From an uncultured Candidatus Rokubacteria bacterium (GTDB lineage Bacteria; Methylomirabilota; Methylomirabilia; Rokubacteriales; CSP1-6), in assembly GCA_963747235.1 (NCBI GenBank), contig CAVVEU010000008.1:288001-352000 (forward strand): DNA of 64,000 nt, in the 5' to 3' direction. Shown here piece by piece: positions 1 through 64,000 of this stretch; within the stretch, counting starts at the first letter, position 1; each line of letters begins with the position of its first letter. The position numbers were made by a program, and so were the translations under genes. The notes under the pieces are model-generated. The model was given only the letters and a program-made list of their open reading frames with translations, searched no databases and was not told the DNA's origin.

Positions 1-520
1 TAGGTGCCGATGCTCACCGAGGCGGTGGCCGGGATCGGCGGCGAACTCCCAGTTGAAGACCAGTCGTCGGCGGTGAAGGGCTTGCCGTCGTGCCAGGCTG
101 ACGCCCTTCTTGAGCTTCCAGGTCACCGACTTGCCGTCCTTGGCGACGCCGCCGTTCTGGACGCTCGGGATCTCGGCGGCCAGCACTCGGGATCAGGTTG
201 CCGTCCGGATCCTAGGAGGCCAGCGGCTCGTAGAAGATGCGCGAGCCGTCCTGGTCCTTGGTGCCGATGGCGAAGTGCGGGTTGAGCAGGGTCGGCGCCC
301 TGCCACCAGAGCACCTTGAGCGCGCCGCCGCCGCCCGCGCTTGGTGGGCTTGAACATGACGCCTTGCGTCTGCGCCTGGGCGACTCCGGCCGAGGCCAGC
401 ATCTGGCGCCGCCAGCGGGGCGGTCAGCCCGAGCGCGATCATGGTCTGGACGAACTCGCGGCGGCTCAGGATCCCGGCCTTGACTCGGCCGATCATGTCC
501 CTCAGTTCACGCTCTTCCAT
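1..520 (-). CDS. Peptide/nickel ABC transporter substrate-binding protein (family 5), 5' part, runs off the window; frameshifted
   Basis: N-terminus MEERELRDMIGRVKAGILSRREFVQTMIALG (Tat-like RR); WWQ-PTLLNPHFAIGTKDQDGSRIFYEPLA and WHDGKPFTADD motifs; paralog of the next gene. Confidence 0.85.
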
Positions 521-618
521 CAGATGGTCCTCCTCTGGGTAGGTCGACGCCGACCGGTTGGATGGCTTCTTATAAGGCCTCGACCGACGAAACTGTCAAG
601 TTCGCCGCACGGTTCCGG

Positions 619-2421
619 CTATGCCTGCTTGTACCAGTAGGGCAGCCGCCAGAAGGTCGAGTCCCAGCCGGTGAGGTCCATGCCCTGCAGCGCGTTGGCC
701 GAGCCGGAGACCCCGTTGCGCCACAGCACCGGGATCACCACCACGTTCTGGATCACGATGTCGTTCATCTTGATGAAGAGCGCGGCCCGCTTGACCGGGT
801 CGAGCTCGCTGTCCGCGGCCTTGTAGGTGCGGTCGTACTCGTCGTTGCGCCACCGGGTGATGTTGCGGCCCTGCCACTTGTTGGCCTTCTGGGAGCACCT
901 CCCACGAGCAGAACTGGTTCATGAAGTACTGCGGGTCCGGCGCGGTCATGGTCGTGTTGTACATCTGGAGATCCGCGTAGAAGTGCGGGTAGGTGTCCGG
1001 GTTCGCCGGGTCCGACGAGAAGAAGACCGAGGCCACCACCGACTTGATCTCGATCTCGATGCCCGCCTTGGCCGCCGCCTGCTTGACGATGGCCTGGTTC
1101 TTCTGGCGCGGGGCGTTGATCGAGGTCTGGTAGAGGAACTTGAGCCGCTTGCCGTCCTTGGCGCGGATGCCGTCGGCGCCGCGCTTCCAGCCCGCCGCGT
1201 CGAGGACCTGGTTGGCCTTGTCCACGTTGAACTCCCAGCGCGTGTTCTTCGAGCGGAAGCGGGAGGGAGCGTTGAGGAAGTTGGCGCTGGTCTGCCCGCC
1301 GCGCCCGTAGATCTGCTCCTGCACCGCGGCCCGGTCCACGAGCAGGTTGAGGGCCTGGCGCACCGCCGGGTCCGAGAGGAGCGGGTGGGTGGTCTTGACG
1401 CTCGACCGCTCGCCGTCCACCTCGGTCCACGGGTCGGTGAAGTTGCACTGGATGTGCTCCGGGTTCCCGGTGGGCCAGATGTTGACGCGGCCCTTGCCGC
1501 CCTGCTCGATGCGGCGGAGGATGTCGTCCTCCACCTGCATGTTCCAGGCGTAGTCGTACTCGCCGGTCTGCAGCACCGCGCGCGCCGCGGACACCGCGTC
1601 GCCGCCGCCCTTCATCTCGAGCGCGTCGAAGAACGGGCGGTTCGGCACGTGGTAGGCCGGGTTCGCCTCGCCGCGCACGATGTCGCCCGGCTTGAAGTCC
1701 ACGAACCGGTAGGCGCCGGTGCCGACCGGCTTGAGGTTGGCGGGCGCCTCGCGGCTCTTCGCGCCCCGGAACGGATCGAACACGTGCTTGGGGATGATCA
1801 TGCCGCGGGTGCCGCAGAAGGCGTCGGCCCAGAAGGGCTGGGGCTTGGTGAAGATGAGCTTGACGGTGTGGCTGTCGAGCTTCTCGATCTTCGCTGATCT
1901 CGCGGTAGGAGCCGCTGCGTCACCGCGGCGGTGGCCGGGTCGGAGACGAACTCGTAGGTGAAGACACGTCGTCGGCGGTGACGGGCTTGCCGTCGTGCCA
2001 GGTCACGCCCCCTTGAGGCGCCAGGTGACCCACGTGAGATCGCGGGCGAGCGCCGCCGTTCTGCACGCTCGGCACCTCGGCGGCCAGGATCGGGCACAGG
2101 TTGCCGTCGGGATCGAAGCCGGCCAGGGGCTCGTAGAAGATGCGCGAGGCGTCCTGGTCCTTGGTGCCGGTGGCGAAGTGCGGGTTGAGCAGCGTCGGGC
2201 GCCTGCCACCAGAGCGTCTTGAGCAGCGCCGCCGCCGCCGCGCCTGGTCGGCGTGAAGGCGGGCGCCTTGGGCTGGGCCTGGGCGACGCCGGCCGAGGCC
2301 AGCATCTGGGCGGCCAGCGGCGCGGTGAGGCCGAGCCCGATCATCGTCTGCACGAAGGTGCGGCGGCTCAGGCGGCCCGCCTTCACGTCGGAGATCATTT
2401 CGCGCAGCCGTGCTCGTCCAT
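619..2421 (-). CDS. Peptide ABC transporter substrate-binding protein (family 5); frameshifted
   Basis: LSRRTFVQTMIGLG leader, PVGTGAYRFVDFKPG, LSDPAVRQAL; ends LPYWYKQA-TAG. Confidence 0.9.
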
Positions 2422-2433
2422 GGGGGATCCTCG

Positions 2434-3481
2434 TCAGGGGTTGGAGGGCTTCGGGGTGAGCATGCGGACGGCCACGTCGATGGCCTCGAGCATGCTCTCG
2501 GGATTGGCGATGCCCTTCCAGGCGCGGTCGAACGCGGTGCCGTGGTCCACCGACACGCGCAGGAACGGGAGGCCGACCGTGACGTTGACGCCGGAGAGGC
2601 CGGTCCAGGTGCCGCTCTTCTCGTCGTAGTTGAAGCCGAGCGTCTTGACCGGCACGTGGCCCTGGTCGTGGTACATCGCGATCACGATGTCGAACTCGCC
2701 GCCGCGCGCGCGCGAGAACAGCGTGTCGGCGGGCAGCGGGCCGTACACGTCGAGCCCCTCGCGCCGCGCGTCCTCCACCGCCGGGATGATCTGGGTCTTC
2801 TCCTCGTCGCCGAAGAGGCCGTCCTCGCCCGCGTGCGGGTTGAGCCCGCACACCGCGATGCGCGCCCGCGGCCGGCCGAGGCCGGTCATGGTCTGCTGCG
2901 CCAGGCGGATGACGCGGCCGCACCCGCTCGCGCGTCACCAGGTCCGGCACGCGGCGGAGGGCCACGTGGGTGGTCACGTGGATGACCTTGAGCTCCTTGC
3001 CCATCAGGAGCATCGCGAAGTCCTTCGTGTCGGTGAGCCGCGCCAGGATCTCGGTGTGCCCCGAATGCTGGACGCCCGCGGCGGCGAGCGCCTCCTTGTT
3101 GACGGGCGCGGTCACGATGCCGTCGATCGCGCCGGCCTGGCAGAGCCGCACGCCGGTCTCGATGTAGGCGTAGGCGGCGCGCCCCGCCTCGGCGCTCACG
3201 GTGGACTTGGGCAGCGTGGCGCAGTCCACGTTTCCGAGATCGAAGCACTCGAGCCGGCCCGGCTCGAACGTGCACTCCGCCACCGACTTCACCGGGTGCA
3301 GGGTGAGCGGGGAGCGCAGGAGCGCGAGCGTGGCGGCCATCACCGACCGGTCGCCGATGACCACCGGGCGACAGGCGGCGGTGACCTCGGGATGCGTCAG
3401 GGCCTTGGCGATGATCTCGGGCCCGACGCCGGCGGGGTCGCCCATGGTGATGCCGAGCACGGGAACGCGAGCGGTGGTCAC
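2434..3481 (-). CDS. pdxA: 4-hydroxythreonine-4-phosphate dehydrogenase family (PdxA/PdxA2); one frameshift
   Basis: ITMGDPAGVGPEI, SGHTE, GLNPHAGE, MYHDQG, RVSVDHGTAFD motifs. Confidence 0.93.
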
Positions 3482-4690
3482 GGGGTTTCTCCCAGGATCG
3501 TGGCGAGGAGATCGGCGGCCCCGAACCCGCCCGCCTTGGTGAGCAGCGCGAGGGAGCGGCCGTCGTCGCGCCCGTTGTTCTCGAGGACGAGTCGGCCGAG
3601 GGCCAGCCCGTCGGCCGGGGCGCCGGTGAGATCGAATCGTCGCGGGTGGAGCGCGCGGATCAGCGCGTAGGCGGTGTCGCCGCCGGTGACCGCCACGAGG
3701 TCGGGCGTGACGCGCTCCAGGATGCGCGCGGCCGCGGCGGCCAGGTGGCGGGCCACCGCCTCGCGGTCCGCCGGCGCGGTCGCGCTGGCCACGAGCGCGC
3801 CGCGTCCGGCCGCGAGCGCGGCCACCGCGGGCGCGGGATCGCCGTGGCCCCGCGCGTCGGCGGTGACGAGCGGGACGCCCGCGGCCAGCAGGGCGTCGAT
3901 CTGGGCGCGGCTCGCGGGGTGGAGGCTGCCGACGATCACGAGGCGCGCGCGGCCCGGCGGCAGCGCGACCGCGGGCGCCTCGCAGCCGAGCGCGCGGCTC
4001 AGCGCGCGCCCCAGGCCGGCCGAGCCCGCGATCAGGGTGCCGGGCGCCGCGAGGGCGGCCGCCGCGAGGGTCGCCAGGTCGTCGTCGGTCTCCGCGTCGG
4101 CGGCCACGAGGGCGCCGCGGTGGCGCTCGAGCAGGTGCGCGACCTTCTCCGCGCCGGCGCGGACGTCGTCGAGCCCGAGCGTGACCACCGGCGCGCCGCC
4201 CGCGAGCAGGGCGGCCACGTCGGAGGTGGCGGCGCGAAACGCGGGGTCGCGGGCGATCGGGGATTCGTGAACGGGAACGAAGTCGACCAGGAGACGGCCA
4301 TGACGGACGATGCGGCGTTGAGCCGGAAAGGCGGGGCACACGAGCGCGCCGGTGAAGGGCGGGCCGTGCTCGAGCAGCGCGGTCAGCTCGACGCCGGCGG
4401 CCCCGCGCAGCGTGGAGTCGATCTTCTTGAACACGCGCCCCGCGGCGAGCCGCTCGCCCAGGGGTCGCGCGGCGGCATGGATCGCGGCGGCGGCCTCCCG
4501 GGCCGGCAGGGCGCGGCTCTCGGTGTCTATCGTGAGCACGGGCGTGAGCGACGGAGGAGTCGGCGGCGGTGAGGGCGGGCGCCGCGAGCACGCCGACCGG
4601 GCCCGCGCCCGCGAAGAGGCAGCCCGTATCGCAGGCGCCGGTCAGGTCATCGGCGATGATCGTGACCACCTGGGATGCCGTTGCCGCCAT
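3478..4690 (-). CDS. Four-carbon acid sugar kinase (DUF1537, DtnK/DenK-like); frameshifted
   Basis: IADDLTGACDTG, FKKIDSTLRG, TGGDTA, LTKAGGFG motifs; adjacent to pdxA2. Confidence 0.9.
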
Positions 4691-4776
4691 GAGTGGCTAA
4701 CCGTATCACAGAACGGCCCGTTCACGGACCGGCCCCGGCGCGGGGAGGCCGCGGCCCCGCGGTGTATACTCTGCGC

Positions 4777-5307
4777 GTGAAAACCCGCGTCGTCGTGGCA
4801 CTCCTCGCCCTTGCCGCGATCCTGGCGCCGGGCTGGGCCGCGGGAGAAGATCCGGTGGCGGCCCTCTCGCTGATCCGCCCCAAGCCGGCCAAGGACGCGC
4901 CCGACTTCGAGGTCCGCACCCCCGACGATCGCGTCATCCGCCTCGCCGATCTCAAGGGCAAGGTGGTGTTCCTGAACTTCTGGGCCACCTGGTGCGACCC
5001 GTGCCGGGAGGAGATGCCGAGCATGGAGCGCCTGCACCTGGCCTACAAGGACCGCGGGCTCGTGGTGCTGGCGGTCTCCCTCGACTCGCAGGGGGCGAGC
5101 GTGGTGAGCCCGTTCGTCAAGAAGCTCGGGCTCACGTTCCCGATCGGCCTCGATCCCAAGATGGCGGTGCGCGAGCGCTACGGGGTCTGGGCGGTGCCGT
5201 CCACCTTCCTGATCGACCGCAAGGGCAAGCGCGTGCTCTTCGCGAACGGCGCGCGCGAGTGGGACGGCAAGGCCTCCCACGCGGTCATCGAGTCGCTGCT
5301 CCGGTGA
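4777..5307 (+). CDS. TlpA/ResA-like thiol-disulfide oxidoreductase, exported
   Basis: Signal peptide; FLNFWATWCDPCREEMP; VPSTFLID; GTG start 6 nt after TATACT. Confidence 0.92.
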   Translation: MKTRVVVALLALAAILAPGWAAGEDPVAALSLIRPKPAKDAPDFEVRTPDDRVIRLADLKGKVVFLNFWATWCDPCREEMPSMERLHLAYKDRGLVVLAVSLDSQGASVVSPFVKKLGLTFPIGLDPKMAVRERYGVWAVPSTFLIDRKGKRVLFANGAREWDGKASHAVIESLLR

Positions 5308-6041
5308 GCGAATCCCTCGGGGTCTTTGTCGCGTTCTCGGCCGGGCTCTTCTCCTTCCTGTCCCCGTGCGTGCTGCCGCTCTTCCCGTCGTATCTGTCGT
5401 TCATCACCGGCATGTCGGTGGACCGGCTCACCAACGAGGTGACCGCGGGCGCCCGCACCCGCGTGCTCGTGCACTCGCTCGCCTTCATCCTGGGCTTCAG
5501 CGTGGTCTTCGTGAGCCTGGGCGCCTCGTTCAGCGCGGCGGGCCAGTTCCTGCTCGACTACCGCGAGTGGATCCGCATCGCGGGCGGCGTGCTCATCATC
5601 GTGTTCGGGCTCTACATCGCGGGCGTGCTGCGCATCGGGATCTTCGGTCGCACCCAGCAGCTCCAGATCCAGAGCAAGCCGGCCGGGCTGCTCGGCTCCT
5701 TCCTGGTGGGCCTGACGTTCGCGATCGGCTGGACGCCCTGCGTGGGCCCGATCCTGGGCTCGATCCTGACCCTGGCCAGCAATGACCGGACGGTCGGCCA
5801 GGGGGTGACGCTCCTGCTCTTCTACTCGGCCGGGCTCGGGCTGCCGTTCCTGCTCTCCTCGGTGGCCCTCGGCAGCTTCCTCCGCTTCTTCAAGCGCTAC
5901 CGGCCGTTCATCCCGACCGTGGAGCGCGCGGCGGGAGTCCTGCTGGTGCTGGTGGGCATCCTGGTCGCGACGAACTACTACGTGCTGCTGAACTCCTGGG
6001 CCATCAGCCTGACGCCGGAATGGCTGCTCAAGCGTCTCTAA
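5304..6041 (+). CDS. ccdA: Cytochrome c biogenesis protein CcdA (DsbD-family membrane domain)
   Basis: SFLSPCVLPL and GWTPCVGPILG motifs; several TM helices. Confidence 0.93.
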   Translation: MSESLGVFVAFSAGLFSFLSPCVLPLFPSYLSFITGMSVDRLTNEVTAGARTRVLVHSLAFILGFSVVFVSLGASFSAAGQFLLDYREWIRIAGGVLIIVFGLYIAGVLRIGIFGRTQQLQIQSKPAGLLGSFLVGLTFAIGWTPCVGPILGSILTLASNDRTVGQGVTLLLFYSAGLGLPFLLSSVALGSFLRFFKRYRPFIPTVERAAGVLLVLVGILVATNYYVLLNSWAISLTPEWLLKRL

Positions 6042-6059
6042 CCCGGAAGGAGGCCACGC

Positions 6060-6329
6060 ATGGTGCTCCATCGGATCGGACCCCTGTCCGCCGCGAAGGT
6101 GGTCGCGGTGCTCTACGCGATCTTCGGGCTCATCATGGGGGCGTTCCTCTCGGTCGCCGCGCTCTTCCGCGCTGACGGCGGCGGCATCGCCCCGCTGTGG
6201 GGCGTCGCGGCGGTGGTGTTCTTCCCGGTGCTCTACGGGGTGGGCGGCTTCATCGTGACGCTCATCACCGCCTGGCTCTACAACGTGGTGGCGGGGGCGG
6301 TGGGCGGGGTCGAGCTCGACCTGAGCTGA
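6060..6329 (+). CDS. Small two-TM membrane protein (DUF3566-like)
   Basis: SD AGGAGG; RIGPLSAAKV...[16 protein letters not shown] pattern. Confidence 0.7.
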   Translation: MVLHRIGPLSAAKVVAVLYAIFGLIMGAFLSVAALFRADGGGIAPLWGVAAVVFFPVLYGVGGFIVTLITAWLYNVVAGAVGGVELDLS

Positions 6330-7006
6330 CCGCGGATCCAGCGGGCGATCTCGTCCTGCACCCGCGCGAAGACCTCCTCCTGCGTGATCGGGCCGCGCTT
6401 CGGGACCTTGAACGAGTGATCGCCGCCCTCGACCACGTGGAGCGTCGCCGCCGCGCCGAGGGGGGCCAGCGCGGGCCGCAGCTCCTCGGGCGTGCCGAAG
6501 GCATCGCGCGCGCCCTGCACGATCAGCAGCGGCTGGCGGATCCGCGCCAGATGCTCGGCGCGAAGCTGCTCCGGCCGGCCGGGCGGGTGCAGGGGATAGC
6601 CCAGCGCCACGAGCCCCGCCAGATCCGCGACGCCCTGGGCCGCCAGATGCGAGGCCATGCGGCCGCCCATGGACTTGCCGCCGATCACGAGCGGGGCGGC
6701 GGCGAGGTCGGGCCGGGTGCGGATGGCGGCGATGACGTCGCGGAAGCAGGCCTCGAGCGTGGGGGCGCGATCGGGCAGGCGCCGGCCCTGCTCGGTGTAG
6801 GGGAAATTGAACGTCACGGCGTGGCAGCCGCGCCGGGCCAGGCCCTCCGCGAAGGCCACCATGAAGGCGCTCGACTGCGGCGCGCCCGCGCCGTGAGCCA
6901 GGATCAGGGTGGCGAGGGCTCGCGCCGGCTCGGGCGGCGGATACACGAGCGCCGTCACGGTGCCCGACGCGACGGTGACGCGGACCGACTCGGGCAGGAC
7001 CGGCAC
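6278..7006 (-). CDS. Alpha/beta hydrolase (KANL3/Tex30-like)
   Basis: LAHGAGA, GGKSMGG nucleophile elbow, [15 protein letters not shown]. Confidence 0.85.
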
Positions 7007-7013
7007 GTCCGCC

Positions 7014-8415
7014 TCAGGCGCCGAGGAGGTGCTCGGCGGCCTCCATCAAGCCTTCCGACAGCGTGGGGTGCGCGTGGATGGTCGCCGCCACGTCCTCGAC
7101 CAGCGGCGGCGGTCTCCACGGCCAGCGTCGCCTCGGCGATCAACTCGCCGGCGCCGGGCCCCACGATGCCGACGCCGAGGACGCGCCCGGACGCGGCGTC
7201 GGCGACCAGCTTGGTGAGCCCGTCCGACCGGCCGAGCGTCGCCGCGCGTCCGGAGGCCGCCCACTGGAATTTCGCGACCTTGACCGTCAGCCCCTGATCC
7301 TTGGCCTGAGCCTCGGCTCAGCCCGCACCAGGCGATCTCCGGATCGGTGAAGACGACGGCCGGGATCGCCACGTTGTCGAACGCGGCCGGCCGCCCGGCC
7401 AGCACCTCCGCGGCGACCTTGCCCTGGCGCATCGCCCGGTGCGCGAGCATCGGCTCGCCGGTGACGTCCCCGACCGCGTAGATGCGCGGGTCCTCGGTGC
7501 GGCAGCGCTCGTCCACCTGGATGAAGCGGCCGCGCTCGGTCAGGCGGACCCGGGTGGTCTCGAGGCCGAGGCCGTCGCTCTGGGCGCGCCGGCCCACCGC
7601 CACCAGCACCCGGTCGAAGCGCTCGGTGCCCCGGCCTTCGAGATCGGCCTCGATCTCGCGCGCCGATCTCGCGCAGGCGCGGTCACCCTGGTCTCGAGGT
7701 GGATCGCGGCGAAGAGCTGCGTCGCACGCGGCGCTGGAGCGGCTGGACCAGGTCGCGGTCCACGCCGGGCAGCAGGCCGTCGGTCATCTCGACCAGGGTC
7801 ACGCGGCTGCCGAGCGTCGCGTAGACCGTGCCCAGCTCGAGGCCGATGTACCCGCCGCCGATCACGAGCAGCCGCTCGGGGATGTCGGGCAGGTCGAGCG
7901 CGGCGGTCGAGTCCATGATCCGCTCGCTCTCGAGCGTGAGGCCGGGCAGGCCGCTCGGGCGCGAGCCGGTGGCCACGATGGCGTGCTTGAAGCGCACCTT
8001 CCGGAGCGTCTCGCCGACCTCGATGCGCAGCGTGCTCGAGTCCTCGAAGACGCCGCGCCCGCCGATGACCTCGACGCCCTTGGCCTTCGCCACCGCGGCG
8101 AGGCCGCGCGCCAGCTTGCCCACCACCCGCTCCTGCTTCCACTTGCGCAGGGGATCGAGCGAGATGCGCGGCTCGCCGAAGTCCACGCCGAACTCCTTGG
8201 CGCGCTCGGCCTCGCTGAGGACCGCGGCCACGTGCAGCAGCGCCTTGCTGGGGATGCAGCCCTCGAAGAGGCAGGCCCCGCCCAGGCGCTGGCGCCGCGT
8301 CGATCACCACGGTCTCGAGGCCGAGCTCGGCGCAGCGGAAGGCGGCGGAGTAGCCGCCCGGCCCGCCGCCCAGCACGGCCACCTCCACCTCGTCCACGAG
8401 ATCGCCCATGACCAT
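7014..8415 (-). CDS. lpdA: Dihydrolipoamide dehydrogenase (E3); frameshifted
   Basis: LGGGPGGY, C-x4-CIPSK redox loop, [20 protein letters not shown] motif. Confidence 0.93.
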
Positions 8416-9776
8416 CGCTCACCATCTCCCAGAGGAGCCGCTCGGGCGCCTCGAGTAGCTGCACGATCTCGGTCGCGAAGCGGGCGCCGTCGGCGCCGTC
8501 GGCGACGCGATGGTCGAAGGTCAGCGTGAGCGGCAGCATGAGGCGCGGCACGATCTGGCCCTGCCGCACCACCGCCTCCTGGCGGCCGCGCGCCACGCCG
8601 AGGATGGCGACCTCGGGGTAGTTGATGATGGGGATCGCGGCGGTGCCGCCGAGGGCGCCGATATTGGTGATGGTGAAGGTGCCGCCGCGCAGGTCGTCGA
8701 GCGTGGCCTTGCCGTCGCGGACGCGCTGGGCCAGGGCGGCCAGCTCCCGCGCGATCTCCAGCACCGGCTTGCGATCGAGCTCGCGGAGCACCGGCACGAT
8801 GAGGCCGCGCTCGGTCGCCACCGCCACCCCGAGGTGGTAGTAGCGCTTGAGGACCAGCTCGCCCGCGCCGGGGTCGAGGCTCGCGTTGAACGTGGGATGG
8901 CGCACGCAGGGCGAGGGCCGCCGCCTTCAGCAGGAACGCGGTCAGGGTGAGCGTCACGCCCTGGGCGCGGGCCGGCTCGAGGTTCCGGGTGATGATCGCG
9001 TCCAGGTCCGTGATGTCGGCGCGGTCGAAGTGGGTGACGTGGGGAATCAGGGTGGCCGAGAGCGTCATGCGCTCGGCGATGGTGCGGCGCAGGTGCGAGA
9101 GCGGCGCGCGCTCCACCGGGCCCCACTGCTCGAAGCGCGGCAGCGGCGGGGCCTCGAGGCCCACGCCGGCCAGCGGCTTGGCGGGACCCGTCGGGGCTGC
9201 GGGCCGGGCGGTGGCCGTCGCCGGCGCCGCGGCGACCGGTGGCCCCGCCGCCGCGGCGCGCACGTCGTCGTCGAGGACGCGGCCGCCCGGGCCGGTGCCG
9301 CGCACGGCCTTGAGATCCACGCCCAGCTCGCGCGCCAGGCGGCGCGTGGAGGGCGTCGCGGCCACCGGGCCTTCCGTGCGCGGGGCGGGAGCGGCGGCGA
9401 TCGGGGTGGGAGCGGGCGGGGCCGCGGCGGGCGTCCGCGCGGGCACCCCGGTCGCGGGCGCCTTGGCCGCGGGGGCAGTCGCCGCGGGGCGCTCCGGCTG
9501 GGCGCCGGCGCGGCGGCCGGCTCCGCGGCCGCATCGGCGAACGTGACGAGCGGCGCGCCGACCTTGACGGTCTGGCCGGGCACCACGTGGATCTTGTCCA
9601 CGCGCCCCCCCATGGGCGAGGGGATCTCGACCTGCGCCTTGTCGGTCTCGACCTCGAGGAGGGGCGCGTCTTCCCGGATCACGTCGCCCTCGCGCACGAG
9701 GACCGCGACGATCTCGGCCTCGGTCAAGCCTTCTCCAAGGTCTGGGAGGCTAAATGTTCGTCGGCATCAGCGGCAT
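8412..9776 (-). CDS. pdhC: Dihydrolipoamide acyltransferase (E2); frameshifted
   Basis: LPDLGEG, VETDKA lipoyl Lys, ATPSTRRLARELGVDL, TFDHRVADG. Confidence 0.92.
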
Positions 9777-10756
9777 TAGAACGCCAGCGTCTCGCGGCAG
9801 GCGTCGACGACCCGGGTCACGTCGGGCAGGTTCGCCCGCTCGCGGGCGAAGCCCACGAAGGGGACGTCGTGGGCGGTCACCCGACGGATCGGCGCCTCGA
9901 GCGACAGGAAGGCGCCCTCCATGATGCTGGCCGCGATCTCGGCGCCGGGGCCGAAGCTCTTCGGCGCCTCGTGGACCACGACCGCGCGGCCGGTCTTCCG
10001 CACCGAGGCGGTCAGCGTCTCGCGATCGAGCGGCGAGATCGTGAGCAGGTCCACGATCTCGATCTCCGCGCCGTCCTCTTCGTGGAGCCGGTCGGCCGCC
10101 TCCCGGGCGACGCGGACCATGGCGCCATAGGCGACCAGCGTGAGGTCCTTGCCGGCTCGGTCCACGTGGGCCCGGCCGATCTCCATGGTCTCGATCTCGT
10201 CCGGCACGTCTTCCTTGGCCGCGTGGTAGAGCGCCTTGGCCTCGAAGAAGATCACCGGGTCGGGATCGCGGATCGCGGCGGCCAGCAGGGCCCGGGCATT
10301 GCGCGGGCCCGACGGGATCACCATCTTGAGCCCCGGGATGTGGGCGTAGAACTGCTCCTCGCTCTCCGAGTGGTGCTCGAGCGCCCGCACCCCGCCGCCG
10401 AAGGGCATGCGCACCACCATCTGGCAGCCGAACCGCCCCTGGGTGCGCATGCGGTACCGCGCGACGTGATTCTCGATCTGATGGAAGCACTGGAAGGCGA
10501 AGCCGGAGAACTGGATCTCGCAGATCGGCTTGAGCCCGTAGAGCGCCATGCCCACCGACGCGCCGATGATGCCGGCTTCCGCGAGCGGGCTGTCCATCAC
10601 CCGCGTGCCGCCGAACTTGCGGTGGAGATCCTCGGTGACGCGGAAGACGCCGCCGTCCACCCCGACGTCCTCGCCGATCACGAGCACGTCCGGATCGCGC
10701 TCCATCTCCTGGAGCAGCGCCAGGTTCAGCGCCTTCACCATGTTCAGCTTGGCCAC
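9776..10756 (-). CDS. pdhB: 2-oxoacid (pyruvate) dehydrogenase E1 beta
   Basis: GEDVGVDGGVFRVT, PLAEAGI, EIQFSGF, ALEHHSES. Confidence 0.93.
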   Translation of the reverse strand: MAKLNMVKALNLALLQEMERDPDVLVIGEDVGVDGGVFRVTEDLHRKFGGTRVMDSPLAEAGIIGASVGMALYGLKPICEIQFSGFAFQCFHQIENHVARYRMRTQGRFGCQMVVRMPFGGGVRALEHHSESEEQFYAHIPGLKMVIPSGPRNARALLAAAIRDPDPVIFFEAKALYHAAKEDVPDEIETMEIGRAHVDRAGKDLTLVAYGAMVRVAREAADRLHEEDGAEIEIVDLLTISPLDRETLTASVRKTGRAVVVHEAPKSFGPGAEIAASIMEGAFLSLEAPIRRVTAHDVPFVGFARERANLPDVTRVVDACRETLAF

Positions 10757-11877
10757 GAGCGCCTCTGGCCTCTCATGGGTGGGCTCGGCGGCGGGCTCGC
10801 GGCCGGCTGGGGGGCGCCACCGAGCCGCGCCGCCATCTCGGCCCGCTGGGCGGCGAGCGCGGCGGGCGGGTTGCCGTAGGCGTGATCGAACATGCCGAGC
10901 GGATCCGGCGGGCCGACCGCCTCGAAGGCGGCCACGTCGCGCGCGATCTCCGCGTCCACCGCTTCCTCGAGGTCGGGCTCGAGCAGGTTCCGCTGCTGGA
11001 GGTAGGCGCGGAAGCGGGTGAGCGGGTCCTTCCGCTCCCACGCCTCCACCTCCTCGGTCGAGCGGTACTTGGTGGGATCGTCGGAGGTGGTGTGCACGCC
11101 CAGGCGATAGGTGACGCACTCGATGAGGGTCGGGCCGTCGCCGCGGCGCGCCCGCTCCACCGCCTCGCGGCTCGCCGCGTACACCGCGAGCACGTCGTTG
11201 CCGTCCACCTGGAGGCCGGGGAAGCCGTAGGCCAGCGCCTTCTGGGCGATCGTGCGCGAGTGGGTCTGCTTCTTGAGCGGAATCGAGATCGCCCACTGGT
11301 TGTTCTGGACGAGGAAGACCACCGGCACGTGCCAGACGCCCGCGAAGTTCAGGGCCTCGTGGAAGTCGCCCTCGGAGGTGGCCCCGTCGCCGCAGTAGGA
11401 CATCACCACCGCGTCGTCGCCGCGGTACTGCGCGGCGTAGGCCAGGCCCACCGCGTGCGGCACCTGGGTGGCGACCGGGATGCAGATCGGGAGGTCGTGC
11501 TGATCGGGCTCGGGCCGTCCGCCCTCCAGATAGCCCGAGAAGAAGAGCAGGATCTTCTGCATGGACCAGCCGCGCCAGAGCATGGACGCGGTCTCGCGGA
11601 AGGACGGCACCAGCCAGTCGGTCCGCCGCAGCGCGGCCGCGCTGCCGACCTGGGCCGCCTCCTGGCCCTTGATCGGCGCGAAGGTGCCGATGCGCCCCTG
11701 GCGCTGCAGCCGCAGCATGCGCTCGTCGAAGCGCCGGGCCAGGAGCATGGCGCGGTACAGGCGCTTGAGCTCGTCGGGGGCGATCTGCGGGTCGAGGGCG
11801 GAGTCCAGGTTGCCGTCACTGTCCAGGATGGACAGGTGCTCGATCGTGAATTGCGGCTCGATGATGGTCCTGGGCAT
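10744..11877 (-). CDS. pdhA: 2-oxoacid (pyruvate) dehydrogenase E1 alpha
   Basis: [23 protein letters not shown]...NNQWAIS ThDP motif, HTTSDDP. Confidence 0.93.
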
Positions 11878-11932
11878 TGGCGGCGGCCCGTTCTCACGCA
11901 TTCTACCCCGGACCCGGGGTATTCTCTGCGCC

Positions 11933-12844
11933 ATGCGCGTCCGGGTTCGCGTGCCTGCCACCTCCGCCAACCTCGGGCCCGGCTTCGACGCGCTGGGCCT
12001 GGCCCTGGCGCTGTACAACGAGGTGATCCTCGAGGAAGCGGACGGCATCTCGGTCAGCGTGGAGGGCGAGGGCGCGGGCCGCCTCGACGACGGACGCGAA
12101 GAACGTGGTCGCGCGCGGCGTCGCCCTCGGCTTCGAGGTGGCGGGCCGGCCCTTTCGCGGCGGGCGTCTTCACTGCGTCAACCGCATCCCGCTGAGCCGG
12201 GGCCTGGGCTCGAGCGCGGCCGCGTGGGTCGGCGGGCTGGTCGCGGCCAACGCGGTGCTGGGCGAGCCGCTCGATCGGGACGCGCTCGTGACCGCGGCGG
12301 CCCGGGCCGAGGGCCATCCGGACAACGTGGCCGCCGCGGTGCTGGGCGGGCTCACCGTCTCCTGCGCCGACGGCGCGCGCGTCACCGCGGTGAGCCTGCC
12401 GGTGCCGCCCGAGATCGCCTGGGTGGTGCTGTTGCCGGAGACCGAGAGCTCCACGCGGGAGGCCCGCGCGGTGCTGCCCGGACTCGGTGCCGCGGGCCGA
12501 CGCGGTCTTCAACGTGCAGCGGGTGAGCCTGCTGCTGGCCGCGCTCGGCGCCGGCCGTCCGGACCTGCTCGATCTCGCCATGCAGGACCGGCTGCACCAG
12601 CCCTATCGCCAGCGGCTCTTCCCCTGGATGGAGGCGGTGGCCGCCGCGGGGCGGCGCGCGGGCGCGCTCGGCTGTGTCCTGAGCGGCGCGGGGCCGTCCA
12701 TGCTCGCGGCGGTGCGCGGGCGGCGGCGACGCGGTGGCGCGCGCGATGGAGCGCGCGCTCCGGGAGGCCGGCATCGAGGGCCGGGCGCTCAGCTTGCCGG
12801 TGGACGCGGCGGGCGCGACGTGGGAGAGGCTGCCCGAGACTTGA
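11933..12844 (+). CDS. thrB: Homoserine kinase; frameshifted
   Basis: [46 protein letters not shown]. Confidence 0.93.
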
Positions 12845-12870
12845 CTCCCACTCGGAGCAGGCAGTACGAT
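12841..12870 (+). promoter_or_regulatory. Sigma70-type promoter for dcd(-pup)
   Basis: TTGACT-N18-TACGAT just upstream of the dcd GTG. Confidence 0.55.
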
Positions 12871-12887
12871 CGGTCCAAGGTGTACTC

Positions 12888-13440
12888 GTGATCAAGAGCG
12901 ACCGCTGGATCCGCCGCATGGCCGTCGAGAAGGGCATGATCAAGCCCTTCGAGGACCGGCAGGTGCGAAAGGGCGGGATCTCGTACGGGCTCTCCTCCTA
13001 CGGCTACGACCTCCGCATCGCGGATGAGTTCAAGATCTTCACCAACATCAACACCACGATCGTGGATCCCAAGAGCTTCGACCCGCGTTCCTTCGTTGAC
13101 TAGCAGGGCGAGGTCGCGGTCGATCCCGCCCAACTCGTTCGCGCTGGGGCGCTCGGTGGAGTACTTCAAGATCCCGCGCAACGTGCTGACGATCTGCGTG
13201 GGGAAGTCCACCTACGCGCGGTGCGGCATCATCACGAACGTGACGCCGTTCGAGCCGGAGTGGGAGGGGTACGTGACGCTCGAGATCAGCAACACCACGC
13301 CGCTCCCGGCGAAGATCTACGCCAACGAGGGTATCGCGCAGGTTCTGTTCTTTGAATCGGATGAGGCCTGCGAGACGTCATATGCTGACAGGCAGGGGAA
13401 GTATCAGGGCCAGCAGGGGATCGTCCTGCCGACGGTCTAG
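12888..13440 (+). CDS. dcd: dCTP deaminase; apparent TAG and indel near 13101-13125 (probable read error)
   Basis: [45 protein letters not shown]. Confidence 0.93.
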
Positions 13441-13485
13441 GCCCTGACGCCGGCTCCGCGGATCGGGGCCAGGAGGTGACGTCCC

Positions 13486-13691
13486 ATGGCTGAGCAGAAG
13501 AAGAAGGAAACGAGGCCGACCAAGCCCGCCGAGGGCGGTGACGACGCGGCGGCGCGGGTAGCGCCGAGCTGTCCAAGAAGGGCAAGAAGATCAAGGAGGA
13601 CCTGGACAACCTCCTGGACGAGATCGACGATATCCTCGAGGAGAACGCCGAGGAGTTCGTGAAGAGCTACGTCCAGCGCGGCGGACAGTAG
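13486..13691 (+). CDS. pup: Prokaryotic ubiquitin-like protein Pup (about 68 aa, one indel; absent from the ORF track)
   Basis: SD AGGAGG at 13471; MAEQKKKETRP...ELSKKGKKIKEDLDNLLDEIDDILEENAEEFVKSYVQRGGQ-TAG matches the Pup C-terminal consensus. Confidence 0.92.
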
Positions 13692-13726
13692 CCGCGGGCT
13701 GGGCGGGAGAAGATCGGAGCGGCGTC

Positions 13727-13948
13727 ATGCCGATCTATGAGTACGCGTGCTCGGCCTGCGGGGCCGAGTTCGAGAAGCTCGTGCAGCGCCCGGAGCCGGT
13801 GGTGTGCCCGTCGTGCGAGAGCGCGCGCGTGAGCCGGCGGCTCTCCGTCGTCGGCGTGAAGACCGGCGGGCGCATGAGCGACGCCTCGCCCGCGCCCATG
13901 GGCGGAGGCGGTGGCGGCTGCTGCGGAGGTGGGTGCGGCTGCCACTGA
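13727..13948 (+). CDS. FmdB-family zinc-ribbon protein
   Basis: MPIYEYACSAC...CPSCES; Gly/Cys tail GCCGGGCGCH. Confidence 0.9.
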   Translation: MPIYEYACSACGAEFEKLVQRPEPVVCPSCESARVSRRLSVVGVKTGGRMSDASPAPMGGGGGGCCGGGCGCH

Positions 13949-13976
13949 GCCGGCGAGCGAGCTCGCCACGACCGGC

Positions 13977-13999
13977 GAGGGGCCTTCGGGCCCCTTTCG
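13977..13999 (+). terminator. Intrinsic terminator after pup-fmdB
   Basis: AGGGGCC-TTCG-GGCCCCT hairpin followed by a short T run. Confidence 0.65.
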
Positions 14000-14021
14000 T
14001 GTTCCATCCCGTCCGGGCCCC

Positions 14022-14050
14022 TTTACACGGCCCCGGGGCGCTTCTATACT
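14022..14050 (+). promoter_or_regulatory. Sigma70 promoter of the LysR-selD unit (probably leaderless)
   Basis: TTTACA-N17-TATACT, GTG start 7 nt later, no SD. Confidence 0.6.
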
Positions 14051-14057
14051 CGGCCCC

Positions 14058-14954
14058 GTGGATCTACGCCAGCTCGAGATCTTCGTCAAGGTCGCCGAGC
14101 TCGGCTCGTTCTCCAAGGCCGCCGACGCGCTGTTCCTGACCCAGCCCACCGTCTCGGAGCACATCCGCAGCCTCGAGGACGAGCTGGGCGTGCGCCTGCT
14201 CGACCGCCTCGGCCGGGGGGCCGCGGTCACCAAGGGCGGCGCTCCTGCTCCAGGGCTACGCGCAGCGGCTCCTCGCCCTGTCCCGCGAGACGCGGCAGGC
14301 GATGGAGAGCTTCCAGGGACGCATGAGCGGCGAGCTGCTCGTGGGCGCCAGCACGATTCCCGGCGAGTACATCCTTCCCGCCCTGATCGGCCGCTTCAAG
14401 GAGAAGTTTCCCGACATCGCGATCACCTTGCTCATCGGCGACAGCCAGGCGGTGACGGAGTGGGTGGCCGAGGGCCGGGCCGAGGTCGGGGTGGTCGGCG
14501 CGCGCTCGGCGCCACCGGGGCATCGACTACCGCGAGCTGCTGCCCGACGACATCGTCCTCATCGTGGGCGCGGCGCATCCCTGGCACGGGCGCAAGCAGG
14601 TCACGCTGGAGGAGCTGCGCGCCGAGCCGCTCCTGCTTCGCGAGCGCGGCTCGGGCACGCGCGCGGCGCTCGAGGCCGCGCTCACCCAGGCGGGCACCGA
14701 CATCGCGCGCCTTCCGCGTGGTCGGCGAGATGGGCTCGACCCAGGCCATCAAGCAGGCGGTCAAGGCCGAGCGTCGGCGTGTCGCTCGTGTCGCGGCGCG
14801 CGGTCGAGGAGGAGTGCCGGGCGGGCTCGTCTGGTGCCTCCGCGTGAAGGATCTCAAGATCACGCGCGCCTTCTACCTCGCGACCCACCGGGAGCGCAGC
14901 CGCTCGCCCCTCGCGGAGGCCTTCCGCGCCTTCGTCGAGGCCGAAGCCGTCTGA
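14058..14954 (+). CDS. LysR-family regulator (CysL-like / selenium metabolism-associated); frameshifted
   Basis: DLRQLEIFVKVAELGSFSKAADALFLTQPTVS HTH; GASTIPGEY, RERGSGTR, GSTQAIKQAV; directly upstream of selD. Confidence 0.88.
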   Translation: MDLRQLEIFVKVAELGSFSKAADALFLTQPTVSEHIRSLEDELGVRLLDRLGRGAAVTKGGAPAPGLRAAAPRPVPRDAAGDGELPGTHERRAARGRQHDSRRVHPSRPDRPLQGEVSRHRDHLAHRRQPGGDGVGGRGPGRGRGGRRALGATGASTTASCCPTTSSSSWARRIPGTGASRSRWRSCAPSRSCFASAARARARRSRPRSPRRAPTSRAFRVVGEMGSTQAIKQAVKAERRRVARVAARGRGGVPGGLVWCLRVKDLKITRAFYLATHRERSRSPLAEAFRAFVEAEAV

Positions 14955-14987
14955 CCGCCGCTCGCGCGGCGCCCGCTTCGTTCGCAC

Positions 14988-16058
14988 ATGGACCCGAAGC
15001 TGATCGATCCGAAGACCGGCAAGGAGATCCGGCTCACCGCTACGCGGCCTGCGCGGGGTGAGCGTCCAAGATGGGTCCTGGAGATCTCCAGGACGTGCTC
15101 GGCGGACCTGCGCGACGAGGAGCACGCCGATCTGCTGGTCGGGCTCGGCCGGAGCGACGACGCCGCGGTCTATCGCGTGACCGACGACGTGGCGATCGTC
15201 GAGACGGTGGACTTCTTCCCGCCCATCGTGGACGATCCCTATCTCTTCGGCGCGATCGCGGCCGCCAACTCGATGTCCGACGTGTACGCGATGGGCGGGC
15301 AGGTGCTGTTCGCGCTCAACGTGGCGGGCTTCCCGCGCGACCTGCCCAAGGACATCATCGCGGCCGTCTTCCGCGGGCGGCGCCGACAAGGTGCGCGAGG
15401 CGGGCGGCGTCATCGCGGGCGGCCACACCGTCGTGGACGCGGAGCCCAAGTACGGGCTCTGCGTCACCGGCCGGGTCGATCCGCGGCGCATCCTGATCAA
15501 GGGCGGGCTCCGGCCCGGGCCAGCGCGTGTTCCTGTCCAAGCCGCTCGGCACCGGCGTGATCGCGACCGCGGCCAAGAACGACACGTGCGAGCCCGCGGT
15601 GCTCGACGGCGCGGTGCAGAGCATGCTGCGGCTCAACCGCGTGGCGGCCCGGGTGGCGCAGGAGGCGGGGGCGACCGGCGCCACCGACATCACCGGCTTC
15701 GGCCTCCTCGGCCACGCCGGCGAGATGGTGGCGGCCTCGGGGGCCGGCCTGGCCCTTCGCAGCGCGGACCTGCCGCTCCTGCCGGGCGCGCGCGCGCTGG
15801 CCGATCTGGGAAGCTTCAGCGGCGGCATGGGCCGCAATCGCCGCTATCTCGAGGAGGACGTTCGGGCGGCTCCGCATCGACCCGGCGGTGCCGGACGCGC
15901 TCGTCAAGCTGCTCTTCGAGTCGGAGACCTCCGGCGGCCTCCTCTTCGCGGTCGACGCGGCGCGCGCCGCCGCGGTGCACGACGGCTTCGCGCGCGCGGG
16001 CGAGCCCGTCTGGGAGATCGGCGAGGTGACCGCCGAGCCGCGCCTCGCGCTGATCTAG
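14988..16058 (+). CDS. selD: Selenophosphate synthetase SelD, selenocysteine-containing (UGA at 15059-15061); several indels
   Basis: YAACAG-TGA-ASKMGP at the catalytic C/U-x-x-K site; [59 protein letters not shown]. Confidence 0.93.
15075..15094 (+). promoter_or_regulatory. Candidate bacterial SECIS hairpin of selD
   Basis: GTCCTGGA-GATC-TCCAGGAC perfect stem starting 13 nt after the UGA, G in the loop. Confidence 0.7.
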
Positions 16059-16086
16059 GCGTCGCGCGTATGGTCAGCCGCTTCGA

Positions 16087-16152
16087 GCGCGGGCTTCGCC
16101 CGCGCGACCTGCTTTTGGGGGAGGTTCGGACGGGGGGCGAAGCCCCCTCCGC
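16087..16152. repeat. Two GC-rich hairpins between convergent genes (REP-like element or bidirectional terminator)
   Basis: GCGCGGGC-TTC-GCCCGCGC, then TGGGGGAG and CGGA(C)GGGGGGC-GAA-GCCCCCTCCG. Confidence 0.55.
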
Positions 16153-16153
16153 G

Positions 16154-16417
16154 CTAGCGACTCGCGTCGGAGCGCTTCAGGAACGCGATCAGCTTCTGGC
16201 GGAGCTCGGCGGGGAGGTTGGTCTCGGGCTGTTCACGGAGACGCCGGGCGGCGTTGACGGTGCCCTTGTAGGTATTGACGAACGCCACGCATGGCGGGCA
16301 ACCGTCCAGATGCCACTCGAGCTGCGCGATCTGATCCTGGGGGAGCGACCCGTCGATGTAATCCGCGAGCAGCTCGACACACTCCGGGCACCCGATCTCA
16401 CGCGACGCTCCGTCCAT
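16154..16417 (-). CDS. zf-HC2 (ZAS anti-sigma-like) zinc-finger protein
   Basis: GCPECVELLADYIDG...HLDGCPPC (HxxxCxxC); [11 protein letters not shown]. Confidence 0.85.
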   Translation of the reverse strand: MDGASREIGCPECVELLADYIDGSLPQDQIAQLEWHLDGCPPCVAFVNTYKGTVNAARRLREQPETNLPAELRQKLIAFLKRSDASR

Positions 16418-16557
16418 CTGCTCCCCCTCGCCGATGAGGCGATGACCTTGTAGCGAAACCTTAACACAGGGCCGTCCCGGAGCAAGTCCGTCTTTGCCGG
16501 CCGGAGCCGCGCGTCAATTGCCTTGTCGCGCGGGGCCGGTGTAGGCTCCTCGCAGCC

Positions 16558-17604
16558 ATGGCCGCTCGGGTGGCCGTCCTCACGCCCTTCGCATCGCCGT
16601 CGGTCCGTGGTAACGCCGTCACGGTCGATCGCATCACGCGCGGCCTCCGGCGGCGCGGCGTCGAGCTGCGCGTCTGGGATCTCTCGGTGGTGCCCGAAGG
16701 CGCGGTCGAGCACCAGATCGCCCAGTACGGGCCCGCGGTCATCCACGCGTTCCACGCCTTTCGCACCGGGCCCACCGCGGTACGGCTGGCGCGGCGCGCG
16801 GGCGTCCCCGTGCTGGTGACGGTCACCGGCACCGACGTGAATCAGGACCTCTTCGATGAGGATGGGGCGCCGATCGTCCGGCGGGTGCTGGAGGGGGCGG
16901 GGGCGGTGAGCGTCTTCGACGAGTCGATGGCCGCCCGCATCGTGGAGGTCCTGCCCGCGACGGCGTCCCGGCTCGTGGTGATCCCGCAGAGCGTGGTGTT
17001 CGAGCTGCCGCCCCCCGGCCACTGGCCGCCCATCGCCGCGCTGACGCGGCGGCCCGGCCCCATCATCCTGTTCCCGGCGGGCATCCGGAAGATCAAGCGG
17101 CCCGTGTTCCCGCTGGAGCCGCTCGAGCACTTGCGCGACCGGCATCCGACGCTCGAGCTGGTCTACGTGGGGCCCATCATCGACGCGCCGGAAGGCGAGG
17201 CCCTGCGCCGGCTGCTGTCCGGGTATCCGTGGGCCCAGTACCTGGGGACGGTGCCGCACAATCGAATGCCCGCCCTCCTCGAGCTGGCGGACGTCGTGCT
17301 CAACTGCTCGCTCTCCGAGGGCGGGATGGCCAACGCGGTGCTCGAGGCGCTCGCGCTCGGCCGCGCGGTGCTCGCCGCGGACATCGCGGGCAACCGATCG
17401 CTCGTCGAGGACGGGATCACCGGCTTCCTGTTCGGCTCGGCGGAGGAGCTGGCCGCGAAGGCCGATCGCCTCCTGCAGGATCCCGACCTCCGCGCCCGGC
17501 TCGGCGTGGCGGGGCGCGAGCGCGTCAGCGCGCGCTTCGGCGCCGATCGCGAGACCGACGGCTACCTCGCCGTGTACACGCGACTGGCGCCGGATTTCGG
17601 CTGA
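16558..17604 (+). CDS. GT4-fold glycosyltransferase, SenB/GLT1D1-like
   Basis: VLTP...GNAVT, FHAFR, VTGTD, GIRKIK, SEGGMANAVLEA motifs; intact 348-aa ORF. Confidence 0.85.
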   Translation: MAARVAVLTPFASPSVRGNAVTVDRITRGLRRRGVELRVWDLSVVPEGAVEHQIAQYGPAVIHAFHAFRTGPTAVRLARRAGVPVLVTVTGTDVNQDLFDEDGAPIVRRVLEGAGAVSVFDESMAARIVEVLPATASRLVVIPQSVVFELPPPGHWPPIAALTRRPGPIILFPAGIRKIKRPVFPLEPLEHLRDRHPTLELVYVGPIIDAPEGEALRRLLSGYPWAQYLGTVPHNRMPALLELADVVLNCSLSEGGMANAVLEALALGRAVLAADIAGNRSLVEDGITGFLFGSAEELAAKADRLLQDPDLRARLGVAGRERVSARFGADRETDGYLAVYTRLAPDFG

Positions 17605-17757
17605 GCGCGCGGCACGGTCTATGCTGCCGCGCCGAGTCAATCGGGCCGAGCGCGGTTCCGGAGCGCGTTTCGCGCGCGTTTGGGAGTGTCGCGCCGGTGA
17701 CGTTGAGTGAATTTCCGGCATCGCGCGCGTCGGAGTGGCGAAAGAAGGGGCAGGTAG

Positions 17758-17786
17758 TTGACGGGGCTGGAACGCCCCCCTATGAT
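17758..17786 (+). promoter_or_regulatory. Sigma70 promoter of the moxR operon
   Basis: TTGACG-N17-TATGAT; SD AAGGAG before ATG 17821. Confidence 0.7.
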
Positions 17787-17820
17787 GGATCAATTCCAAG
17801 GCGGGAAAGGAGCCGTTCAA

Positions 17821-18865
17821 ATGGCGCAGCCTCCCGTTTCTTCCAGCCAGTCCCAGGAGCAGCGAGTCCAGGAGTTCGTCGAGCGCCCACCAGGCGCTGC
17901 GTGCCGAGGTCGGCAAGGTCATCGTCGGCCACGACGACGTCGTCGGCGAGGTGCTGGTCGGCCTCTTCGCGGGCGGTCACGTGCTGCTGGAAGGCGTGCC
18001 CGGGCTCGGCAAGACCCTCCTGATCAAGACGCTCGCGGAGAGCCTCGAGCTCTCCTTCTCCCGCATCCAGTTCACGCCCGACCTGATGCCGGGCGACATC
18101 ATCGGCACCAACATCATCGTGGAGGACGCGCAGGCGCGGAAGCACTTCCAGTTCCAGCGCGGGCCCATCTTCGGCCACATCCTGCTCGCCGACGAGGTGA
18201 ACCGGGCCACGCCGAAGACGCAGTCCGCGCTGCTCGAGGGCATGCAGGAGGGCGCGGTCACCGTCTCCGGGCCACTCGCACCCGCTGCCGCAGCCCTTCT
18301 TCGTGCTCGCCACCCAGAACCCGATCGAGATGGAAGGCACCTACCCGCTGCCGGAGGCGCAGCTCGACCGCTTCCTCTTCAAGCTGCGGGTGCGCTACCC
18401 GGCGCTCGAGGAGCTGACCGAGATCATCGACCGCACCACCCACGTGCGGCACGTCGAGGTCCAGCGCGTCTTGACCGGCGCCCAGGTGCTCGCCATGCGC
18501 GAGCTGGTGCGCGAGATCCCGATCGCCACGCACGTGCGGGATCTCGCGTCCTACATCGTGCTCGCCACGCCATCCGCAGTGGGAGCGGGCTCCCGAGTCC
18601 GACCCGCCGCTTCGTCCGCTACGGGGCGAGCCCGCGCGGAGCGCAGGCCCTGGTGCTGGGCGCCAAGGTCCGCGCGCTCTCGGAGGGCCGCTTCAACGTC
18701 AGCGTGGAGGATCTCCGGGCCACCGCGCTGCCCGCGCTCCGGCACCGGCTCATCCTGAACTTCGAGGGCGAGGCGGAGGGAGTGGACGTGGACGACCTGA
18801 TTCGCCAGACCGTCGATGCCGCCGAGACCATGACCGGTTCAGAGAAAGAGGTCTTCCTGAGATAG
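17821..18865 (+). CDS. MoxR-family AAA+ ATPase; frameshifted
   Basis: [57 protein letters not shown]. Confidence 0.93.
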
Positions 18866-18881
18866 GCGAGAGGAGAGTCTG

Positions 18882-20367
18882 ATGCCCGGTCCCACGGTGA
18901 TCGAGCGGCTCGTCGCGGACGTCGCCCGGCAGATCCGCCTGCGACGCGCGGAGTTCTACGGCCTGCGCGGCCTCTTGTGGGGCTCTGTGGCCGCGGTCGT
19001 GCCGCTCGTCCTCAAGGAGTCGCTGGGGCCCTGGAGCTACCTGGGCGCCGCCATCCTCCTGCTGGCGGGCGCGGGGGCCGGCGCGCTCTGGGGCTTCCTG
19101 CTGAAGCTGCCCTCGGCGCGAGGTGGCGCGGCTCGCCGACCGCGGCTACGGACTTCAGGATCGGGTGAGCACCGCGCTCGAGTGGGCCGAGCGCGCGGAT
19201 CGCACCCCGATCGTGGAGGCCCTCGTCGCCGACGCGGCCGCCCGCGCCGATCAGCTCGGCGCGCGGCGCATCATCCCGCGCCGGGTGCCGCGCGAGGCCA
19301 AGTTCGTGCCCGTCCCGCTCGTGCTGGGGCTCGTGCTGGCCGCGGCCCCGCCGATTCCGCTGCCGCAGGGCGGCCTGCCCAACTTCTCGGTCTCCCGCGA
19401 CGAGGAAGAGGAGAAGCTCAAGGAGCGCGGCGGAGACCTGCAGCAGTCGGAGCGCCGGCAGGCCACCCGGCGCGACCCGGTGCAGCGGGCGGAGGTGCAG
19501 GAGCGCACGCTGACGCCCCGCATGGGCGGAGGCGGCCAGAGCCAGCCCGGCGATCTGGCCGCCGTCTTCAAGGACACCTCGCTGGCCGGCCGCACGCCCG
19601 ATTTCAACTCCTTCCTCAAGAAGGGCGACGACCGGCTGCGGATGCTGGAGCAGATGGACCGGCTGCCCGATCTCCAGAGCGACTTCACGCAGAACCAGGC
19701 CCGGGCCGTCTTCCAGAAGGCCAAGGCGCTACGCGGCGGCCTCGACCCCAACAAGAAGGTGTCGCCGGAGAAGCTGCGCGAGCTGCTGCAGGAGATGGAG
19801 CGGCTCGGGCGGAAGAACCAGCCGGGCGGCGGGCAGAGCGACTGGTCGGGCGACGTCTACGAGGGCATGGAAGCGCTCGAGGGCGGCCAGAGCGACAAGG
19901 CCATGGAGGCGATGGAGCGCGCGCTGAACAAGATGCGCTCCAAGGAAGAGCGGGGCCGCGACGGCAAGTCGCTCAAGGGCGGGCGCGAGAGCGACCGGCG
20001 CGGCAACAAGCGCGGGAACGAGAAAGGCCAGGGGCAGGGCGGGCCGGGCGACGAGGGCGATTTCCCGGAGGGCGAGGGGCTGCTGCCGGGCCGCGGCAAG
20101 AGCGGGTCCCCGAAGGGCGACGCCACCGCGCGCCTGCGCGGCAGTCCGTTCGACGTGGGCGTGGAAGGCGAGGCGCGGGCGGGTCGCAAGCAGGGAATCG
20201 ACACCAACATGGTGGGCCGCGGCTCGCAGATGCCCTCGCGCCTGCAGTACATGGGCGTGCTCGGGCAGTACCGGAAGATGATGGAGGAGTCCATCGCGCG
20301 CGAGCAGGTGCCGCGCGACTTCCAGAGCCAGGTGAAGGAGTACTTCCAAGCGCTGGATGAGAAATAG
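18882..20367 (+). CDS. Membrane-anchored protein with long coiled-coil and Gly/Gln-rich region (MoxR-operon associated); one indel
   Basis: N-terminal TM helices, LQDRVSTALE; C-terminal VPRDFQSQVKEYFQAL typical of MoxR-locus proteins. Confidence 0.75.
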
Positions 20368-21265
20368 CGACGTGGCCACCGCGCGTGCCGGCCACGAGTT
20401 GCTCTCGACGGACTTCCTCACCCAGCTCGAGCGCCTGACCCTGCTCTCTCGTCGGTCCTTCCGCGGACGCGTGAAGGGAGAGCGGCGCAGCCCCCGCAAG
20501 GGCATCAGCGTGGAGTTCTCCGACTACCGGCAGTACGGCGTCGGGGACGACCTGCGCTACGTGGACTGGAACGTCTACGCCCGCCTCGACCGCCTCTACC
20601 TCAAGCTGTTCGTGGACGAGGAGGATCTCTGCCTGCACCTGCTGGTGGACGCCTCCGCCTCCATGGGCTTCGGCGAGCCGTCCAAGCTCGACTACTCCGC
20701 GCGGCTGGCCGGCGCCCTCGGCTTCGTGGGCCTGGTGGGGCTCGAGCGGGTGGGGGTGGGCGTGGTGCGGGACCGGATGGCCGAGGGCTTCAACCCGGCG
20801 CGCGGCCGGAGCCAGGCGATCCCGCTGATGGACTTCCTGGGCCGCCTGCGCGCGGGCGGACCCACCTCGCTCAACGACGCGCTCGCGGCCTACGCGCTGC
20901 GCTCGCGCGAGGCGGGCCTGGCGGTGCTCGTCTCGGACCTGATGGACCCGGCCGGCTACGAGCGCGGGCTCAAGGCGCTGCTGGAGCGGCGCTTCGACGT
21001 GCACGTGGTCCACGTGCTGGCCGCGGACGAGATGAATCCGGCCTTCGGCGGTGACCTGCGCCTGCTCGACGCGGAGAGCGACGAGGAGCGCGACCTCACG
21101 CTCGACGGCGAGGCCCTGCGCGGGTACCACGAGCGGCTCCGCGACTTCCTCGATCGCGCCGAGCAGTTCTGCCGGGGCAACGAGATCACCTACCACCGGG
21201 TGGTGACGGACACGCCGGTGGAGGAGTTCATGCTCCGCCAGCTCAAGGGGCTCCTGCTCGCATGA
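20357..21265 (+). CDS. DUF58 domain protein
   Basis: GISVEFSDYRQYGVGDDLRYVDWNVYAR, LLVDASASM, VSDL. Confidence 0.92.
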   Translation: MRNSDVATARAGHELLSTDFLTQLERLTLLSRRSFRGRVKGERRSPRKGISVEFSDYRQYGVGDDLRYVDWNVYARLDRLYLKLFVDEEDLCLHLLVDASASMGFGEPSKLDYSARLAGALGFVGLVGLERVGVGVVRDRMAEGFNPARGRSQAIPLMDFLGRLRAGGPTSLNDALAAYALRSREAGLAVLVSDLMDPAGYERGLKALLERRFDVHVVHVLAADEMNPAFGGDLRLLDAESDEERDLTLDGEALRGYHERLRDFLDRAEQFCRGNEITYHRVVTDTPVEEFMLRQLKGLLLA

Positions 21266-24200
21266 ACTTCCTCAGCCCCTTCGCCCTGCTCCTGGCCACC
21301 CTGTCGGTGCCCCTCCTCCTCCTGTACTTTCTGAAGGTCCGGCGGCGGCAGATGCGGGTGTCGAGCCTGCTCCTCTGGGCGCCCGCGCTCCGCGACCGCG
21401 AGGCCTCCACCTTCTTCCAGCGGCTGCAGCGCGACCCGCTCCTCATCCTCCAGATCCTGGCCCTGCTCGCCCTCACCGCGGCGCTGGCCCGGCCGGCGGT
21501 GAACGTGATGGGGCAGGGGGCGAAGCGGATCGCCATCGTCATGGACAGCTCCGCCTCCATGAAGGCCACCGACGTGTCGCCCTCGCGCTTCGTGCAGGCG
21601 CAGCGGGCCGCGCTCGGGCTGCTCGGCCGCCTGGGCGAGGGCGCCGAGGTGATGGTGATCGAGGCGGGCGTGCAGCCCAGGGTGCTGGTGCCCTTCACCC
21701 GCGAGCACGACCGGGTCTCCTCGGCGATCCGCTCGATGGAGGCGCACGATCTCCCCAACCGGCTGCAGGAAGGCCTCCGCACCGCGCGCGCCCTGGTCGG
21801 CCCGGACCCGCGCGCGGAGATCCACGTCTTCACCGACGGCGCCCATCCCGACGCGCTCAAGGGGCAGGGGGACGACGTCCGCGTGCGCTGGACCGGCATC
21901 GGCCTCCGCTGCCAGCAACGTGGGCATCACGAACCTCGCGGTCCGCCGGAGCTACTTCGGGGCCTACAACTCGCAGGCGTTCTTCTCGGTCGGCAACTTC
22001 TCGGGCGAGCGGCGGACCCTCTCGCTCACGCTGACCCTGGACGACGAGGTCCTCGCCGAGCGCACGCTCACCCTCGACCCGCAGGTGCGGCGCGCGATCA
22101 CGGTGCCGTTCAGCGAGCAGCGCGGCGGGGTGCTCAAGCTCAAGCTCAACGTGACGGACGATCTCGCCGCCGACAACACCGCCTACGCGGTCATGCCGCC
22201 GCCCCGGACGATCTCGGTCCTCCTGGTCAGCCCCGGCAACCTGTTCCTCGAGAAGGTGCTGAAGACCGACCCGCAGGTGCAGCTCGAGGTGCGCAAGCCC
22301 GACACCTACCAGGGCGGCATGGAAGGCTTCGACGTCGTGGTGGTGGACAGCGTGAGCCCGCCGAAGCTGGGCAACGGCCGCTTCGTCCTCGTCAACACCG
22401 TGCCCGCGGACGTGCCGCTCGAGGTGCTGGGGCGCCTCGAAGTCCCACCGATCATGGACTGGGACCGCACGCATCCGATCATGCGGCAGATCGACTTCGC
22501 CAAGGTGACGATCGAGGACGCGATGCGCGTCCGGCCGCTCGCCGCCGGCAAGACGCTGGTGGAGGCGGTGGGCGGGCCGCTGATCTACGTCCTCGAGGAG
22601 CGCGACCGCAAGGCCGTCTTCTTCGGCTTCGATCTCTTCCGCAGCGACTTCCCGCTGCGGGTGGCCTTCCCGCTCATGCTCTCCAAGGGGCTCCGCTGGC
22701 TGCACCCGGCCGGGCTCGACCAGGCGAGCCTGCAGCTCCAGGCGGGCCAGCCGATCCTGCTGCCGGTGGAGCACGGGGTGACCACCGCCACCGTGCGCAC
22801 GCCGTCCGGACGGAGCGTGCGGGCGCAGGTCAACCGCGGGATGGCGAGCTTCACCGAGACCGACGAGGTCGGCATCTACTCGGTGGTGACCGGCCGCGGC
22901 GAGACCCGCGTGGCGGTGAACCTGATGAACGGCGACGAGTCGGACCTGACCCCGCAGCCGCTGCCCACCTTCGTGGAGAGCGCGCGGCCGGAGTCGGCCC
23001 CGGTGCTGATCGTGCGCGAGCTCTGGCCGTTCTTCGTGGCCCTGGCCCTGCTGCTCTTCGCCCTGGAGGGCTTCCTCTACTGGCGCCGGCAGACCGGCGG
23101 GCGCCTCGGGCTGCCCCGGGGCCTGGGCGACCGCTGGGCCCTCGGGCTCCGCTGCGCGCTCCTGGCGATGCTGCTCTTCGCGCTGACCAAGCCGACGATC
23201 CCGCGCTGGGTCGACCGGCTGAACGTGACCTTCCTGCTGGACGTGTCGGACAGCGTGAGCCTGGCCGCCCGCGAGAGCGCGTACCGGTTCGCCGCCCAGT
23301 CGGTGGCGAGCATGCAGCCGGGCGACCAGGCCGGCGTGGTGGTGTTCGGCGAGGAAGCGATGGTGGACCAGCCGCTCCGCGCGACCGCCAAGCTCGAGCG
23401 GCCCCAGGCCCAGGTGCCGCGGGCGCGGGACGAACCTGGCGCAGGCGCTCCAGCTCGCGCTGGCCACCGCGCCCCCCGGCCAGGCCAACCGGTTCGTGCT
23501 GCTCACGGACGGCCGGCAGAATGCAGGGCAACGCGCTCGCGGTGGCGCAGGCGGCCAAGGACGCGGGCGCCGACATCTATTACGTGCCGGCGCCGCTGAC
23601 CTTCACGCAGGAAGTGGTCGTGGAGTCCATGGTGCTGCCGCAGGAGGTGAAGTTCGGCGAGCCGTTCCAGGCCAAGGTGGTGGCGTGGAGCCAGGCGGAG
23701 ACGCAGGGGCGGCTCTCGCTCTACCGCAACGCCGAGTTCCTCGGCTCGCAGGTGGTGCGCCTGTCCCCGGGCAAGAACGTCTTCACCTACCGGCAGTCGC
23801 TCGAGCAGAGCGGGATCCACGTCTACCAGGCCGCGCTCGACGTGGACGGCGACACCATCGAGGAGAACAACCGCGCGGTCGGCACCCTGGTCGTGCGCGG
23901 GCGGCCGCAGGTGCTGCTCGCCGAGAAGGACCGCAACCAGGCCCAGGCCCTCGCCGCGGCCCTGCGCTCCCAGCACGTGGACGTGACGGTGGTGGAGGCC
24001 GACAGCATCCCCAAGGACATGGCGGGGCTGCAGAAGTACGACGGCCTCATCCTGTCCAACGTGTCGTCGCTCAAGATGACGAAGAAGCAGATGGAGAACA
24101 TCCGCGACTACGTCCGCGAGCAGGGCGGCGGGCTCATGATGCTGGGCGGCGAGGAGAGCTTCGGCCTCGGCGGCTACTACCGCACGCCGATCGAGGAAGC

Positions 24201-25665
24201 GCTCCCGGTGACGATGGAGGTGAAGCAGAAGATCGAGATCCCGAGCCTGGCCGTGGTGCTCTCGATCGACCGCTCGGGCTCCATGGCCATGACCACCGAC
24301 GAGAAGGTGACCAAGCTCGACATCGCCAAGGAGGCCTCGCACCTGGTGGTGGACCTGCTCGACGAGCGCAACGAGGTCGGGGTCATGAGCTGGGACACCG
24401 AGTTCATCTGGGACGCGCCCCTCCGGCCGGCCCGGGACAAGCAGGGCATCCACCACGCGATCTCCACGATCAAGGCGGGCGGCGGCACCGACGGCTACCC
24501 GGCGCTGAAGGAGGCCTACCAGGTCCTCTTCGACCGGCCCGGCGCTGCTGAAGCACGTCATCTTCCTGTCGGACGGGCAGATGACCCGCGGCGACTTCTC
24601 GGGCCTGCTGCGGCGCATGGCCAAGGACAAGATCACGGTGTCGACCGTGGCCATCGGCAAGGACGCCGACGTGCCCGCTCATGGTGGACGTGGCCAAGTG
24701 GGGCCGCGGGCGCTTCTACTACACCGAGGACGACTCCACGATTCCCCGCATCTTCACCCTGGAGACGCAGCTCGCCTCCAAGGCGTCGCTCGTGGAGCAG
24801 CCCTTCAAGGCCACCGTGGCCAGCCCCGGCGCACGAGGCCATCCAGGAGATCGACTGGAAGGAAGCGCCGCCGCTCGGCGGCTACGTGGCCACCAGCATG
24901 AAGAGCAACGCGGACCTGGTGCTGATGACGCACCAGGAGGACCCGCTGCTCGCCACGTGGCGCTACGGCCTGGGCCGGTCGGTGGCCTTCACCTCCGACG
25001 CCAAGGCCAAGTGGGGCGTGCTCTGGGTGCGCTGGGGCGGCTTCAACAAGTTCTGGTCCCAGGTGACGCGCTGGACGCTGCGCACGGGCACCCGGAGCGA
25101 TACGGTGGCCACGGTCTCGCGCAGCGACAACGTGGGCGAGGTGCTGGTCGACGCGATCGATCCCAAGGGCGAGTTCATCAACTTCCTCGACTCGCAGGTC
25201 GGCGTGGTGTCGCCGGACAAGACGCGCACCGTGATCGATCTCGAGCAGATCGGCCCGGGCCGCTACCGCGGGCGCTTCCCGGCGAGCCAGGAGGGCGTGT
25301 ACCTGGTCGGCATGGCCCAGCGCCGGGCGGACCAGATGGTGGGCTCCCAGCTCGCCGGCCTCGTGGTGCCCTATGGCCAGGAGTTCCGCGACCTGGGCGT
25401 GGACGAGACGTTCCTCCGGGAGCTCTCCGAGCTCACCGGCGGCGGCATGCTGAGCGATCCGAAGGACGCGTTCCTCCAGAACCGGCACAAGTCGCGCCTG
25501 AGCGTGGACATCTGGCCGTGGCTGGTGGGGATGGTGGCGGTGCTGCTGATCCCGGAGATCGCGCTGCGCCGGATCGGGCCGGTTGGCCTCGGCCGGCTGA
25601 TGGCGCGCCTGCGCGCGGGCCGAGCCAAAGGAGGGCGTGGAGATGAGAGCGCTGATCCGAGCTAA
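21262..25665 (+). CDS. Large BatA-VWA / VWA / GATase-like (DUF1355) / VWA membrane protein; several indels
   Basis: BatA N-terminus (PLLLLYFLK...VSSLLLW); MIDAS-like DSSAS, DVSDS and DRSGS; GGGLMMLGGEESFGLGGYYRTPIEEALPV; WRYGLGRSVAFTSD; C-terminal TM. Confidence 0.8.
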   Translation: MNFLSPFALLLATLSVPLLLLYFLKVRRRQMRVSSLLLWAPALRDREASTFFQRLQRDPLLILQILALLALTAALARPAVNVMGQGAKRIAIVMDSSASMKATDVSPSRFVQAQRAALGLLGRLGEGAEVMVIEAGVQPRVLVPFTREHDRVSSAIRSMEAHDLPNRLQEGLRTARALVGPDPRAEIHVFTDGAHPDALKGQGDDVRVRWTGIGLRCQQRGHHEPRGPPELLRGLQLAGVLLGRQLLGRAADPLAHADPGRRGPRRAHAHPRPAGAARDHGAVQRAARRGAQAQAQRDGRSRRRQHRLRGHAAAPDDLGPPGQPRQPVPREGAEDRPAGAARGAQARHLPGRHGRLRRRGGGQREPAEAGQRPLRPRQHRARGRAARGAGAPRSPTDHGLGPHASDHAADRLRQGDDRGRDARPAARRRQDAGGGGGRAADLRPRGARPQGRLLRLRSLPQRLPAAGGLPAHALQGAPLAAPGRARPGEPAAPGGPADPAAGGARGDHRHRAHAVRTERAGAGQPRDGELHRDRRGRHLLGGDRPRRDPRGGEPDERRRVGPDPAAAAHLRGERAAGVGPGADRARALAVLRGPGPAALRPGGLPLLAPADRRAPRAAPGPGRPLGPRAPLRAPGDAALRADQADDPALGRPAERDLPAGRVGQREPGRPRERVPVRRPVGGEHAAGRPGRRGGVRRGSDGGPAAPRDRQARAAPGPGAAGAGRTWRRRSSSRWPPRPPARPTGSCCSRTAGRMQGNALAVAQAAKDAGADIYYVPAPLTFTQEVVVESMVLPQEVKFGEPFQAKVVAWSQAETQGRLSLYRNAEFLGSQVVRLSPGKNVFTYRQSLEQSGIHVYQAALDVDGDTIEENNRAVGTLVVRGRPQVLLAEKDRNQAQALAAALRSQHVDVTVVEADSIPKDMAGLQKYDGLILSNVSSLKMTKKQMENIRDYVREQGGGLMMLGGEESFGLGGYYRTPIEEALPVTMEVKQKIEIPSLAVVLSIDRSGSMAMTTDEKVTKLDIAKEASHLVVDLLDERNEVGVMSWDTEFIWDAPLRPARDKQGIHHAISTIKAGGGTDGYPALKEAYQVLFDRPGAAEARHLPVGRADDPRRLLGPAAAHGQGQDHGVDRGHRQGRRRARSWWTWPSGAAGASTTPRTTPRFPASSPWRRSSPPRRRSWSSPSRPPWPAPAHEAIQEIDWKEAPPLGGYVATSMKSNADLVLMTHQEDPLLATWRYGLGRSVAFTSDAKAKWGVLWVRWGGFNKFWSQVTRWTLRTGTRSDTVATVSRSDNVGEVLVDAIDPKGEFINFLDSQVGVVSPDKTRTVIDLEQIGPGRYRGRFPASQEGVYLVGMAQRRADQMVGSQLAGLVVPYGQEFRDLGVDETFLRELSELTGGGMLSDPKDAFLQNRHKSRLSVDIWPWLVGMVAVLLIPEIALRRIGPVGLGRLMARLRAGRAKGGRGDESADPS

Positions 25666-26990
25666 CCGGACCGTCGTCACCGCACTGCTGCTCGCGCTGG
25701 TCGCCGCCGCGGGGGTCGAGGCGGCGCCCAAGCCGCGCAACGTGCTCATCCTGCCGTTCGCGCACCGTGGACCTGACGCGGGAGGAGCAGTGGATCGGCG
25801 AGGGCGTGGCGCAGTCGCTCATGCTCGCCCTCGTCCACGTGCCGGGGCTCGTGCAGATCGACCGCGACCGCCTGCGGCAGGTTCCGCAGCCCGAGGCGTG
25901 GGACGAGACGGCCGCCGTGGCCGCCGCGAAGCGGCTCGGCGCGGACGTCGCCCTGTTCGGGGAGGTGAAGCGGACGGGGAGCGACCTGATCCTGCAACCT
26001 CGCTTCGTCGAGCTGCGCGGCGACAAGGTCGAGCGCGGCACGCTCGATACGGTCGCCATCGCGGAGGGCCAGCTGCTGGACCGGCTCCGTCCGCTGCCCG
26101 CCGGCTACCTCAAGGCCCTCCGAGCCCCCGCGAGCGACGTGGAGCTGGCGCGCGTCCAGAAGTGGGCGGCGCCCACCGGACAGCTACGCGCCTACGAGCT
26201 CTACGTGCGCGGGCGCCAGGCCGCGTACCGGACGACGCAGGACGGCAGCGAGGCGGCGGTCGAGTTCCTGAGCCGCGCCATCGAGGCGGATCCGCAGTTC
26301 GTCGCCGCCCAGCACGCGCTCGGCGTGGTCCACCAGAACCTCGGCAATCGCTGGAAGGCGGCCGCGCAGTTCCGCGCCTCCGCCCAGCTCGATCCGACCT
26401 ACGCGGAGCCCTACAAGGCGCTGGGCGATCTGTACCTCACGGCGCCGCGCCGCCTCTTCGAGGAGGCCATCAAGGCCTACGCGAAGGCCATCGAGCTGCG
26501 CCCGTTCTACGCGGAGGCGCACGTGGGGCTGGGCGATGCGCTCGCCGCGAAGGGCGACGTGGATCCGGCGGTCGCCGCGTACCAGCGCGGCATCGAGCAC
26601 AATCCGATGAATGGCAAGGTGTACGTGAGCCTGGGGAAGCTCTACTACTCCGAGAAGGGGCTCTACTACGAGTCGGTCAACGCCTACAAGAAGGCGATCG
26701 ACCTGGATCCCACGTACCTCGACGCGCGGATGGGGCTGGCCGAGGTGTACGAGGACAAGGGACTCTACAAGGAAGCCATCGAGGAGTACCGCAAGGTCGT
26801 GGACGCCGACGCCAAGAACACCGGCGCGCTCTACAACCTGGCCCTCGTCTACGAGAAGGTGGACCCCAAGGAATCGATCACGCTCTGGGAGCGCTACATC
26901 GGCCTGGCCGGGAACCTGCCCGCGGAGAAGGACTGGGTGGACGTCGCCCGGCTGCACCTGCGCAAGCTGAAGCAGCAGCAGGGCAACTAG
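25643..26990 (+). CDS. Exported TolB-N-like/TPR-repeat protein; one indel
   Basis: Signal peptide, ILPF..WIGEGVAQSL, several TPRs (YAEAHVGLGDAL, AYKKAIDLDP). Confidence 0.85.
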
Positions 26991-27007
26991 CGGACCGACG
27001 TCCCGGG

Positions 27008-27253
27008 CTAGATTCCCAGCAGGGTCTTGAGCTGCGGCTTGTTGAAGCCGCGGACCACCTGATCCCCCACCACGATCACCGGGATGCTCATGCCTCCCGA
27101 CAGCTTGATCAGCTCGTCCCGGGCCTCCGCGTCGGCCAGGACATTGACGTCCTCGAACACCACCCCCTGAGACGAAAGATACTCTTTCGCCGCCTTGCAG
27201 GGCCCTCAGGTGGGACTGCTGAAGACTCGGACGACCGGCTGCGGGTCAATCAT
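27008..27253 (-). CDS. Glutaredoxin-like (NrdH/YruB) selenoprotein, 81 aa, UxxC motif (absent from the ORF track)
   Basis: MIDPQPVVRVFSSPT-TGA-GPCKAAKEYLSSQGVVFEDVNVLADAEARDELIKLSGGMSIPVIVVGDQVVRGFNKPQLKTLLGI; UGA at 27206-27208; cis-Pro and GF motifs; frame intact. Confidence 0.92.
27165..27202 (-). promoter_or_regulatory. Bacterial SECIS element of the selenoglutaredoxin
   Basis: mRNA CCCUG...GGCGAAAGA-GUA-UCUUUCGUC-U-CAGGG: lower stem plus 9-bp upper stem with apical G, 3 nt after the UGA. Confidence 0.85.
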
Positions 27254-27496
27254 CGGTGTCGGCCTTTCTGTGTGCCTGCGAGCGAAGTGGGTGACGCGTC
27301 TAGCGTAGCAGAGGGCCCGGTTCAGCGCCCGTTTCAGTCACTCCATTGTGACTGCCCCCGTCAGGCGTGGCGGCCCCGGTCCACTCGATTCCAGCCGGTC
27401 TACGCGTTTTCAGCTAGATACCCTGTGCAGGACCTGCTGGCCCCTCTCTTGCTCTGTTACGAGGCCGCAGTAGTGACCCGACTGGAGGGGACGATC

Positions 27497-27886
27497 ATGG
27501 CCCGCTGGTTCCGGAGCAGAGAGCGAGGCTTCACGCTGGTCGAGCTGATGGTCGTCGTGGCCGTCATCGGTGTCCTCGCCACGATCGCGATCCCGCTCTA
27601 CGCCAACGTGCTGGCCCGCGGCCGGATCGCGAAGGCGCAGGCCGATTCCCGCTCCCTGGCCTCGGCGGTCGGTGTCTACGGCGCCCACATGGGGACGATC
27701 CCGTCGGCCCTCACCCAGCTCACCTCGGTCGTGACCAACGCGCAGGGGAACCGGGCGGGCCCGTTCATGAACTCGATGCCGATCCCGCCGGGGGGATGGG
27801 CCGCTTACGCCTACACCGCGAACGTCTCGGCCGGGACCTACTCGATCACCTCCAGCGGCGACGGCACCAGCGTCACCTCTCCGTAG
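27497..27886 (+). CDS. Type IV pilin / pseudopilin
   Basis: RERG|FTLVELMVVVAVIGVLATIAIP prepilin cleavage/methylation motif; SD GGAGG. Confidence 0.9.
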   Translation: MARWFRSRERGFTLVELMVVVAVIGVLATIAIPLYANVLARGRIAKAQADSRSLASAVGVYGAHMGTIPSALTQLTSVVTNAQGNRAGPFMNSMPIPPGGWAAYAYTANVSAGTYSITSSGDGTSVTSP

Positions 27887-27976
27887 CGTCGGTCCGCGGC
27901 CGCCGCGCCGCCGATCGCGTTGTAACCCCCGGCCGACCTTGACTTAACGAAGGGCATTCCCTATGGTGACCCAGTC

Positions 27977-28960
27977 ATGAGCGATCTCCGCAAGGATCCG
28001 ACCAGGGGCCGCTGGGTTCTCGTACGCCCGGGCCCGAAGCGCCCCGCCGCCTCGGTGTGTCCGTTCTGTCCCGGGAACGAGTCGCATACGCCCCGCGAGA
28101 TCTTCGCCTACCGCAAGGAAGGCTCGGCGCCCAACGGACCCGGCTGGTCGGTGCGGGTGATCCCGGAGGCCGATCCCTACTTCCGCGTCGAGCAGGAGCT
28201 CGTGCGCGAGGGGCTGGGGCTCTACGACCGCATCTCGCCCCGAGGCGCCACCGAGCTGATCGTCGAGAGCCCGAGCCACGACGACACCGCGGCCACGCTG
28301 GGCGACGGGCAGTGGGAGCAGGTGCTCTGGATGTACGGGGAGCGCATCCGGGATCTCAAGCGGGATCAGAGCATCCGCGACATCCTGGTCACGCGGCGCC
28401 ACCGGGCGCCCGGCTCGCGGATCACGCATCCGTACTCACGCCTCACCGCCATTCCGATCATCTTCGATGAGGTGCGGCGCAAGCTCCGCGAGTGCCGCGA
28501 GCACTACGAGTACAAGCGGCGCTGCGTGTACTGCGACATGATCCGCCAGGAGATCGCCGCGGGCGATCGGGTGGTGCGGCTCACCGACCACTTCCTGGCC
28601 CTCTCGCCGTACGCGGCCTGCTCGCCGTACGAGACCTGGATCCTGCCTCGCCAGCACAATTGCCTCTACGAGGGCTCGCTCTCGGGGGACGTCGTGGCGG
28701 ACCTGGCGGGCCTCCTGAGCGGCCTCTTCCGCACCCTCAGCGGCAAGCTGGGGGACCCGCCGTTCGAGATGACGCTCTACACGGCGCCCAACCTGGCCGC
28801 CAAGATCCTGCCCGGGGAGTGGTCGACCATCGCCGACGACTACCACTGGCACATCGAGATCCGCACCGTGCCGGACCGCCTGAACGGGATCGGGGGCATC
28901 CACGTGAACGAGACGCCTCCCGAAGAGGCCGCCAAGCAGTTCCGGGATGCCTGGTTGTAG
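27977..28960 (+). CDS. GalT-like (DUF4931/HIT superfamily) nucleotidyltransferase homolog with altered active site
   Basis: LRKDPTRGRWV, CPFCPGNE, CVYCD, PYETWILP, YHWHIEI; HPHxQ motif reads HPYSR. Confidence 0.85.
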   Translation: MSDLRKDPTRGRWVLVRPGPKRPAASVCPFCPGNESHTPREIFAYRKEGSAPNGPGWSVRVIPEADPYFRVEQELVREGLGLYDRISPRGATELIVESPSHDDTAATLGDGQWEQVLWMYGERIRDLKRDQSIRDILVTRRHRAPGSRITHPYSRLTAIPIIFDEVRRKLRECREHYEYKRRCVYCDMIRQEIAAGDRVVRLTDHFLALSPYAACSPYETWILPRQHNCLYEGSLSGDVVADLAGLLSGLFRTLSGKLGDPPFEMTLYTAPNLAAKILPGEWSTIADDYHWHIEIRTVPDRLNGIGGIHVNETPPEEAAKQFRDAWL

Positions 28961-29013
28961 CCCGGTCAGGCCGCTCTAAGTACCACACCAGCCGCCAGAA
29001 ACCGAGATTCACC

Positions 29014-29079
29014 TTGACAGGGCCCAGTCCGGGTGGCAGACTCCGACTGTACAGGTCGCCGATCATAAGGGTCGGATAT
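29014..29079 (+). promoter_or_regulatory. isc promoter with candidate IscR type-1-like boxes
   Basis: TTGACA -35; CCGAC-N7-GTCG (29043-29058) and CCGAT-N7-GTCGG (29059-29075) resemble GAC-N7-GTC IscR sites. Confidence 0.5.
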
Positions 29080-29098
29080 AAGCGGGGAGGGCATCAGG

Positions 29099-29539
29099 TT
29101 GCTGAGATTCACGAAGCGAGCGGACTACGGGCTCATGGCCGTGCACTTCATCGCCTCGCACGGCGAAGACGGCGCGGTGAGCGCGAAGCGGATCGCGGAG
29201 GAGTTTCACATCCCGCCCGAGCGGTTGGCCAAGATCCTCCAGCGCCTGGCGAAGAAGAAGCTGGTCGCCAGCTCCAACGGCCCCAAGGGCGGCTACGTGC
29301 TGACCCGGGACCCGTCAGAGATCACGGTGGGGCAGGTGGTCCGGGCGCTCGAGGGCCCGATCAGCGTGGTGAGCTGCATGAGCGAGCGGGACGATTGCCC
29401 GCAGTTCGAGCGCTGCAACCTGCGGGGCCCGGTGCAGAAGATCCAGGCCAGTATCAGCCACGTACTGGATAGCATGACGCTCGCGGAGCTGGGGGCGGAG
29501 CCGACCGTCCCGGTCACACCGCTGGCGTTCATTCATTAG
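29099..29539 (+). CDS. iscR: Rrf2-family regulator, IscR-like
   Basis: [18 protein letters not shown], three Cys (SC...DC...RC); first gene of the isc operon. Confidence 0.85.
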
Positions 29540-29558
29540 AGTCGAGGAGAACGACGGT

Positions 29559-30785
29559 ATGGCGTTGAAGCTTCCGATCTTCATGGACAGCCAGTCCACG
29601 ACCCCGGTGGATCCCCGGGTGCTCGAGACGATGATCCCGTATTTCACGGAGAAGTTCGGCCATCCGGCGAGCCGCAACCATCCCTTCGGCTGGGAGGCCG
29701 AGGGCGGAGTGGACGTGGCCCGCGAGCAGATCGCCAAGCTGATCGGCGCCCGGGACCCCAAGGAGATCGTGTTCACCTCCGGGGGTACCGAGGCGATCAA
29801 CCTGGCCCTCAAGGGCGTGGTCGAGATGTACCGGGAGAAGGGCAACCACATCGTCACCACCACGATCGAGCAGCGGGCCACGCTGGACGTCTGCAAGCGG
29901 CTCGAGCGGCAGGGCTTCGAGGTGACCTATGTGCCGGTGGGCCGCGACGGGCTGGTGGACGTCGAGGCGGTCCGGGCCGCGCTGACCGACAAGACCATCC
30001 TGATCTCGGTCATGTTCGCCAACAACGAGATCGGGACGATCCAGCCGATGGCCGAGATCGGCAAGCTCGCCAAGGAGAAGGGCATCATCTTCCACACCGA
30101 CGCCACCCAGGCGGTGGGCAAGATCCCGGTGGACGTGGAGGCGATGGGCATCGACCTGCTGTCGGCCACCGCCCACATGCTGTACGGGCCCAAGGGCGTC
30201 GGCGCGCTCTACGTGCGGCGGAAGAACCCGCGGGTGCGCATCGCGCCCATGATGGACGGCGGCGGCCACGAGCGGGGCATGCGCTCCGGCACGGTGCCGG
30301 TGCCGCTGGTGGTCGGTTTCGGGAAGGCGGCGGAGATCTGCCGCGAGGGCATGGCCGAGGAGAGCAAGCGGCTCGCCGCGCTCCGCGACCGGCTCCAGGA
30401 GCAGATCGTCTCCAAGGTGGACGAGGCCTACGTGAACGGGCATCCCACGCTGCGCCTGCCGCACAACCTGAACATCTCCTTCGCCTACGTCGAGGGCGAG
30501 TCGGTGCTGATGGGGCTCAACAAGGAGGCGGCGCTGTCCTCGGGCTCGGCCTGCACCTCGGCCACGCTCGAGCCCTCGTACGTGATCTCGGCGCTGGGCG
30601 TGGACTCCGAGCTGGCCCACTCGTCGATCCGCTTCGGGCTGCACCGGTTCTCCACCGAGGAAGAGGTGGACTTCGTGGCGCGCAAGACGGTCGAGGTCGT
30701 GCTGCGGCTGCGGGAGATGTCGCCGCTCTACGAGCTCGCGAAGGAAGGCGTGGACCTGAAGTCGATCCACTGGAAGGCGGAATAG
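29559..30785 (+). CDS. iscS: IscS-family cysteine desulfurase homolog lacking the PLP Schiff-base lysine
   Basis: IscS signature throughout ([43 protein letters not shown]), but [10 protein letters not shown] instead of HK and EQRA instead of EHKA. Confidence 0.9.
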
Positions 30786-30811
30786 ACGCCGCCCGACGGC
30801 GCACAGGAGGC

Positions 30812-31237
30812 ATGACCGACATGGCCTACAGCGACAAGGTGGTCGATCACTACAACAACCCGCGCAACGTGGGGTCCTTCACCAAGGACACCCCGGGCGT
30901 GGGCACGGGGCTGGTGGGCGCGCCGGAGTGCGGCGACGTCATGAAGCTGCAGATCAAGGTCAACGTCGAGACCGGCGTCATCGAGGACGCCAAGTTCAAG
31001 ACGTTCGGCTGCGGCAGCGCCATCGCCTCGTCGAGCCTGGCCACCGAGTGGCTCAAGGGCCGGACGGTGGACGAGGCGGCCAAGATCAAGAACACGGACA
31101 TCGTCAACGAGCTGAAGCTGCCGCCGGTGAAGATCCACTGCTCGGTCCTCGCCGAGGACGCGATCAAGGCCGCGCTCCAGGACTACAAGGAAAAGTGGAG
31201 CGCGAACGAAGCCCCGGCGGGCCGGGACGCGTCCTAA
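30812..31237 (+). CDS. iscU: Fe-S scaffold IscU
   Basis: [42 protein letters not shown]. Confidence 0.96.
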
Positions 31238-31256
31238 GGAAAGGAGACCGACGCCA

Positions 31257-31586
31257 ATGGCACTGGCACTGACCGAGACGGCGGCGAAGCAGGTCAAGAA
31301 GCTCATGGAGGACGCAGAAGCTGGAGAACTGTCTCCTGCGGATGGGCGTCAAGGGCGGGCGGCTGCTCGGGCCTGTCGTACTCGCTCGAGTTCGACACCG
31401 AGATCGGGCCCCACGACAAGAAGTTCGACATCGACGGGCGTGCAGGTGGTCTGCGACACCAAGAGCTATCTCTACCTGAACGGCACCACGCTCGACTACG
31501 TCACGGAGGGGCTCCAGGGGGGGTTCACCTTCGTCAACCCCAGCGCCAAGTCGAGCTGTGGCTGCGGGACATCGTTCTCGGCCTGA
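31257..31586 (+). CDS. iscA: A-type carrier IscA/HesB; frameshifted
   Basis: [41 protein letters not shown]. Confidence 0.9.
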
Positions 31587-31617
31587 GGCCCGCGTGCCGG
31601 CGGGAAGACGACGAACG

Positions 31618-31647
31618 AACGGGCCCGGCCGGGCCCGTTGTTGTTTT
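31618..31647 (+). terminator. Internal terminator/stabilizer hairpin between iscA and hscB
   Basis: AACGGGCCC-GGCC-GGGCCCGTT followed by GTTGTTTT. Confidence 0.6.
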
Positions 31648-31664
31648 CGAGACGGAAAGGCGAC

Positions 31665-32234
31665 GTGAGCGACTACTTCACGGTGTTCGGGCTGCCCCGC
31701 AAGCTCGGGGTCGACACGGAGGCGCTGCAGCGGCGATTCTACGAGCTGTCGCGCCAGCATCATCCCGATTTCCACCAGGGGGCGGGCGCCGAGCGCCAGG
31801 CGGAGGCGCTGGGCCAGTCGGCGCTGATCAACCGCGCCTACCGCGCCCTCCGCGACCCGCTCGCGCGCGTCGAGTACCTGATCGCGCTCGAGGAGGGCCG
31901 GGAGGTTCGCGAGGGCGCCACCGACGAAGCCGAAGGCGCCGCGGGAGCTCCTCGAGGAGATGATGGAGGTGCAGGAGGCGCTCGAGGAGGCCAAGGCCGG
32001 CGGGCTCGACGGAGGAGCGCCGGCACGCGGCTGCGCGCGAGGAGCGCCGGCGGCTCGAGGAGCGCTACGCCGGCCGAGGCGGCGGCGATCGTCGCCCGGT
32101 CCGCGGACTGGGACCGGCGGTGGACGAGGGCGGCGACCGCGGCCGCTGCTCGAGTGGTTCAAGCAGCGGCTCGCGACGCGGGCCTACCTGCGCACCGTCA
32201 TCGACGACCTGAGCGACGCGCTGGGAGAGGATGA
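31665..32234 (+). CDS. hscB: Fe-S co-chaperone HscB; frameshifted
   Basis: DYFTVFGL, J-domain HPD, INRAYRALRDPLARVEYL. Confidence 0.88.
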   Translation: MSDYFTVFGLPRKLGVDTEALQRRFYELSRQHHPDFHQGAGAERQAEALGQSALINRAYRALRDPLARVEYLIALEEGREVREGATDEAEGAAGAPRGDDGGAGGARGGQGRRARRRSAGTRLRARSAGGSRSATPAEAAAIVARSADWDRRWTRAATAAAARVVQAAARDAGLPAHRHRRPERRAGRG

Positions 32235-32244
32235 AGGACGCAGC

Positions 32245-34084
32245 ATGTCTCGCATCGTCGGCATTGATCTCGGGACGACCAACAGCCTGGTCGCCTACGT
32301 GGAGGGCGGCATCCCGCGGGTGATCCCGGACGCGGAGGGGCGCACCCTGCTGCCCTCGATCGTCGCCTGGACCCGCAACGGCGTGGTGGTGGGCGAGGCG
32401 GCCCGCCGCCAGCTCGCCCGCAACCCGGCGCGCACCGTCTACTCGGTCAAGCGGCTCATGGGCCGCGGCTACGAGGACGTGAAGGACGAGCTGCGCGCAC
32501 GTGCCCTTCGAGGTCACCCCGCAGCGCGGAGGTGGTGCGCATCCGCGTCGGCGACCGCGCGGTGACGCCGCCCGAGGTCTCGGCCCAGATGCTCCGCGCG
32601 CTCAAGCAGCGGGCGGAGACCCACTTCGGCGAGCCGGTCGAGCAGGCGGTGATCACGGTGCCGGCCTACTTCAACGACGCCCAGCGGCAGGCCACCAAGG
32701 ACGCCGGCCGCATCGCGGGCCTCGAGGTGCTGCGCATCGTCAACGAGCCCACCGCGGCGTCGCTCGCCTACGGGCTGCAGAAGCTCGCCCAGGGGCTCAT
32801 CGCGGTCTACGATCTGGGCGGCGGCACCTTCGACATCTCGATCCTGCGCGTGAAGGACGGCGTCTTCGAGGTGCTCGCCACCAACGGCAACACGCATCTG
32901 GGCGGCGACGACTTCGACCGGGCGATGGTGGACTGGCTCCTCGCCGACATCCAGCGCCGCCACCGCGTGGACCTCTCCGGGGACGCGGAGGCGCTGCAGG
33001 AGCTCCGCCTCGGCGCGGAGGCCGCGAAGTGCCGGCTCTCCTTCGACGAGCGGACCGTGCTCACGATCCCGTTCGAGGGCTTCACCTACCGGCGCGACAT
33101 CGCCCGGGCCGAGGTCGAGGCCCTGGTGGCGCCGCTGGTGGCCGCGACCCTCGGCCCGTGCCGGCAGGCGCTCGCGGACGCCGCGCTCCGCGGCCGACCA
33201 GGTCGACGAGGTGGTGCTGGTGGGCGGCTCCACGCGGATGCCGCTGGTGCAGCGGCGCGTCGCAGGAGCTCTTCGGCAAGACGCCGCACAGCCAGCTCAA
33301 TCCGGACGAGGTGGTGGCGCTGGGCGCGGCGGTCCAGGCGCAGATCCTGGCCGGCGGCATCACCGACATGCTGCTGCTCGACGTGACGCCGCTGTCGCTC
33401 GGGATCGAGACGCTGGGCGGCATCGTGAGCGTGCTGATCCCGCGCAACACCACGATCCCGACGCTGGCCAAGGAGTACTTCACCACGTCGGTGGACGGGC
33501 AGACCGCGGTGGACATGCACGTGCTCCAGGGCGAGCGCGAGCTGGCCAAGGACAACCGCTCGCTCGCCCGCTTCGACCTGGCCGGGATCGACCCGATGCC
33601 GGCGGGCATGCCCAAGATCGAGGTGACCTTCCTCATCGACGCCAACGGCATCCTGCAGGTCCAGGCGCAGCGAGCTCCGGACCGGCAAGGCGGCGCGCAT
33701 CGAGGTCAAGCCGACCTACGGCCTCACCGAGGACGCAGGTGGAGCAGATGGTGGAGGACTCGTTCACGCACGCCGAGGCCGACGTCGAGGCGCGGCTCCT
33801 GATCGAGACGCAGACCGAGGCCGACACCGTGCTGAACCACGTGGAGCGCGCGCTCGCGCCAGGCGCGCGACATCGTGGCCGACGCCGAGGAGCTGGCCGC
33901 GATCGAGGCGGCGCGTCGCCGCGCTGCGGGCCGTCGCGGGCGGGCACCGACCGCGATCGCGATCCGCGAGCGCACGACCGCGCTCAACCAGGCCACCGAG
34001 CCGCTCGCCGAGGCATGATGGACGCCGCCATCAAGGACGCGGTCACCTCGAAGCGGGCCGACCAGCATCCTGGAGCAGTCGTGA
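32245..34084 (+). CDS. hscA: Fe-S chaperone HscA (Hsp70 family); frameshifted
   Basis: [50 protein letters not shown]; position in the isc operon. Confidence 0.88.
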
Positions 34085-34408
34085 TGGCGACGCACAAGGT
34101 CACGTTCCTGCCGCTCAACGTCACGGTCGAGGTGGACGACGCGAAGTACCCGCTGGCCGATCACGGCCGGCCGGGCTCGCTGCTCGACATCGCGCTGGCC
34201 AACGACATCCACCTCGAGCACAACTGCGGCGGGAGCTGCGCCTGCACCACCTGCCACGTCATCGTGCGCGAGGGCGAGCAGAACCTCTCGCACCATGGAG
34301 CAGGACGAGGAGGACCGCCTCGACACCGCGGAGGGGCTGACGCTCCACTCGCGGCTCGGCTGTCAGGCGATCGTCCGGGGCGACGTGGTCGTGGAGATCC
34401 CGAAGTAG
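34084..34408 (+). CDS. fdx: ISC-type [2Fe-2S] ferredoxin; one indel
   Basis: LEHNCGGSCACTTCHVIV, SRLGCQ. Confidence 0.92.
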
Positions 34409-34455
34409 GGCGAGCCGCCGCCGAAGTCGAGGCGAGCGAACATGGAGAATCGATC

Positions 34456-34658
34456 GTGAAATGGCAGGACGCCGAGGACATCGCGCTGGCCCTGATGGAG
34501 GCGCACCCGGACATGGACCCGCTCACCGTGCGCTTCACCGACCTGCACAAGTGGGTGGTCGGCGCTGCCGGGCTTCACGCGACGACGCCAAGGGCTCCAA
34601 CGAGGGGATCCTGGAGGCGATCCAGATGAAGTGGCACGAGGAGTACCAGGATCGCTAG
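34456..34658 (+). CDS. iscX: Fe-S assembly protein IscX; frameshifted
   Basis: KWQDAEDIALAL, DPLTVRFTDLHKWV, SNEGILEAIQMKWHEE. Confidence 0.92.
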
Positions 34659-34659
34659 G

Positions 34660-34891
34660 CTACCAGGTGATGACGTGATCGTGCGCGAAGATCAGGTCGA
34701 GCAGGCCCGCGTAGTCGAGGTCGCCCGGGGCGAGGCGCCGCACCGCGACGCCCGCGGGGAGCGACGGCGCGGCGCGCGCCGTCGAGCAGGACCACCGTGA
34801 CCCGCGCGTCGGCCTCCCGGAGGTTGGCCTCGATCACCGCGCCCGCGAGCGCGGCCGAGTCGCGCTTCAGGAGGTGCAGGAAGGTGGCCAT
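34660..34891 (-). CDS. DsrH/TusB-like small protein; frameshifted
   Basis: FLHLLK...LDYAGLLDLIFAHDHVITW C-terminus typical of DsrH/TusB. Confidence 0.7.
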
Positions 34892-35250
34892 CAGAACACG
34901 AGAAAGCGCGTGGCGCGGGACGAGCATCGCGGCGATCTCGGCCGGCGTGACCGGGACCACCGGATGCCCGTCGGCGTTCCAGTCCGGCCGCCGCGGCCGG
35001 AGCGCCCTCGACGTGGAACGGCACGCCGAGCTTCTGGAGCGCGGCGCGGAACTTGGCGATGTCGTCGCCGTCCACCAGGTCGTCGGTGTCGTCGTCGAGC
35101 AGGTGGACGGCGGGGCCGGTCAGCACGATGCGCGACGTCGTTCTCGCCCGCCACGATGCCGAGCGCGATGCGCATCGCCTCGTTGGCCCGGTGGGAGACG
35201 CGCGGGTCCTCCGAGATGAGGACGAGGACGGGCTGGCTCGGGCTCGCCAC
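34891..35250 (-). CDS. DsrF/TusC-like (DsrE family) protein; frameshifted
   Basis: VLISEDPRVSHRANEAMRIALG; lies between DsrE-like and DsrH-like genes. Confidence 0.7.
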   Translation of the reverse strand: MASPSQPVLVLISEDPRVSHRANEAMRIALGIVAGENDVAHRADRPRRPPARRRHRRPGGRRRHRQVPRRAPEARRAVPRRGRSGRGGRTGTPTGIRWSRSRRPRSPRCSSRATRFLVF

Positions 35251-35251
35251 G

Positions 35252-35569
35252 CTAGTTGAGCGCGATGAAGCGATCGGTGCCGTTGATCACGTCGGTGAGC
35301 ACGACGAGGCCGCAGTTGGTGGCGCGCTCGGACAGGGGCCGGCGGCGCTTCTGGCAGCCGTAGGCGCACACGAAGAGCTTGAGCGCCGCGATCGGCGAGC
35401 GCGTGGAGACGATCGTCTTCCACCGCGTCCACCGCGTCGTCGATCAGGTAGAGGTAGACGTCGCCGCCGCCGTCGAGCGCGGCCCGGGACAGCCCGATGG
35501 CGGTCTCGAGGTTCGGGTGGTCGGGGCGGTGGAGAGCATCAGACCGAGCTTCCGTTTGGCCGAGGCCAT
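35252..35569 (-). CDS. DsrE/TusD-like sulfurtransferase; frameshifted
   Basis: LSRAALDGGGDVYLYLIDDAV...KLFVCAYGCQKR...NCGLVVLTDVINGTDRFIALN. Confidence 0.78.
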
Positions 35570-35605
35570 GCGGGCGCAGCGTAGCATCGTGAAAGGGGAG
35601 CGTCA

Positions 35606-36765
35606 ATGAACCGGAAGGTCTATCTCGATCACAACGCCTCCACCCCGGTGCATCCCGAGGTGGTCGAGGCGATGCTGCCGTACTGCAGCGAGCGCTTCGG
35701 CAATCCGTCGAGCGTCCACGGCTTCGGCCGCGAGGCGCGCGAGGGGCTCGAGACCGCGCGCGAGCAGGTCGCGCACTTCCTCCGGGTCGGCAAGGAGGAG
35801 ATCGTGTTCACCTCGGGCGGCACCGAGTCCGACAACCTGGCGATCAAGGGCGTGGCGATGGCGCGCGGTCGCGGCCACCTCATCACGTCGAAGATCGAGC
35901 ACCACGCGGTGCTGCGGACGGTGCAGAGCCTCGAGACCCTGGGCTTCGCGGCCACCTATCTCGACGTGGACGGCGACGGCCTCGTGGATCCCGACGCGGT
36001 CCGCCGGGCCATCCGGCCCGACACCATCCTGATCTCGATCATGCACGCCAACTCCGAGATCGGCACGATCCAGCCCGTCGCGGGAGATCGGCGCGATCGC
36101 GCACGAGCACGGGCATCCCGTTCCACGTGGACGCGGTGCAGACCTTCGGGAAGGTGCCGATCGATCTCGACGCGTTCGACATCGACATGCTGTCCTTCTC
36201 CGGCCACAAGATCTACGGGCCGAAGGGGGTGGCGGGGCTCTACATCCGCAAGGGCACCAAGATGGTCTCCGTCCAGCACGGCGGCGAGCACGAGCGGCGC
36301 CGTCGCGCGGGCACCGAGAACGTGACGGGCATCGTCGGGCTCGGCCGGGCGGTCGAGATCCGCGGCCGCGACATGGCGGACGAGGCGGTCCGGCTGACCG
36401 CGCTGCGCGACCGCCTCTGGGAGGGCATCCGCGGCCGGGTGCCCGACGTGCGGCTGAACGGCCATCCGACCCGGCGGGTCCCCGGCACGTGCAATATCTG
36501 CTTACCGGCACGTGGAGTCGGAATCCATCGTGCTCGGCCTGGATCTGAAGGGCATCGGCGTGTCGGCCGGCTCGGCGTGCACCTCGGGCAACGTGGAGCC
36601 GTCGTACGTGCTGGTGGCGATGGGGGTGCCGGTGGAGTGGGCGATGGGCGCGGTGCGGCATGCTCGCTCGGGCGGAGCACCACCGCCGAGGACATCGACT
36701 ACGTGGTCGAATCGACCGTGCCGCTGGTGGAGAAGCTGCGGAGCGTCATGCCGGTCCGGGCCTAG
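35606..36765 (+). CDS. nifS: Cysteine desulfurase (NifS/IscS group I), catalytically intact; frameshifted
   Basis: [33 protein letters not shown] (PLP Lys present), SAGSACTSG. Confidence 0.92.
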
Positions 36766-36780
36766 CCGGCCGGCGACCGG

Positions 36781-37177
36781 ATGCAGTACAGCCCGACCCT
36801 GATCGATCACTTCCGGAATCCACGGAACGCTGGCATCATGCGGAATCCGGACGGGGTGGGGGAAGGGGAGTACAAGGACTGCATGGACCTGGTCCGGTTT
36901 CACCTGCGCGTGCGGGACGGGAAGGTGATGGAGGCGCGGTTCCAGGCCTACGGCTGCGGGCCGACCATCGCGGCGGCGAGCGCGGCGACCGAGGTGGCGA
37001 CGGGCTGCACGCTGGACGAGCTGCTGGCGGTGGAGGCGGCGCGGGTCGAGGCCGCGGTGGGCGGGCTGCCGGAGCCGCGGCGGCACGCGGCGGACGTCGC
37101 GGTCCTGGGCGCTGCGGGCGGCGGCGCGCGACGCGCTGAGCCGGGCGGCGGAGACGAGGAGCGATCGGCATGCTTGA
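36781..37177 (+). CDS. IscU/NifU-N-like protein lacking the third Cys
   Basis: [29 protein letters not shown]; LPEPRRHAA instead of LPPVKIHC. Confidence 0.82.
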
Positions 37178-37846
37178 GCGAATGCGGCAGGACGTGAGGA
37201 CGGTGCTGGAGCGCGACCCGGCGGCACGCTCGGCGCTCGAGGTGGTCCTCTGCTAGTCCGGGCGTGCACGCGATCTGGATCCATCGCGTCGCCCACGCGC
37301 CTCTGGCGCGGCGGCTGGCACCTCGCCGCCCGCTGGGTGTCGCACGTGGGGCGCTTCGTGACCGGCATCGAGATCCACCCCGCCGCCGTCCTGGGCCCGG
37401 GCCTCTTCATCGATCACGGCATGGGCATCGTCATCGGCGAGACCGCCGAGGTCGGCGAGAACGTCAGCATCCTCCAGGGCGTGACCCTGGGCGGCACCAG
37501 CCTCAAGCGCGAGAAGCGCCACCCCACCTCGGCGACAACGTCATGATCGGCGCGGGCGCCAAGGTGATCGGCGGCTTCACCATCGGCGCGGGCAGCCGGA
37601 TCGGCGCCGGCTCGGTGGTGGTCCGCGAGGTGCCGGAGAACTGTGTCGTGGTCGGCGTGCCCGGTCGCATAACATTCCGCAACGGCGAGCGGGTGATCGG
37701 GGCCATCGACCTCAACCAGACCGATCTGCCCGACCCGCTGGCCCGGACGCTCGAGCAGATGGTGGACCGGATCCACGACGCTCGAAGCCGAGATCGAGCG
37801 ACTGAAGAAGGCGGCCGACGTCCCCGCGGACGCGCCCGCGGACTGA
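37170..37846 (+). CDS. cysE: Serine O-acetyltransferase; frameshifted
   Basis: [49 protein letters not shown]. Confidence 0.93.
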
Positions 37847-37872
37847 CCCAGCCCACAGGAGGCCAGAGCGAC

Positions 37873-38052
37873 GTGCTGCTGCCAAAAGACACGATGGACG
37901 TGAAGGAAGCCGCGCGGTATCTCGCCATGGAGGAGGGGACGGTGGCCCAGATGGCCATCGATCGCCTCATCCCGGCCGTCGAGCACGAGGGCAAGTGGCT
38001 CTTCTCCAAGAAGTCCATCGACAAGTGGCGCGGCCGCAGCGCCACGCGCTAG
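37873..38052 (+). CDS. Small excisionase-type HTH (HTH_17) protein
   Basis: SD AGGAGG; [10 protein letters not shown]...IPA...[13 protein letters not shown]. Confidence 0.8.
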
Positions 38053-38059
38053 CTGCCGC

Positions 38060-38203
38060 GCCGACACGGCGGGCCGAGCGGCTCAGTCACGCGCGCTGAC
38101 CGCAACGCGCTGACCGCAGGCCCGAGCTGTGCAGTACCAAGCGCTCGGGTCAACGCTGAGACGGAACTGGGGGAGTGCGGGGGCCATTTCGAGGCCCCCG
38201 CAT
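38060..38203. repeat. Structured intergenic element with short direct repeat and REP-like hairpins
   Basis: CGCGCTGACCGCA twice; CCCGAGC...GCTCGGG; TGGGGGAG followed by TGCGGGGGCC-N7-GGCCCCCGCA. Confidence 0.5.
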
Positions 38204-38231
38204 ATAAGAAGAGCCTTAAAGAACTAGACGA

Positions 38232-39436
38232 TTGCCCGCCCTCCCCCCGCTGACCCGGACGATTCTCCACGTCGACATGGACGCGTTCTACGCGTCCGTG
38301 GAGCAGCGCGACCGGCCGGAGCTGCGCGGGCGGCCGGTGATCGTGGGCGCGGATCCGTCGGGGCGCGGCGTGGTGTCGGCCGCCTCGTACGAGGCGCGGC
38401 GGTTCGGGGTCCACTCGGCCATGCCCATCGGGCGCGCCACGCGGCTCTGCCCCGACGGCGCGTTCGTGCCGGTCGACATGGACAAGTACGCGGGCGTCTC
38501 CGGCGAGGTCATGGCGATCCTCGCCGACTTCACCCCGCTGCTCGAGCCGGTCTCCATCGACGAGGCGTTCCTGGACGTGACCGGCGACCGACGGGCTCCA
38601 CGGCGACGGTCCGGCGATGGCGCGGCGCCATCAAGGCGCGCATCGCGACGTCGCTGCGGCCTGACCGCGTCCGTCGGCGTGGCCGCCGAACAAGTTCGTG
38701 GCCAAGGTCGCCTCCGATCTCCGCAAGCCGGACGGGCTCGTGGTGGTGGCCGCGGGCACCGAGGCGGACTTCCTCGCGCCGCTGCCGGTCTCGCGCCTCT
38801 GGGGCGTGGGCCGCGTGACCGCGGAGGGGCTCGAGGCCATGGGCCTGCAGACGATCGGCCAGCTCGCCGCGGTCCCCGCCGAGTTCCTCGAGGCCCGGTT
38901 CGGCCCGAGCGGCCGCAGCCTCCAGGATCTCGCCCGCGGGCGCGACGACCGCGCGGTCGAGCCGTTCGCGCCGCCCAAGTCCATGGGCGCCGAGGAGACG
39001 TTCGGCCACGATCATCGCGACGTCGAGCGCCTGCACGCCACCCTGCGCGAGCAGGCCGAGCGCGTGGCGCGCGAGCTGCGCGCGGGAGGCTACGCGGGGC
39101 GCTGCGTGACGCTCAAGCTCCGCTTCGCGGACTTCTCCACGCTGACGCGCGCGCCATACCGACGACCCCACGCAGGACGGGCTCGCGATCTACCGCCGCG
39201 CCCGCGCCCTGCTCGACCGCATTCCGCTCCGCCAGCCGGTCCGGCTCATCGGGCTGTCCGTGTCCTCGCTGGGGCCCGCCGCGGCCGGCCAGCTCTCGCT
39301 GCTCGAGCCGGACGCGCAGCGCCGGGAGCGGCTCGCGCGGGCCATGGATCGGGTCACCGCGCGCTTCGGCGAGGAGTCGCTGCGCCCGGCCAGCGTCGTC
39401 CGGCGGCCCCGCCGGGGCCCGTTGCCTTCGGGGTAG
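38232..39436 (+). CDS. dinB: DNA polymerase IV; frameshifted
   Basis: [51 protein letters not shown]. Confidence 0.93.
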
Positions 39437-39488
39437 GCTTCGGCTAGACTCGCTGAACAGCGGTTCATTCCGTCCGTCGGAGAGGCAC

Positions 39489-40245
39489 ATGGAACGGCCC
39501 ATCGCCTACGACAAGCTGGCCCGCGAGGATCGCCTGTCCGGATGCGGGCCCGCGACGTCGCGCAGCTCAAGATCGAGCAGGGGCTGCCCCCCTTCCCGGA
39601 TCTGCTCGTCCCGCGAGTCCATCAAGGAGCGCGTGCACGGCATCATGGTGGGCGAGCTGCAGGCGATGGAAGGAGCCGGCCGGACCGTCTACGATTTCCC
39701 GGACGCGCCGTGGGAGTTCACCATGGACATGGCGCGGCAGGTCTGGGACGAGTCCCGCCACGTCGAGATCTACGTGCGGCTGCTCGAGCACCTGGACGGC
39801 TACATCGGCGAGTTCCCCGAGACCACCATCCTCTGGCGCTGCGCCTGCGCGGAGGACGCGGCGGCCCGCGTGGCCGGCGTCAACCGCGGGCTCGAGGGCC
39901 TGGCCTGCGACGTGTTCAACCAGCTCGTGCACATCGCGCGGAAGATGGGCGACCCGATCCTGGAGCGCGCGGTGGACTACGTGCTGGCCGACGAGATCAC
40001 CCACGTCCGCATGGGCTCGAAGTGGCTGACCCGGCTCACCGAGGGCGATCCGGAGCGCCGCCGTCTCGCCATCGAGTTCCAGGAGACCATCGACGAGCGC
40101 TTCAACCTGGGCGGCATCCGCCGCGATGGCGCCGCACGACGTGGTGCCGATCTCCATCGCCACCGAGGCGCGCCGCGAGGGCGGCTTCACCGACGAGGAG
40201 ATCGCGCGCCTCATCAAGACCACCCAGCGGTCGGCCGTCTACTAG
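39489..40245 (+). CDS. Ferritin-like diiron protein (DUF455-like); frameshifted
   Basis: E..(GELQA), WDESRH, LEGLACD, ADEITH: two DExxH motifs plus helix-1/3 Glu. Confidence 0.82.
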
Positions 40246-40262
40246 ACGCCCGCTCCTGCCGC

Positions 40263-41244
40263 ATGACGCACCCGCTCGCGGGACATCTCGAGGTGGACGA
40301 GTCGGCGAAGACCGTCCGCCACTATCGCTACGCGGTCGAGCGGATGACGCGCATCCTGGGCGGCTGGATGGCGCTGACCCCGGAGCTCTCGGCCAAGCTG
40401 CTCATGGGCCGCCACGTCTGGGACAACGCGCAGCACGCGGACGCCTGGGGCAAGCGGCTCCCCGAGCTGCGCGCCGCGGCCCAGGTCTCGGAGCCCGCCA
40501 ACGCCGCGGCTGGTCGCCTTCCTGGACGCGGTCGAGGGCGCGGAGCGGCCCGAGCAGAGCGTCGAGCGCCTGGTCGCGATCTACCGCGTGCTCAAGCCGC
40601 ACCTGCTCGCCACCTACCAGGCCCACCTGGCGACCGCCAACGCGGTCTACGAGCCGCCCACCTGTCGCATCCTGGCCCGCTGCATCGAGGACGAGCGGCG
40701 CCACGTCGCGGCCGGGGAGACCGTCCTGCGCCATCTCCTCCGCACGCCGGAGCTGGAAGCGCGCGCCCGCGCCTGCGAGGCGCGGCTCTGGGCGCTGCTC
40801 GAGGCGGCGGGCGGCGTGACCGGGACGGGCGCGGCCAATCGCGTGAGCGGCGCCGCGGCGCCGCCCGCGGCGCTGAGCGACGACGCCGCCGAGTTCATCC
40901 GGCTCGAGCAGTCCACCGGGACGTGGCCGATCGCCCCCGCGCTGGCCCAGGCGATCGCCGCCTTCGGCGATGCGCTGACCGCGGGTGACGTGGCCGCGGC
41001 CCGGCGCTGGCTCGCGCCCGAGGTGGAGCTGGGCCCGGATCTGGAAGCGCGGCTCCGCGGGGCGCAGGGCCGTGGCCACTCGATCGTCGCGTGCGCCCGC
41101 CTCGGCGAGCAGCGCCTGGTGAAGCTCCGCCTCGACGGCGCGCACGGCAACGTCACGCTCCTGCTCCGCTGGGTGCCCACCGGCTCCGACTGGCGCGTCG
41201 CCGTGCTCGAGGCCGTTTCCGCTTCCGCCGCGCCGCCCGCCTGA
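40263..41244 (+). CDS. Ferritin-like protein with a degenerate first metal motif and a C-terminal alpha/beta domain; one indel
   Basis: [30 protein letters not shown]. Confidence 0.7.
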
Positions 41245-41249
41245 GCTCC

Positions 41250-42592
41250 GTGCTGCAGAGCGTCTTGATCGCCAACCGGGGGGAGATCGCCCGCCGGGTC
41301 ATCCGCGGCTGCCGCGCCCTGGGCGTCCGGACGGTGGCGGTCTACTCCGAGGCCGACGCGGGGTGGCCGCACGTCGCCGACGCCGACGAGGCCGTCCTCA
41401 TCGGGCCCGCGCCCGCGCGTGAGAGCTATCTCGACGTCGAGCGCATCCTCGACGCGGCCCGCCGCACGAACGCCCAGGCCGTCCATCCCGGCTACGGGTT
41501 CCTCTCCGAGAACTGGCGCTTCGCCCAGGCCTGCGAGGCGGCGGGGCTGATCTTCGTCGGGCCGTCGTGGCGCGTGATCCAGCAGATGGGCGACAAGGTC
41601 GGCGCGCGCCGGCTCATGGCGGACGCGGGGGTGCCGGTGGTGCCGGGCAGCGACGGGCCCGGTGGACTCGGTCGAGGCCGCCCGGGAGGTCGCGGGCCGG
41701 ATCGGCTATCCGGTGATGATCAAGGCGGCGGCGGGTGGCGGCGGCATCGGCATGATGCGCGTCAAGGACGAGGCGGGCCTGGCCGCCGCGTTCGCGTCCG
41801 CCCAGCGGCGCGCGCAGTCCGCGTTCGGCTCGGGCGCCCTGTTCGTGGAGCGCTTCCTCGAGGCGCCCCGCCACGTCGAGGTCCAGGTCTTCGGCGACAC
41901 CGGCGGCCGCGTGGTGCATCTCCACGAGCGCGAGTGCTCGATCCAGCGGCGGCACCAGAAGCTGGTCGAGGAGAGCCCCGCGCCCAACCTGTCCGCGGCC
42001 CTGAAGGCCCGGCTCACCGAGGCCGCGGTGGCGGGAGCCCGCGCGGTGGGCTACGTGAACGCGGGCACCATGGAGTTCATCGTGCAGGGCGACGAGTTCT
42101 ACTTCCTCGAGATGAACACGCGGCTGCAGGTGGAGCACCCGGTGACCGAGGAGGTGACCGGGCTCGACCTGGTGGCGGCCCAGCTCCGCGTCGCGGCCGG
42201 CGAGCCGCTGCCGTGGTCGCAGGAGCAGGTGGCCCAGCGCGGGGCGAGCATCGAGTGCCGGATCTACGCGGAGGACCCCGCCAAGGGCTTCATGCCCTCG
42301 CCGGGCCGGATCACCCGGCTCGTGCTGCCAGACGGTCCCGGCGTGCGGCTCGAGTGCGGGGTCGCGGAGGGCGTGGAGGTCATCGGTGCACTACGACCCG
42401 CTCCTGGCCAAGCTGATCACCACCGGCGCGACGCGCGACGAGGCCATCGCGCGGATGAGCGCGGCGCTCGAGGGGTTCGTGGTCGAGGGGGTGAAGACCG
42501 CGATCCCGTTCCAGCAGCGCGTGATGCGGAGTGCCGCCTTCCGGGCCGGCGTCGTGCACACCCAGATGGTCGAGCAGGGCGCCTTCGCCTGA
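41250..42592 (+). CDS. Biotin carboxylase (ATP-grasp); frameshifted
   Basis: [63 protein letters not shown]. Confidence 0.93.
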
Positions 42593-42615
42593 GCGGCCTC
42601 CTGCAGATTCCCGCG

Positions 42616-44229
42616 ATGGAGACGAGCCTCACCGACGCGCGCATCCGGGCGATGACCGGATCGGGACTCTGGCGCAACGAGAGTCTCGCCGACTACCTCG
42701 ACCGCTGGGCGCGCGAGCGTCCGGCCCGGACCGCGCTGGTGGACCGCTGGGGACGCACCACCTGGGAGGCGCTCGCCCGGTCGGTGGACCGCGTGGCCGC
42801 CGGGCTCGCCCGGAGCGGTGTCGAGCGAGGGAGCGTCATCGCGGTCCAGCTCCCCAACTGGAGCGAGGCGGTGACCGTCTTCCTGGCCGCCCTGCGCCTC
42901 GGCGCGGTGATCAATCCGATCCCGCCCACCTACCGGGCCAGCGAGCTCCGGTTCATGCTGGGCCTGCTGGAAACGCAGGTCGCGGTGGTGCCCGCTGCCT
43001 TCCGCGGCTTCGAGCACGCCGGCATGCTGGCCGCGCTGCGCCCCGAGCTCCCGCGCCTCGAGCACGTCTTCGTGGTGCGCGGCGACGGGCCCGCGGGCAC
43101 GACGCCGTTCGCGGCCCTCGCGGACGCGGCGCCCGCGCGCGGGCACGCCCCGGCGGGCACCGCGCTGAACGCGGTGCACGAAGTGGTGTTCACGTCCGGC
43201 ACGACGGGGGAGCCCAAGGGCGTGATGCACACCGAGAACACCACGCTCTCGATCATGCATCACGCGATCGAGCGGCTCGAGCTGTCGGCGCGCGACGTGA
43301 TCCTGATGGCCTCGACGGTCGGTCACCAGACCGGGTACCTCTACGGCCACTGCCTCAACCTGCTGCTCGGCGCCACCACCGTCTGGATGGACATCTGGAA
43401 TCCCGCGGAGGCGGCGCGCCTGATCGAGGCCGAGCGGGTCACCGTGAGCATGGGGGCCACGCCGTTCCTGCGGGACCTGGCCTACCTGGACGCCGGGCCG
43501 AGCCTGCGCTCGCTGCGGCTGTTCATCGCGGCGGGGGCCCCGATTCCCCGGGCGCTGGTTCGCGACGCCCGCGAGCGGCTCGGCTGCGCGATCTCGGCCG
43601 GCTGGGGCATGACCGAGAACGGCATGGTCACCTGCAACGGGCTCCACGACCCCGAGGAGAAGGTCTTCGGCAGCGACGGCGCGCCCCTGGCCGGCATGGA
43701 GCTGCGCGTCGTGGACGACGACGGGGCGCCGGTCGCCGCCGGTGTCGAGGGGGACTTGCTGGTGCGCGGTCTTTCGGAGTTCGTGGGCTACGTCAAGCGG
43801 CCGCAGTTCACCGCGGACGCGTACACCGCGGACGGCTGGTTCAAGACCGGCGACCGGGCGACCCTCGATCCGGAGGGTTACCTCGCCATCACCGGCCGGT
43901 CGAAGGATCTCATCATCCGCGGAGGCGAGAACATCCCGGTCGTGGAGGTCGAGAACCTGCTCTACACTCATCCGAAGATCGCGGGGGTGGCCATCGTGGC
44001 CGTTCCCGACCCGCGTCTCGGGGAGCGGGCCTGCGCGGTGGTGATCCCCGGCGAGGGCGAGGCGATCACTCTGGAGGAGATCACGGCGTACCTGGAGCGG
44101 CACGAGCTGGCGCGGCAGAAGTTTCCGGAGCGCCTCGAGCTGGTCTCGGAGTTCCCGATGACCCCCAGCGGCAAGATCCAGAAATACAAGCTCCGCGACA
44201 TGATCGCCGAGCGCGCGAAGCCGCGATGA
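42616..44229 (+). CDS. Acyl-CoA ligase, cyclohexanecarboxylate-CoA ligase (AliA)-like
   Basis: FTSGTTGEPKGVMHT, GHQTGYLYG, WGMTENG, RGGENIPVVEVE, MTPSGKIQKY. Confidence 0.85.
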   Translation: METSLTDARIRAMTGSGLWRNESLADYLDRWARERPARTALVDRWGRTTWEALARSVDRVAAGLARSGVERGSVIAVQLPNWSEAVTVFLAALRLGAVINPIPPTYRASELRFMLGLLETQVAVVPAAFRGFEHAGMLAALRPELPRLEHVFVVRGDGPAGTTPFAALADAAPARGHAPAGTALNAVHEVVFTSGTTGEPKGVMHTENTTLSIMHHAIERLELSARDVILMASTVGHQTGYLYGHCLNLLLGATTVWMDIWNPAEAARLIEAERVTVSMGATPFLRDLAYLDAGPSLRSLRLFIAAGAPIPRALVRDARERLGCAISAGWGMTENGMVTCNGLHDPEEKVFGSDGAPLAGMELRVVDDDGAPVAAGVEGDLLVRGLSEFVGYVKRPQFTADAYTADGWFKTGDRATLDPEGYLAITGRSKDLIIRGGENIPVVEVENLLYTHPKIAGVAIVAVPDPRLGERACAVVIPGEGEAITLEEITAYLERHELARQKFPERLELVSEFPMTPSGKIQKYKLRDMIAERAKPR

Positions 44230-44243
44230 AAGGCTGACCAACC

Positions 44244-45041
44244 ATGAACCTGAACCTGGGCGGCAAGAGCGTGATCGTGACCGGCGGCGGCTCGAACATC
44301 GGGCGGGCCATCAGCCTGGCCTTCGCGAAGGAGGGCGTGCACCTCACCGTCGCCGAGATCGACGAGGGGCAGGGGCGGAAGGTCGTGGCGGAGGCCCAGG
44401 GGCTGGGGGCCGCGTCCGCCACGCTCGTGCCGACCGACGTGACGCGGTGGGAATCCGTCCAGGCGATGGTCCGGGAGGTCGAGGGGCGCGTGGGCCGGGT
44501 GGACGTGCTCGTGAACAACGTGGGCTGGACCTACGACCGCCTCTTCGTGGAGAAGGAGCGAACCGAGTGGGAGCGGGAGATCCAGCTCAACCTCTGGGGC
44601 ATGATCAACTGCACCCGCGCGGTGCTCGACGGCATGATCGCCCGCAAGGGCGGCGCCATCGTCAGCATGGGCTCGGATGCCGGGCGCATGGGGGAGTTCC
44701 GCGAGGGCGTGTACGGCGCGTGCAAGGCCGGCGTGATCGCGCTGTCCAAGAGCCTCGCGCGCGAGGTCGGCCGCCACGGCATCCGGCTCAACGTGGTCTG
44801 CCCCGGCATGACCATCCCGGAGTCGGAGGACGATTTCGGCGGCCTCAGCATGTGGGCCGCGGAAGCCAACCGGGCCTGGAGCGCGCCCGACATGCAGGCG
44901 CGGATCGCCAAGGCCTACCCGCTGCGGCGCATCGGCAAGCCGGAGGACGTGGCGCCGGCGGTGATGTTCCTCGCCTCCGACGCCGCGGGCTTCATCACCG
45001 GGCAGACCCTCTCGGTGAGCGGCGGCTATACCATGATGTGA
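44244..45041 (+). CDS. SDR dehydrogenase, BadH-like (2-hydroxycyclohexanecarboxyl-CoA dehydrogenase)
   Basis: TGGGSNIG, NNVGW, GSDAGR, YGACK, LARE..NVVCPG. Confidence 0.82.
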   Translation: MNLNLGGKSVIVTGGGSNIGRAISLAFAKEGVHLTVAEIDEGQGRKVVAEAQGLGAASATLVPTDVTRWESVQAMVREVEGRVGRVDVLVNNVGWTYDRLFVEKERTEWEREIQLNLWGMINCTRAVLDGMIARKGGAIVSMGSDAGRMGEFREGVYGACKAGVIALSKSLAREVGRHGIRLNVVCPGMTIPESEDDFGGLSMWAAEANRAWSAPDMQARIAKAYPLRRIGKPEDVAPAVMFLASDAAGFITGQTLSVSGGYTMM

Positions 45042-45065
45042 TCGGGGATGTGAGTGGAGGCCACG

Positions 45066-45842
45066 ATGGACTTCGAGACGATCACCTTCGCGACGGCCGG
45101 CGGCGTCGCGCGCATCACGCTCAACCGGCCGGACCGGCTGAACGCGATCAGCCCCGAGCTGCTCGCCGATCTGGATCGCGCCTGCGCGGCGGTGGAGGGC
45201 GATCCCGGCGCGCGGGTGGTGACCCTGACCGCGGCGGGTCGGGCCTTCTGCGCGGGCGCGGATCTCCGAGCGGTGCGCGAGCTCTCGCCCGATCCGGAGC
45301 GGTGGGGCGCCTTCATGGGGCTCTGGCATCGCGTGTTCGACCGGATCGAGGCCCTGCCGGTGCCGGTCATTGCCGGGGTGCACGGGCTCGCGCTCGCGGG
45401 CGGGCTCGAGCTGGTGCTGGTGGCGGACCTCGTGGTGGCCGAGGACGGCGCGCGCCTCGGCGATCAGCACGCGAACTTCGGGCTGGTGGCGGGCGGGGGC
45501 GGCAGCCAGCGCCTGCCACGCCTCATCGGCGCGCGCCGGGCCAAGGAGCTGATGCTGCTCGGCGGCTGGCTCACCGCGCCGGAGGCGCTCGCCTGGGGCC
45601 TCGTCAATCGCGTGGTCCCGGCCGGGACGGTGGCGCCCGCGGTCGAGGAGATGGCGGCCGGGCTGGCCGTGGGCAGCGCATCGGCCAACCGCACCGTGAA
45701 GGCGCTCGTGGCCCGCGCATTCGACGCCGAGCTGGCGGAGGGCCTCGCGCTCGAGCGGCGACTGGTGGCGGAGCACATGCGCTCGGCCGACGCGGCCGAG
45801 GGGCTGCGGGCGTTCGCCGAGAAGCGCAAGCCCAGGTTCTAG
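45066..45842 (+). CDS. Enoyl-CoA hydratase/isomerase (crotonase) family
   Basis: LNRPDRLNA, FCAGADL, AGGLEL, GDQHANFG, AFAEKRKPRF. Confidence 0.9.
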   Translation: MDFETITFATAGGVARITLNRPDRLNAISPELLADLDRACAAVEGDPGARVVTLTAAGRAFCAGADLRAVRELSPDPERWGAFMGLWHRVFDRIEALPVPVIAGVHGLALAGGLELVLVADLVVAEDGARLGDQHANFGLVAGGGGSQRLPRLIGARRAKELMLLGGWLTAPEALAWGLVNRVVPAGTVAPAVEEMAAGLAVGSASANRTVKALVARAFDAELAEGLALERRLVAEHMRSADAAEGLRAFAEKRKPRF

Positions 45843-45850
45843 GAGGCCGC

Positions 45851-47002
45851 ATGGATCTCGCGTTCTCGCCGGAGCAGGACGAGCTGGTGCGCACCCTGCG
45901 GCAGTTCGCCCGGCGGGAGCTCGCGCCGCGCTCGGCCCACTGGGACAGGACGGGCGAGTTCCCCTGGGAGGCCTGGCGACGCATGGGCGAGCTGGGGCTG
46001 CTGGGCCTGCGCGTTCCCGAGGCCTACGGGGGCCAGAGCGCGGACTTCCTGACCTTCGGCATCGCGATGGAAGAGATCGGGCGCGGCGACTTCAGCTGCA
46101 CCTACGGGATCCAGCTCGCGGGCCTGGCCGGGGAGATCCTGGGACGCAGCGGGACCGAGGAGATCAAGGCGCGGTGGCTGCCGCCGACCGCGAGCGGCCA
46201 GGCGGTGGTCGCGCTCGCCCTCACCGAGCCGGGCGCCGGCTCGGACGCGGCCAATCTCACCTGCCGGGCCGAGCGCGACGGCGACGGCTACGTCATCACC
46301 GGGGAGAAGTCCGGCATCAGCCTGGGCATGGCGGCGCAGGCCGCGATCGTCTTCGCGCGCACGGATCCGGCGGGCCGCGCGCGCGGGGTGACCGCCTTCC
46401 TGGTGCCGCTCGACCTGCCCGGCGTCTCGCGCAGCCCGCTGCGGGACATGGGCACCCGCGCCATCGGTCGGGCGGTCCTGGCTTTCGATCACGTGCGCAT
46501 CCCCGCGTCGCACCGGCTGGGCGAGGAGGGCACCGGCTTCTACCAGGTCATGCAGGGCTTCGACTACAACCGCATCGGCATCGCGCTCGCCTGCCTCGGC
46601 GTGGCCCAGCAGTCGGTCGAGGAGACCATGGGCTACGTGAAGGAGCGCAAGGCCTTCGGCCGCGCCCTCGCGCGCTTCGAGGGCGTGTCGTTCGCGATCG
46701 CGGAGGCGGCCACGCATCTCGAGGCCTGCCGCTGGCTCTGCTACCGGGCGCTCTGGCTCGCGGACCAGGGGCGGCCCCACACCAAGGAATCGGCGATGAC
46801 GAAGTGGTGGGGCCCGCGGCTGGCGGTGGACACGATCCACCAGTGCCTCCTGCTCCACGGCCACTACGGCTACACCGACGAGCTGCCCTTCGAGCAGCGC
46901 ATGCGCGACGTGATCGGACTCGAGATCGGCGACGGAGCCAGCGAGGTCATGAAGATGGTGGTGGCCCGCGAGCTGATGGGCCGCGAGAGCCTGCCCTACT
47001 AG
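45851..47002 (+). CDS. Acyl-CoA dehydrogenase, cyclohexanecarboxyl-CoA dehydrogenase (AliB)-like
   Basis: ALTEPGAGSDA, GEKSGIS, GFYQVMQGFDY, FEGVSF, RDVIGLEIGDG. Confidence 0.87.
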   Translation: MDLAFSPEQDELVRTLRQFARRELAPRSAHWDRTGEFPWEAWRRMGELGLLGLRVPEAYGGQSADFLTFGIAMEEIGRGDFSCTYGIQLAGLAGEILGRSGTEEIKARWLPPTASGQAVVALALTEPGAGSDAANLTCRAERDGDGYVITGEKSGISLGMAAQAAIVFARTDPAGRARGVTAFLVPLDLPGVSRSPLRDMGTRAIGRAVLAFDHVRIPASHRLGEEGTGFYQVMQGFDYNRIGIALACLGVAQQSVEETMGYVKERKAFGRALARFEGVSFAIAEAATHLEACRWLCYRALWLADQGRPHTKESAMTKWWGPRLAVDTIHQCLLLHGHYGYTDELPFEQRMRDVIGLEIGDGASEVMKMVVARELMGRESLPY

Positions 47003-47062
47003 CCGCGCCGCCCGGCGGCGGCCGGATATGAGAGAATGCGGCGGCCTCGAAAGGAGCGCTCA

Positions 47063-47278
47063 ATGCCCGAAGACGTCCAAGCTCACATCACCGGCGTGGT
47101 GTTCCAGATTCCCACCAAGCCGGGCGACGCGGTGGCCGCCGGCGACGCGATCATCGTGCTCGAATCCATGAAGATGGAGATTCCGGTCGAAGCTCCGCGC
47201 GCCGGCAAGGTGCGGGAGATCAAGGTCGCGGAGGGACAGACGGTACAGGAGGGAGATACCGTCGCGGTCCTCGACTGA
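47063..47278 (+). CDS. Stand-alone biotin carboxyl carrier domain
   Basis: LESMKMEIPV biotinylation motif; SD AAGGAG. Confidence 0.9.
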   Translation: MPEDVQAHITGVVFQIPTKPGDAVAAGDAIIVLESMKMEIPVEAPRAGKVREIKVAEGQTVQEGDTVAVLD

Positions 47279-47299
47279 ACCCGTCCCCGAGGAGACGTC

Positions 47300-47803
47300 A
47301 TGTCCATCGCGCTGATCCGGGAGCACTACGACTATCACCGCTGGGCGAACCGGCGGCTCTTCGACCTGGCCGCGGGCCTCGGCGACGGGGTCACGCGGGC
47401 CATGGGCGCCCACTGGAGCTTTCCCACGCTCAAGGGCATGTTCGCCCACATCTACGGCGCCGACAACGTCTGGCTCACCCGCTGGAAGGGATCGTCCCCG
47501 AGCCGGCTCCTGGGCGACAAGGACTTCGCGAGCATCGCCGATCTGCGCGCGAGGTGGGACGCGCTCGAGACGGAGCAACAGGCCTTCGTGGCCGGGCTCG
47601 CGGAGGCCGATCTCACCCGGCCCGTGGGGTACCGGAACACGGAGGGCAAGGAGTTCCAGGTGGCCCTCGGGGCCCTGCTCCAGCACGTGGTCAACCACGC
47701 GACCCACCATCGCAGCGAGGCCGCGACCATGATCACCCTGATCAGCGGCTCGCCGCCCGACACCGGGATCAATACCTACCGCGTCGCGGTCGTGAAGGGT
47801 TGA
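47300..47803 (+). CDS. DinB/YfiT-family protein
   Basis: YHRWANRR, FAHIYGAD..W, HVVNHATHHR His triad. Confidence 0.88.
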   Translation: MSIALIREHYDYHRWANRRLFDLAAGLGDGVTRAMGAHWSFPTLKGMFAHIYGADNVWLTRWKGSSPSRLLGDKDFASIADLRARWDALETEQQAFVAGLAEADLTRPVGYRNTEGKEFQVALGALLQHVVNHATHHRSEAATMITLISGSPPDTGINTYRVAVVKG

Positions 47804-47893
47804 GCCCGGTGGGGATGAAGGAGCTGGCACACGATGTTCGGGCGCGGAAGCAGCACGGAGTGATGCCGGTCTAGCCAAGAGGAGGAGAATGCC

Positions 47894-48730
47894 ATGGATC
47901 TCGGAATCTGCATGTTCGCCACCGACTATTCGATCCGGACCGACGAGCTGGCCCGCGCCGCCGAGGAGCGGGGCTTCGAGTCGCTGTTCGTGCCGGAGCA
48001 CACCCACATCCCTACCAGCCGGCGCACCCCGTTCCCGGGTGGCGAGCCGCTCCCCAAGGAGTACTCGCACACCTTCGATCCGTTCATCTCGCTGATGGCC
48101 GCGGCCGCGGCCACCACGCGCCTGAAGATCGGCACCGGCATCTGCCTGATCATCGAGCGCGACACCATCACCACCGCCAAGGAGGTGGCGAGCCTCGACC
48201 TGCTCTCGGGCGGGCGCTTCCTCTTCGGGATCGGCGCCGGGTGGAACGCCGACGAGATGGAGAACCACGGCACCGAGTACAAGAGCCGCTACAAGCGGAT
48301 GCGCGAGCAGGTGCTGGCCATGAAGGAGATCTGGACCAAGGACGAGGCCCAGTTCCACGGCCAGCACGTGAAGTTCGACCCCATCTGGTCCTGGCCCAAG
48401 CCCGCCCAGAAGCCCCACCCGCCGGTGCTGCTGGGTGGGGAAAGCGGCCACACGCTCCAGCGGGTGGTGGACTTCTGCGAGGGATGGTTCCCGCGGGGCC
48501 GGGCGGGCGACGTGATCCTGGCCGGCCTCAAGGATCTGAAGGCCCGGGCCGCGCGCGCCGGGCGTGACATGAAGACGATCTCGGTCTCGGTCTTCGGCGC
48601 GAAACCCGATGAAGCGACGCTCGAGACCTACGCCGGCGCCGGCATCACCCGGTCCATCCTGCGCCTGCCGTCCGACGGCCGCGACGTGATCCTGCCCCTG
48701 CTCGACCAGTACGCCAAGCTGATCCGCTGA
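47894..48730 (+). CDS. LLM-class (probably F420-dependent) oxidoreductase, Rv2161c-like
   Basis: AEERGFESLFVPEHTHIP, DPF, AKEVASLDLLSGGRF, GAGWN, PKPAQKPHPP. Confidence 0.88.
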   Translation: MDLGICMFATDYSIRTDELARAAEERGFESLFVPEHTHIPTSRRTPFPGGEPLPKEYSHTFDPFISLMAAAAATTRLKIGTGICLIIERDTITTAKEVASLDLLSGGRFLFGIGAGWNADEMENHGTEYKSRYKRMREQVLAMKEIWTKDEAQFHGQHVKFDPIWSWPKPAQKPHPPVLLGGESGHTLQRVVDFCEGWFPRGRAGDVILAGLKDLKARAARAGRDMKTISVSVFGAKPDEATLETYAGAGITRSILRLPSDGRDVILPLLDQYAKLIR

Positions 48731-48746
48731 GGCACGGGGACAAGAA

Positions 48747-48780
48747 GGGCCCGGCGGCCGATGTTCCGGCCGCCGGGCCC
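48747..48780. terminator. Terminator hairpin between convergent LLM and sigma genes
   Basis: 14-bp stem GGGCCCGGCGGCCG-N6-CGGCCGCCGGGCCC; TTCTT follows on the minus strand. Confidence 0.7.
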
Positions 48781-48799
48781 GATGTCGTTCCGGCCCGAG

Positions 48800-50327
48800 T
48801 TAATTTTCGACGAAGGCGCGAAGGGCGCGTCCGCGCAGCGGGTGGCGCAGCTTGCGGAGCGCCTTGGTCTCGATCTGCCGGATGCGCTCGCGGGTCACCG
48901 AGAAGCGGCGTCCCACCTCCTCGAGCGTGTGCTCGCCGGCCTCGCCGATACCGAAGCGCAGCCTCAGGATCTCCTTCTCCTTGGGCGACAGCGTGCTCAG
49001 CGCGCGCTCCACCTGCAGGGTCAGGTCCTGGGTGATGAGGTTGTCGTTGGGCGACTCCGCTCCCTTGTCTTCCAGGAAGTCGCCCAGCTCCGAGTCGTCC
49101 CCGATGGGCGTCTCGAGCGAGAGCGGCTTGCGCGAGGACTCCAGGATCAGCCGGACCTTGCGCGCGGGCACGCCGGTGCGCTGGGCCAGCTCCTCCGGGG
49201 TGGGCTCGCGCCCCATCTCGTTGACCAGGGAGCGGTTCACCCTCGAGATGCGGTTGAGCGTCTCCACCATGTGCACCGGGATGCGGATCGTGCGCGAGTG
49301 GTCCGCGATGGCCCGCGTGATCGCCTGGCGGATCCACCACGTGGCGTAGGTCGAGAACTTGAACCCGCGCCGGTACTGGAAGCGGTCCACCGCCTTCATG
49401 AGGCCGATGTTGCCCTCCTGGACCAGGTCCAGGAGCGACAGCTCGCTGCCCAGGTAGCGCTTGGCCACCGAGACCACCAGCCGCAGGTTGGCCTCCATCA
49501 GCTCCTTCTTGGCCTGCCGGACCACGCGGTCGTGCTCCTCGATCTCGCTGAGCGACGCGAGCAGAGCCTTGCGGGCCACGCCCGCCTTCTCCTCGAGCTG
49601 GCGCAGCTCGGCGCGGCTCTTGGTCGCCGCGAGCATGCCCTTGGCCAGCAGGCGGATCTCGGTGACGAGCTGATCGGCCAGCGCCGGCTTGAGCGGCAGC
49701 TTCTCGAGCACGCTCTGGATGGAGGCGCGGTTCTTCGCGATCCACTTGTTGTAGTTGGCGCGCGTGGCCTTGCTGCGGCGCTTGTCGCCGAGGGCCGCCT
49801 GTAGCCGCTCGATCTCGCGCTCCAGCCGGCGGATGCGCGCGAAGGCGGCCAGGCTCGCGCGGATCTCGCTCGGGCGAGGGCTCGCCGCCCTCGGGGAGCA
49901 GGATCACGTCCTCGAGCGGGACTTCCTCGCGGCGCACCCGATCCACCAGGGCCAGGAGCTGGGTCGTGGCGAACGGCACGCGGCCCAGGGCGCGCCGCAG
50001 CGCGATCTGGCCGATCTCGATGCGCTGGCCGAGCGCGACCTCTTCCGCGGCCTTCAGGAGGGAGACCTTGCCGATCTCCTTGAGATAGAGACGGACCGGG
50101 TCCTCCGCGGGCGAGGCCGAGGGCCGCAGCGCCTCGTCGGACAGGGCCGGCGTGGCCTCCGTCTCGATGGCGCTATCCACCACTCGGTCCAGCTCGTCGT
50201 CCACCGGCGGCGCCCCCACCTTGGCCGCCGCCTGGGCGGGCCGCCCGCGGCGCTTTGGCTCGGTCGCGGTCACCCTGAATTGGCCCGTCTCCGCTGCCAC
50301 CACGCTGTCAGTCTCTCTAAAGGTCAT
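48800..50327 (-). CDS. RpoD-like sigma-70 factor lacking canonical region 1.1 (group 2-like); one indel
   Basis: [11 protein letters not shown] (1.2), [62 protein letters not shown]. Confidence 0.92.
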
Positions 50328-50404
50328 TACGGCCTCTCGTGCTCGTCGGGATGTGTCGGTATTTCTTTCCGGCTCGATTCCTCGTGGTCTACGCCCTCAC
50401 GGTT

Positions 50405-50491
50405 TAGACGCTGATTCGGGCGCCGGGGTTTCAGAGAACGTTGCCGTCCTATCGGCTTATCCGAAGGAACCCGCAGGCCGCGCGCGTCGTT
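50405..50491. promoter_or_regulatory. ECF-sigma-type promoter motifs upstream of the sigma gene
   Basis: Minus: GAAACC-N16-CGTCTA (50432-50405) and GGAAC-N17-GGTT; plus: GGAAC-N17-CGTT (50466-50491). Confidence 0.5.
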
Positions 50492-50496
50492 CCTTG

Positions 50497-50560
50497 TTGC
50501 CCGGCGTCGGTGCAGAGACGTACGTTACCGCCAGGCTATTCAGCTTGGCGGTCCTCTTTT
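50497..50560 (+). ncRNA. Candidate small RNA (about 65 nt)
   Basis: Follows plus-strand GGAAC-N17-CGTT; ends in an 11-bp hairpin (50527-50552) plus CCTCTTTT; flanking genes are on the minus strand. Confidence 0.35.
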
Positions 50561-50607
50561 GGACAGTCTGCTGCGCCGGGACTGGAAAGGGGCGCTACCG
50601 CGGGAGC

Positions 50608-51217
50608 TTAGTTGGCCTTGCTGAGGATGAGGTCAAACGTGGCGAGCACGTAGTCCCTCATGCTCACCAGCCAGGACCGCAGCGGAGGGACGCCGAAGTC
50701 GGCCGGTCGGAGGCGGCTCTCGCCCCGGACCCAGAGGGCGCCTTGCCGGAGGCGAACCCGCGCCATGAAGCTCACGGGCCGCTCGGTGCCCCGCATGGAT
50801 AGCACCCCGTGGAGTGTCAGCATCACGTCGGTGTTCTCGGTCAGCGACTGGAACGAGCTCTCGACCTTGTCGATCCGGTAGCGGATCTCCGGATGGCGCT
50901 CTCCGTCGAGGGCTCGTCGCAGGTCCTTGTCCCGCCCGGCCTTCCCGGTGCGCAGGCTGGCGACCGGGGCGGTCAGGGAGCCCTTGATGGGCTTCCTGAG
51001 GTCCTCGATGTCGAGCTCGACCTCGCCGGTGGGCGCCTCGCTCGCTCCGCCGAAGTTACCCAGCGGGTGGAACGCGTCGAAGCCCACGCGGCTCTTGGCG
51101 CTGTCCACGACCCACCGCTCGGTCTCGGCGATGGCCGATCCCGCGAGGGAGACTCCGAAGAGCGCGACGGTGAGCAGTGCTGAGGCGAGTCGTCCGGGCA
51201 CAGGGTGGGATACCATG
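50608..51217 (-). CDS. YceI-family exported lipid/polyisoprenoid-binding protein
   Basis: Signal peptide; VDSAKSRVGF, SLRTGKAGRDKDLR, GVLSMRGTERPV, DFGV. Confidence 0.85.
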
Positions 51218-51311
51218 GGCGCCACGAGCGGGTCAACCGTCGGCGGGAAAATTGTTGACACTACCGGAGGCCCGGTCTTACCGTCTAAATGCCCGCCATG
51301 ACGAACGATTG

Positions 51312-52749
51312 ATGGCCGTAGCCCCCAGCGCCTCCTACAGCTTCACGGTTCGCCTCGAGATCCGGAACAAGCCCGGCATGCTGGGCCGTGTCACCTCCGT
51401 CATCGGCAAGGCCGGCGGGGACATCGGCGCCGTGGACCTGGTCGAGATGAGCGGCGAGCGCGTGCTCCGTGACATCACGATCAAGGCCCGGGACAGCCGG
51501 CACGCCCACGACATCATCGATCGCGTCAAGAGCACCGCCGGGGTGCGGATCGCGAACATCTCCGACCGCACCTTCCTCATGCATCTCGGCGGCAAGATCG
51601 AGATCCACAGCAAGGTGCCGATCCGGACCCGCGACGACCTCAGCATGGCGTACACCCCGGGGGTGGCGCGGGTCTGCCTCGCGATCAAGGACGACCCGAG
51701 CCGGGCCTTCACGCTGACCATCAAGCAGAACGCGGTGGCGGTGGTCACCGACGGCACCGCGGTCCTGGGGCTGGGCGACATCGGGCCGGAGGCGGCCATG
51801 CCGGTCATGGAAGGCAAGGCCATGCTCTTCAAGGAGCTGGCCGGGGTGGACGCCTTCCCGATCCCGCTGGACACGAAGGATCCGGGCAAGATCGTGGAGA
51901 CCGTGAAGATGATCGCCCCCGCGTTCGGGGGGATCAACCTGGAGGACATCTCGGCCCCGCGCTGCTTCGAGATCGAGGAGCGGCTGCGGAAGGAGCTGGA
52001 CATCCCGGTCTTCCACGACGATCAGCACGGCACCGCGGTGGTGGTGCTGGCCGCGCTGTTCAACGCGCTGAAGATCGTCAAGAAGGACATCCGCCGGATC
52101 AAGGTGGTGGTCTCCGGGGTGGGCGCCGCCGGGACCGCGACGATCAAGATCCTGCTCGCCCTCGGGGCCCGGCACATCATCGGGGTGGACGAGCACGGCA
52201 CGATTCACCGGGGCCGCTCCATCGGGATGGACTTCATGAAGACGTGGGTGGCCTCGGCGACCAATCCCGGCAATCTCAAGGGCCGGATGTCCGACGCCAT
52301 CAAGGGCGCGGACGTGTTCATCGGCCTGTCGGTGCCGCGGGTGCTCGACGGTGCGGGACGTCAAGAGCATGGCCCGCGATCGCATCGTCTTCGCGATGGC
52401 GAACCCGGTGCCCGAGATCCAGCCGGAGGAGGCCGAGCGGCACGTGCGCGTGATGGCCACCGGCCGCTCCGACTACGCGAACCAGATCAACAACGTGCTC
52501 TGCTTCCCCGGGTTCTTCCGCGGGCTGCTCGACTCCCGGGCGCGGCTGGTGAACGACGAGATGAAGATCGCGGCCGCCCATGCCATCGCCTCCTGCGTGG
52601 GCCGGCGCGAGCTGGGCCCCGAGTACATCATCCCCAGCGTCTTCAACAAGCAGGTGGCGCCCGCGGTCGCCCGCGAGGTCGCGAGGGCCGCCCAGAAGAC
52701 GGGCGTCGCCCGGCGCCGCCGCCGCGCCGACGCGCCCGACTGGCTGTAG
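51312..52749 (+). CDS. NAD-dependent malic enzyme with N-terminal ACT domain; one indel
   Basis: ACT (NKPGMLG), LSMAYTPGVA, VTDGTAVLGLG, GGINLEDI, FHDDQHGT, ANPVPEI, ATGRSDYANQINN. Confidence 0.93.
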
Positions 52750-52758
52750 GACGCGCGG

Positions 52759-53503
52759 GTGGGTGGCGTGCCGCGCTGGTCCGTGGTCATTCCCGCCTAC
52801 AACGAGGCGGTCCGGCTGCCCACCTATCTCAAGGAGGTCCAGGCCTACTTCGAGGGCCGGGATGAGTCCTACGAGGTGATCGTGGTGGACGACGGCAGCC
52901 GGGACGGGACCGGCGATCGGGTCCTCGAGGTGGCTGCCGGACGGCCCGGCGTGACCGTGCACGCGCTCGACCGGAACCGCGGCAAGGGCCACGCGGTCCG
53001 CGCGGGCATGGCGCGGCGCCGTCGGCGACCTCCGGCTCATGGCCGACGCGGACGGGGCCACGCCGATCGCGGAGGTCGCGCGGCTCGAAGCGGCGGTGGC
53101 GGCGGGCGCCGACGTCGCGGTCGGCTCGCGCGTGCTCGCGGACCCGTCGGTCATCCGACAGGTCCGCGCGCATCGCCAGCTCTCCGGCCACGTCTTCAAC
53201 TTCCTGCTGCGCCGGCTCGGGGTCGCTCCGGTGCTGGACACGCAGTGCGGCTTCAAGCTCTTCCGCGGGGCGGTCGCCGCGGCGCTCTTCCCGCAGGTCA
53301 CCACGGACGGCTTCGGCTTCGACGTCGAGCTGCTGATGCTGGCCGGGCGCCGTGGCTTCCGGGTCGCGGAGGTGGCGGTCAACTGGGCCGATCAGCCCGG
53401 GTCCAAGGTCCGCGTGCTGCGCGAGGGGCCGCGCATGCTCTACGAGGTGCTGGCGGCGCGCCGCCGCCTCGCCGGGCGCCCGGCGGGAGGGCGGGGCGCA
53501 TGA
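52759..53503 (+). CDS. GT2 polyprenol-phosphate glycosyltransferase (DPG-synthase-like); one indel
   Basis: SVVIPAYNE, VVDDGSRD, NRGKG, DADG, DTQCGFKLF, FGFDVE. Confidence 0.9.
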
Positions 53504-54644
53504 TCGCGCGGCGCACGCAGGAGATCGAGCCCTTCCTGGCCGTCGAGGTCTTCCAGCGCGCCCAGGCCCTCGAGCGGCAGGGCGTCGACGTCATCCACCT
53601 GGAGTTCGGCGAGCCCGACTTCGACACGCCGGCGGTCATCCGCGAGGCGGCCGAGAAGGCGCTCAAGGACGGGCGCACCCGCTACGCCCACACCCTCGGC
53701 ATCCTGCCGTTGCGCGAGGCGATCGCCGAGCACTACCTCACCCGCTACGGGGTGACGGTGTCGCCCGACCAGATCCTGGTGACCGCGGGCACGTCGCCCG
53801 CGATGCTGCTGCTGTTCAGCGCGCTGCTCGATCCGGGCGACGAGGTGATCCTCTCGGACCCCTACTATGCCTGCTACCCGAAATTCGTGAAGTTCTCGGG
53901 CGGCGTGCCGGTCTACGTGCCGGTCGAGGAGTCGGACGCCTTCCAGTTCCGGCCGGAGGCGGTGGCGGCCCGCGTCACCCCGCGGACCAAGGGTCTGCTC
54001 GTGAACTCGCCCGCCAACCCCACCGGCACCGTGCTGAGCCGCGGAGCGGCTCGCCGCCCTCTGCCGTCTCGGGCCCTGGGTCATCTCGGACGAGATCTAC
54101 CACGGCCTCACCTACGAGGGCCCCGAGCACACCGTGCTCGAGTTCACCGATCACGCGTTCGTGCTGAACGGCTTCTCCAAGGCCTTCGCCATGACCGGCT
54201 GGCGGGTCGGCTACGTGATCGCTCCGCGGGAGTTCATGCCCGCGCTGACCGCCATGCACGGCAACTTCTTCATCTCGACCAACGAGTTCGTGCAGTGGGC
54301 CGCGCTCGCCGCCCTCCGGGAGGCGGCGGACGAGAGCGCGCGCTTCCGGCGCATCTTCGACGAGCGGCGCCGGGTGATGGTGGCCGGCCTGCGCGGCATC
54401 GGGCTCGGGGTGGGCGCGCTGCCCACCGGCGCCTTCTACGTCCTGGCCAACGCCCGCCGCTTCACGAGCGACTCGCTCGTCGTTCGCGTTCGAGATCCTC
54501 GAGCGCGCCCACGTGGGGGTGACGCCCGGGGTGGATTTCGGACGCAACGCGGAAGGGTACCTCCGCTTCTCGTACGCCCAGTCGCTCGAGCGGATCCAGG
54601 AGGCGATGGTCCGCATCGGCCGCTTCCTCTCCGAGCGTACGTGA
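53500..54644 (+). CDS. PLP-dependent class I/II aminotransferase; frameshifted
   Basis: GEPDF, NSPANPTG, SDEIYHGL, NGFSKAFAMTGWRVG, GYLRFSYA. Confidence 0.92.
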
Positions 54645-54649
54645 CCTCC

Positions 54650-55093
54650 ATGACCAACGCGGGCATCACCACCGCGGGCGCGGCCTGCGTGATGTGCGAG
54701 AAGTACGGCCGGAGCGACGGCCTGCTCCACATCGCGGATCTGGCCCTCTCGCGCGTGTTCCTGCACGAGGACCAGTTCTTTCCCGGCTACGTGCTCCTGG
54801 TGCTGCGCCGGCACGTCACCGAGCTCTACGACCTGCCCGCGCCGGAGCGCGCGACGCTCATGGAGGAGGTGAGCCGGGTGGCGCAGGCGCTCGCCCGGAG
54901 CTTCCAGCCCGTCAAGATGAACTACGAGCTGCTCGGCAACCTGGTGCCGCACATCCACTGGCACCTGGTGCCACGCCTGGCCACCGATCCCGCGCTCCGC
55001 TCGCCCATCTGGACGGTCGAGCACGAGGCGGCGCCCCTGGCGCCCGCCGCGGCCCGCGAGCGGATCGAGATGATACGCCGGGCCCTCGCCTGA
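54650..55093 (+). CDS. HIT-family hydrolase
   Basis: CVMC, KMNYELLGN, PHIHWHLVPR. Confidence 0.9.
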   Translation: MTNAGITTAGAACVMCEKYGRSDGLLHIADLALSRVFLHEDQFFPGYVLLVLRRHVTELYDLPAPERATLMEEVSRVAQALARSFQPVKMNYELLGNLVPHIHWHLVPRLATDPALRSPIWTVEHEAAPLAPAAARERIEMIRRALA

Positions 55094-55112
55094 CCGTCAT
55101 GGGGCCAGATTC

Positions 55113-57311
55113 ATGACCGGCCGGCACCGGCTCGCGATGGCTGGTTTGCTGATCGGGCTGGCCACGATCATGGCCGTCTGGCTCGCGATCGATCGTCGCC
55201 CGCCCGAATGGGATCACGCCAACCATCTCGAGCGTGCCGTCGTCTGCCACCGGAGCCTCAGGGAGTCCGGGAGCGAGTGGCTCCAGGAGATCATCAGCGA
55301 GTCGAGCTTCTACCCGCCGATCGTGACGTGCGCGGCTGGGCTGCTCTACTTCGTCTTGCCGGTCGTGCCACTCACCGCCCAGGCCGTGATCTGGGCCTTC
55401 CTCGTCCTCGGCACGCTCGCCGTCTACGGCCTCGGCCGGCGGCTGCTCGACGCCGACGCCGGCCTGCTCGCGGCATTCCTCTTCGCCACCGCGCCGTTCG
55501 TCGTGTTCATGCTGCTGAACTTCCAGCTCGACCTGCCGCTGGCCGCCATGGTGGCCCTCGCGCTGTACGTCCTCGTGCGGACGGAGGAGCTGTCGCTCCG
55601 CGGCTGGACCCTCGGGCTGGGCCTGGTGCTCGGCCTGGGCATGCTCACCAAGCCGCCCTTCGCCGCCTATCTCTCGGGCCCACTCCTCTGGCTCGCCTGG
55701 CGGGGGCTCCGCGCGCCGGATCGCCGGGCCCGCCTGCTCCATCTGCTCGCCGCGGTGGGGGTGGCGGGGGCGGTGGCGCTGCCATGGTACGGGCCGCGTC
55801 TGGTCGGGTTGCCGGCCCAGTTCATCAATCGCTCGTTCAAGCAGGCGGCGGAAGCGGGGCAGGCGCCGGCGCTCAGCGGCGCCTCGCTCCTGTTCTATCC
55901 CGAGTGGATCATTCCCCAGTGGGGTCTCCTGGCGACCGCGCTCTTGCTGTGGGGGATCGTGGCGCTCGCGCGCCAGCCTCGGGCCCGCGGGCTCCTGTGG
56001 GCCGCGCTGGCGCCATTCCTCATCTTCACCCTCATCCAGAACAAGAACCTGCGCTACACGCTGCCGCTTCTCCCCGCCGCGGCGCTCGTGGCGGCCGCCG
56101 GGGTGAGCGTGTTCCCGCCGCGTGTCCGGCGCGGCCTCGGCTGGGCCTGCGCGATCGTGGGGGTCGCGCAGGTGGGCTCGGCGGCGTTCGCGCTGCCGCC
56201 GGCCACACTGCTGGCGCCGGTCGTCTCCTCGGTGGCGTTCTCGTCGCCCCCCGACGCGAGGGACTGGCATCACCGCGAGATCCTCGACGCCATCCTGCGC
56301 GCGGCGGGCCCCGGCGGGGCGCGGGTGACGGTGGTGCCCAACGACAACTACTTCTCGATCTCCAACTTTCGCTACGAGGTGACCCGCGATCGGCTGCCGC
56401 TCCGCCTGAGCCGCGCGTGGGAGCAGTCTCCGCTCGGCGTGGATTTTGCCATCGTGAAAACGGGCGATCAGGGGCCCGACGCGGCGTCCGCCAAGCCCGA
56501 CCGGATCATGGCCGCGCTGGCGGGCGGGGATCCGTGGCTGGCCGCCGCGTATCCGGTCATCGCGCGCGTGCCGCTGCCCGACGGCAGCGAGGGCATGGTG
56601 CGGATGCGCCGCCTCGATCCGGTTCACGGCATGACGCCCGCGGAGCTCGCGGAGCGGGTGCGGCGCGGCGTGGCCGAGCTGCTCGCCGACGTGGTCCGCG
56701 ATGCTCAGGGCCTCCGCGTGACGGTGGACTATCGAGACGACGCCCTGGCGGCGGGATCGGTGGCGGCGGTGACGGTGGAGGCGCAGTCGGCGCTCGTCGG
56801 CGAGTTCGCCCGGCGGAAGCCGCCGCTCCGCATCGGGCCGGTCCGCCTCCGCCTCCGTGACGTGGTCGTGAACCCGGGCCGGCTCGCGGCCACCGGCGCC
56901 GTCGAGCTCCTCGACATCGGGGCCCTCCACGTGGAGCGGCTCGGCGTGGCCGAGCGAGACCTGGGCGAGTTCATCGCCCAGCAGCGCGGCCTGGCCGGGC
57001 TGCGCGTCACCATGGAGGATGGATGGATCCAGGCCCGCTGGGCGCTGCCCGGGCCCGGGCTCTCGGCGCGGCTAGGGCTGGCGGCCGGCTCGCCGCCTGA
57101 TCCGTTCACCCTCCGCGCCGCCGACGTCCGCTACGGCGGGGTGCGCCTGCCGCGGCTCCTGGTGGACTGGATCGTGAGAAACTTCGACCCGACCCCGCGC
57201 CTGCGCCGGCTGCCCATGCCGGTATTGCTGGCGCCGATTCGCATCCAGCGGGAGCGGCTCGAGGTCGGCGAGGATGGAGCCGTGCCCGCCGCGACAAAGG
57301 AGTCACGCTGA
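55113..57311 (+). CDS. GT-C (ArnT/PMT, GT39-like) membrane glycosyltransferase with C-terminal LmeA/DUF2993-like domain
   Basis: PEWDHANH, YPP, many TM helices, DLPL, LTKP, NKNLRYTLPLLP; beta-rich C-terminal domain. Confidence 0.78.
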   Translation: MTGRHRLAMAGLLIGLATIMAVWLAIDRRPPEWDHANHLERAVVCHRSLRESGSEWLQEIISESSFYPPIVTCAAGLLYFVLPVVPLTAQAVIWAFLVLGTLAVYGLGRRLLDADAGLLAAFLFATAPFVVFMLLNFQLDLPLAAMVALALYVLVRTEELSLRGWTLGLGLVLGLGMLTKPPFAAYLSGPLLWLAWRGLRAPDRRARLLHLLAAVGVAGAVALPWYGPRLVGLPAQFINRSFKQAAEAGQAPALSGASLLFYPEWIIPQWGLLATALLLWGIVALARQPRARGLLWAALAPFLIFTLIQNKNLRYTLPLLPAAALVAAAGVSVFPPRVRRGLGWACAIVGVAQVGSAAFALPPATLLAPVVSSVAFSSPPDARDWHHREILDAILRAAGPGGARVTVVPNDNYFSISNFRYEVTRDRLPLRLSRAWEQSPLGVDFAIVKTGDQGPDAASAKPDRIMAALAGGDPWLAAAYPVIARVPLPDGSEGMVRMRRLDPVHGMTPAELAERVRRGVAELLADVVRDAQGLRVTVDYRDDALAAGSVAAVTVEAQSALVGEFARRKPPLRIGPVRLRLRDVVVNPGRLAATGAVELLDIGALHVERLGVAERDLGEFIAQQRGLAGLRVTMEDGWIQARWALPGPGLSARLGLAAGSPPDPFTLRAADVRYGGVRLPRLLVDWIVRNFDPTPRLRRLPMPVLLAPIRIQRERLEVGEDGAVPAATKESR

Positions 57312-58000
57312 TGGCCGAGAGTCTCGCGGACAAGAAGGCACGGGCGGGGAAGATCCTGACCCGCCTGGCGAAGGCGTACCCGGACGCGCGCACCGCGCTC
57401 GACTTCACCACCCCGCTCGAGCTGCTGGTCGCGACCATCCTGTCCGCGCAGTGCACCGACGAGCGGGTCAACGCGGTCACCGCGGGGCTCTTCCCGCGCT
57501 ACCGCCGGGCCGCGGACTGGGCGGGGGTGCCGCTGCCGGTGCTCGAGCGGGAGATCCATTCCACCGGCTTCTTCCGGGCCAAGGCCAGGTCGCTCAACGG
57601 GATGGCCCGCGCGCTGGTGGAGCGTCACGGCGGCGAGGTCCCCCGGACGCTCGAGGAGCTGGTGGAGCTGCCCGGGGTGGGCCGGAAGACCGCCAACGTG
57701 GTGCTGGGCAATGCCTTTGGCATCCCCGCGCTGGCGGTGGACACCCACGTGTTCCGGGTGTCGCAGCGCCTGGGGCTGGCCCGGGGCGACGATGCCGAGA
57801 AGATCCACGACCAGCTCTGCCAGGTCCTGCCGCGCCCCCGCTGGACGCAGGCCAGCCACCTGCTCATCCTCCACGGCCGGCGCGTCTGCGCCGCCCGCAA
57901 GCCGGCCTGCCCGACCTGCCCGATCCTGGCGCTCTGCCCGTGGACGGGCAAGACCAAGGCGGCGCCCGCCAAGCCAGCGGCCGGTGGGCGGGTAGGGTAG
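57311..58000 (+). CDS. nth: Endonuclease III
   Basis: LLVATILSAQCTD, LPGVGRKTANVV, VDTHV, C-x6-C-x2-C-x5-C. Confidence 0.96.
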   Translation: MAESLADKKARAGKILTRLAKAYPDARTALDFTTPLELLVATILSAQCTDERVNAVTAGLFPRYRRAADWAGVPLPVLEREIHSTGFFRAKARSLNGMARALVERHGGEVPRTLEELVELPGVGRKTANVVLGNAFGIPALAVDTHVFRVSQRLGLARGDDAEKIHDQLCQVLPRPRWTQASHLLILHGRRVCAARKPACPTCPILALCPWTGKTKAAPAKPAAGGRVG

Positions 58001-58029
58001 TTGACCGCGTGAGGTCTTTCTTTTATGAT
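58001..58029 (+). promoter_or_regulatory. Sigma70 promoter of rplM-rpsI
   Basis: TTGACC-N17-TATGAT. Confidence 0.75.
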
Positions 58030-58091
58030 TACCCGTTGCCATTTGCCGAGGTGTTCGACGTGGCTGCGGAGGCCTTATCCGGACGGAGATC

Positions 58092-58535
58092 ATGACGACG
58101 CTGATGCCGAAGGAAGAGGATGTGGAGCGGAAGTGGTTCGTGGTCGACGCCCAGGACCGGGTGCTTGGCCGCCTCGCCACCCAGGTCGCGACGGTGCTGC
58201 GGGGCAAGCACAAGCCCCAGTTCTCGCCGCACCTCGACGTGGGCGATCACGTGGTGGTCATCAATGCCGAGAAGGTGCACCTCACCGGGCGCAAGCTGAC
58301 CGACAAGATCTACCGCTGGCACAGCGGCTATATCGGGGGACTGCGTGAGGTCAGCGCGGAGCGGATGCTCAAGACGCATCCGGAGCGCGTGATCGAGTGG
58401 GCGGTGCAGGGCATGCTCCCGAAGGGGCGCCTGGGCCGCGCGATGGCCAAGAAGCTGAAGGTCTACAAGGGGGCGGACCACCCGCACGCCGCCCAGAAGC
58501 CCGAGCCGCTCGCCCTGCGCGAGCGCGCCCGCTGA
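58092..58535 (+). CDS. rplM: 50S ribosomal protein L13
   Basis: [42 protein letters not shown]. Confidence 0.97.
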
Positions 58536-58543
58536 GGAGCCCC

Positions 58544-58939
58544 ATGGCCGTCGTCAGTCGTTTCTACGGAACCGGTCGCCGCAAGACCTCCGTCGCCCGC
58601 GTCTGGCTGCGGGCGGGCAGCGGCCGCATCCTGATCAATCGCCGCCCCTTCGAGGACTACTTCCCGCGCGAGACGCTGCGCATGGTCATCTCGCAGCCGC
58701 TCCAGCTCACCAACACGTTCGGGCAGTTCGACGCCATCGTGAACGTGGGCGGCGGCGGCCCCACCGGACAGGCGGGGGCGGTGCGCCACGGGATCGCGCG
58801 GGCGCTCCTGCAGTTCGACGACAAGCTGCGCCAGACGCTCAAGCGGGCCGGCCTCCTCACACGCGATCCGCGGATGAAGGAGCGCAAGAAGTACGGCCAG
58901 CCGGGCGCGCGCTCCAAGTTCCAGTACTCGAAGCGGTAG
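58544..58939 (+). CDS. rpsI: 30S ribosomal protein S9
   Basis: [45 protein letters not shown]. Confidence 0.97.
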
Positions 58940-58963
58940 TCCCAGCGCCGTGCTGAGGCCGCC

Positions 58964-60016
58964 ATGTTGAAGGTCGCGGTCACCGGGGCCAGCGGGTACA
59001 TGGGGGCGGAGTTGCTCCGCCTGCTGTCCGTCCATCCCAAGGTGCGGATCAGCGCCGTCACCTCCGAGCGGCTGGCGGGCGAGCGCCTCGATCGCCTCTA
59101 CCCGCATCTGCGCGGGCTCAGCGATCTCGTGTTCCAGGAGATCGACGGGGAGCGCCTGGCCGACGAGGCCGACGTCGTCTTTCTCGCGCTGCCGCACATG
59201 GAATCCCAGCGGCTGATGCCCGACGCTCAGGCGCCACGGCAAGAAGGTCATCGACCTCTCCGCCGACTACCGGTTGCGGGACGCCTCGCTGTACACGACG
59301 TGGTACAAGGCGCCCCACGAGGACGCCGAACGGTCTGGCCGAGGCGGTCTACGGCCTGCCCGAGCTGCACCGCAAGCAGGTCGCGGGCGCGTCCCTGGTG
59401 GCCTCGCCCGGCTGCTACCCGATGGGCGCGATCCTCGCCACCGCGCCGCTGCTCAAGAGCGGGCGCGGGAGCGTCGACGGCATCGTGATCGACGGCAAGT
59501 CCGGCGTGACCGGCGCGGGCGCTCAGGGCCGCAAGGTCGACGCGATGTACCTCTTCACCGAGGCGAACGAGAACGTCCAGGCCTACGCCATCGGCCACCC
59601 ACCGGCACACGCCCGAGATCGAGCAGGAGCTCTCGGTGCTGGCGGGCCGGCCGGTGGTGGTCGCGTTCACGCCGCATCTGGTCCCGCTCAACCGCGGGCT
59701 CTTCACCACCGCGTCGGTGCCGCTCACGAAGCCGGCCACGACCGCGGAGCTGGTCGCGCTCTACCAGGAGTTCTACGCGGGCGAGCCCTTCGTGCGCGTG
59801 CTCGACGAAGGGCAGCGCCCGACGACCCGGTCCGTCGTCGGCTCCAACTTCTGCGACGTCACGGTGGTCGCCGATCCGCGCACGAAGCGCGCGGTCTGCG
59901 TGTCCGCGCTCGACAACCTGGGCAAGGGCGGCTCCGCCAACGGGATCCAGAACCTCAACATCATGATGGGGTGGGACGAGCGGACGGGTCTCGACGCGCC
60001 TCCGGTGTATCCGTAG
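58964..60016 (+). CDS. argC: N-acetyl-gamma-glutamyl-phosphate reductase; frameshifted
   Basis: GASGYMGAEL, LALPH, DLSADYR, SPGCYP, KSGVTGAG, FTPHLVP, LDNLGKG. Confidence 0.93.
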
Positions 60017-60021
60017 CCCGC

Positions 60022-61245
60022 ATGGCCGACTTCCAGTGGCTGGAAGGAGGCATCACCGCCGTGCCCGGCATCCTCGCCTCGGGCGTCGCGGCCGGCATCA
60101 AGCCCAGCGGCAAGAAGGACCTGGCCCTCGTCTATTCCTCGGCGCCCGCCCGCGCCGCCGCGGTGTTCACCACGCAACCAGGTCAAGGGCGCGCCGGTGC
60201 TCGTCTCGCAGGAGCACGTGCGTGACGGCCGCGCCCAGGCCATCCTGGCCTCGAGCGGCTGCTCCAACGTGTGCACCGGCGAGCAGGGGGTCAAGGACGC
60301 TCGCGAGATGACGCGCATCACCGGCGAGCTGCTGCGGATCCCGCCGCGGCAGGTGCTGATCGCCGTCGACCGGGGTGATCGGTCAGCCGCTGCCGATGGA
60401 CAAGATCCGGGCGGCGCTGCCCAAGCTGGTCAAGGGGCTCTCGCCCCAGGGCGGCCGGCAGCGCCGCCGAGGCCATCATGACCACCGACACCCGGCCCGA
60501 AGGAAGCGGCGCTCCGGTTCGAGCTGGCCGGGCGTCCGGTGACGATCGGGGGCATCGCCAAGGGCGTGGGCATGCTCGAGCCGCACCTGGCGACCATGTT
60601 CTGCTTCCTCGCCACCGACGCGATGGTGCCGCGCGACGCGCTGCCGCGGGTGCTCGCGCCGGGCCATCGACCGCTCCTTCAACCGGATCACGGTGGACGG
60701 CGACCAGTCCACGAGCGACACGGTGGCGATCCTCGCCAACGGGCTCGCCGAGAACGCGCCGCTCGAGCGCGGCGGCAAGGGCCTGCGGCAGTTCGCGCGG
60801 GCGCTCGAGGCGATCGCCGAGCGGCTCGCCCGCATGCTCGTCGAGGACGGCGAGGGCGCGAGCAAGCTGGTGGAGGTGGCGGTGCAGCGGGGCGCGCACC
60901 CGCCGCGAGGCGCTGATCGCGGCCCGGTCGGTGGCCAACTCGCCGCTCGTCAAGACCGCGATCAACGGCGCCGACCCCAACTGGGGGCGTATCATGATGG
61001 CACTGGGCAAGATCGCCGGCGCGGGTGGCCGCGGACCGCATCGCCATCACGATCGGCGACGAGCTGCTGGTGGAGAAGGGGATGCTCGCGGCCGGGCGCC
61101 CGGCTCGACCGGATCCACGAGGTGATGGGCGGCCCGAGCTACACCGATCGCCATCGACCTCGGGCTGGGCCGGGGCGAGGACCGGGTGTGGACATCGGAT
61201 CTCAGCGAGGAGTACGTTCGAATCAACGCGAAGTACACGACCTAA
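60022..61245 (+). CDS. argJ: Ornithine acetyltransferase; frameshifted
   Basis: [73 protein letters not shown]. Confidence 0.92.
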
Positions 61246-61350
61246 CACGCACGGTTCCGAGCTTCGGTCTCCGCCGCCCTCGTCGGCTGGCGGGGAAGTG
61301 TCGCGCTCCTCTCCGGGGGCCGGCCGCTCGCGACCGGAGGCCAACCGAAC
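61245..61350 (+). ncRNA. rpsB leader (t44 / S2 autoregulatory RNA)
   Basis: Starts ACACGCAC and ends CGGAGGCCAACC directly upstream of rpsB, resembling the t44 termini. Confidence 0.6.
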
Positions 61351-61374
61351 GACGACGGAAAGGACGGCAGCACC

Positions 61375-62159
<785 letters not shown>

Positions 62160-62173
62160 GGCAGGAGCGTCCC

Positions 62174-64000
<1,827 letters not shown>

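Follow-up and report, generated by a model that had tools for sequence, protein, structure and literature searches.

A Lys-less IscS-subfamily protein, very probably inactive as a cysteine desulfurase, is maintained in the isc operon of a Rokubacteriales family

The stretch of DNA analysed here (the window; 64,000 nucleotides) belongs to the assembly of an uncultured Candidatus Rokubacteria bacterium, designated G000. It carries genes in the confirmed order iscR-iscS-iscU-iscA-hscB-hscA-fdx-iscX, followed by three small DsrE/F/H-like genes, a nifS-like gene, a gene for a NifU-N-like protein and cysE (Table 1). An earlier note, made from the sequence alone, had described a complete isc operon and an intact NifS at 35606. 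The gene order is real, but iscA, hscB, hscA, fdx and iscX are frame-broken in G000, and the nifS gene is intact only in relatives such as G002. Frame changes, in some genes repeated, also affect the DsrE/F/H-like genes and cysE, whereas iscR, iscS and iscU are each read in a single frame. About 40 single-base insertions are located between 31.3 and 38.7 kb, none of them in iscS. The insertions are specific to G000, as the same positions show up against two relatives; they account for the frame changes past iscU and are probably assembly errors. When sequencing runs were searched with sampled words of the stretch, none contained half of them or more, the best share (0.31) coming from soil metagenomes.

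Table 1. Features of the isc locus in the window (G000, assembly of the window; G002, genome of a relative)
Feature	Position	Strand	Description
iscR, Rrf2-family regulator	29099..29539	+	single frame; 86% identity to G002 orthologue (tblastn); Pfam Rrf2 119.6 bits on G002 orthologue
iscS	29559..30785	+	408 aa, intact; IscS-subfamily protein without PLP Lys and stacking His
Gln105 codon CAG	29871..29873	+	equivalent of E. coli His104; Gln in 58/58 Lys-less orthologues
Met207 codon ATG	30177..30179	+	equivalent of E. coli Lys206 (Schiff-base Lys); orthologues Met 24/58, Leu 34/58
Cys332 codon TGC	30552..30554	+	SSGSAC mobile loop, equivalent of E. coli Cys328; Cys in 58/58
iscU scaffold	30812..31237	+	single frame; canonical three Cys; Pfam NifU_N 182 bits; ECGD, GCGS and HCS motifs (alignment)
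iscA, A-type carrier	31257..31586	+	middle out of frame in G000; one ORF only 55% identical to G002 IscA; insertions 31310-31439
hscB	31558..32250	+	frame-broken in G000
hscA	32245..34065	+	at least 5 frame changes in G000; six tblastn pieces, frames 1, 3, 1, 2, 3, 1
fdx, [2Fe-2S] ferredoxin	34084..34405	+	one frame change; Pfam Fer2 on G002 orthologue
iscX	34459..34658	+	one frame change; Pfam Fe-S_assembly 111.5 bits on G002 orthologue
three small DsrH/DsrF/DsrE-like genes	34663..35587	-	frame-broken in G000; Pfam DsrE on two of three G002 orthologues (28.5, 30.5 bits), third without family match
nifS-like type I cysteine desulfurase, Lys kept	35606..36765	+	at least 3 frame changes in G000; intact 384 aa in G002; TIGR03402 on G002 orthologue 525.7 bits, cut-off 530.75
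NifU-N-like protein	36781..37197	+	His-Ala replaces third-Cys His-Cys; Pfam NifU_N 88 bits
cysE, serine acetyltransferase	37170..37810	+	frame-broken in G000; Pfam Hexapep and SATase_N on G002 orthologue

The ORF translation of iscS has zero stops and no indels, as had been reported for it. HMMER aligns residues 3-406 with human NFS1 (8pk8; 505 bits, or 505.5 to one decimal) and with E. coli IscS (1p3w; 500 bits). In the alignment to NFS1, 'ahMlygpkg' is matched to 'ghKiygpkg' and 'ieQra' to 'teHkc', which identifies positions 207 and 105 as those of the PLP-binding lysine and the stacking histidine; the Met and Gln codons that the earlier note had read there are confirmed. Among 147 aligned representatives, 144 have Lys at the PLP site and 143 have His at the stacking site. 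The protein scores 616.5 bits with NCBIfam NF010611, above the cut-off of 548, and 596.9 bits with TIGR02006, below the cut-off of 643.2. HTDATQ, NNEIG, RSGT, SSIRF, the SSGSAC loop and the C-terminal tail are all kept, and the alignment to NFS1 and IscS up to residue 406 covers the C-terminal extension of the IscU-binding type, which NifS does not have. By contrast, the N-terminal 'DSQSTTP', previously listed as an oddity, is ordinary: human NFS1 reads VQATTP and Lys-bearing relatives read FMDS[QHN]STTP. Databases label proteins of this type 'IscS subfamily cysteine desulfurase', a name that thus sits on proteins very probably without desulfurase function.

Both substitutions recur throughout the family of the window (f1). 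Gln105 together with Met or Leu at 207 is found in the intact ORFs of 58/58 full-length translated orthologues, from f1 plus the one genome of family f5, and none of them has Lys or His at these sites. The matches span 392-408 aa (407-408 aa in 56 of the 58) with no internal stops. The same holds for all 120 of the closest protein clusters, which stem from independent metagenomes and have Gln and Met/Leu at the two sites; two of the nearest proteins carry the source name Methylomirabilota, a phylum abundant in soil. Motif scans across the order (183 genomes) found Met at the Lys site in 35, and Leu in 89 further f1 genomes (hand count of the rows listed), and the Lys-less codon is present in at least 123 of the 159 f1 genomes sampled. 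Of the trees built (a quick IQ-TREE tree and a FastTree tree), the latter needs only one change between Lys and non-Lys at position 207, which in the Lys-less clade is occupied by Met or Leu only and flips between them at least seven times. Sister genus g10 has kept the lysine but carries H104Q and Q183E (E. coli numbering), which, judged from sequence, is a second natural inactivation.

The median pairwise dN/dS in the Lys-less clade is 0.095 (153 pairs) versus 0.101 in canonical Lys-bearing relatives (15 pairs), indicating purifying selection. Conservation of 90% or more among 144 Lys-bearing representatives marks 64 positions, of which the Lys-less clade keeps 57. Besides 105 and 207, five conserved positions have changed, all of them in a way common to Lys-bearing relatives of the order, so that the clade-specific losses of family-wide conserved residues are those at 105 and 207 only. 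Thr77, Asn156, Asp181, His206, Thr245, Cys332 and Arg358 are invariant in all 58 orthologues, and Gln184 is kept in 57. Conservation of the PLP-pocket motifs reaches 0.94-0.98 against a protein average of 0.876, and the mean top-residue share of the C-terminal tail is 0.88.

Two further candidates were considered and rejected. A compensating lysine elsewhere in the protein does not emerge, as the sole clade-specific gain, at position 113 (which we take to be the equivalent of Arg112, a surface site), is an R-to-K swap with position 117, and the other listed Lys positions are common to Lys-bearing relatives. Degenerative change at positions 37, 80 and 241 was dismissed as well: human NFS1 has Met at 241 (and His at 37), Ala37 and Met241 presumably agree with E. 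coli IscS, and Ile80 stands for Asp at a site that is Asn in NFS1.

One might attribute the unusual residues to a mistake in sequencing or assembly, or to a pseudogene in decay, given that G000 is error-prone downstream, with its single-base insertions. However, the same residues in 58/58 orthologues and 120/120 metagenome clusters exclude chance or read error at codons 105 and 207, and together with the indel-free iscS and a dN/dS of about 0.09 they refute this explanation, the probability of which we consider negligible. The earlier note had also argued against a read error, from several coordinated substitutions; it was right about the error, but 'several' was an overstatement, as only two are clade-specific. 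The Lys-less IscS is a maintained protein, neither an error nor a decaying gene.

The consequences of such substitutions can be judged from E. coli IscS, in which His104, Asp180, Gln183, Lys206, Cys328 and Arg354 are conserved active-site residues. In a study of its variants, H104Q, Q183E and K206A are each devoid of desulfurase activity, yet still contain some PLP and accumulate trapped cysteine adducts, and very slow partial turnover is a matter of speculation for K206A (PMC9978102). Because the H104Q and K206A variants are inactive, the Lys-less IscS, by analogy, very probably lacks cysteine desulfurase activity. The low dN/dS and the family-wide distribution further support the earlier proposal of a maintained protein without PLP chemistry. 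With Met or Leu in place of Lys206 the internal aldimine could not form, and with Gln in place of His104 the acid-base/stacking histidine would be gone, leaving the protein unable to produce its own persulfide from cysteine.

Other potential sources of persulfide are encoded in the same genomes. At a threshold of E<=1e-120, a NifS orthologue is present in 143 of the 159 f1 genomes, among them 65 of the 67 of high quality, and nifS lies ~5.5-6.5 kb from the Lys-less iscS wherever both share a contig. This synteny also occurs in Lys-bearing relatives and is thus permissive, not specific to the Lys-less clade. NifS and the Lys-less IscS are type I homologues of the same cluster, 47-50% identical, but NifS (384 vs 408 aa) is without the IscS C-terminal tail and has a NifU-like neighbour of its own. 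G000 also encodes SufS (560 bits) as an orphan. SUF as the main system was rejected, for SufB was not found in G000 (88% complete) and was detected in only 6 of 41 relatives; the principal scaffold system therefore appears to be ISC.

IscS/NFS1 is at once a sulfur-mobilising enzyme and a meeting platform for IscU, ferredoxin, frataxin/CyaY and IscX. In model organisms the two roles are inseparable, since loss of the enzyme kills the pathway. For the Lys-less protein we favour, with about even confidence, a reading in which the dead IscS is kept as a hub for IscU, Fdx and IscX and as a relay through its Cys loop, with sulfur arriving in trans and NifS as the likeliest donor. The IscS dimer would serve as a docking platform for IscU via the C-terminal tail, its basic patch would be the binding surface for Fdx and IscX, and Cys332 of the mobile loop would bear a persulfide, act as a ligand of the [2Fe-2S] cluster forming on IscU, or do both. 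The most likely supplier of sulfur would be the Lys-bearing NifS ~6 kb downstream, beside cysE, with the orphan SufS as the next candidate. We infer the binding of IscU from the conservation of the tail, and the identity of the donor is likewise what we infer. That an adaptor might receive its sulfur from another protein had been raised in the earlier note, and this fits in so far as NifS is syntenic and near-universal, SufB was not found in most relatives, and the tail for IscU binding is kept along with the Cys loop.

More tentatively, a division of labour between the two paralogues can be envisaged, in which NifS would perform the PLP chemistry, while the Lys-less IscS would accept and deliver persulfide on Cys332 and act as the hub for IscU, Fdx, IscX and HscBA, as an ISC counterpart of SufS-SufE. 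Such an arrangement may have arisen when two paralogues that share a gene cluster underwent subfunctionalisation, with at least two starts (Gln/Met-Leu in f1 and f5; Gln/Glu in g10). We know of no demonstrated case of persulfide transfer between two type I desulfurases. Some observations sit less easily with the favoured reading. The PLP pocket, conserved above the protein average, is not obviously needed in a pure scaffold, and its conservation could reflect ligand binding, sensing or slow chemistry. As to a relay, NifS has its own NifU-like neighbour, and nifS is frame-broken in G000.

Several alternatives to the hub and relay have to be weighed. The Lys-less IscS may be a pure scaffold working on free sulfide, which holds IscU and contributes a Cys ligand with no persulfide relay. 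This is the model proposed for the Lys-less IscS of Archaeoglobus fulgidus (PMC8918507), and minimal systems that run on sulfide are an accepted feature of archaea (PMC13066941, PMC7585200). Here we regard it as unlikely, because metagenomes of soil, bog and sediment, settings that are not obviously sulfidic, are the source of the nearest sequences, the conserved Lys-bearing NifS and cysE in the cluster point to cysteine as the sulfur source, and the full HscBA/Fdx/IscX set has been retained. It is also distinctly unlikely, in our estimate, that the Lys-less IscS is still chemically active, either as a slow desulfurase with non-covalent PLP or in a new PLP/PMP-dependent reaction, even though the pocket residues listed above, including the substrate Arg358, show little or no variation among the 58 sequences and the E. 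coli K206A and H104Q variants bind PLP and form cysteine adducts (PMC9978102). Either change alone abolishes measurable activity of E. coli IscS (PMC9978102), and the Lys-less IscS combines both; moreover, the free interchange of Met and Leu at 207 suggests a side chain without a chemical role, and no compensating lysine is present near the pocket.

The same pocket could instead serve regulation, with the protein binding cysteine (as an external aldimine or thiazolidine on free PLP) or competing for IscU and so gating ISC flux by cysteine supply. Conservation of the pocket and of the substrate Arg, the trapping of Cys-PLP adducts by Lys-less E. coli variants (PMC9978102) and the location of iscS in an operon under iscR control all agree with a pseudoenzyme of this kind; nevertheless, a regulator would not require a whole IscU/Fdx/IscX surface and a Cys loop that are as constrained as in an active enzyme, and we consider it very unlikely. 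Still less probable is a heterodimer of the Lys-less IscS and NifS, in which just one of the two active sites would be functional: the two proteins are type I homologues from a single gene cluster, but both are single-copy members of separate orthologue groups, and NifS has no IscS-type tail. To our knowledge, heterodimers of type I desulfurases have not been described.

If PLP chemistry and sulfur delivery are indeed divided between NifS and the Lys-less IscS, a housekeeping ISC machine would need the body of IscS but not its enzyme activity. The whole family amounts to a natural experiment, in which activity-abolishing changes have become fixed while other features remain under strong selection, in a complete bacterial ISC operon and with the SUF scaffold mostly undetected. 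It offers a testable system for asking what non-catalytic role IscS plays, whether sulfur can enter ISC in trans and why the cofactor pocket has been preserved.

The Lys-less IscS belongs to the same subfamily as E. coli IscS and human NFS1 and shares with them the operon context (iscR-SUA-hscBA-fdx-iscX), the mobile-loop Cys, the Asp, Gln and substrate Arg, and the IscU-binding C-terminal tail; unlike them, it is without the Schiff-base Lys and the stacking His and is expected from its sequence to be inactive. With the laboratory variants of E. coli IscS the correspondence is close, as H104Q is matched exactly, Lys206 is also replaced, and g10 reproduces H104Q plus Q183E exactly. The lysine, however, was changed to Ala in the laboratory and to Met/Leu in nature, and the natural proteins are fixed under purifying selection across whole lineages.

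Natural inactive type I homologues without the PLP lysine have been described in archaea, namely A. fulgidus IscS and Methanosarcina acetivorans IscS1 (PMC8918507, PMC7585200), a precedent missing from the earlier note that lowers the novelty of the bacterial protein. Our literature searches, with most subscription journals outside their coverage, returned no bacterial Lys-less IscS. The A. fulgidus protein (Asp199; PDB 4EB5/4HVK) is reported to be inactive and to provide the IscU-bound cluster with a Cys ligand (PMC8918507, PMC7585200); bound PMP and ligation of the [2Fe-2S] cluster on IscU by this Cys are described for it (PMC8918507). As in the bacterial protein, the PLP lysine has been lost and the loop Cys kept. 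In contrast, the archaeal proteins come from minimal iscSU pairs and have Asp in place of the Lys but retain the His, whereas the bacterial one resides in a full ISC operon with chaperones, Fdx and IscX. A. fulgidus 4eb5 is only a distant match (368.8 bits vs 505.5 for NFS1), and the motif at the Lys site is A-H-M, not the archaeal S-x-N-D. The same genome encodes, on contig C13, a separate paralogue of the true A. fulgidus type (best match 4eb5, 350 bits, SGND motif), which argues for an independent origin of the Lys-less IscS. The SufS-SufE and SufS-SufU pairs offer a comparison of another kind. SufE and SufU, unlike the Lys-less IscS, are not desulfurase homologues, but if NifS feeds Cys332, catalysis and delivery would likewise be distributed over two proteins, a likeness that would be one of function only.

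The iscS gene of the window's isc operon is a stop-free open reading frame of 408 aa, and the window DNA reads CAG at codon 105 (Gln) and ATG at codon 207 (Met). The product, hereafter IscS*, is by comparison with solved structures a typical IscS/NFS1: residues 3-406 align with human NFS1 (8pk8, 505 bits) and E. coli IscS (1p3w, 500 bits), and Met207 is there matched with the Schiff-base Lys and Gln105 with the cofactor-adjacent His. The coordinates and both substitutions described in the earlier note are correct. Among NCBIfam models, IscS* scores above the cut-off of NF010611 (616.5 versus 548), which places it in the IscS subfamily, and below that of TIGR02006 (596.9 versus 643.2).

The window spans G000:C8:288001-352000. 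Comparisons with two related genomes, G014 and G002, revealed about 40 extra single bases in the window at positions common to both. None falls inside iscR, iscS or iscU, but the insertions change the frame of iscA, hscB, hscA (six pieces), fdx, iscX, the DsrE/F/H-like genes, nifS and cysE; the nifS that the earlier note called intact is therefore frame-shifted in the sequence as given. Because the broken genes otherwise closely resemble intact orthologues, the insertions are probably local assembly errors in this genome (G000), perhaps coming from long-read assembly (42 contigs). Elsewhere in the window, a long composite open reading frame resembles several frames joined.

The Gln105/Met207 pair is neither an error nor confined to G000. 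Full-length orthologues were obtained by searching 40 relatives in six frames, and among 30 that were translated, 18 carry E-Q together with H-M (14) or H-L (4); they come from the window's genus g1 (15), from genera g4 and g2 of the same family (f1) and from the sole genome of family f5. The other 12, from families f3 and f4, keep Lys. When all 183 genomes of the order were scanned, the H-M-x-YGPKG motif was found in 35, every one in f1, and A-H-Leu-x-YGPKG in at least 89 further f1 genomes among the matches listed (hand count; three flagged unpublished). Since one genome, G131, is counted in both sets, the Lys-less codon occurs in at least 123 of 159 f1 genomes; AAG (Lys) matches in f1, among those listed, mostly lie ~6 kb off the Leu/Met match and represent nifS. 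G131 has two iscS*-nifS clusters, one His-Met and the other Ala-His-Leu, reflecting either a duplication or two strains sharing the bin. One orthologue each from 40 more f1 genomes (~38 genera) showed no internal stop (0/40), matched over 406-408 aa in 39 cases and over residues 1-393 in one, and had Leu or Met at 207 in all 40 and E-Q by regex in 39. The earlier note had proposed looking for the pair in orthologues, and in the joint alignment Gln105 is kept in 58/58, with Leu (34) or Met (24) at residue 207. Likewise, all 120 nearest protein clusters (95-98% identity) in a collection of 5.8 billion proteins have AH-M, E-Q and SGSAC; source names among them include Methylomirabilota (2), Gemmatimonadales (1) and Deferrimicrobiaceae (1).

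We then surveyed the top 150 cluster representatives (50% identity, from 1.84 billion proteins), a sample in which lineages inside other clusters are invisible. The aligned Lys column contained K in 144, gaps in three (fragments), and M, L and D once each, the sole M being the cluster of IscS* itself and the sole L a fragment (327 aa) that belongs to its lineage. The His column contained H in 143, Q in three, N in one and gaps in three.

In a quick IQ-TREE analysis that included outgroups, IscS proteins of the order form a single clade (support 100), within which the Lys-less f1+f5 clade (support 89) is sister to Lys-bearing f3+f4. In a 70-sequence FastTree, a single change explains Lys versus non-Lys (branch support 97), and Met and Leu were swapped at least seven times, or at least three counting well-supported branches alone. 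Since a single step converts AAG into ATG and another converts ATG into CTG/TTG, the short path is Lys to Met to Leu; neither other residues at 207 nor reversion to Lys were seen in the Lys-less clade. Constraint on IscS* is not relaxed: in the dN/dS comparison proposed by the earlier note (pairwise Nei-Gojobori), the median is 0.095 for the Lys-less clade (153 pairs; 0.089 over 105 pairs in g1 alone) versus 0.101 for canonical relatives (15 pairs) and 0.073 for the Lys-bearing sister genus g10 (15 pairs). The protein, fixed across the family in its Lys-less state, is under purifying selection.

Nine alignment positions distinguish the Lys-less clade from Lys-bearing relatives, namely, eight residue positions and an indel column at 120. 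Ala37 and Met241 are the residues of E. coli IscS too; human NFS1, aligned to IscS*, shares Met241 and carries His at 37. The Lys-less clade keeps 57 of the 64 positions that are at least 90% conserved across 144 Lys-bearing representatives. Among the seven that differ, Lys-bearing relatives of the order have the changed residue as well at 8, 35, 343 and 362, and Ser327 is replaced only partly; His105 and Lys207 are the only clade-specific losses. Thr77, Asn156, Asp181, His206, Thr245, Cys332 and Arg358 are invariant in 58/58 Lys-less orthologues, and Gln184 is present in 57/58. The mean top-residue share is 0.94-0.98 for cofactor-pocket motifs, 0.90 for the Cys loop, 0.88 for the C-terminal tail and 0.876 for the whole protein; all three regions are kept. 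Lys was gained only at 113, as a K/R swap with 117, and the alignment contains no other new Lys in the clade. Position 113 is equivalent to E. coli Arg112, which lies on the surface in the acidic-partner patch.

His104, Asp180, Gln183, Lys206, Cys328 and Arg354 of E. coli IscS have been mutated; H104Q, Q183E and K206A have no desulfurase activity, yet bind some PLP and build up cysteine-derived adducts (PMC9978102). IscS* joins the H104Q equivalent and a replaced Lys206 in one protein and, judging from these mutants, would lack desulfurase activity. Genus g10 keeps Lys, and its IscS has exactly the H104Q and Q183E equivalents (Gln105 and Glu184 in 6/6 translated orthologues, L031-L036), each alone reported to abolish E. 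coli IscS activity. Of the order's 183 genomes, 11 have the corresponding H-T-D-A-T-E-A motif, every one g10 (11 of 15 g10 genomes listed). As g10 branches from within the His/Lys genera in the trees, its changes represent a second, independent hit on the active site.

Coordinates of the features discussed
Feature	Location	Strand	Details
Composite ORF	window 25637-27886
End of composite ORF	window 27520-27886	+	type IV pilin-like N-terminus, FTLVELMVVVAVIGVLA
Segment free of extra bases	window 27977-31237
iscS*	window 29559-30785	+
Codon 105	window 29871-29873
Codon 207	window 30177-30179
Extra single bases	window 31300-38700 (31.3-38.7 kb)
Three small genes between iscX and nifS	window 34663-35587	-	weak Pfam DsrE/DsrF on two; third without family match
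nifS	window 35606-36765
NifU-N-like protein after nifS	window 36781-37197; L041, L039		third ligand His-Cys of IscU replaced by His-Ala
SufS	G000:C20:87041-88231 (L042)		560 bits, above NCBIfam cut-off; S-x-H-K motif
Second Lys-less homologue (C13 paralogue)	G000:C13:334340-335785 (L002 1213-2658)		397 aa; motif S-G-N-D-L-Y
g10 IscS, example	G034:C8:2107060-2108286
Two iscS*-nifS clusters of G131	G131:C8:17693; G131:C9:6441

With intact G002 as reference, the gene order is galT-like gene, iscR, iscS*, iscU, iscA, hscB, hscA, fdx, iscX, three small opposite-strand genes (Pfam DsrE on two, no family match for the third), nifS, a NifU-N-like remnant and cysE. The small genes may constitute a TusBCD/DsrEFH-like sulfur relay within the Fe-S cluster locus. 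G002 NifS has 384 aa, keeps the PLP Lys and scores 525.7 bits with TIGR03402 (cut-off 530.75). The His-Ala NifU-N-like protein is present in G000, G014 and Lys-bearing G037, only as fragments in G002, and was not found beside nifS in G034. A nifS orthologue at E<=1e-120 occurs in 143 of 159 f1 genomes (two flagged unpublished) and in 65 of 67 high-quality ones, G000 itself being excluded solely by the split in its copy; wherever iscS* and nifS share a contig, they are 5.5-6.5 kb apart. The same synteny in Lys-bearing relatives indicates that the second desulfurase is older than the Lys loss. SufB was found neither in G000 nor in the two 100%-complete g1 genomes, and just 6 of 41 relatives gave a match; the G000 SufS has the appearance of an orphan type II desulfurase.

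We infer that IscS* remains dimeric and a docking site for IscU, Fdx and IscX, sulfur being supplied in trans, most likely by NifS, with cysteine from the local CysE. In Azotobacter, cysE pairs with nifS/iscS clusters. Cys332 would act as a persulfide carrier and/or cluster ligand, by analogy with the A. fulgidus IscS-IscU structure (PMC8918507). The main fact that a plain scaffold leaves over is that the pocket is conserved above the protein average. Rival explanations are that IscS* retains residual cofactor chemistry or has gained a new one, that it is a regulator sensing cysteine, that it forms a heterodimer with NifS, or that sulfide is used directly. Trans supply to a docking IscS* is the reading we prefer.

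Lys-less type I homologues are already known from archaea, namely, A. fulgidus IscS, an inactive, PMP-binding protein with Asp199, and M. acetivorans IscS1 (PMC8918507 and PMC7585200). A. fulgidus IscS (4eb5) is only a distant match to IscS* (369 bits), and IscS* does not belong to its lineage. The C13 paralogue, by contrast, has inactive A. fulgidus IscS2 as its best solved match (4eb5, 350 bits), shares the S-x-N-D motif with it and directly follows a gene for an 83-aa TusA/YedF-like protein with a CPMP motif; similar matches, with 43-45% identity to IscS*, turn up in almost every relative. It is a true A. fulgidus-type paralogue, separate from IscS*. A full-text literature search, with most subscription journals outside its reach, found no report of a bacterial housekeeping IscS without Lys. 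Unlike its archaeal counterparts, IscS* is bacterial, belongs to a complete ISC operon, is of independent origin, carries other residues and is fixed family-wide, and the case adds a second natural route of inactivation, in sister genus g10.
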